NCBI GenBank assembly: GCA_965649215.1
Contig: CBFGJZ010000001.1
Span: forward strand, 129,549-163,782
Direction: 5' to 3'
Source: a candidate division WOR-3 bacterium
Lineage (GTDB): Bacteria > Hydrothermota > Tepidihabitantia > Tepidihabitantales > CAIPLT01
Length of the DNA stretch: 34,234 nt
Below, piece by piece: positions 1 to 34,234 of this stretch; position 1 is the stretch's first letter, and each line of letters opens with the position of its first letter. The notes below the pieces were generated by a model. The model had not been told where the DNA came from, ran no database searches, and saw nothing but the letters and a program-made list of their open reading frames with translations. Made by a program: the position numbers and the translations under genes.

Positions 1-2
1 AA

Positions 3-257
3 TTACCAGAAACAGGCAAGGTAATTAAACAAGGTGATGTGTTGGGCACAATCGAAGCAGTAAAGGCAGTTTCGGATTTCTATTCACCCGTATCAGGTAC
101 AGTTATTGCAAGTAATAATGAGTTGAAGAGCGCACCTGATTTAGTTAATAAAGACCCATATGGTAAGGGCTGGATGGTAAAAATTCAACTAACTGATCCT
201 AGCGAGATAACTTCTTTATTAGATAGTGATCAATACGAAAAAAATATCAGCGGGTAG
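3..257 (+). CDS. gcvH: Glycine cleavage system H protein (5'-truncated by window edge)
   Basis: Open frame from the window start (LPETGKVIKQGDVLGTIEAVKAVSD...). Lipoyl-Lys motif EAVKAVSD and NKDPYGKGW; lies upstream of gcvPA. Confidence 0.95.
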   Translation, partial: LPETGKVIKQGDVLGTIEAVKAVSDFYSPVSGTVIASNNELKSAPDLVNKDPYGKGWMVKIQLTDPSEITSLLDSDQYEKNISG

Positions 258-295
258 GTAATGAATTTTATCTGATATTAAGTTAGGAACGGACA

Positions 296-1642
296 ATGTA
301 TACACCACATACTGAAGAAGACAAGCAAGTAATGCTTCAAAAGATCGGGGTTAACTCGTTTGAAGAACTAATCTCAGTAATTCCGGAAAAATTACGCTTC
401 AAAGGAAATTTAAATTTACCCGAAGCGTTATCTGAATTAGAAGCAGTTAAATATTGTCAAGCGTTGGCGCGTCGTAATAGTCATCAGAAAGAGTATATTT
501 CTTTTTTAGGTGGCGGTATTTATGATCACTATATTCCTGCAGTAATTGACCATATAATTTCTCGGTCCGAGTTTTATACCGCCTATACACCATATCAGCC
601 TGAAGTTTCGCAAGGTACTCTGCAGACGATTTATGAATATCAATCATTGATTTGCGAACTATTTGCAATGGATGTATCTAATGCAGGAATGTATGATGCG
701 GCTTCGGCTTTTGCTGAAAGTTGCCATATGGCGCGAAGTATTACTAAGCGTAATAAGATTTTAATTGCCGACACGATTCATCCTTATTATCGTAAGGTTA
801 TTGACACCTATACCCATGGCCTTAATATTCCAATTGTAAATTGTGGCTGTATGCTTGGTGATGAAGGACGAGTGAGTTTAAGAGGTGTTGAAGAAGCAAT
901 TGATAATGACACCGCTGCAATTTTGGTGCAACATCCTAATTTCTATGGTGTTTTAGAACCGGTCCGAGAGTTAAGTACCATTGCCCATAAATATAATGCC
1001 TTACTAATTGTCTGCGTTGATCCAATATCATTAGGGTTATTAGCGCCACCAGGACAATATGATGCAGATATTGCAGTTGGCGAAGGGCAAGTGTTGGGTA
1101 TTCCTCCATCACTGGGTGGTCCTTTATTAGGAATACTTACTTGCCGAAAAGATTTTGTGCGGATGTTACCGGGTCGTTTAGTTGGAAAGACCACTGATAT
1201 TGAAGGTAAAACGGGTTATGTCTTAATCTTACAAACTCGAGAACAACATATTCGCCGAGAAAAAGCAACTTCTAATATTTGTACGAATGAAGCATTATGT
1301 GCTTTGGCGGCGACGATCTATCTTTCAATAATGGGTAAAGAAGGTATAAAAGAAGTAAGCCGACAGTGTTATGCGAAAAGTCATTATTTAGCCCACGCAA
1401 TCAAAAGCATCAATGGTTATTCTTTAGCCTTTAACCAGCCATTTTTCAAGGAATTTGTGATTAAAACGCCGATAGAGCCAAAAAAGATTATTCAGGAAAT
1501 GCTTAAAGAAAGGATTTTTGCCGGCATTAACCTTTCTAATTTTAATGAAGATTGGCAGAATATGTTATTAGTGGCAGTAAGCGAACAAAGAACCAAACAA
1601 GAACTTGACCGTTATGTAGAAATATTAAAGGAGTTAAGATGA
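296..1642 (+). CDS. gcvPA: Glycine dehydrogenase (decarboxylating) subunit 1
   Basis: Motifs [16 protein letters not shown] and [19 protein letters not shown]; 448 aa. Confidence 0.97.
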
Positions 1643-1854
1643 GCCGAGAATGTCAAGTTATTAGAAACAAACGCTATTGTACTTGTACTTATGAAATGTG
1701 CACCCGTCGCGGAAGATGTTGTGAGTGTATTCAATATCATCGGCAGAACAACGAATTACCGGCTTGTTATTTTCCACGGCAGATAGAAAAAACTTATGAC
1801 CGTTCAATTCGTAGATTTATTGAATGTCATCAGATGAAAAAATATGATGAATAA
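1639..1854 (+). CDS. Small Cys-rich putative metal-binding protein (DUF6485-like)
   Basis: 71 aa with 9 Cys ([28 protein letters not shown]). ATGA overlap with the gcvPA stop and overlap with the gcvPB start. Family name from recall. Confidence 0.8.
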
Positions 1855-3301
1855 ATTAGAAGCAGAAATCTTTGAATATTCCAAACCCAATCGCAAAGCA
1901 TACAGTTTACCTAAATTAGATGTAGAGTTTCAAATTAACGATATCAGCGAAGCAGAATTACGAAAACAATTAAACTTACCCGAAGTTTCTGAAATAGATG
2001 TCGTCCGACATTTTATTAAGTTATCAATATTAAACCATCATGTCGATAAAGGATTTTATCCGTTAGGTTCCTGCACGATGAAATATAACCCAAAGGTAAA
2101 TGAAGATGTTTGTCGGATTGATGGGTTTAGTGCAATTCATCCTTTACAACCAATTGAAACAATTCAAGGTGCTTTACAACTGATGTATGAGTTGGCTGAA
2201 TATTTATCAGAAATATCAGGTATGGATGCGGTTTCACTCCAACCGGCAGCCGGTGCGCATGGGGAGTTAACCAGCATAATGATTGTCCGCAAATATTTTG
2301 AAGAACGTAATGAACAGCGTACCAAAGTGTTAATACCTGATTCGGCTCATGGCACAAATCCAGCTTCGGTTACACTTTCAGGCTTTAAAGCAGTGGAAAT
2401 TAAATCAAATGCTCAAGGAATGGTTGATTTAGAGAATTTACAAAAGGCTTTAGATAAGGAAGTTGCCTGTATAATGTTGACAGTGCCTAATACTTTAGGA
2501 TTGTTTGAGCGGGATTTAGCTAAGATTGTCGAACTTGTTCATAACAAAGGCGCTTTACTTTATATGGACGGTGCGAATATGAACGCCTATTTAGGATATT
2601 TTCGACCGGGTGACGCAGGTTTTGATTTGATACATTTTAATCTGCATAAGACTTTTTCTACACCCCACGGTGGGGGTGGTCCAGGAGCTGGTCCAATTGG
2701 TGTCAAAAAATATTTAGCAAAATATCTACCGGTACCAATAATTGAAAAAGATGGGGATCAATTTAAACTTAACTATAATCGCCCGCATAGTATTGGAAAG
2801 GTGCATGGTTTTTATGGTAATTTTGCGGTGATGGTAAGAGCTTATAATTACATACGAATGCTCGGAGCTTTAGGATTAAAAGAGGTATCGGAATGTGCGG
2901 TGATTAATGCCAATTATATCCGTAAAATATTAGCCGATTATTATCTTTTACCATATCCCGATATATGTTTGCATGAATGCGTTTTTTCAGCTGATAATCT
3001 TAAACAATATGGTATTAAGACCTTAGATGTTGCCAAACGTTTACTTGATTTTGGCTTACACGCACCCACTGTCTATTTTCCGTTAATTGTCCATGAAGCT
3101 CTAATGATTGAACCTACGGAGACTGAGTCAAAAGAGTCAGTTGATAGATTTATTGAAGCAATGATTGAGATTGCTAAAGAAGCAAAAGAAAATCCACAGC
3201 TTCTTAAAGATGCCCCACAAAAGACACCAGTACGCAGATTAGATGAAGTAAAGGCATCACGAGAATTGATTGTTAAGACACAAAGATATAACCATGATTG
3301 A
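1844..3301 (+). CDS. gcvPB: Glycine dehydrogenase (decarboxylating) subunit 2
   Basis: [23 protein letters not shown]-Lys motif [27 protein letters not shown]. Confidence 0.97.
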
Positions 3302-3623
3302 GCAAGTATCCAACGAACGACGGGACGAGATTTTTCAAAAAATCGCCCAGAAAGTAGTTGATTTACGGTTAACACCAGTTGCAATTGTGCTTTTGGAATC
3401 ATCGAAACCAATTTCGTTTGTTGGTTCACAATTGATGGTATTTTTTCAACCAATCTATGCTGCGGTTTTCCCCGCCCGTCCCTATAATGAAATTGCGGTT
3501 CTTTTAGAAGATCGTGCTAATATTGAATTATTAATAAGAGCCATTGAGAAGTTAGAGGATGAGAAAAAAGCAAAGAAACATAAAAAGATTGACAACAAGG
3601 ATAGTCAAGATAATAATAAGTAA
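3294..3623 (+). CDS. Conserved hypothetical protein (~109 aa) with a central hydrophobic segment
   Basis: ATG at 3294 overlaps the gcvPB stop and is in frame with the track's TTG at 3270. Motifs [14 protein letters not shown] and [12 protein letters not shown]; Lys-rich tail; fills the gap before the GlmL-like gene. Confidence 0.75.
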
Positions 3624-3637
3624 AGAGAGATAAGATT

Positions 3638-5440
3638 ATGGAGAAAGAAAAAATAACTCGTATTTTAGCAACTGATTGTGGTAGTACCACAACGAAAGCA
3701 ATTTTAATTGAAAAGCAAGCTAATGGTGAATATCGATTAAAAACCCGCGGTGAAGCACCAACCACAGTTGAAGCGCCATTTGAAGATGTGACCCGAGGTG
3801 TTTTAAATGCAATTCGAGAGGTTGAGGAATTATCCGAACGGGTAATATTAGAAGGCGAAAAGATTATAAAACCAAAAAAGAGCGACCGAGAAGGAGTTGA
3901 TGTCTATATTTCTACTTCTTCAGCGGGTGGTGGTTTGCAGATGATGGTAGCAGGTGTTGTGTTAACGATGACCGCAGAAAGTGCAGCCAGAGCAGCTTTA
4001 GGTGCCGGTGCAATTGTGATGGATGTAATTGCTTCCAACGATGGTCGCTTACCCCACGAAAAGATTGAACGAATTAGAAATTTACGACCGGATATGATTT
4101 TGTTATCCGGTGGCATTGATGGTGGTACGATTTCACATGTGGTTGAATTAGCTGAGCTGATACGTGCTGCGGACCCCCGACCACGATTTGGTACGGGCTA
4201 TAATTTGCCGGTAATTTATGCGGGTAATAAAGATGCTCGTGAATTAATATTAAAGACCTTACAAGATAAAAGTGCTTTAGTGATTGTTGAAAATTTACGA
4301 CCAGTTTTAGAGCGTGAGAATTTGTTGCCCGCTCGTCATCGGATTCATGATTTGTTTATGGAACATGTGATGGCGCACGCGCCGGGTTATAAGAAATTAA
4401 TGGAATGGACTGATGTCCCGATTATGCCAACACCGGGAGCAGTTGGTTTACTGATTGAAAATCTTGGGAAGAGTGAAAAGATTGATGTCTTAGGTGTAGA
4501 TATTGGAGGTGCGACAACCGATGTCTTCTCGGTCTTTAGCGGTATCTTTAATCGTACGGTGAGTGCTAATTTGGGTATGTCGTATAGTATTTCCAATGTT
4601 TTGGCCGAAGCCGGTGAAGATAATATTATGCGCTGGATTCCTTTTGAGATCGCTACCTCAGATGTGCGTAACCGCATCCGTAATAAAATGATTCGACCAA
4701 CCACGATTCCCTCAAGCCTGCAAGAACTGAAAATTGAACACGCAATCGCTCGGGAAGCATTACGTTTAGCATTAGAGCAACATAAGTCAATGGCAGTGGG
4801 TCTTAAAGGTGTCCAACAAGAACGAACGATTTCTGATGCATTTGCCCAAACTTTATCCGGAGAAACTTTAGTGAATATGATGAGTTTGAATTTGATTGTT
4901 GGTTCGGGTGGAATCTTATCGCACGCGCCAAGAAGGGTGCAGGCAGCGTTAATGATGATTGATGCATTCTTACCTGAAGGGGTTACGCGTTTAGCTGTAG
5001 ATAGCATCTTTATGATGCCACACTTAGGCGTTTTAACTGAAGTCCATCCCGAAGCCGCTAATGAAGTGTTTGTGAAGGATTGTTTAGTGAAACTGGGAAC
5101 TTGTATTGCACCGGTTGGTGAAGGAAGACAAGGCAATCGCTGTGTAACTGTTAAGTTTACTGACGAGCAAAAACAAGAGCAAGAAGTTCAAGTCAATTAT
5201 GGCGATATTAAATTAATTCCAATGGGTAATGTTAAAACCAAAGCAATCTTAAAACCTGAAAAGGGATTTGATGTTGGTGGTGGTCGGGGTAAAGAGATTG
5301 AAAGTGAGATTGAAGGAGGTGTGGTTGGTATTATTATTGATTGTCGGGGACGAAGACCGTTTGTGATTCCCCAAGATGCAAGACAAAGAATTGAATTTCT
5401 CCAAAAGACAGCCGAAGCGCTTAACGCGTATCCCAAATAA
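3638..5440 (+). CDS. Glutamate mutase L (GlmL/MutL)-like ASKHA-fold ATPase, long form
   Basis: Phosphate-1 motif TDCGSTTTKA, TSSAGGGL, LSGGIDGG, IMPTPGAV, phosphate-2 motif VDIGGATTDVFS, RTVSANLGMSYS, adenosine motif GSGG; 600 aa. Confidence 0.85.
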   Translation: MEKEKITRILATDCGSTTTKAILIEKQANGEYRLKTRGEAPTTVEAPFEDVTRGVLNAIREVEELSERVILEGEKIIKPKKSDREGVDVYISTSSAGGGLQMMVAGVVLTMTAESAARAALGAGAIVMDVIASNDGRLPHEKIERIRNLRPDMILLSGGIDGGTISHVVELAELIRAADPRPRFGTGYNLPVIYAGNKDARELILKTLQDKSALVIVENLRPVLERENLLPARHRIHDLFMEHVMAHAPGYKKLMEWTDVPIMPTPGAVGLLIENLGKSEKIDVLGVDIGGATTDVFSVFSGIFNRTVSANLGMSYSISNVLAEAGEDNIMRWIPFEIATSDVRNRIRNKMIRPTTIPSSLQELKIEHAIAREALRLALEQHKSMAVGLKGVQQERTISDAFAQTLSGETLVNMMSLNLIVGSGGILSHAPRRVQAALMMIDAFLPEGVTRLAVDSIFMMPHLGVLTEVHPEAANEVFVKDCLVKLGTCIAPVGEGRQGNRCVTVKFTDEQKQEQEVQVNYGDIKLIPMGNVKTKAILKPEKGFDVGGGRGKEIESEIEGGVVGIIIDCRGRRPFVIPQDARQRIEFLQKTAEALNAYPK

Positions 5441-5443
5441 GAT

Positions 5444-6694
5444 ATGGACTTAAAGTTTATCCGTAATAATCCAACTTTAGCAAAAGAGATGTTAAGACGT
5501 CGGCACGAAGAAGTTTCCATAGATGCAATATTGGCAATTGATAATAAACGACGAGAGTTAATCCAAATGCGTGACCATCATCGAATGCTCCATCGCCAAA
5601 TGAGCGAAAAGGTTGCAATTATGAAAAAAGAAAAGGCGGAGTGTCGTGATTTAATTGAAGAATGTAAAGTGATGGGACAAAAGGTTAGTGAGTTAGAAAA
5701 GGAATTGAAAATAATTGAGTATGAATTGGAAACAAAACTTTCGTTTTTGCCAAATGTGATTCATGAATCGGTAAGCGATCAAGATACAATTGTTGCAAGT
5801 TGGGGTAAAAAGCCAGAATTTTCTTTTAAGCCTTTAGCGCATTGGGATTTGGGCGAAGCATTGGGCATTTTGGATTTCACCCGGGCTTCTAAATTAGCAG
5901 GTTCACGATTTGTCTTGTATAAAGGAATCGGCGCACAACTGGAACGGGCATTGATTAATTTCTGCTTGGATATCCATATTAAAAAACACGGCTATACAGA
6001 AATTATGCCACCAGTCTTAAACTTAGAAGAGTGTTTTTTTAATACAGGTGCGCTACCTAAATTGGCAGATGAAATGTATAAATGTAGCCAAGATCCATTT
6101 TATTTAATCCCCACCGCAGAAGTACCCTTAGTTAATTTACATCGCAATGAATGTTTTAATGAAGACGACTTGCCCAAATATTATACTGCTTACACACCAT
6201 GTTTTCGTCGGGAAGCAGGTTCGTATGGTAAGGATGTCCGTGGTATGATCCGAATTCACCAGTTTGATAAAGTAGAGTTAGTTAAGTTTACCAAACCAGA
6301 AGATTCTTATTTGGAACATGAAAAGATGCGCGCCGATGTGGAAGAGTTAATGCAACTTTTGGAAATTCCCTATCAGGTTAAATTGCTCTCGGCAAGCGAA
6401 ATGGCTTTTCAATCGGCAAAGACTTATGATATTGAAGCCTGGGCAGCGGGCAGTGAAGCCTGGCTGGAGGTCTCGTCGATTTCTAATTGCGAGAGTTTTC
6501 AAGCCCGTCGTGCGAATATCCGCGTGCGACGTCAGTCCAATGAATTGGAGTACGTCCATATTTTAAATGGTTCAGGACTTGCTTTCCCAAGAATTTTTGT
6601 CGCCTTACTTGAGAATAATCAACAGAAAGATGGTAGCGTAATTATTCCCAAAGCATTAAGACCATATCTGAATGGTCTTGAAAAAATCGGATAG
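5444..6694 (+). CDS. serS: Serine--tRNA ligase
   Basis: N-terminal coiled coil, LIPTAEV, motif 2 CFRREAGSYGKDVRGMIRIHQFDKVE, motif 3 LNGSGLAFPR. Confidence 0.98.
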   Translation: MDLKFIRNNPTLAKEMLRRRHEEVSIDAILAIDNKRRELIQMRDHHRMLHRQMSEKVAIMKKEKAECRDLIEECKVMGQKVSELEKELKIIEYELETKLSFLPNVIHESVSDQDTIVASWGKKPEFSFKPLAHWDLGEALGILDFTRASKLAGSRFVLYKGIGAQLERALINFCLDIHIKKHGYTEIMPPVLNLEECFFNTGALPKLADEMYKCSQDPFYLIPTAEVPLVNLHRNECFNEDDLPKYYTAYTPCFRREAGSYGKDVRGMIRIHQFDKVELVKFTKPEDSYLEHEKMRADVEELMQLLEIPYQVKLLSASEMAFQSAKTYDIEAWAAGSEAWLEVSSISNCESFQARRANIRVRRQSNELEYVHILNGSGLAFPRIFVALLENNQQKDGSVIIPKALRPYLNGLEKIG

Positions 6695-6703
6695 TATCGG
6701 CCA

Positions 6704-6810
6704 ATAACACAAAGACACAGAGACACAAAAGGGCACAAAGATGAATTTAAGGTTAAAGACAACAGATAACACAGAGACACAGAAGGACACAAAGTATGAT
6801 TTTAGGTTTA
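6704..6810. repeat. Imperfect tandem duplication built of ACACA(A/G)AG units
   Basis: ataacacaaagacacagagacacaaaagggcacaaag-atgaatttaaggtt (from 6704) versus ataacacagagacacagaaggacacaaag-tatgattttaggtt (from 6766). Confidence 0.75.
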
Positions 6811-6823
6811 TTTAATACCGGCT

Positions 6824-6960
6824 GTAAGATTGCTTCGTCGCTGTCGCTCCTCGCAAAGACGAGAGGTGGAGAGTCATTGCAAGCTGAAGGCGTGGCAATC
6901 TTACTGACAGTGTTTCCTTTTTTGTCATTGCGAGCGAATGAAATGAGCGCGGCAATCTTA
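6824..6960. repeat. Cluster of three REP/RPE-like palindromic units (GATTGC...CGCAAAGAC and GTCATTGC...GGCAATC)
   Basis: Unit A 6824-6860 with inverted units at 6873-6904 and 6924-6960. gtaagattgc (6824-6833) and gcaatcttac (6895-6904) form a perfect 10-bp inverted repeat. A related copy lies at 33939-34026. Confidence 0.85.
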
Positions 6961-6971
6961 AACTTTTTCAA

Positions 6972-7556
6972 ATGAATATTGTAAAGATTAAAAGAGAAAT
7001 AATTGAATTGGGTAAATTTCTTTTCAAAAGAGGTTATATTATTGCCAATGACGGCAATCTGAGTGTGCGTTTATCGAAACAGGAAATGTTAATTACGGCT
7101 CGAAATGTGAATAAAGGTGAACTTAAAAGTAGGGATCTTATTAAATTATCACTCAATGAGCAAATTAAGGATTTAAGAGAACTTAAAATAAAACCATCAA
7201 CTGAATACCGTCTGCATTTAGGTATCTATCAAAAGCGAAATGATATTAATGCAATTATTCATGCGCATCCGTTATATTCAACAATCTATGCGGTGTTAGG
7301 TAAAAAATTGGATGTTAATTTATTGACTGAGACCGCGATGACTTTGGGAGCGATTGGATATGTTAAAAATTATCCGCCCGGTAGTTTAGAATTAGCTACT
7401 GCAGTAGCCCAAAGCGCAATTAATAGTAATGTGATTCTTTTGGCAAAGCATGGGGTAGTGGTAATTGGTCAAAACTTACGAGAAGCACGCGATCGGCTGG
7501 AGCGTTTAGAGTTTTTAGCCAAAATTAGTTTTTTATTGAGTGTTTTTAGAGATTAG
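6972..7556 (+). CDS. Class II aldolase/adducin family protein (FucA/MtnB-like)
   Basis: GNLSVR, PSTEYRLH (catalytic Glu region), metal ligands IHAHP and LLAKHGVV. Substrate cannot be assigned. Confidence 0.92.
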   Translation: MNIVKIKREIIELGKFLFKRGYIIANDGNLSVRLSKQEMLITARNVNKGELKSRDLIKLSLNEQIKDLRELKIKPSTEYRLHLGIYQKRNDINAIIHAHPLYSTIYAVLGKKLDVNLLTETAMTLGAIGYVKNYPPGSLELATAVAQSAINSNVILLAKHGVVVIGQNLREARDRLERLEFLAKISFLLSVFRD

Positions 7557-7998
7557 GTGTTTGTAAGCCTACTGAAAAACTGAGACCTTTCGGGAGATAA
7601 CCACCGGCAGACCAAAAGTAACGAGTACCAATTGATAATAATGATATGGGATAGAAATTAGTATAGAATTCATAAGCGGTTGGTTGTGGTGAAGATTTGT
7701 TATTGGATTTTTTTGTAAAAATGGAGGTAACATCAAAGCCGAAACCAAACTCTACTTTATCGCTTTTACTAATCAGATATAAAGGTATATATCTACCCTT
7801 AGTCCCATTATTTGGAGCAGGTGAATAGTAATAACCGACGCCGATATTGATAAGATGAAATTCAGCCCCATAATAAAATCTACCTACTGAAGCAATGAGA
7901 TTAGCACTTAGTGAAATGTTTTTACCTTCGGCATATAGATTATTCGTTAAAATGATACTTAAAAAAATTATCGCGATGATTACAAGATGCTTATTCAT
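7546..7998 (-). CDS. Hypothetical secreted protein, beta-strand rich (possible small outer-membrane protein)
   Basis: Sec-type signal MNKHLVIIAIIFLSIILTNNLYA; alternating aromatic/Gly strands; 2 nt from the stop of the upstream lipoprotein gene. Confidence 0.7.
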   Translation of the reverse strand: MNKHLVIIAIIFLSIILTNNLYAEGKNISLSANLIASVGRFYYGAEFHLINIGVGYYYSPAPNNGTKGRYIPLYLISKSDKVEFGFGFDVTSIFTKKSNNKSSPQPTAYEFYTNFYPISLLSIGTRYFWSAGGYLPKGLSFSVGLQTPNL

Positions 7999-8000
7999 AA

Positions 8001-8654
8001 TTAGTTTTTACTACTCCTTTTTTCTAATAAACTGAGTCGGACATAAGTACTGCCAACCGTATACTCCATTTTGACCATGCCAAGGTCTTTTTGATAATAT
8101 TGGATAATTTCCCAAACTGGATAGGTTTCATCATCTGAGTTAGAAAGTTTTAAAGAGATTTTCCAACAATCTTGATAAGAATCAACATCTTCTAAAGATA
8201 AAACTTCACCTTTAACCTGATTGTAACTTTGTAAGAAAAAGCCATTTTTTCGTTTTAGTTGCCATTTGCGTCCGACATAAATGGGATAACGAAGATAAGG
8301 AATTGGATATTCATCATGGGGATAGGTTTGATAATTGTAAAAACCAAAATCATCTTGGGCATGATAAGTCTGTAAATACCAGACAAAACCACCGGATTGA
8401 TTATAAGCATATCGGTGTTGCGGATACATCACAACGCCATCAATTATCGTATCTTCATCATAAATCCACTCGACCTTACTGACACCAGCATAACTGGAAC
8501 TATTTACACTGTAAACATCATAAATATAGATATCTCCAGCATTGATGGGATTTAATTCTTTACCAACTGAAGCAACGAATGGCTGAAATGGTCCATCACA
8601 AGCAATAGTTAGTATTGTTAAAATAATACACCAAAAATAAATATTTTTTAACAT
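8001..8654 (-). CDS. Hypothetical lipoprotein
   Basis: Hydrophobic N-terminus with lipobox-like LTIAC (Cys19); Tyr-rich beta-type body (YLRYPIYVGRKW, YYQKDLGMVK). Confidence 0.75.
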   Translation of the reverse strand: MLKNIYFWCIILTILTIACDGPFQPFVASVGKELNPINAGDIYIYDVYSVNSSSYAGVSKVEWIYDEDTIIDGVVMYPQHRYAYNQSGGFVWYLQTYHAQDDFGFYNYQTYPHDEYPIPYLRYPIYVGRKWQLKRKNGFFLQSYNQVKGEVLSLEDVDSYQDCWKISLKLSNSDDETYPVWEIIQYYQKDLGMVKMEYTVGSTYVRLSLLEKRSSKN

Positions 8655-8662
8655 AGTTTTGT

Positions 8663-8690
8663 ATTATATTAAAAAAAAATATCCTGTCAA
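8663..8690 (-). promoter_or_regulatory. Sigma70-type promoter of the lipoprotein gene, apparently (near-)leaderless
   Basis: TTGACA (8690-8685), 16 nt, TATAAT (8668-8663), then only 8 nt to the ATG at 8654. Confidence 0.7.
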
Positions 8691-9054
8691 GATTAGATGG
8701 TTGTTACTCATAAAATAATGTGGATGATGATTGTATTTCTGAAGTTTGTCTTTATTTTTATAGTGAAGATAGGAGGAATTTGAAAAGTATGGTTTGAGGA
8801 GTTATTAATTTTGTCATATTGATTATTATCTTTGGAATTAGTGACTATTTATAACCATAACCTGCAAATAAATATGGGAGGTGTGCAATTATAAGAGAAT
8901 CGATTAAAATGTTCATTACCTCAACCAAAGATCAAGGAGGGGACTATACCATTCTTTTCTTGATTTTTGATATTAATTATTGGTTATAAATGGGTTAGAA
9001 TAAAAATTGTGTCGGTAATGGTGTTAGTTATAACTAACGGTCTTTAAGTTGTCA

Positions 9055-10014
9055 TTAGGACATACTTTCAGACCATTTACCACAGCGGTCACCATAACGA
9101 TCAATTAAGTTTTGGGCTCGATAGGTCTCAATGATTTCACAGTTATTAGGGCAGTCAGGACATTGAAATGCTTTAGTTGTAAAATTAAGCTCGACAATTT
9201 CAAAGCCGGCAAAATTAGTTGTTTTTTTCATTTGGTGTTGTTCTTGAGCTATAAGGGCAGCACCAATTGCACCCATTGTGAGAAAGTGTTCAGGTACAAT
9301 CACCAGTTGATTTAAGGCTCGTTCAAAGGCAGTTTTAACTCCAATATTTGCTGCAACTCCACCCTGAAAGAGAATTAACGGTTCAATTTTTTTACCTTTG
9401 GCAACAGTATTAAGATAATTACGGACAATGGCATCACAGAGCCCTTGAATAATATCTTCAACCGCAATACCTAATTGGGCTTTATGGACCATATCACTTT
9501 CGGCAAAGACAGTGCAGCGACCGGCAATCGTAATTTTATTTTTTGCTTTTAAAGCATAACTGCCAAATTCTTGAATCGGAATACCCAATCGAATTGCTTG
9601 ATGTTCTAAAAAGGAACCGGTACCCGCTGCACAGACATTATTCATGGCAAAATCAATAGGAATGCGGTCTTGGAGGACAATGATTTTTGAATCTTGACCA
9701 CCAATTTCAATGATTGTACGGGTCTCAGGATAATAATAAGACGACGCTAATGCATGGGCAATGATTTCATTTTTTATGACATCAGCACCAATCATGACAC
9801 CAGCTAAGCGACGGGCTGAACCAGTCGTGCCTACTCCAACAACTTTGATATGTTTAACTTGAGCTTGTAAAGATTTTAATAAGTTCTTAATGGCAAGTAA
9901 GGGATTGCCTTGGGTCGCTAAATAGGTTTGCGCTACTACTTGACGGTCGCGAGTAATTAAAACACCTTTGGTTGAAATAGAACCAACATCAACACCTAAA
10001 TAAACTTCGGTCAT
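9055..10014 (-). CDS. ATP-dependent [4Fe-4S] activase (HgdC/BadF-BadG/BcrA-D family) with extra C-terminal Cys motif
   Basis: GVDVGSISTK, GTTGSAR, IEIGGQDSK, MNNVCAAGTGSFL, RCTVFAESD, QGGVAAN, GAIGAAL; C-terminal CPDCPNNC...GDRC. Confidence 0.93.
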   Translation of the reverse strand: MTEVYLGVDVGSISTKGVLITRDRQVVAQTYLATQGNPLLAIKNLLKSLQAQVKHIKVVGVGTTGSARRLAGVMIGADVIKNEIIAHALASSYYYPETRTIIEIGGQDSKIIVLQDRIPIDFAMNNVCAAGTGSFLEHQAIRLGIPIQEFGSYALKAKNKITIAGRCTVFAESDMVHKAQLGIAVEDIIQGLCDAIVRNYLNTVAKGKKIEPLILFQGGVAANIGVKTAFERALNQLVIVPEHFLTMGAIGAALIAQEQHQMKKTTNFAGFEIVELNFTTKAFQCPDCPNNCEIIETYRAQNLIDRYGDRCGKWSESMS

Positions 10015-11081
10015 AATTGTTTAATTTTAGTAGATTTTTTACGTCTTTTAAGTAAATCAACAAAAGCTTCTAAGCGAGTTAATAAACCAACATGTGAGGT
10101 ATGTTCGTCAATTGATAAAGAGAGGATTGGTTTTTGTAAGTCCGCACTTATTTTCTGGAGCGCTTCAAAGGCAATATTTTCAGGCATACAAGTAAAGGGA
10201 TAGATGTGAATAATACCATCACAATCATTTTTTAGAAAATAATGAGCTTCGCCTACCGTGGTCATAGCTTCTCCACCGGGTGAATTTAAGAGATAGGGGT
10301 GGGCCTGCCGTTCGAATTTATAATGTAAATAGTCAATTTTGAGGAGATGTTTTAGGTGACGATATAAACTTCTCTGACTTAATACTAACACCTGCATTTT
10401 GCCTAATTCTTTTTCAAGATTATGATTGGCAAAATGTTCAAGCATAATATAAATTTCCCCGACCAACCCAATCTTAATAGTATCATTAGGTATACTTTGA
10501 GAATCTTTAAATAACTCGTCAATTAATTTTTTAGTCTTTTTAATTTGCTTTAGAGTCTGGATTTGATTTAACCAAATCAATGCTTGTGCTTCTTGGTCGA
10601 GTGATTTTTGATAATTGTTGACCCGAGCTTTTCTTAAAAAATTGCGAAAACGGTCGATTAAAGCAGCATGCTGAAATAACAGGTAAGTAGCGCTAATGAC
10701 TTTGGCAGAAGAGACTGAAAAGATTTGTGGTATTTTAGAGAAAATGAATTCTATTGGTGTATATTGACTGATTGCATAAAATCGATGATGATTGGTAATT
10801 GTTTTAAGAATACTTTCTTGGAGATAATGATAATAGCCAAATCGGCACTTTCGCGCACCGGCGGCCATAAAAAGGGTATCGGCACCGCTTTCTAACGCTT
10901 CAATTAAATTGCCTAAAGTAATTTTAAAGGGTAAACAGATAAGTTCAGGTGCATATTTTGTGCCTAATGCTAAAGTTCGATCGGTTAATGGCGGGGGTAA
11001 GACAACTTCAGCACCGAGATTTTTAACAAAGGTTTTTAAGGCAATCGTATCATACCCAAGATAAGGAAAAGCAACTTTCAT
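10011..11081 (-). CDS. 2-hydroxyacyl-CoA dehydratase-like Fe-S reductase subunit (PlsR-like)
   Basis: PELICLPFKITLGN, KCRFGYY, IGLVGEIY, PFTCMPE, IDEHTSHVGLLTRLEAF; ATGA overlap with the activase gene. Confidence 0.85.
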   Translation of the reverse strand: MKVAFPYLGYDTIALKTFVKNLGAEVVLPPPLTDRTLALGTKYAPELICLPFKITLGNLIEALESGADTLFMAAGARKCRFGYYHYLQESILKTITNHHRFYAISQYTPIEFIFSKIPQIFSVSSAKVISATYLLFQHAALIDRFRNFLRKARVNNYQKSLDQEAQALIWLNQIQTLKQIKKTKKLIDELFKDSQSIPNDTIKIGLVGEIYIMLEHFANHNLEKELGKMQVLVLSQRSLYRHLKHLLKIDYLHYKFERQAHPYLLNSPGGEAMTTVGEAHYFLKNDCDGIIHIYPFTCMPENIAFEALQKISADLQKPILSLSIDEHTSHVGLLTRLEAFVDLLKRRKKSTKIKQL

Positions 11082-11123
11082 AAGAGAAATGTTAGATTTT
11101 ACTAATCTTAAGGTTATGAATTT

Positions 11124-12005
11124 TTAATTTTGACATACCTGTCTGCGTTTGATAATTTCACTAAACGCTTCTAAACGCGTAATAAGCCCAGTTTTAGAAG
11201 TATGTTCGTCAAGAACGATTTGTAAAAATGGGATGTTCTGCTTTTGGGCTTGGGATTGCATAATTTCGGCAATGAGTGAGTCAGGTCCACAACCAAATGA
11301 GATGATATCGCAAATACCAGCGACTTTATCAAGTGAATATTGAAAAGCATTATATAATTCTCGCTCATAAACCCAACGAATATTTTTACTAAAACCACGA
11401 TCGGACTTAAGAATTTCTACAGGGAGATCTTCTTTGGTGATAATCATAAAACCTTGGTTTTCTAAAGTACGAATAATATCTTGGCTGATAAAATCGTCCG
11501 ATAAATTGTAAAAATGACTTAATAGTAAGATTTTGGGTTTCTGATTTAAGGTAGTTAAGGGGCGATGTTCTAAAAAGGGCAGGGCTTTGGTTATTGCTTT
11601 ATAAACTGAGTAAGGATTTTTTACAAGACGAATGCCAAAGAGATAATGGGCAAAAAGAAAATGATTACGAATTTGAGGTGCGAGGATTAGACACTCATTA
11701 CCAATTAGTAAACGAGCAATATCAACAATCCCAATCATTTTCGGACAGGTATATAGACCATGATTTAATTGAGTAATTCGCGGTAAGAATATTGCATCAA
11801 CCTTTCCTTTAAGCCAATCTAAATGTCCACAAATGATTTTAACAGGAAGACAGATTTCGCTGTTTACTTGTTTAAGTCCGATATCTAATATTTGTTGGTT
11901 GGTGGGCGGAGAGACCACGATAGGAATATTAAGGTTTAGAAAAAAATGCTCCCAAAACTTACCATAGCGGAAGTAAAACAGGGCTCGGGGAAGACCAATT
12001 TTCAT
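11124..12005 (-). CDS. DUF2229-type activase-associated Fe-S reductase/dehydratase subunit
   Basis: Likely start MKIGLPRALF at 12005, since the track's start at 12047 falls on the -35 box. EICLPVKIICGH, YTCPKMIG, SFGCGPDS, LDEHTSKTGLITRLEAF. Confidence 0.85.
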   Translation of the reverse strand: MKIGLPRALFYFRYGKFWEHFFLNLNIPIVVSPPTNQQILDIGLKQVNSEICLPVKIICGHLDWLKGKVDAIFLPRITQLNHGLYTCPKMIGIVDIARLLIGNECLILAPQIRNHFLFAHYLFGIRLVKNPYSVYKAITKALPFLEHRPLTTLNQKPKILLLSHFYNLSDDFISQDIIRTLENQGFMIITKEDLPVEILKSDRGFSKNIRWVYERELYNAFQYSLDKVAGICDIISFGCGPDSLIAEIMQSQAQKQNIPFLQIVLDEHTSKTGLITRLEAFSEIIKRRQVCQN

Positions 12006-12018
12006 AATTATCTTATTT

Positions 12019-12047
12019 AGTGTATGCGGATAAATATTAAAAGTCAA
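12019..12047 (-). promoter_or_regulatory. Sigma70-type promoter of the activase/reductase operon
   Basis: TTGACT (12047-12042), 17 nt, TACACT (12024-12019), 13 nt before ATG 12005; no SD motif. Confidence 0.6.
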
Positions 12048-12074
12048 TATTTATGACTTATTCTTATAAAAGTC

Positions 12075-12116
12075 TTGACATAACAATAGTCGCACATATA
12101 ATATTGTTGATATAAT
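12075..12116 (+). promoter_or_regulatory. Sigma70-type promoter(s) of the pilT-plsY-gpsA operon
   Basis: TTGACA (12075-80), 16 nt, TATAAT (12097-102); a second extended -10 TGaTATAAT at 12108-12116. Confidence 0.7.
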
Positions 12117-12150
12117 TTTGTGAAAGTATTAATGATATTATAAAATTTTT

Positions 12151-13278
12151 ATGATTACTACGAAAAGTGAAGAAGAACGGTATTTTGAATATTTATTAGA
12201 TGAATGTATTCGTAGGAATGCTTCCGACCTGCATTTGACAGTTGGCTTACCGCCAGTTTTACGTATTGATGGGGTATTACGACCACTTGAGAAATCAGCA
12301 ATTTTAAATCCTGAATTTACAGAAAAGATTAAAGACATTACGGTCGAGAGTGCGCCGCAAATTAAGCATCTCATTTCGGAGGACGGGGGTGCGGATTTTA
12401 GTTTGGATTATAAACGCATAGCACGATTTCGAGTTGCGATCTATCGGCAGAAAGGGTGTTATGGATTAGCATTACGACTGATTCCGAATAAAATTTTACC
12501 CTTTGAAGAGATTGGTTTTTTGCCCAATCAAATATCACGGATTAAAAATCTTTTAGACCGACCGCATGGTTTAATTTTAGTAACTGGTCCGACCGGCTCG
12601 GGCAAGACCACAACGCAAGCAACTTTTGTAGATTATATTTTAGAAAGTCCCCGTCATGTCTTGACCATTGAAGACCCGATTGAATTTGTACACAACCATA
12701 AAAACGGACTCATCACCCAACGGGAAGTAGGTGTTGATGTGCCATCTTTCCGAGAAGCGATTATGAAGGGATTGCGTTCTAATCCGAATGTAATTTTAGT
12801 CGCTGAGATTCGAGATGTCGCGACTGCGGAAGCAACGATCTGGGCTGCCGAATCAGGTCATTTAGTAATTGGTACTTTACATACAACCAATGCTGCAGAA
12901 ACAGTAACTCGTTTTATCGATGTCTTTCCACCTGAGATTCGAGATCAGATTCGGATTCAGTTTTCAATATCGCTTTTAGCAATTTTTGCTCAACGACTAT
13001 TACCTCGCGCAACTGGTCGAGGGCGAATCGGTATTTTTGAAATTATGATCGCAACCCCGGCAGTTAGAAATTTAATTCGCGAACGAAAAATTGAGCATTT
13101 ACCCTCAGCAATTCAATCCTCAGTTGCCGAAGGAAGTTGTACTTTCGACAGCGCTTTGGCAGAACAATATCGAGCGGGTAAGATTACTTTCGAAACTGCG
13201 TTAGCAAATGCTTTTGATGCTCGAGCGCTACGGGAAATGGTTGAATTCGGCATGAAAAGCCGTTTTCAAAAAACTTAA
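12151..13278 (+). CDS. pilT: PilT/PilU family type IV pilus retraction ATPase
   Basis: ASDLHL, Walker A GPTGSGKTTT, Asp box TIEDPIE, His box GHLVIGTLHT, AVRNLIRE (AIRNLIRE-type motif). Confidence 0.9.
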   Translation: MITTKSEEERYFEYLLDECIRRNASDLHLTVGLPPVLRIDGVLRPLEKSAILNPEFTEKIKDITVESAPQIKHLISEDGGADFSLDYKRIARFRVAIYRQKGCYGLALRLIPNKILPFEEIGFLPNQISRIKNLLDRPHGLILVTGPTGSGKTTTQATFVDYILESPRHVLTIEDPIEFVHNHKNGLITQREVGVDVPSFREAIMKGLRSNPNVILVAEIRDVATAEATIWAAESGHLVIGTLHTTNAAETVTRFIDVFPPEIRDQIRIQFSISLLAIFAQRLLPRATGRGRIGIFEIMIATPAVRNLIRERKIEHLPSAIQSSVAEGSCTFDSALAEQYRAGKITFETALANAFDARALREMVEFGMKSRFQKT

Positions 13279-13324
13279 TCAGAAATTTTATTGAAGGATA
13301 TTAAGGGAAGGGGGAAGAGGAAGG

Positions 13325-13966
13325 ATGTTTTTATTAGTGATATTCCCTTTTCAGAATAATTTTTTAATTAATTACTTCTTTTCATTATTTGTTGGTTTTA
13401 TTTTCGGTAGCATTCCGTTCGGTTATTTGATTGCCAAGTTAAAAGGCATTGATATCAGACAATATGGAAGTAAGAACATTGGTTTTAATAATGTCCGACG
13501 AGTAGTGGGTCTTAAATATGCCATACCAGTGCTAATTTTAGATATTGCCAAAGGGTTATTGCCAGTGGTTTTCGCAGCACAATTGGAAGCGATTCCAATA
13601 ATGGTTGGTTTAGGAGCCATTTTAGGACATAGTTTTACACCCTGGCTTAGTTTTAAAGGTGGCAAAGGAGTGGCGACCACAATTGGCGTGATTCTTGCCT
13701 TGATACCGTGGTCACTCTTGGTTGGGATAGTCGTTTTTATAATTGTCGCATTGCTTTTTGCGTATGTGTCATTAGCTTCAATGGCATTGGCAATTTCCTT
13801 ACCAATTAGTGTTGCTTTACTTTACCCCCAAGAGCAATTGATTTTAATAATTACAATTGCAATCGCCTTATTGATTATTTTACGACATCGCGATAATATT
13901 AAAAGAATAATCAATGGTACGGAACCGAAAATTGACCGAGCCAAATTTTTTCGTTTACCGAAATGA
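13325..13966 (+). CDS. plsY: Glycerol-3-phosphate acyltransferase PlsY
   Basis: GSIPFG, DIRQYGSKNIGFNNVRR, DIAKG, GHSFTPWLSFKGGKGVAT, RHRDNIKRI. Confidence 0.96.
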   Translation: MFLLVIFPFQNNFLINYFFSLFVGFIFGSIPFGYLIAKLKGIDIRQYGSKNIGFNNVRRVVGLKYAIPVLILDIAKGLLPVVFAAQLEAIPIMVGLGAILGHSFTPWLSFKGGKGVATTIGVILALIPWSLLVGIVVFIIVALLFAYVSLASMALAISLPISVALLYPQEQLILIITIAIALLIILRHRDNIKRIINGTEPKIDRAKFFRLPK

Positions 13967-14028
13967 GATTACTGAATATGCAAATTAGCGGGAATCAAGA
14001 TAGTTTAATGAAAAGATTAGTTGAATGA
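13963..14028 (+). CDS. Putative 21-aa micro-ORF bridging plsY and gpsA
   Basis: MRLLNMQISGNQDSLMKRLVE*. ATGA overlap with the plsY stop (13963-66) and with the gpsA start (14025-28). Confidence 0.35.
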   Translation: MRLLNMQISGNQDSLMKRLVE

Positions 14029-15035
14029 AAATAAGTTTTATTGGCGCTGGTCGCTGGGCAATTACTTTAGCTTTAGGATTATGGCAAAAGCATTATGATA
14101 TTTTAATGTTAGAATTGATAGAGGAACGGCTTCAATTTATAAATGAAAAACACATAATACCTGAATTACCGCCGAATATCACAATTTCTAAAGAGATAAC
14201 GATATGTAATGAAGTTGAACGAGTCTTAGATAACCCTGATATTATTTTCTTTGCGGTACCAGCTCAGGTCTTACGGACAGTATTAATCAATTTAGCGACC
14301 TATCATTTTAATACCAAAAAGCCAATTTTAGTAAGTGCGATGAAAGGACTGGAAAATAATACCTATAAAAGAATGTCAATGGTTCTAAAAGAATTTTATC
14401 CTGACCTAAAAATTGTTGTTTTAGCAGGACCCGGGATTCCTTATGATATGTTACTGGCAAAGCCAACTTCGTTGGTTGTAGCGGCGGAAGACAATGAGTC
14501 GGCTCAATTCATTCAAGAGATTTTAGCGAGTGATCAGTTACGCATTTATCGACAAAATGATGTAGCGGGTGTTGAGTTGGGTGGCGCTTTAAAAAATGTA
14601 TTAGCTATTGCCGGAGGTATTTGCGACGGTCTTAATTTAGGTGATAATGCCAAAGCAGCCATTATCACACGAGGACTTTCAGAAATGATTCGTTTTGGGA
14701 TTGCTTACAATGCTAATCCAATGACTTTTACCGGTTTATCAGGAATTGGCGACTTAATGGTTACCGCCTATTCTGCGCATTCCCGTAATCGCTTATTTGG
14801 TGAAAAGATTGGCCAAGGTTTTTCGGTTCAAGAGGCATTACAGTCTTTTAATGGCGTGGTTGAAGGATATACGACGACGATGGCGGTTCAGAAAATGAGT
14901 AATAAAATGCGACTGGAATTACCAATTATTGCAGAGATTACAGAAATTTTATATAATAATGCAAATTTAAAACAAAGTATAAAACGACTAATGCAAAGAC
15001 CACTTAAAAAAGAAACATTCCATGACCATGATTAA
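14025..15035 (+). CDS. gpsA: NAD(P)H-dependent glycerol-3-phosphate dehydrogenase
   Basis: Rossmann GAGRWA, AMKGLE, GVELGGALKNVLAIAGG, GLSGIGDL, SRN; adjacent to plsY. Confidence 0.95.
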   Translation: MKISFIGAGRWAITLALGLWQKHYDILMLELIEERLQFINEKHIIPELPPNITISKEITICNEVERVLDNPDIIFFAVPAQVLRTVLINLATYHFNTKKPILVSAMKGLENNTYKRMSMVLKEFYPDLKIVVLAGPGIPYDMLLAKPTSLVVAAEDNESAQFIQEILASDQLRIYRQNDVAGVELGGALKNVLAIAGGICDGLNLGDNAKAAIITRGLSEMIRFGIAYNANPMTFTGLSGIGDLMVTAYSAHSRNRLFGEKIGQGFSVQEALQSFNGVVEGYTTTMAVQKMSNKMRLELPIIAEITEILYNNANLKQSIKRLMQRPLKKETFHDHD

Positions 15036-15390
15036 TAAAAAATATTATACTTTAAAACAGGCAAGTCGACTTTTAGATATTCCAATACATACTTTGAAAT
15101 ATTGGCGTGAGGAATTTAAAATGAAGTTAAAAGAAAATTCATCAGGTCAGAAAATATTTACCCAAGAAGATCTTGACCAATTAATGATGATTAAACATCT
15201 TCGCTATAATGAAAAACTGACCTTAGCAGGCATTAAAAAGAAATTGGCTGAGCTTAAGAAAAATAATAAGGTTAATAAAGTAAACAAAATAAATATAAAT
15301 AAGAAAGATTTATTATTTCTTCAAAAAGAATTGATTGCGATAAGAAATTTATTGCAACAATCTCAATATGATGAGAAAATTGACAAATAA
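15022..15390 (+). CDS. Short MerR-family HTH regulator
   Basis: YYTLKQASRLLDIPIHTLKYW...FTQEDL...LTLAGIKKKL. Start is 15022 or 15028, overlapping the gpsA stop. Confidence 0.85.
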   Translation: MTMINKKYYTLKQASRLLDIPIHTLKYWREEFKMKLKENSSGQKIFTQEDLDQLMMIKHLRYNEKLTLAGIKKKLAELKKNNKVNKVNKININKKDLLFLQKELIAIRNLLQQSQYDEKIDK

Positions 15391-15427
15391 ATGAAATATA
15401 AAAACTCTAAATAAGAAGGAGGATACA

Positions 15428-16174
15428 ATGTATTTAATAATTGCTTTAATTATTTTTATATTAATTGTTTTTTCGTCGATGATCAAAGTGTTAAGAGAAT
15501 ACGAACGAGCAGTTGTTTTTCGATTGGGAAGATTAATCGGCGTGAAAGGACCGGGACTGATAATTCTAATACCGTTTATTGATCGGATGGTAAAAGTTAG
15601 TTTACGAGTTGTCACTTTAGATGTGCCACCCCAAGATGTTATTACCCGTGATAATATTTCCGTGAGCGTTAATGCCGTTGCGTATTTTCGTCCCATTGAC
15701 CCCGCGAAAGTCATAACCGAGGTCGAAAACTATCAATATGCAACATCACAGATTGCCCAAACCACACTGCGCAGCGTGTTAGGTGAATATGAACTCGATG
15801 ATTTATTAACAAAACGAGAGCTTATCAATCATCGGCTACAGAAAATCATTGATGAACAAACCGATCCGTGGGGCATTAAGGTGTCATTAGTTGAAATTAA
15901 ACATGTGGATATTCCCGAAACGATGCGCCGAGCAATCGCACGACAAGCAGAAGCTGAAAGAGAGCGAAGGGCAAAGATTATTCACGCTGATGGTGAATAT
16001 CAAGCTGCTGAAAAATTACAACAAGCCGCAACCGTGTTGGCACAAACGCCGATTTCAGTGCAATTGCGATTTTTACAAACTTTGACCGAGATTGCCACCG
16101 AAAAGAATTCCACGATTATCTTTCCGGTACCAATTGATTTATTATCGCCGTTTATGAATAAGAATAAAAATTAA
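15428..16174 (+). CDS. SPFH/band-7 (slipin/stomatin-like) membrane protein
   Basis: N-terminal [42 protein letters not shown]; strong SD AAGGAGG upstream. Confidence 0.95.
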
Positions 16175-16186
16175 ATAAATTATTTA

Positions 16187-17269
16187 TTAGTCAATTTGTC
16201 TTCGAATAATAGTCGGGATCTCTAAATTTTCTTTATTGGATTTAACTGATCGACCATTGACAAGCAGGGTATCTTCGGTCATAGCTAAAATATCGACAAA
16301 ATCCTTGGGTCGCGGTAACGATTCTTCGATACCGGTTGCAATGACGGTGACTCGAATCGTATCTTTGAGGGTTTTGTCATGACTGGCGCCAAAGCGAATA
16401 TCCGCATTCTTATTAGTGGCTTGATGGATGATAGTTGCTGCTTCATGTACTTCTTGGAGAGTCATTTTTTCATCACCCGAGATGTTTAAGAGGACTTTAG
16501 TTGCGGTTTCGATGTTTGTTTCTTCAATTAAAGGTGAAGAGATTGCTTGATGAGCAGCTTCTGTTGCTCGACCATCACCACTCGCAACACCACTTGATAT
16601 TAAAGCGCCACCTTTTTCTAACATAACATTACGAACATCCGCAAAGTCGATGTTAATCATACCGGGTTTTGTGATTAAGTCGGAAATTCCCTTTACCGCA
16701 TTAAGTAATACATCATCAGCTAAGCGAAATGCTTGAAAACAAGAGATATGGGGGTAGTTGGCGATCAATTTTTGGTTGGGTATGACAATGAGGGTGTCGA
16801 CTTTTTCTCGGAGTTGTTCAATGCCATTGAGAGCTTGTTGCATTCGATTTTTGCCTTCGAACTCAAATGGTTTCGTTACGACTGCAATTACAATCGCACC
16901 CTGAGTTTTAGCGACTTCTGCAATTAATGGAGTTGCGCCGGTGCCGGTTCCACCACCTTCACCTGCCGCTAAGAAAATCATATCATAACCAGTAAGGATT
17001 TGTTTTATCGTATCTAAAGTTTCTTCGCAAGCCTTACGACCTAAATCAGGATTGCCACCTGAACCCAATCCACCGGTGAGTTGCGCCCCAATTTGAATTC
17101 GATTTTCCGCTAAATTCATGGATAATGCTTGCAGGTCCGTATTAATCGCAAAGAATTCAACATTTGTGAGTTTAGCTTCAATCATATGATTAATTGCATT
17201 ATTGCCTGCACCGCCAATGCCAACAACGGCGATCTTTGCTAAATTTTTTTCTTCAACTGGTTCAATCAT
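16187..17269 (-). CDS. ftsZ: Cell division protein FtsZ
   Basis: VGIGGAGNNA, GGGTGTG signature, INIDFADV, C-terminal LEIPTIIRRQID; SD AAGGAG. Confidence 0.98.
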   Translation of the reverse strand: MIEPVEEKNLAKIAVVGIGGAGNNAINHMIEAKLTNVEFFAINTDLQALSMNLAENRIQIGAQLTGGLGSGGNPDLGRKACEETLDTIKQILTGYDMIFLAAGEGGGTGTGATPLIAEVAKTQGAIVIAVVTKPFEFEGKNRMQQALNGIEQLREKVDTLIVIPNQKLIANYPHISCFQAFRLADDVLLNAVKGISDLITKPGMINIDFADVRNVMLEKGGALISSGVASGDGRATEAAHQAISSPLIEETNIETATKVLLNISGDEKMTLQEVHEAATIIHQATNKNADIRFGASHDKTLKDTIRVTVIATGIEESLPRPKDFVDILAMTEDTLLVNGRSVKSNKENLEIPTIIRRQID

Positions 17270-17311
17270 TTTTTCTCCTTTATTGATATTTTTTTATAAA
17301 ATTTATTGACA

Positions 17312-18526
17312 TCATGCAAAAAATTCACGAACTTTTTCTAAAACATTCCTCAACGGTCTTCGCATTGGTTTAAGATAGAATTCGTTATTGTGCATCGCAT
17401 ATTTAGCGAGCCCAACTGCTGTCAGATAATTGGGATCAAGTACTTCATTTTCGTCAGCATACAGCAAACGACCAATTTTTACAGGTAAGCGAAATACTTG
17501 TTCGGCAACCGTCGCAATGCCTGATAAAAGCGATGTGCCACCAGTTAAAATAACCCCAGCCGGTAAGAGATCCGCATAACCAGCTTCACGGATCGCCAAA
17601 TCGATATATTGGAAGATTTCTTCAACTCGAGGCTCGATAATGGTTACTAATAACCTTTGGGATATTTGTTTGTTAATACGACCATTTATATCATCAATTA
17701 CAATTGGTTGATCATGTTGAATATGACTGATTGTAGCAGCGCCATAGAGTTTTTTGATTTCTTCCGCTTTTTTATAAGGTGTCCGCAAGCAAATTGAGAT
17801 ATCTTTCGTTACATTATCACCTCCCAATGGAATGGTTTTGTAATAGCGTAAAACACCGTCTTTGAAAATTGCGATATTAGTAATGCCGCCTAAATCGACA
17901 ATCGCGACACCTAAATTAAGTTCTTCGGGTTCAGCAACAAGGTTAGCAATGGCCTGGGGTTGGAGAATGAGTGAATTAATCCTTAAATCTAAATGTTCTA
18001 AAACACGTTCGATATTCTCTAACGCGGTTATTGTGCCCATCACTAACAATGCTTCGACTTCTAAACGAACACCAAACATACCAAGGGGATTGCGAATACC
18101 TTTTTGACCGTCGACAATATATTGGATTGGAAAGAGGTGAATAATTTGTTCATCGGGTGGCAACTTTATAGTTTGGGCTTGTTGAAGCACTTCTTCTATA
18201 TCTCGATTTGTAATACCGCGGGATGAGTTTTTTACTGAAATATTGCCAACACTATTGATATATTTTATATAATCGCCACAAATACCAACATTAATAAGAC
18301 AGTTTCGTGGTGAAATATTGGTTGATTGTTGGATTTGTTCGATGCAATTCGCAACGGATGAAACCGCTTTTTCTAAATTGATCACTAAACCATTACGAAA
18401 ACCATCAGCACTTGACATCGCCGTGCCAACAATGCGACAACGACCATTTTGATCATATTCGGTCATGACACTGGCGATCTTAGTCGTGCCAATGTCAATT
18501 CCTATTGTTCTTTTTGATTTTGCCAT
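17312..18526 (-). CDS. ftsA: Cell division protein FtsA
   Basis: GIDIGTTK, PLGMFGVRLE, GVILTGG, AVGL; SD GGAGGT; upstream of ftsZ. Confidence 0.96.
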   Translation of the reverse strand: MAKSKRTIGIDIGTTKIASVMTEYDQNGRCRIVGTAMSSADGFRNGLVINLEKAVSSVANCIEQIQQSTNISPRNCLINVGICGDYIKYINSVGNISVKNSSRGITNRDIEEVLQQAQTIKLPPDEQIIHLFPIQYIVDGQKGIRNPLGMFGVRLEVEALLVMGTITALENIERVLEHLDLRINSLILQPQAIANLVAEPEELNLGVAIVDLGGITNIAIFKDGVLRYYKTIPLGGDNVTKDISICLRTPYKKAEEIKKLYGAATISHIQHDQPIVIDDINGRINKQISQRLLVTIIEPRVEEIFQYIDLAIREAGYADLLPAGVILTGGTSLLSGIATVAEQVFRLPVKIGRLLYADENEVLDPNYLTAVGLAKYAMHNNEFYLKPMRRPLRNVLEKVREFFA

Positions 18527-19461
18527 TTTTTTACCTCCACATATTTAGGAAAAATTTGTATCTCTTCTTGTAAAATTATTTTATATTTTAATTCCACTAT
18601 ACTTTTTATGATTTGAATAAGCTCGTAGACATCACGAGCACGAGCATTTTTTTTATTGATAATAAAATTAGCATGGTGCGATGAAACTTCAGCATCGCCG
18701 CAACGCATTTTTTTTAAACCCGCCTGTTCAATAAGTTTCCCAGCAGGAATTGTTTGATTATGTTGGTCACGGGGGTTTTTAAAGATCGAACCGACCGATG
18801 CACCCCATGGGTGAGCGTGTTGACGATATTTGAGATAATAAGCAATGTCTTGTCTAATTAATTTTGAATCTTTAAGTGCTAATTCAAGAATGGCTTCCGT
18901 GATGATAAAATTTGATTGGAGATTGCTTTGTCGATATGTGAAATTTAAGTCTTTACGGGTTAATTGAACTTCTTCACCATAGTTATTGATACCATTGATA
19001 GTTACAACGCGACTGCCAATATCATGGCCAAAAGCTCCTGCATTACAGAATAAAGCTCCACCCAAAGTTGCGGGAATTCCTGCTAAAAATTCAACACCAC
19101 TTAAAGAGTGATTGGATGTAAAATTAATGATTTTTGATAAGGGAGTTGCAGCACCAACAACGATTTGCTGATTACGTTCGCGAATATAATTAAAATGTTT
19201 ACCGAGTTTGATGGTGATACCACTTAAGGTTTGGGATGGAAAGAGGATCTTTGAGCCATTGCCAATGGTATAGAGCGGTAAATTGTGTTTGTTAACAAAT
19301 TTAATAATATTAATTAAATCTTGAATACTGTTCACAATGATTAAACATTCCGCAGGGCCACCGATCTGAAAGGTAGAATAATGCTTGAGTGCACGGTCAA
19401 AATAAACTCGTGAACTTTGAGTGTTTATAATGTCTTTAAGAGTGTCTCGCCAACTTGCCAT
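18502..19461 (-). CDS. murB: UDP-N-acetylenolpyruvoylglucosamine reductase
   Basis: STFQIGGPA, GIPATLGGALFCNAGA, YRQS, GSIFKNP, HANFIIN. Confidence 0.96.
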   Translation of the reverse strand: MASWRDTLKDIINTQSSRVYFDRALKHYSTFQIGGPAECLIIVNSIQDLINIIKFVNKHNLPLYTIGNGSKILFPSQTLSGITIKLGKHFNYIRERNQQIVVGAATPLSKIINFTSNHSLSGVEFLAGIPATLGGALFCNAGAFGHDIGSRVVTINGINNYGEEVQLTRKDLNFTYRQSNLQSNFIITEAILELALKDSKLIRQDIAYYLKYRQHAHPWGASVGSIFKNPRDQHNQTIPAGKLIEQAGLKKMRCGDAEVSSHHANFIINKKNARARDVYELIQIIKSIVELKYKIILQEEIQIFPKYVEVKKWQNQKEQ

Positions 19462-20795
19462 ATGTTACCTGCACCTAAAGTTATAATGACATCATTTTGT
19501 TTAATATTGGCCTTAAGATAATTAACGATCTCGGCAAAAGTTTTTTTATAGATTACTTGGGGATGCAATTGGTTTTGTTTTTTGATAGCATCCACTATGA
19601 TTTGGGAACTGACCTTGGGTATTTTTTTCTCGGAAGCCGCATAGATATCAGTGATGATCAGAAGATCGGTATGATTAAAGGCTTTACCAAAATCATTGCC
19701 AAGGAGTTTAGTACGAGTGTAACGATGGGGTTGAAAGACGGTGATAATGCGTTGTTGGGGATAAGCGTTTCTTAAGGTTTGCAGGGTGGCTCTAATTTCA
19801 GTTGGATGATGACCATAATCGTCATAGATAGTAATATTATTTTTCCTGCCTTTGAATTGTAAACGTCGTTCAATACCTTGGAAATTTGCTAATGCGTTTT
19901 TGATGGTGGGGATGGGGATTTTGAGTTTTAAGGCAACGCAAATTGCAGCTAAAGCATTTTGAATATTATGTTCGCCCCCTAAATTTAATTGACAATTGAA
20001 TTTCGTATGGTTATAAAAAACCGTAAAACGCGAATTAAAATTATTGAGTTGAATGTTTTGAGCATAGACCATTGCTTGTTTCGTTAAGCCGTAGGTTATG
20101 ACTTCTCTTTTCAAGTGGGGAAGGATATTTCGTGCTTGGGGACAATCATGACAGACAATAACCGAACCGAAAAACGGGACTTTGTTGGCAAATTCAATAA
20201 AAGCATTTTTAATCTCTTGAATATTTTTATAGTAGTCAAGGTGTTCTCTTTCAATATTGGTAATCACAGCCAAAGTTGGATACAAAAGTAAAAATGAACG
20301 ATCACTTTCATCGGCTTCTGCAACTAAATATTCGCTTTTGCCAAGTTTAGCGGTTGAATTAAGACCAACAACTTTACCGCCAATAATAATCGTAGGATGG
20401 AGCTGGGCTTGTTCTAAAATCGCACTGATTAATGAAGTAGTTGTGGTTTTGCCATGCGTACCAGAAACCGCAATAGAAAATTTTACGCGCATTAATTCAG
20501 CTAACATTTCAGCCCGGGGGATAACGGGTATTTTATGTTTTAAGGCATATTGGATTTCTGGATTGTGCTTGTTGATTGCAGTTGAATAGACAACAACATT
20601 AGCACCGTAACAGTTTTGCTCGTGATGGCGATAAGCAACTTTAATACCCAATTGGCGTAAGTGTTCAGTAAGCGAAGTGCGGACGAGATCTGAACCTGTC
20701 ACATGGTATCCAAGGTTTTTTAATATTATCGCAAGACCGGACATACCAGCACCACCGATACCAACAAAATGAATATGATTTATTCGGGCAAACAT
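19425..20795 (-). CDS. murC: UDP-N-acetylmuramate--L-alanine ligase
   Basis: HFVGIGGAGMSGLA, GTHGKTTTT, EADESD, DDYGHHPTE, FQPHRYTRT. Confidence 0.98.
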   Translation of the reverse strand: MFARINHIHFVGIGGAGMSGLAIILKNLGYHVTGSDLVRTSLTEHLRQLGIKVAYRHHEQNCYGANVVVYSTAINKHNPEIQYALKHKIPVIPRAEMLAELMRVKFSIAVSGTHGKTTTTSLISAILEQAQLHPTIIIGGKVVGLNSTAKLGKSEYLVAEADESDRSFLLLYPTLAVITNIEREHLDYYKNIQEIKNAFIEFANKVPFFGSVIVCHDCPQARNILPHLKREVITYGLTKQAMVYAQNIQLNNFNSRFTVFYNHTKFNCQLNLGGEHNIQNALAAICVALKLKIPIPTIKNALANFQGIERRLQFKGRKNNITIYDDYGHHPTEIRATLQTLRNAYPQQRIITVFQPHRYTRTKLLGNDFGKAFNHTDLLIITDIYAASEKKIPKVSSQIIVDAIKKQNQLHPQVIYKKTFAEIVNYLKANIKQNDVIITLGAGNIWQVGETLLKTL

Positions 20796-21844
20796 AAACT
20801 AATCCTTTGTGCGATCGTTTGAGCAGCATTGAGCGGGGCGAGTTTCAAGGCTGCTTGAGACATTGCATTGAGTCGGGAAGTGTCATTTAAGAGGGTTAGT
20901 AAAGTATCTTTTAGTTTCTCTAAAAACTCTAAAGATAACCCCTGCTGGCGGGGTTGGTTTAAGATGATAGCAGCGTTATTGTGGGATAAAAATTGAGCAT
21001 TCGCTGCTTGGTGATTATCTGTGGCAAATGGATAGGGTATGACAATGGATGGGATACCAAAAAATAATATTTCTGATAAAACCATCCCGCCAGCACGGGT
21101 TATAACAACATTTGCTTGTTGATATAATTCTTCTGGATGGGGCGTAAAACTAATCAATTGACAATTATTAGATTTTACTAATTTTTTAGTCTGTTCGTAG
21201 TGTTTTTGACCAGTTTGAATGATAAATTGATAATCCGCTAAAAGTGCCGCTAATTCCACCGCATGAAGATTTAAGAACTGAGCTCCCTGACTGCCGCCTA
21301 AAACTAAAATGGTTTTACGCAAGCAGGTCGGCTTGATTGGAGTAGTCGTGATTGTTGTCCGTAAGGGATTACCGGTATAGATAAAATTGCCTTTTAGTTT
21401 GATTGCTAAAGGAAAACCCAGATAAACTTCTCGTGCCCAGCGCGAAAAGTATTTATTGAACCGACCAGGAATGCGATTTTGTTCTAAAAGGAAATAACGA
21501 ATTTTTAAGAGATTTGCCCATAAAACAGGAATTAAACTGCTAAAGCTACCGCTTGCTAAAATTGCATCGGGTTTTATTTTAATAAGTAAATACGGAAAGA
21601 TGAACAGAGCACGGATAAAGTTTATAAAAAACAACACAAGTTGGAAAAACTTTTTATTAAAGAAACCACTGGTTGGTAGCGTACAGTAAGGGAACTGATG
21701 ATGTTTGATAAGTTCAATGTCAAATTTATTATTGCGGACTAAAAAGATTACTTGCATATTGAGTTTACGTAAATGTTCACCAACTGCGAGCGCCGGGTAG
21801 ATATGTCCGCCCGTGCCGCCAGTTGCGATTAAAATTCTGGCCAT
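20780..21844 (-). CDS. murG: Undecaprenyl-PP-MurNAc-pentapeptide GlcNAc transferase
   Basis: GGTGGHIYPA, EQN, GNPLR, GGSQGA, HQAANA. Confidence 0.96.
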   Translation of the reverse strand: MARILIATGGTGGHIYPALAVGEHLRKLNMQVIFLVRNNKFDIELIKHHQFPYCTLPTSGFFNKKFFQLVLFFINFIRALFIFPYLLIKIKPDAILASGSFSSLIPVLWANLLKIRYFLLEQNRIPGRFNKYFSRWAREVYLGFPLAIKLKGNFIYTGNPLRTTITTTPIKPTCLRKTILVLGGSQGAQFLNLHAVELAALLADYQFIIQTGQKHYEQTKKLVKSNNCQLISFTPHPEELYQQANVVITRAGGMVLSEILFFGIPSIVIPYPFATDNHQAANAQFLSHNNAAIILNQPRQQGLSLEFLEKLKDTLLTLLNDTSRLNAMSQAALKLAPLNAAQTIAQRISLCLPE

Positions 21845-22970
21845 AATGTTTTCTCCGAAATCGGGAAATGTTAAGAATTATGCCAATGGCATATAAATTA
21901 GTCACTAATGCGGAACCACCATAAGAAATAAATGGCAATGGTTGCCCAGTCGTGGGTATTAAAGCAAGCGCAACAGCCAAATGGACCATAACATATTGGA
22001 TGAGAACAATGGTAATTCCAAACGCTAATACTTTACTAAATAAATCATTCGTGGCAAAAGCAATACTTATACCACGAGTAAACATAATGAAAAAAATTGT
22101 TAGTACAAACAAACTACCTAAAAGCCCAAATTCTTCCGCTATCGCAGAAAAGATGAAATCGGTGTGGAGTTTGGGGAGAAAATAGAATTTTTGTTTTCCT
22201 TCACCAAGTCCTTTACCCCAAATATGACCCGAACCAATAGCAATTCTCGATTGTTTTTGTTGATAAGTGATACCATTTCGAAATTCAACAAATCTTTTTT
22301 TCGCATACGGGACCGTGATAATCGTTACGACAATTAAGGATAGGCCGGCTAATGAGATTAATAAGAGATGTTTGAATTTGACACCGCCGACAAATAAAAT
22401 AAAAAGAGTTGTGAGCGTAAGTATAAAACTAGTACCAATCGCAGGCTGTAATAATAAGAGGATTATGATGATTGCGGCAACTGCTAAAGGAATTAATGGA
22501 AAACCGCTGAAGAAAGATTTTGGGTTTTGAGTTTGCTTGATTTTCTGTTCTTGCTGATTTTTGAAATATCCGGCTAGCCAAATGATTAAAACATATTTAG
22601 CAATTTCTGCGGGTTGGAAGAAATAAGCCCAGCGTTTTACTGCGGCAACTTGTTTACCGACAGTGAGTGTTAAGATAAGCATAATTATCGTAAAGATCAG
22701 TAAAATGTGACGAAGTTTACCTTGATAAATTGAGTGGGGAACATTGACTGCAATAATCAAGGCAAAAAGTCCAACGAGCACGCGCACCGTTTGTTTAATA
22801 AAATAAGCATTGCCGGAATAAAGAGTAATTGAATAAATCATTACCAGACCGACCATTGTGAGTATGATGGCTGTAATTAAAAGTGGTAAATCAATTGAAG
22901 TGAGTTGCCGTTGCAGTCGGTTCTTTATTGAAGAATCATGATAAATTTGGAGATACGGATTAGTTGCCAT
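21777..22970 (-). CDS. ftsW: SEDS peptidoglycan glycosyltransferase FtsW
   Basis: Polytopic membrane protein; QPAEIAK, LPKLHTDFIF, LPFISYGGS; lies between murD and murG. Confidence 0.93.
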   Translation of the reverse strand: MATNPYLQIYHDSSIKNRLQRQLTSIDLPLLITAIILTMVGLVMIYSITLYSGNAYFIKQTVRVLVGLFALIIAVNVPHSIYQGKLRHILLIFTIIMLILTLTVGKQVAAVKRWAYFFQPAEIAKYVLIIWLAGYFKNQQEQKIKQTQNPKSFFSGFPLIPLAVAAIIIILLLLQPAIGTSFILTLTTLFILFVGGVKFKHLLLISLAGLSLIVVTIITVPYAKKRFVEFRNGITYQQKQSRIAIGSGHIWGKGLGEGKQKFYFLPKLHTDFIFSAIAEEFGLLGSLFVLTIFFIMFTRGISIAFATNDLFSKVLAFGITIVLIQYVMVHLAVALALIPTTGQPLPFISYGGSALVTNLYAIGIILNISRFRRKHYGQNFNRNWRHGRTYLPGARSW

Positions 22971-22974
22971 ATGT

Positions 22975-24330
22975 TTATTTTAGTTGGCTAACAATTTTTA
23001 TAAACGCATTACCGCGTTCTTGAAAATTTTGATACGCATCAAAACTAGCAAAGCCAGGCGAAAAGAGAATCGTATCATTTTTTTGAGCCTGCTTTTGGGC
23101 AATTTTAACGGCATCTTTTAAATTCAGGGCAGTTTGATAATTATGATAATGTAGGCGATTGAGCTGGGTTGCTAATTTGTTTGTGTTCTCACCAAATAAA
23201 ACCACATATTTTGCTTTTTGGATAATCGTCTTAAGGTATTCATCGAGGGGTAAGTTTTTTTCTTTCCCGCCTGTGATTAGAATTACTGGATTTGAGAACG
23301 AGCGTAAAGTTGCACTGGCTGCAGTGGGATTTGTGCACATTGAATTATTAATATAAGTAACACCCCGAAGGTGACGGACGACTTCTAAACGATGGGGTAG
23401 ACCTTTGAATTGTTGCAGGACTTTTGTAATGCTCGCATTATCAACCGAGAGGAGTTTGGCGGCACTGATACTTGAAAGAATGCTATCTAAATAGTGTTTG
23501 CCAAAGAGTTTGATATCACTGAGCTCAATGATTTTTTCATTATCGTAGTAAATGACTTGTTCATTTTTGAGATAAGCACCATTGGTCTGGTGTTTTACAG
23601 AGAAATAGATGTGTTGGGATGGGATTTGGTCTTTGATAGCCATAGAGACTTTATCATCATAATTGAGAATACAAAAGTCATTAGGTGTTTGATTTTGAGC
23701 AATGCGGAGTTTGGTCTTTTGATAATCGGCTAATGATTGGTGACGGTCAAGATGGTCTGCGGTGATATTAGTAATGATGGCGATATAGGGATGAAACTTA
23801 TAACACCGTTGTAATTGAAAACTAGAGATTTCAATAACATAATAGTCTTTTGGTTTTTGAAAAAGACCACTAATAAATGGTTTACCAGGTGCTAAATTAC
23901 CGCCGTAAAAGACACGATAACCAGCGGTGCTTAAAAATTTAGCCAACAAGACGGTTGCGGTAGATTTGCCATTGGTGCCCGTGATCGCAATAATTGGTTG
24001 AGAGATATATTGAGCAGTGAATTCAATCTCATCAAGCATTGGGATATGATGACGCGCTAAAGTTTTTAAGAATGAATGCGATGGCGTAATGCCTGGACTG
24101 ACAATGGCAAATTCAGGTTTGATGACGGGTAGGATTGGCTTTTGGGGATTGATTTTATGAAATAATTGATGGCTTGTGATTTTGCGATTTTCTTTACTTG
24201 TGAATGCTTTAGTATTGTCATCATAAACATAGACTTGAAAACTCTTTTTCATTAAATACTTGCTGACCAGTTGCCCGACATTACCAAAACCGACGACGAT
24301 TGCTGTTTTAGTTAAGTTTGTTTTTTTCAT
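22975..24330 (-). CDS. murD: UDP-N-acetylmuramoyl-L-alanine--D-glutamate ligase
   Basis: Probable start ATG 24330 (ATGA overlap with the mraY stop). SPGI, ITGTNGKST, EISSFQL, DHLDRH, SPGFASFD...ERG. Confidence 0.95.
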   Translation of the reverse strand: MKKTNLTKTAIVVGFGNVGQLVSKYLMKKSFQVYVYDDNTKAFTSKENRKITSHQLFHKINPQKPILPVIKPEFAIVSPGITPSHSFLKTLARHHIPMLDEIEFTAQYISQPIIAITGTNGKSTATVLLAKFLSTAGYRVFYGGNLAPGKPFISGLFQKPKDYYVIEISSFQLQRCYKFHPYIAIITNITADHLDRHQSLADYQKTKLRIAQNQTPNDFCILNYDDKVSMAIKDQIPSQHIYFSVKHQTNGAYLKNEQVIYYDNEKIIELSDIKLFGKHYLDSILSSISAAKLLSVDNASITKVLQQFKGLPHRLEVVRHLRGVTYINNSMCTNPTAASATLRSFSNPVILITGGKEKNLPLDEYLKTIIQKAKYVVLFGENTNKLATQLNRLHYHNYQTALNLKDAVKIAQKQAQKNDTILFSPGFASFDAYQNFQERGNAFIKIVSQLK

Positions 24331-25415
24331 CGGATCTTTAAGGTTGAAATTGCAAAAATTGCTAATAAGATTGCTAAAATCCAGAAGCGCACAACAATCG
24401 TTGGTTCTTGCCAACCACAGAGCTCAAAATGGTGATGAAGCGGTGCCATGCGAAAGATGCGTTTGCCACGCGTTAGATGGAAATAGACAACTTGGATAAA
24501 AACAGTCAAAGCTTCGAGCACAAAGACCCCACCGACAAATATTAATAAAAACTCCTGCTTCACTGCGATTGCCATAAACCCAATGATTGCTCCTAATGGC
24601 AATGAGCCAGTATCACCCATAAAGATCTGAGCAGGAAAGGTATTAAACCAGAGAAATCCCAAAGTCGCCCCAAGAATAGCAAAGGCAAGGACAGTAATTT
24701 CACCAGCCCCTCGGACATAGATAATATTTAAGTATTCGGCGATTTTGATGTTACCAGCCACATACGCTAAAACACCATAGCTAGCGGATGATATCCCTAA
24801 TAGACCGCTGGCCAGACCATCCAGTCCGTCAGCAAGATTGACCGCATTAGAAGTGATTAAAATTACAGCCACAACAAAGGGAATGTAGAAGATACGAAAG
24901 TCAATCTGAATGTTCTTAAAAAAGATAAAATTAGTAATGGTTTTTATTTCCGGATTGATTGGCTTATAATACAAGACCAATGCTACGACGAGTGAGAAGA
25001 GGACTTGGAAGAAGATTTTGGTGCGTTTATTAATTCCCCGGGGTTTACCAAGACGGACTTTTTTATAGTCATCATAAAAGCCAAGTAAGCCAAAAGTAAT
25101 AAGAATAAATAGACCTAATAGCATATTGGTGTTGGATAAGTCAGCAAAAAAGAGCAGTCCCAAAATAATGGCAAAGAGAATGAGAATGCCACCCATAGTT
25201 GGTGTGCCTGTTTTGAGTTTGTGTTTTTGGGGCACTTCTTCTCTAACATTCTGTCCGATTGCCATCTTTTTGAGTTTGGCAATAAACCATTTGCCAAAGA
25301 CAAGCGAAAAAATGAGTGAAAAGGCGCCAGCATAAGCAGCTCGAAAAGTGATATAGCGGAAGAGATTGAACGGGCTAAAATAGTCTTTTAAATTATATAA
25401 TATTTGAGCTAACAT
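24327..25415 (-). CDS. mraY: Phospho-MurNAc-pentapeptide transferase
   Basis: GTPTMGG, NAVNLADGLDGL, FMGDTGS, MAPLHHHFE. Confidence 0.98.
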   Translation of the reverse strand: MLAQILYNLKDYFSPFNLFRYITFRAAYAGAFSLIFSLVFGKWFIAKLKKMAIGQNVREEVPQKHKLKTGTPTMGGILILFAIILGLLFFADLSNTNMLLGLFILITFGLLGFYDDYKKVRLGKPRGINKRTKIFFQVLFSLVVALVLYYKPINPEIKTITNFIFFKNIQIDFRIFYIPFVVAVILITSNAVNLADGLDGLASGLLGISSASYGVLAYVAGNIKIAEYLNIIYVRGAGEITVLAFAILGATLGFLWFNTFPAQIFMGDTGSLPLGAIIGFMAIAVKQEFLLIFVGGVFVLEALTVFIQVVYFHLTRGKRIFRMAPLHHHFELCGWQEPTIVVRFWILAILLAIFAISTLKIR

Positions 25416-26884
25416 ATTTGTTTTAATAGTTTTTTGGTTATTAGATAATCTGAAAATGGTATCTTTTTATCACCAATGATTTGATAGTCTTCATGACCTT
25501 TACCTGCGAGTAAAATCGTATCATCTTTTTGAGCAAGTTTTAAAGCTCGGGCAATTGCTTCTTTACGGTCCACGATGATTTCATAATTTTGCTTTTTGAT
25601 GCCTTTAATAATGTCTTGGATAATACAATTAGGGTCTTCAAAGCGCGGGTTATCAGAAGTGATAATAGCATAGTCAGCCAGTTTGCTTGCCGCACAACCC
25701 ATTTTGGGTCGTTTAGTTTTATCGCGATTACCCCCGCAACCAAAGACCACAATGACTCGACCTCTGGTTATACTACGTAAGGTTTTGAGAGCATTGATTA
25801 GTGCCCGTTCCGTATGCGCATAGTCAATATAGATATTAAAACCACCAGGAGCTTTTATTTTTTGAAGGCGACCAGGAATAGGCTTGAGCTTAGTAAATGC
25901 TTTTTGAATGGTATGGTTTTTGATTTTTAACAGATATGCTGTAGCGATCGCAGCAAGAGCATTAGCAATATTATGTTCACCAGGAAGTTTTAAGGTTAAC
26001 GAGAGGGGAGTTTTGTGTTTGGGTAGATAGACTTTGATTTTGCTTTTATCTTGATTCATCGTAATGATTTCAGAATAGAAATCAACTTTGTTAGCTAATG
26101 AGTAATAATAAACTTGGGCTTTGGTATTTTTAGTAATGCGAACTGATAACGGGTCATCATAATTAACAACCGCATAGGCATCGGCACTGAGATTGCGAAA
26201 GAGTTTGAGTTTAGCATCTTGATAGTTCTTAATTGTTTTATGAAAATCAAGATGATCTTTGGTAAGATTAGTAAAAATAGCAATTTTGAACTTTAAGTCA
26301 TAAACTCGGTCTAATGCCAAAGCATGAGATGAAACTTCACTGATACAATATTTGATTTTATGCTTTATTAGTTTATCAAGAAATGCAATGAAATCTAAAC
26401 TTTGGGGAGTTGTGTTAGGAGCTGGTAAGTAGTTTTTGCCATCATAATAATTGATGGTGCCAATGAGACCGGTCTTTTTACCGCTGGTTTCAATAATTGA
26501 TTTAATGAGATAGGAAGTAGTAGTTTTACCATCGGTCCCCGTGATTCCAATCAAAGTGAGTTTTCGGTCAGGATAGTCATAGAAATAATTAGCAACTCGG
26601 GCTAAAAATTGCGCGGGTTTTGATGTATAGATTGTAGTAATGTGGGGATATTTGTTTTTTGCTTGGTGTAAGATTTTTTTGTTGTCAGAAGCAAACGCAA
26701 TCGCACCATTAGCAATAGCTTGCTCGTAATATTTATTGCCAGATGTTTGAGTGCCGTTTAAAGCGACAAAGAGATAGTTATCTTTTACCAGCTTTGAATG
26801 ATAAGCAATACCTTGAATTTGCTGATTGGTATTACCATTTACATCACAGGAAATACTTTTAAGTAATTGGTTTAGGGTTTTCAT
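25409..26884 (-). CDS. murE: UDP-MurNAc-L-Ala-D-Glu--meso-DAP ligase
   Basis: TGTDGKTT, EVSSH, DHLDFH, DYAHT, GCGGNRD, DNPR (meso-DAP-type specificity motif), AGKGHE. Confidence 0.97.
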   Translation of the reverse strand: MKTLNQLLKSISCDVNGNTNQQIQGIAYHSKLVKDNYLFVALNGTQTSGNKYYEQAIANGAIAFASDNKKILHQAKNKYPHITTIYTSKPAQFLARVANYFYDYPDRKLTLIGITGTDGKTTTSYLIKSIIETSGKKTGLIGTINYYDGKNYLPAPNTTPQSLDFIAFLDKLIKHKIKYCISEVSSHALALDRVYDLKFKIAIFTNLTKDHLDFHKTIKNYQDAKLKLFRNLSADAYAVVNYDDPLSVRITKNTKAQVYYYSLANKVDFYSEIITMNQDKSKIKVYLPKHKTPLSLTLKLPGEHNIANALAAIATAYLLKIKNHTIQKAFTKLKPIPGRLQKIKAPGGFNIYIDYAHTERALINALKTLRSITRGRVIVVFGCGGNRDKTKRPKMGCAASKLADYAIITSDNPRFEDPNCIIQDIIKGIKKQNYEIIVDRKEAIARALKLAQKDDTILLAGKGHEDYQIIGDKKIPFSDYLITKKLLKQIC

Positions 26885-26888
26885 ATTA

Positions 26889-28610
26889 TCATTGGTTCAT
26901 GGTTAAGAGATTAGCATTGGGTTTGTAATGGGGATTGTCAAGTTGGATAATCTGTTCTGCAATCGAGCGATATAAGGGACAAGTTACTTCACCCGCGAAA
27001 CGTGAGATTTTAGGTTCGTCAATCATGACGGCAATGAGATATTTCGGATTTTCTTTAGGGAAGAAGCCAATAAAAGTCATAACCGAACGGGTTGCAGAAT
27101 AAGTGCCATTCGGTTCGATTTTTTGAGCAGTGCCGGTTTTGCCACAGACTTGAAAGCCACTTAACGCAGCAGCGCGACCAGTGCCTTGATTTACAACACC
27201 AGCAAGAATTTCTTTGATAATTTGAGCATTTTCAGAGGACAGGACTCGTCGAACTACCGTCCGTTTATTACACATAACAACTTTATTTTGATTACGAATT
27301 TCTTTAACCAGATAGGGTTTTAAGAGTTCACCATCATTTGCAATGCTCAGATAAGCCATAGCTAATTGTAAGAGGGTGACCCGCACACCTTGACCAAACG
27401 CAATATTAGCAAAACGGAGCGGTTTTAGGTTTGCGGGTTTATCAATGTAACCCGCTGCTTCACCAGGCAGTTCAATACCTGTTGGCATACCAAAACCAAA
27501 TTCACGTTGTTTTAAGAAAAAGTCTTTTGGTGAGACAAGTTGCGAAAGGAGACTAACACCAATATTTGATGATTTTATAAAGATCCCAGGAAAATCTAGG
27601 ATACCATTGTTATGGACATCTTTAATCTTTTTTCCAGAAATGGTAATAAAGCCATTAGAGACATCGTATTTTTGATTGATTAATAAATCGCGGTTAGGTG
27701 ATTCTAACGCAGTAGCACAGATAAGTAATTTATAAACTGAACCGGGTTCAAATTCATCTGAGATGGACGCTGCTTTCCATAACTCTTGAGAAAATTGGGT
27801 TGGTTGGTGTGGATCATAATCAGGATATTCTGCTAAAGCCAACAAAGCGGCATCTTGGGCATTTAAGACAATGACTTGCCCACGCAGGGCTTTAAACCGA
27901 TTGACATAGTTAGCCAGTTCACGATAAGCAATGTCTTGAATATCTAAATTAATCGTTAAAACAATATCTTGACCATTGATTGGTTTTTTGGTGGGATAAG
28001 ATGACCAAGCAAAATTATTACCACTGGCGTCTTTCTGTAAGACAATATAGCCTTCAGTGCCTTTTAAGATTGAATCGTAACGATACTCAATGCCCGCCAG
28101 GCCAGCTTCGTCGCCGACAAAACCTGTGACACTGGCTAAAATCTCACTGAACGGGTAGATGCGTCTAATCGCATCCGCAACAATCACGCTATTGTCAAAT
28201 TTGCATTTACGCAGTTTTTGTTTTAAGGAACAGGCAACTTGATAGTCAATGTTTTTCTTAAACCAATACAGGCTTCGGCGAGTTCTGAGTTCGTGTAAGA
28301 TTTCATTTTTGGGTTTTAAGTTATATTGGGCTAAAAGATTAGCTACACTGTCAATCGCTGAAGGACGCACATATTGAGGTAAGATGCGTATCGAAGCAGT
28401 CATTTGATTGTAAACAATAGGCCGATCTTGACAATCAAAAATCTTACCCCGTTCCGCCAGTAAAGGGAGTTGAAAGGTGTGTTGTGATTCCGCCATTTGT
28501 TCATATTGTTTAGCTTCAAAAGTTTCAAGATAAAAAACATATAAGGCGATAATACAAAAGATGACCGATAAAATAATTTTCACAATTTTGATCCTTTTAT
28601 CGCTATTCAT
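26889..28610 (-). CDS. ftsI: Class B penicillin-binding protein (FtsI/PBP3)
   Basis: N-terminal TM, RGKIFD, SxxK (PGSVYK), SxN (KSSN), KTG (GKTGTAQ); position in the dcw cluster. Confidence 0.92.
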   Translation of the reverse strand: MNSDKRIKIVKIILSVIFCIIALYVFYLETFEAKQYEQMAESQHTFQLPLLAERGKIFDCQDRPIVYNQMTASIRILPQYVRPSAIDSVANLLAQYNLKPKNEILHELRTRRSLYWFKKNIDYQVACSLKQKLRKCKFDNSVIVADAIRRIYPFSEILASVTGFVGDEAGLAGIEYRYDSILKGTEGYIVLQKDASGNNFAWSSYPTKKPINGQDIVLTINLDIQDIAYRELANYVNRFKALRGQVIVLNAQDAALLALAEYPDYDPHQPTQFSQELWKAASISDEFEPGSVYKLLICATALESPNRDLLINQKYDVSNGFITISGKKIKDVHNNGILDFPGIFIKSSNIGVSLLSQLVSPKDFFLKQREFGFGMPTGIELPGEAAGYIDKPANLKPLRFANIAFGQGVRVTLLQLAMAYLSIANDGELLKPYLVKEIRNQNKVVMCNKRTVVRRVLSSENAQIIKEILAGVVNQGTGRAAALSGFQVCGKTGTAQKIEPNGTYSATRSVMTFIGFFPKENPKYLIAVMIDEPKISRFAGEVTCPLYRSIAEQIIQLDNPHYKPNANLLTMNQ

Positions 28611-28612
28611 AA

Positions 28613-28900
28613 TTAATGATGCGTCGGATTTGCAACTAAAATATCTTGGTTTTGGGCGCTCTGAGGCAGAGGACAGTTTTTAGTACTAATTAAATTGAGT
28701 TTTTGCGCTGATTCTTGTAAGTTCGAAAAGAGAAAAGTTTTAGCACATTCAGTTTTCAGAGCCATGAGTTCTTCAGAAATCAGTTGTTTGGTCTTCTGGA
28801 GTTCTACAATTTCTTGGGTCATTCGGACACTGACGCGGTGTTGAGCTAAATAGAGAAGAGCAATAATCGCAATTGCAATCGTCGTGAGAATCGCCTTCAT
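28613..28900 (-). CDS. ftsL: Probable cell division protein FtsL
   Basis: 95 aa, single TM followed by a heptad coiled coil; located between rsmH and ftsI. Call is mainly positional. Confidence 0.7.
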   Translation of the reverse strand: MKAILTTIAIAIIALLYLAQHRVSVRMTQEIVELQKTKQLISEELMALKTECAKTFLFSNLQESAQKLNLISTKNCPLPQSAQNQDILVANPTHH

Positions 28901-29808
28901 AATTTAATTTTTTCTACTGCTCGCAGATGGGCACTGCGGGCTTTGGGGTTAAGTTTTATTTCTTTTGCGGTGGCTCTTAGCGGTTTTTTTGTAAGCACTT
29001 TAACAAGCCCTGCCTTTTCTGCGTCACGCAGCGTGCGTTTGGCAATCCGGTCTTCTAAAGAATGATAACTAATCACAACTAAATGAGCGCAAGGTGCCAT
29101 CAGGGTAAGAGCTTTGTTGAGTGCAATTTTAAGATTGTCCAATTCTTGATTTACATAAATACGCAGCGCTTGAAAGACCCGAGCCAAGGTTTTATTGAGA
29201 TAACGAGCGGGCATAACTTTACTGATAATTTCTGCTAAATCGGTGGTGCTATTTAACTGAAAGCGATATTGGTAAATTGCACGGGCAATCTTACGCGCAG
29301 AGCGTTCTTCACCATATTCGGCAATAATCTTGGCTAATTCGTATTGAGAAGTTTGTTGTAAGATATCCCGGGCTTTAGGAATCGGATTAGTTGCATCAAA
29401 ACGCATATCCAAAGGACCACTGACCTGAAAAGAAAAACCCCGTGATGGTTCGGATAATTGATGTGAAGAAACACCTAAATCAAATAAAATACCGGCCAGT
29501 TCATATTTAGGAAACTTCTTTACAATCTCGTCAAGTTGAGTGTAGTTGCAATGAAAAAGATATAAGTTAGGATAACGGCTTAAATGTTTATGGACATAAG
29601 ATATGGCATCCGGGTCAAGATCTAAACCAATAACAATGCCATTGCTAATTTCATTAAGCATAATTTGCGTATGACCACCACCACCTAAGGTTGCATCAAT
29701 AAACATTGCGTTTTTGTTTTTCGTTAACGGATTAAGGGTAATCAGATATTTCAATACTTCATCGGTCATGACGGGTATGTGAAAAGGGGCATGATTGTTC
29801 TCAGTCAT
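28897..29808 (-). CDS. rsmH: 16S rRNA C1402 N4-methyltransferase
   Basis: HIPVM, DATLGGGGH, DLGVSSHQL, RGFSF, PLDMR, ISYHSLEDR. Start taken at ATG 29808, overlapping the mraZ stop. Confidence 0.97.
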   Translation of the reverse strand: MTENNHAPFHIPVMTDEVLKYLITLNPLTKNKNAMFIDATLGGGGHTQIMLNEISNGIVIGLDLDPDAISYVHKHLSRYPNLYLFHCNYTQLDEIVKKFPKYELAGILFDLGVSSHQLSEPSRGFSFQVSGPLDMRFDATNPIPKARDILQQTSQYELAKIIAEYGEERSARKIARAIYQYRFQLNSTTDLAEIISKVMPARYLNKTLARVFQALRIYVNQELDNLKIALNKALTLMAPCAHLVVISYHSLEDRIAKRTLRDAEKAGLVKVLTKKPLRATAKEIKLNPKARSAHLRAVEKIKL

Positions 29809-30298
29809 TTTTGAGTTCGGCAATGTGTAAATTTTTACTCTCTTCTAAATATTTTCCAAGATTTTCTAAATCTGAGAGGTAATGCTCGCTGGCTGATGCG
29901 AAATAGCGCTCAAAGTTTTCTGGCTGCCAGATTTCAAAATAGTTACCGACTCCGGCAATGATCGCTTCGGATTTTAATTCGGCATATTGTTTATAGGGGG
30001 CAGGTAAGAGAATCCGACCTTGAAAGTCAATTTGGACAATTACAACATTGGCTTGCAGATAGCGACGAATCCGTAACGAGTCTTCTTTAAAGCGAGAAAG
30101 CTTCAAAAGAATATCGTCTTCAAATTTTTCCCATTCAATTAAAGGATGGACTTCAATCGTACGGTCTCGCCCTTTATTTAAAATTAACTCATGCTTAGAT
30201 TTAGCGGGCAAAATCTTACGAAATACATTCGGAATTGCAATCCTACCCTTACTATCAACTGCATGTTTGTAATAGCCACGAAAACGATTATTTATCAT
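29801..30298 (-). CDS. mraZ: Transcriptional regulator MraZ
   Basis: Two DxxGR repeats (VDSKGRIAIP, IDFQGRILLP) and FEIW; first gene of the dcw cluster. Confidence 0.95.
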   Translation of the reverse strand: MINNRFRGYYKHAVDSKGRIAIPNVFRKILPAKSKHELILNKGRDRTIEVHPLIEWEKFEDDILLKLSRFKEDSLRIRRYLQANVVIVQIDFQGRILLPAPYKQYAELKSEAIIAGVGNYFEIWQPENFERYFASASEHYLSDLENLGKYLEESKNLHIAELKND

Positions 30299-30300
30299 AA

Positions 30301-30328
30301 TTCACCACGATTCACCACTTTTCACCAC
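30301..30328 (-). promoter_or_regulatory. MraZ binding boxes (3 x GTGGTGAA, 10-bp period)
   Basis: ttcaccac at 30301, 30311 and 30321 on the + strand; matches the GTGG-N6 direct-repeat MraZ operator architecture. Confidence 0.88.
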
Positions 30329-30355
30329 TATATCGGAAAAACGGCATTTTGTCAA
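30327..30355 (-). promoter_or_regulatory. Sigma70-type dcw promoter
   Basis: TTGACA (30355-30350), 17 nt, TATAGT (30332-30327), overlapping the first MraZ box. Confidence 0.8.
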
Positions 30356-30517
30356 GTGAAAAAAATATCTCCTAAAATCTTGTAATATATTGAAAATGTT
30401 TAACTTATAATTAATGAAATAATCTCTTTCTATAAGGTGGTGATTTTATAAATAGGGGTGTGAAAAATAGTTAAAATTCAGTTTGGAAAATGATTGTTTG
30501 ATTGTTTGGAGTGTAAC

Positions 30518-30949
30518 TTATTGGTTATAGATTTTACTGGCGAGGTAAGTAATAAAAATGGCAACGATTATACGAGGGACTGTAATCCAAAAGAGATTAG
30601 CGCCAATTGCTAAAAATAAGCCCGTGTCTTCAAAGAGCGCGTGGCACATACCTAAAAAGATAGCGATTAAAAAGACTTGTTTGGGATTGATATGCTGTTC
30701 TTTGATTAAGTCATCAATAATGCCAGCGCCATAGATAATGCCTAACACAATGCCTGTTACAAGGGGCGCTGCGCTATCTGATTTTAAGCCGAGCCATTTG
30801 ATTGGTTTACCAATGGTTTTGTCGGCTTTATCAATCAAGCCAACTTTTTTAACGATTTCTAACAAGATAAAGACCAAGAATAGAATAATAAAAGTTTTGA
30901 GACTTAAATTAAAAATGCCATTAAGATATTTAGTGATGATTGGTATCAT
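30518..30949 (-). CDS. Nucleoside-recognition (gate) domain membrane protein, second of pair
   Basis: Hydrophobic; PLVTGIVLGIIYGAGII and FLGMCHALFEDTGLF; ATGA overlap with its partner. Confidence 0.8.
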   Translation of the reverse strand: MIPIITKYLNGIFNLSLKTFIILFLVFILLEIVKKVGLIDKADKTIGKPIKWLGLKSDSAAPLVTGIVLGIIYGAGIIDDLIKEQHINPKQVFLIAIFLGMCHALFEDTGLFLAIGANLFWITVPRIIVAIFITYLASKIYNQ

Positions 30950-31374
30950 AAGCGTGCGTAGATTAAGCCCATAATGATTGCAACTATTAATCGCAGTAAT
31001 AAGATTAAGAGATATTTAGTTTTCAGCCGAAAGAGAATTGATGTTTCTAAAACTTGGCTGTGGGAGATTAAGAGCATAATTGCCAAAGTCGTGATTTGTT
31101 GAGAATTTAAGCCTAATTGGGGAATGACGGCAATGCCTGCATAGATATTAATAAAATTGCCTAAAATGAATGCCAGAGCACTTTCACCAGGCAGATTGAA
31201 GTATTTCATTGCGGGTGCCACAAAATTGCCAAAGATTCGTAACAAGGGAGTGAGTGATAGAATATAGATAATGGTATAGACAGGCAGGACGATTTTCATA
31301 AGACTTATAAAAGTGCGGACAGTTCGTTTGAGTGCTGAGAAAAGATGTTCTTTGATAATTAAAAGAAATTTCAT
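30946..31374 (-). CDS. Nucleoside-recognition (gate) domain membrane protein, first of pair
   Basis: APAMKYFNLPGESA, NIYAGIA, MLLISHSQVLE; directly abuts the uvrB stop. Confidence 0.8.
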   Translation of the reverse strand: MKFLLIIKEHLFSALKRTVRTFISLMKIVLPVYTIIYILSLTPLLRIFGNFVAPAMKYFNLPGESALAFILGNFINIYAGIAVIPQLGLNSQQITTLAIMLLISHSQVLETSILFRLKTKYLLILLLRLIVAIIMGLIYARL

Positions 31375-33399
31375 TTAGTTGCGTTTTAGTTTTTTCTTGA
31401 GCGGCAGGATTTCGTGGTCGGCGATTTCTTGGCGGAGTTTTTTAATACGGTCGCGTAAGAGGGCGGCTTTTTCAAATTCGAGTTTACTTGCTGCATCGTG
31501 CATGGCTTGAGTGAGTTTTGCTAAGAGTTCAACTTTATTTTGGGTAGTATTTTCTAACTGGGCGATTTCATCTTGGTCAGTTTTCGCATCGGTTTTTTGG
31601 TCCGCGACGACCGTCGTTTGTAAGACTTGGTCAATTGATTTCTTGATACTCTGTGGTGTAATCTTATGTTTTAAGTTATAGTCTAATTGTTTTTTTCTTC
31701 GGCGTGCACATTCACTTAAAGCGTTTTTAATCGATTTAGTGATTTTGTCCGCATACAAGATAACCATCCCTGAGACATTACGAGCAGCACGGCCTGCGGT
31801 TTGTATCAAACTCCGTTCGTCCCGTAGAAATCCTTCTTTGTCCGCATCTAAAATTGCGACTAAGGAAACTTCGGGCAGGTCTAATCCTTCGCGGAGCAAG
31901 TTAATACCAACTAAAACATCAAATTCACCAAGTCGTAAACCCCGTAAGATTTCCATCCGTTCGATCGCATCAATTTCCGAATGGAGATAACGGACGCGTA
32001 GTCCCATTTCACTTAAGTATTCGGCTAAATCTTCAGCCATACTTTTGGTCAGGGTGGTTACTAAAACTCGTTCTTTTTTTACAATTCGTTTGCGAATCTC
32101 ATTGATTAGGTCATCAACTTGATTTTCAGTTGGTCGAACGACCATTTCGGGGTCAACTAAACCGGTTGGTCGGACAATTTGTTCGGTTACTTGATAATTA
32201 CTCATGCGCAATTCAAATTCAGATGGTGTTGCTGAGGTAAAGATACATTGATTGATTAAAGATAGAAACTCATCAAATTTTAAAGGTCGGTTGTCTAAAG
32301 CAGAAGGCAGGCGAAACCCATATTCCACTAAAGTCATTTTACGAGCCCGGTCACCATTATACATTCCGATAATTTGTGGTATGGTTTGATGGGATTCGTC
32401 AATCACCATTAGATAATCTTGGGGAAAATAGTCAAGCAGACAATAGGGACGAGTGTTTGGTGCTCGGCCCGAGAGATGGCGTGAATAGTTTTCAATACCC
32501 GGACAATAACCAAATTCTTGGAGCATTTCAATATCAAAGCGGGTGCGGGATTGTAAGCGTTGGGCTTCTAGGAGTTTATTTTGACTTTTCAGTTCGGCTA
32601 ATCGTTGGCTGAGTTCGGCTTCGATCGAGGCGATGGCTCGTTCAATACGACTTTGCGATGTGACAAAGTATTTGGCCGGATAGAGATTGATACGATCTTT
32701 GCTTTCTTGGGTTGTGTTGGTTAAGATGTCAAAGATGGTAATTTTAACGAGTTCTTGATTATCAAAGAAGAGACGCACTCCGTAATCACGATGCGAAGGA
32801 TGGATTTCTAAGATATCACCGCGTAAGCGAAAGCAGGAGCGTTTGAGTTCTAAATCGTTGCGTTGATATTGCATTAAAACCAGTTTTTCAATAATCTCAT
32901 CTCGGGTGAGTTTGGTTTTTAAGTCTAAGGGGAGTAAGTGTTCTTGGTATTCTTCGGGTTCACCGAGATTATAGATACACGAGACCGAAGCAACAATTAT
33001 GACATCGCGGCGCTCAATTAAACTGGATGCAGCACGAATGCGCAGTTGTTCAATCTCTTCATTGATCGAGGCATCTTTTTCAATATATAAGTCCATTTCC
33101 GGAACATAGGCTTCAGGTTGGTAATAGTCATAATAAGAGATAAAGAATTCAACAGCGTTATCAGGAAAGAATTGTTTGAACTCACCATAGAGTTGGGCGG
33201 CTAAAGTTTTATTATGAGAAATAATGATGGTCGGACGATTAATTTGGGCAATGACATTGGCAATCGTAAAAGTTTTACCTGAACCGGTGACCCCAAGCAG
33301 AGTTTGAAACTTTTTATTTTCTTGTAAGCCTTGGACTAATTGTCTTATGGCTTGGGGTTGGTCACCAGCGGGTTTGAATGGTGCTTTTAAACGAAACAT
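31375..33399 (-). CDS. uvrB: Excinuclease ABC subunit B
   Basis: PAGDQP, GVTGSGKTFT, YYDYYQPEAY, DESH, GINLLREGLD, C-terminal UVR motif LEFEKAALLRD. Confidence 0.99.
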   Translation of the reverse strand: MFRLKAPFKPAGDQPQAIRQLVQGLQENKKFQTLLGVTGSGKTFTIANVIAQINRPTIIISHNKTLAAQLYGEFKQFFPDNAVEFFISYYDYYQPEAYVPEMDLYIEKDASINEEIEQLRIRAASSLIERRDVIIVASVSCIYNLGEPEEYQEHLLPLDLKTKLTRDEIIEKLVLMQYQRNDLELKRSCFRLRGDILEIHPSHRDYGVRLFFDNQELVKITIFDILTNTTQESKDRINLYPAKYFVTSQSRIERAIASIEAELSQRLAELKSQNKLLEAQRLQSRTRFDIEMLQEFGYCPGIENYSRHLSGRAPNTRPYCLLDYFPQDYLMVIDESHQTIPQIIGMYNGDRARKMTLVEYGFRLPSALDNRPLKFDEFLSLINQCIFTSATPSEFELRMSNYQVTEQIVRPTGLVDPEMVVRPTENQVDDLINEIRKRIVKKERVLVTTLTKSMAEDLAEYLSEMGLRVRYLHSEIDAIERMEILRGLRLGEFDVLVGINLLREGLDLPEVSLVAILDADKEGFLRDERSLIQTAGRAARNVSGMVILYADKITKSIKNALSECARRRKKQLDYNLKHKITPQSIKKSIDQVLQTTVVADQKTDAKTDQDEIAQLENTTQNKVELLAKLTQAMHDAASKLEFEKAALLRDRIKKLRQEIADHEILPLKKKLKRN

Positions 33400-33465
33400 A
33401 TTAAAAGTTAAGACCGAACATCAATAAATTTGTATGACAATTTTATCTGCGTCGTGAGTTGTTTG

Positions 33466-33894
33466 TTAATGCGATGCTAAATCTAAGAGATTTAAGCCTA
33501 AATTAGGATCGGCTTTGCGTTGTAATTTCATTTCCAGCGGGAAGAGGATAATTTCACAAGTTGCGCCAACTAGACCTTGAAAAAGATGACCGGCATAAGC
33601 GATAAAATTATCTGCGGCAATGGTTAAATGGATATGGATAATCGGATCTGTAGAAAGATATGAAATATTACCGATCAGCGATGAGATTTCGTATTCTTCA
33701 ACAAAAGTGCGTTTGTGATAGATTTTCTGTTTAGTGTCATAATATCCTAAAATCAGGTTTTTAATTGTACCTAAACCAAAGAAAAAGGCAGACTTAATCT
33801 TTTTATCAATGACAAAATCTTTAAGGGTTGTGATAATCTCTTCGTTCAGTTCTAATCGTAAAATATAAGCATTTTTAGTCTTTAAGTATTGCAT
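33466..33894 (-). CDS. PPC/DUF296 domain protein
   Basis: ILRLELNEEI, EISSLIGNIS, IHIHLT, AGHL, TCEI. Confidence 0.9.
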   Translation of the reverse strand: MQYLKTKNAYILRLELNEEIITTLKDFVIDKKIKSAFFFGLGTIKNLILGYYDTKQKIYHKRTFVEEYEISSLIGNISYLSTDPIIHIHLTIAADNFIAYAGHLFQGLVGATCEIILFPLEMKLQRKADPNLGLNLLDLASH

Positions 33895-33900
33895 AATTAG

Positions 33901-33928
33901 ATTGTAATTGGTAGGTCTTAAAAGTCAA
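33901..33928 (-). promoter_or_regulatory. Sigma70-type leaderless promoter for the DUF296 gene (possibly also uvrB)
   Basis: TTGACT (33928-33923), 16 nt, TACAAT (33906-33901), 6 nt to ATG 33894. Confidence 0.65.
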
Positions 33929-33938
33929 CAGTAAAAAT

Positions 33939-34026
33939 TAAGATTGCTTCGGTCGCTTTGCTCCTTCGCAAAGACGAAAGATTGATTGTCATTGTGCTGT
34001 TGCCGAAAGGCAACCCTGGCAATCTT
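33939..34026. repeat. Inverted pair of REP/RPE-like units, same family as 6824-6960
   Basis: taagattgcttcggtcgctttgctccttcgcaaagacga (33939-77) nearly matches 6825-6862. Its partner gtcattg...ggcaatctt (33988-34026) contains the hairpin gttgcc-gaaa-ggcaac. Confidence 0.85.
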
Positions 34027-34234
34027 GCCGAGGGTAAGAAAAGATATGCTACAAAGATATAAATAAAATAAGGACAGAGAGATGATTTTTTCTCTCTTCG
34101 TATCTGAGAATTACCACTTGCTTATAGTGTTTATTTTTGTATAATTTCGCATAAATGGTTGACAAGACACCAAAATATCTTGATAGCGATGCTGAGTGTG
34201 TGAAGCGTGCTTTACAGAAGGAAGTGAATGCCTA

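Follow-up and report, generated by a model that had tools for sequence, protein, structure and literature searches.

A putative three-subunit, split member of the PlsA/PlsR/Ger superfamily as a candidate ether-lipid synthase in a WOR-3 bacterium

Whether three consecutive genes for two reductase subunits and one activase amount to an ether-lipid synthase, or to one of the dehydratases under whose name their relatives are commonly filed, is the question raised by a locus in 34,234 nucleotides of DNA from a candidate division WOR-3 bacterium (the whole stretch analysed, hereafter the window). Ether lipids of the non-isoprenoid kind, together with the brGDGTs to which they give rise, serve as proxies in environmental work and touch on the 'lipid divide'. 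Full-length PlsA or Ger is the query in genome surveys that look for their producers. To our knowledge, there are no lipid data for WOR-3 bacteria.

The trio, ALPHA-BETA-ACT, is encoded on the minus strand, and every feature that a preliminary description had assigned to it and to the divergent plsY-gpsA side was recovered at its coordinates. ALPHA (11124..12005), a predicted reductase subunit of about 293 amino acids, is the counterpart of Red1 in fused PlsA/Ger-type proteins. Its open reading frame (11124-12047) encodes 307 amino acids from a TTG at 12047; the real start is likely the ATG at 12005 (MKIGLPRAL...) since relatives align from there. BETA (10011..11081, 356 amino acids), the second predicted reductase subunit, is the counterpart of Red2, the PlsR-like part, and its stop overlaps by four bases with the start of ACT (9055..10014), a putative single-domain ATP-dependent electron activase of 319 amino acids with a C-terminal four-Cys tail. 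ALPHA and pilT are separated by a divergent intergenic region (12006..12150) of 145 bp, in agreement with the approximate length given before. It contains a 12/12 sigma-70-like site on the plus strand upstream of pilT (12075-12102), while the best minus-strand site scores 9/12 (12047-12019), both being pattern matches only. The genes pilT (12151-13278), plsY (13325-13966) and gpsA (14025-15035), all on the plus strand and all identified by Pfam and NCBIfam matches, are given as context and membership of the module is not implied. The trio is the sole DUF2229 system of the genome; the only other activase belongs to a separate pair of an HGD-D protein and an activase elsewhere in the genome.

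Pfam and motif searches bear out the earlier picture of two paralogous subunits, each with three motif cysteines and a DEH...TRLEAF end, accompanied by a single-domain activase with a Cys tail. ALPHA matches PF09989 (DUF2229) over its full length with 122 bits, BETA matches the same family in its N-terminal part with 51 bits, and both subunits end in DEHTS..GL.TRLEAF. ACT contains one PF01869 (BcrAD_BadFG) domain only (169 bits) and matches TIGR00241, 'acyl-CoA dehydratase activase', with 195 bits. In ALPHA, C66, C101 and C253 are invariant in 49/49 sequences (38/38 split and 11/11 fused), and in BETA, C49, C79 and C298 are invariant in all 12 aligned sequences, comprising split forms and Red2. 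The activase cysteines C128 and C167 do not vary among 60 split, 19 Act1 and 19 Act2 sequences; we take them to be the pair that holds the bridging [4Fe-4S] cluster of HgdC-type activases. The C-terminal tail of ACT reads FQCPDCPNNCE...GDRCGKW, and its four cysteines (C285, C288, C292 and C311) are kept in 60/60 split activases and in 19/19 Act2 linkers, whereas no such tail follows the Act1 domain in the 19 fused proteins aligned.

These features bear directly on the most familiar reading, namely a classical 2-hydroxyacyl-CoA dehydratase of the HgdAB/FldBC type which, together with its activase, would serve amino-acid fermentation. As the preliminary description had anticipated, relatives are named '2-hydroxyacyl-CoA dehydratase' in the sources, or else 'activase-related protein', and BETA displays weak matches to PF06050 (HGD-D, 20.4 bits) and to 3o3m_B (E 1.3). 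However, the former lies below the cut-off of 28.4 bits, the Pfam scan detected no PF06050 match in ALPHA, and the tail of ACT is specific to the DUF2229 type. Nor is the gene context that of a dehydratase: among the 31 open reading frames scanned in the 34-kb window, no member of the CoA-transferase or hydroxyacid dehydrogenase families was found, as had been noted before. Profile comparison by hhalign places ALPHA next to Red1 (probability 100, E 2e-67, 307 columns) and not with the HgdAB/FldBC type, a grouping that had been named beforehand as counting against an ether-lipid system: with the HGD-D protein of the same genome, ALPHA aligns over 64 C-terminal columns only (E 3.4e-5). A classical dehydratase is thus highly improbable.

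A second alternative holds that the trio uses ATP to reduce or dehydrate a small molecule other than a lipid, in the manner of DCCP, and that lipid-related neighbours elsewhere are coincidental. It draws on structure: the best Foldseek matches of the AlphaFold model of ALPHA (pLDDT 95.4) are DCCP, HadBC and BzdNO, with E values of 1e-8 to 1e-4 (DCCP, 6eno, 1.7e-8), and thus DCCP as well as BCR and HAD subunits. With a TM of ~0.5 and 10-13% identity, however, these matches denote kinship at the superfamily level only, and the sequence profiles place ALPHA far nearer to Red1. The subunit fold and the bridging-cluster ASKHA activase are shared with HadBC (3o3m), HgdAB/HgdC, BzdNO (8s02), MbdON (9g87) and DCCP/DCCP-R (6eno, 7yyl), but the trio differs from 2-hydroxyacyl-CoA dehydratases, class I benzoyl-CoA reductases (BCR) and the double-cubane protein DCCP in featuring PF09989 rather than PF06050, an extra Cys tail on the activase and no CoA-transferase context. 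DCCP, moreover, is a homodimer of a single HGD-D-type subunit, whereas the window encodes two paralogous DUF2229 subunits (TM 0.53, 13% identity). Housekeeping genes adjoin the module at most WOR-3 loci, and in one WOR-3 family (f2) its regular companion is a Memo-AMMECR1 fusion without a known lipid role, both of which would suit a small-molecule enzyme. On the other hand, the genome's separate HGD-D and activase pair would suit a DCCP-like role, and at least four phyla show, independently of one another, lipid or hydrophobic-carrier genes beside split modules. We therefore regard a small-molecule substrate as unlikely.

The relation to PlsA/Ger-type proteins is close in architecture and more distant in descent. 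In all 15 fused proteins of 1352-1457 amino acids from the same phylum, the trio is collinear with Act2-linker, Red1 and Red2, with identities of 44-47% for ACT against Act2 plus linker, 25-31% for ALPHA against Red1 and 22-28% for BETA, residues 2-350 of which align to Red2. ALPHA and Red1 have in common the three cysteines, K70, H75, Y180, D184, W225, the DEH and R291, as well as the motif DEH..G..TR.E.F as a whole. In trees built from split and fused forms, the characterized PlsA, PlsR and Ger sequences being left out, alpha/Red1 and beta/Red2 are split apart at 100% support and BETA groups with Red2. The split forms constitute a sister clade of the fused Red2 clade (support 94 and 85; 100 in a second tree), the window type being sister to all other split forms, while Red1 is a clade (98) inside an unresolved alpha polytomy. 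The preliminary description had proposed a fully split version of the PlsA/PlsR/Ger build. Collinearity and the Cys tail, present in 19/19 fused proteins, uphold the build, whereas the sister-clade position rules out a fission product nested among fused forms. Given this sister relation, function cannot be transferred by orthology. Judged by sequence, the trio appears to be a three-subunit, split version within the PlsA/PlsR/Ger superfamily, whose members are ATP-driven iron-sulfur reductases.

The anaerobic plasmalogen synthases PlsA/PlsR (CPE1194/1195 of Clostridium perfringens and the single-gene PlsA of E. faecalis, L. cremoris and B. longum), reported to be oxygen-sensitive, ATP-driven [4Fe-4S] enzymes (PMC12838417), share with the trio the activase, the Cys-rich linker, Red1 (DUF2229), Red2 (DUF2229/HGD-D) and all cluster cysteines. 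In contrast, PlsA is arranged as Act1-Act2-Red1(-Red2), whereas the trio consists of three genes in the order Red1-Red2-Act with one activase domain instead of two. Its reductase subunits are 22-31% identical to the fused WOR-3 forms compared and belong to a sister clade of them. The glycerol ester reductase Ger (Tmari_0479/AGL49404.1 of T. maritima; SHJ90043 of D. alkenivorans; PMC13159169), of the same superfamily, is a single polypeptide of ~1400 amino acids with two activase domains (BB), unlike the trio. In its Pfam pattern, D followed by H, BETA is similar to the D/H pieces of Ger, and the fused WOR-3 relatives follow the B-B-Red1-Red2 layout of Ger. Every validated enzyme carries two tandem activase domains on one polypeptide, of which ACT has one. 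Likewise split are the 'Architecture 3a' modules of Bacillota (Thewi_0343-0345, Maut_01420-01422, Maut_01662-01664, Calow_0537-0539 and Calow_1244-1246; PMC13274423 Table S7). In these, a D(+H) gene is followed directly by one for H or D and by one for a single B, and their hosts make plasmalogens and/or alkyl ethers but lack a BB protein. The window type, ~35% identical to the T. oceani protein, differs from them in forming a separate deep branch restricted to one WOR-3 order.

We propose that ALPHA, BETA and ACT together would constitute one enzyme, in which an ACT homodimer would do what the Act1-Act2 pseudo-dimer does in fused enzymes. ACT would accept a low-potential electron, hydrolyse ATP and pass the electron into an ALPHA/BETA heterodimer, where ketyl-type radical chemistry on a carbonyl may take place. 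The likeliest substrate would be a membrane glycerophospholipid, the acyl ester at its sn-1 position being reduced to a vinyl or alkyl ether. Ether-lipid synthesis is the best reading of the putative function, and we give it about an even chance of being correct. A lipid role is favoured because of lipid neighbours elsewhere, a complementary distribution of split and fused forms, and published lipid tables.

With respect to the latter, PMC13159169 (Table S21) lists 11 strains with alkyl and/or vinyl ethers whose sole Ger match is a single 'B' protein. In PMC13274423 (Table S7), four ether-positive strains without a BB protein, namely T. wiegelii, M. thermoacetica, C. owensensis and F. ferrireducens, are shown to have D(+H), H and B genes in a row. 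The authors of both papers leave the role of the module in ether-positive strains with a single activation domain unclear. Split BETA proteins are encoded by T. oceani and Ca. Syntrophonatronum, both listed in Table S21, and the tree places them with the window's BETA among the split forms. The record is mixed: Caldanaerobacter subterraneus harbors a split module (PMC13274423 Table S7), yet no ether lipids are recorded there, and the same holds in PMC13159169 for Dictyoglomus thermophilum and Thermotomaculum hydrothermale, each with only a single-'B' Ger match. The ether reading is further weakened by a result reported in PMC13159169: when Ger homologues of T. geofontis and Kuenenia, which are of the fused type, were placed in E. 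coli, no ethers were obtained.

The components of the trio are real and widespread. The three-gene order repeats in 24/27 orthologous loci and in 35/80 loci of other phyla, which excludes chance, and the split form also occurs in Dehalococcoidia, Atribacterota, Melainabacteria, Syntrophobacteria, many Bacillota and some Asgard archaea. Within WOR-3 the two forms are largely complementary: of 25 further genomes in the window's order, 24 have the window-type module, and the fused form was found in none of 26 genomes of that order, while 11 of 12 genomes of the sister families f5-f8 carry the fused form. The split trio might be the sole ether-lipid synthase of the window's order, a claim to which we assign slightly less than an even chance. 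Both forms are present, however, in Sporomusa malonica, in Ca. Lokiarchaeum ossiferum and in several WOR-3 genomes, which suggests different roles for the two. This coexistence, the sister-clade placement and the carriers without recorded ether lipids count against the ether reading.

Gene neighbourhood also bears on the substrate. The earlier argument from the position next to plsY and gpsA does not survive comparison, as this linkage is kept in 2/27 orthologous loci (L042 and L094), both close kin, and even in the window pilT, on the strand opposite to the trio, lies in between; together with the Memo-AMMECR1 partner, this weakens the ether reading. Split modules elsewhere lie in a lipid context. 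An ACP-like gene is found near the module at six loci, immediately upstream of ALPHA at three Actinomycetota loci, and FabD likewise at six; three Dehalococcoidia loci have both. MMPL lies downstream at nine loci, with or without a LolA-like gene, LolA or a LolA-like gene occurs at three, and at one locus (L149) LolA and two ketoacyl synthases follow the module. At L112 a CrtC lipocalin domain is fused to alpha-beta, and in the sister genus (L039) a CDP-alcohol phosphatidyltransferase adjoins the module. These observations raise the possibility that the substrate of the same machine is not the glycerol sn-1 ester but another envelope lipid or the thioester of a fatty acyl group (acyl-ACP or acyl-CoA), yielding an unusual lipid that is possibly exported to the outer membrane. 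The ACP-linked versions hint at such substrates and thereby detract from the ether reading; the coexistence of fused and split forms fits as well, and thioesters are the substrates of the other enzymes in the superfamily (HAD, BCR). In contrast, MMPL, LolA, ACP and Fab-type neighbours are absent from the window locus and its WOR-3 ortholog group, nearly all residues conserved in Red1 are kept in ALPHA, and the published split-only strains make ether lipids without another known anaerobic route. A thioester or envelope-lipid substrate appears rather unlikely.

If ether-lipid synthesis by the split form is correct, one homodimeric activase and an alpha/beta reductase would be a complete ester-to-ether enzyme, which would explain the plasmalogens and alkyl ethers of Thermoanaerobacter, Moorella, Caldicellulosiruptor, Ammonifex and other 'single-B' strains and offer a simple answer to the puzzle left by the two papers. 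It would also matter for surveys. The Ger survey in PMC13159169 applied a threshold of at least 30% query coverage, and split subunits of 293-356 amino acids are out of its reach because 30% of a ~1400-amino-acid query is needed. Surveys with full-length Ger would then overlook a large part of the bacteria, as well as some Asgard archaea, that potentially produce ether lipids, including WOR-3 and the other groups named above. The gain from the window alone is modest and consists of a compact, intact 3-kb operon.

The PlsA/Ger-type enzymes of other WOR-3 families are single fused proteins of 1352–1457 aa with the domain order Act1-Act2-linker-Red1-Red2, and the trio of tightly packed minus-strand ORFs that runs from 12047/12005 to 9055 in the window—the reductase subunits ALPHA (11124–12005) and BETA (10011–11081) and the activase ACT (9055–10014)—aligns to all 15 of the 15 such proteins extracted. 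Across this set, ACT corresponds to Act2 plus linker end to end, including the tail, with 44–47% identity, and matches Act1 with 36–46%; ALPHA corresponds to Red1, the domain after the Act2 linker (25–31%), and BETA to Red2, the last domain (22–28%). The tail, F.C..C.N.C...G.RC, occurs in 60/60 split activases and 19/19 Act2 linkers and is absent after Act1. ALPHA and Red1 have three invariant cysteines in common (49/49 sequences), as well as a set of polar residues and a DEH...TR.E.F end, and three invariant cysteines are also common to BETA and Red2. A profile built from 36 split ALPHA sequences matches the profile of 19 Red1 domains over 307 columns (probability 100, E 2e-67). Ger and PlsA have been described as consisting of two activation domains, a reduction domain, and further DUF2229/HGD-D pieces (PMC13159169, PMC12838417). 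The proposal of the preliminary description that the trio is a split form of the PlsA/PlsR/Ger build is borne out by this collinearity with 15/15 fused proteins and by the retained cysteines and tail; it is near certain that the trio belongs to this superfamily and constitutes a complete split enzyme. Since the split build has already been published under the label 'architecture 3a' (PMC13274423), where it is given no role, the trio is a variant of a known build. The existence of fused forms argues that ALPHA, BETA, and ACT would bind each other as subunits.

The motifs reported earlier are present in the translations of all three ORFs, and the three-gene module lies beside pilT, plsY, and gpsA as described, with the Pfam/NCBIfam matches of the latter genes on the plus strand. 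ALPHA is a full-length match to PF09989 (DUF2229, 122 bits), BETA matches the N-terminal part of the same family (51 bits) and, below threshold, PF06050, and no NCBIfam model matches either protein. The start of ALPHA is most likely the ATG at 12005 rather than at 12047, because 35 relatives align from this position; given this start, the gap between ALPHA and pilT measures 145 bp. ACT carries a single PF01869 (BcrAD_BadFG) domain (169 bits) and the TIGR00241 label 'acyl-CoA dehydratase activase', and the predicted structure of ALPHA (pLDDT 95.4) adopts the subunit fold of DCCP, HadBC, and BzdNO, with structural matches at a TM of ~0.5 and 10–13% identity. When ALPHA and BETA were searched by sequence against solved structures, only chance-level matches resulted (E 0.7–1.3), and the ALPHA profile meets the HGD-D protein of the window's genome over only 64 columns (E 3.4e-5). 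Neither a CoA-transferase nor a hydroxyacid dehydrogenase was found among the window ORFs by the Pfam/NCBIfam scan, in agreement with the preliminary description. That the trio represents a classical 2-hydroxyacyl-CoA dehydratase is highly improbable.

The relationship between split and fused forms was addressed in quick IQ-TREE trees with SH-aLRT support, in which the fused proteins all came from WOR-3 bacteria, Sporomusa malonica, or Ca. Lokiarchaeum ossiferum and stood in for the reference sequences of PlsA/PlsR (C. perfringens), Ger (T. maritima), HgdAB, FldBC, and BcrBC. After thinning at 62% identity (beta from 139 to 44 rows, alpha from 92 to 49), the 93 sequences of both types were placed in one joint tree, which separates alpha/Red1 from beta/Red2 with a support of 100%. 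In the beta half, the fused Red2 domains group together (94), as do all split forms (85); among the latter, the window-type BETA clade (100) is the sister group of all the rest (91). In the alpha half, the Red1 clade (98) lies within an unresolved set of split forms. In a beta-only tree of 50 rows, from which L197_Red2, a sequence with a very long branch in the joint tree, was left out, the branch between fused and split forms receives a support of 100%. Because the trees separate split from fused forms, the split trio is, judged by these sequences, an old sister subfamily of the fused forms and not the product of a recent fission, and its function is therefore not transferable by orthology.

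The window's genome (1.64 Mb, 95% complete), whose close homologues carry candidate division WOR-3 as their source name, belongs to an order in which 24 of 25 other genomes contain the window-type module, the 25th showing a paralogue only. The fused form was found in none of the 26 genomes of this order; for the sister families f5–f8 of the same class, the count is 11 of 12 genomes. This complementary distribution points to a lipid role, but is suggestive only, since it reflects a single evolutionary event.

Gene neighborhoods were compared in 27 loci, comprising ~19 kb around each of 24 orthologues and three loci from named records. ALPHA, BETA, and ACT follow one another in this order in 24 of the 27 orthologous loci; the remaining three belong to family f4, and a HAD-type hydrolase comes after BETA in both of those scanned (L046, L047). 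The preliminary description had taken the position beside plsY-gpsA as evidence for function and had named its conservation in relatives as a check, yet pilT-plsY-gpsA adjoins the module in only 2/27 loci, those of the close kin L042 and L094, and conserved plsY/gpsA synteny was rejected as functional evidence on this ground. Two loci of the sister genus have a gene for a CDP-alcohol phosphatidyltransferase, directly upstream of the module in L039 and one gene off in L040; the neighbors of a WOR-3 paralogue pair, alpha′/beta′, include no recurrent lipid genes in nine loci and so give no pointer to function. In 14 loci with an f2-type module (12 f2 loci, L051–L062, and two named-record loci, L095–L096), the gene immediately after ACT, in the same orientation, is a Memo-AMMECR1 fusion. 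This gene encodes ~500 aa and sometimes overlaps ACT (e.g., L053:10924–12513); in the window's own genome, a Memo-AMMECR1 gene is unlinked to the module (G000:C22:8694–9188). A literature search with the term 'AmmeMemoRadiSam' yielded nothing apparently related, judged by title and abstract.

A species-genome scan yielded 541 confirmed relatives, of which the best 80 were used for taxonomic spread and neighbor counts. These 80 derive from Bacillota (Halanaerobiales, Sporomusa, Alkalithermobacter, and others), Dehalococcoidia, Atribacterota, Syntrophobacteria, Actinomycetota, many Melainabacteria, one Patescibacteria genome, and two Asgard archaea. In 35 of these loci ACT adjoins the reductase gene or genes, and five deltaproteobacterial loci encode a single alpha-beta fusion protein (~740 aa), which in L112 has a CrtC-type lipocalin domain at its N-terminus. 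Such fusions were seen in deltaproteobacterial and Syntrophobacteria relatives (L112:6690–9575; L115, L122, L134, L141, L154), where ACT is convergent and adjoined by an MMPL transporter. Among the best 80, neighbors of split modules include MMPL transporters (nine loci), LolA or LolA-like genes (three), an ACP-like gene (six), and FabD (six); in L149, two ketoacyl synthases lie near the split module. The ACP-adjacent modules suggest thioester substrates, and activity of the trio on a related lipid or thioester substrate is, with a modest probability, the next reading after ether-lipid formation. In Halanaerobiales and another member of the Bacillota (L097, L124, L145), the genes spoVAD-spoVAC-spoVAE-spoVAF(GerA) directly precede the split module, which is itself followed by MMPL and a LolA-like gene, or by OEP and HlyD. 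The archaeal loci (L140, L171, L195–L197, L199) belong to Ca. Lokiarchaeum ossiferum and a Promethearchaeum MAG, both of which have split modules; the former also encodes three fused proteins of the bacterial-lipid-type family (1423–1431 aa).

Published lipid data, like the neighbors of split modules and the distribution within the phylum, point to a lipid role. Table S21 of PMC13159169 lists 11 cultured strains with alkyl/vinyl ethers whose only Ger homologue is a protein with a single activation domain ('B'), and three single-'B' strains without ethers; the supplementary text calls the functionality of such a protein unclear. According to Section 18 of PMC13274423, plasmalogen production correlates with one activation domain, extra homologues devoid of one having an unclear role. 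Consecutive genes in Table S7 of that study (Thewi_0343–0345; Maut_01420–01422 and 01662–01664; Calow_0537–0539 and 1244–1246) form three-gene modules built like that of the window, in ether-positive strains without a protein carrying two tandem activase domains; Caldanaerobacter subterraneus has the module and no ethers were detected (PMC13274423). Proteins of Thermosediminibacter oceani and Ca. Syntrophonatronum acetioxidans, both 'B-only' and ether-positive in Table S21 (PMC13159169), are among the best 120 of 4275 matches of a ten-sequence Bacillota split-BETA profile, and the window's BETA shares 35% identity with the T. oceani protein over its full length. The best single reading is that the trio makes ether lipids, a prediction to which we give about an even chance; a non-lipid substrate is considered unlikely. 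Several points speak against it. Both forms are found together in Sporomusa malonica (two split pairs beside one fused protein), Ca. Lokiarchaeum ossiferum (two split pairs beside three fused proteins), and some WOR-3 genomes; many genomes have two split modules, for which reason the split family is probably functionally diverse; and the window type is the deepest branch of that family. Furthermore, some carriers of split modules are reported to lack ether lipids (PMC13159169, PMC13274423), and not even every fused homologue works in E. coli (PMC13159169). The main value of the trio is as a compact test case for the open question posed in these two studies.

The remaining genes of the window comprise gcvP subunits, a PF13941 protein, serS, a class II aldolase, two ORFs without family, merR, an SPFH gene, the dcw cluster, and uvrB. 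The two ORFs without family (217 and 150 aa; 7546–8654, minus strand, downstream of ACT) have no match in Pfam or NCBIfam. The only terminator-like hairpin of the region (8926–8969, 18 pairs, T-run on the plus strand) lies ~90 bp past the ACT stop and separates them from the module, and a 12/12 sigma-70-like pattern match (8690–8663) precedes them; as the syntenic relative L042 lacks both ORFs, they probably form a unit of their own that was acquired recently. The 600-aa PF13941 protein ('MutL', glutamate-mutase-associated ASKHA type; 3638–5440, plus strand) is encoded directly downstream of both glycine-cleavage P-protein subunits and also matches BcrAD_BadFG weakly. Elsewhere in the genome, G000:C3:106363–108548 (L004, L202) encodes a second, unrelated radical-enzyme pair, DCCP- or YjiL/YjiM-like, consisting of a 457-aa HGD-D protein and a 244-aa activase without the Cys tail. 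In 13 relatives the match to this HGD-D protein is split into two adjacent pieces (residues ~1–335 and 366–456), and residues ~336–365 may represent an insertion here or a frame change in the relatives.
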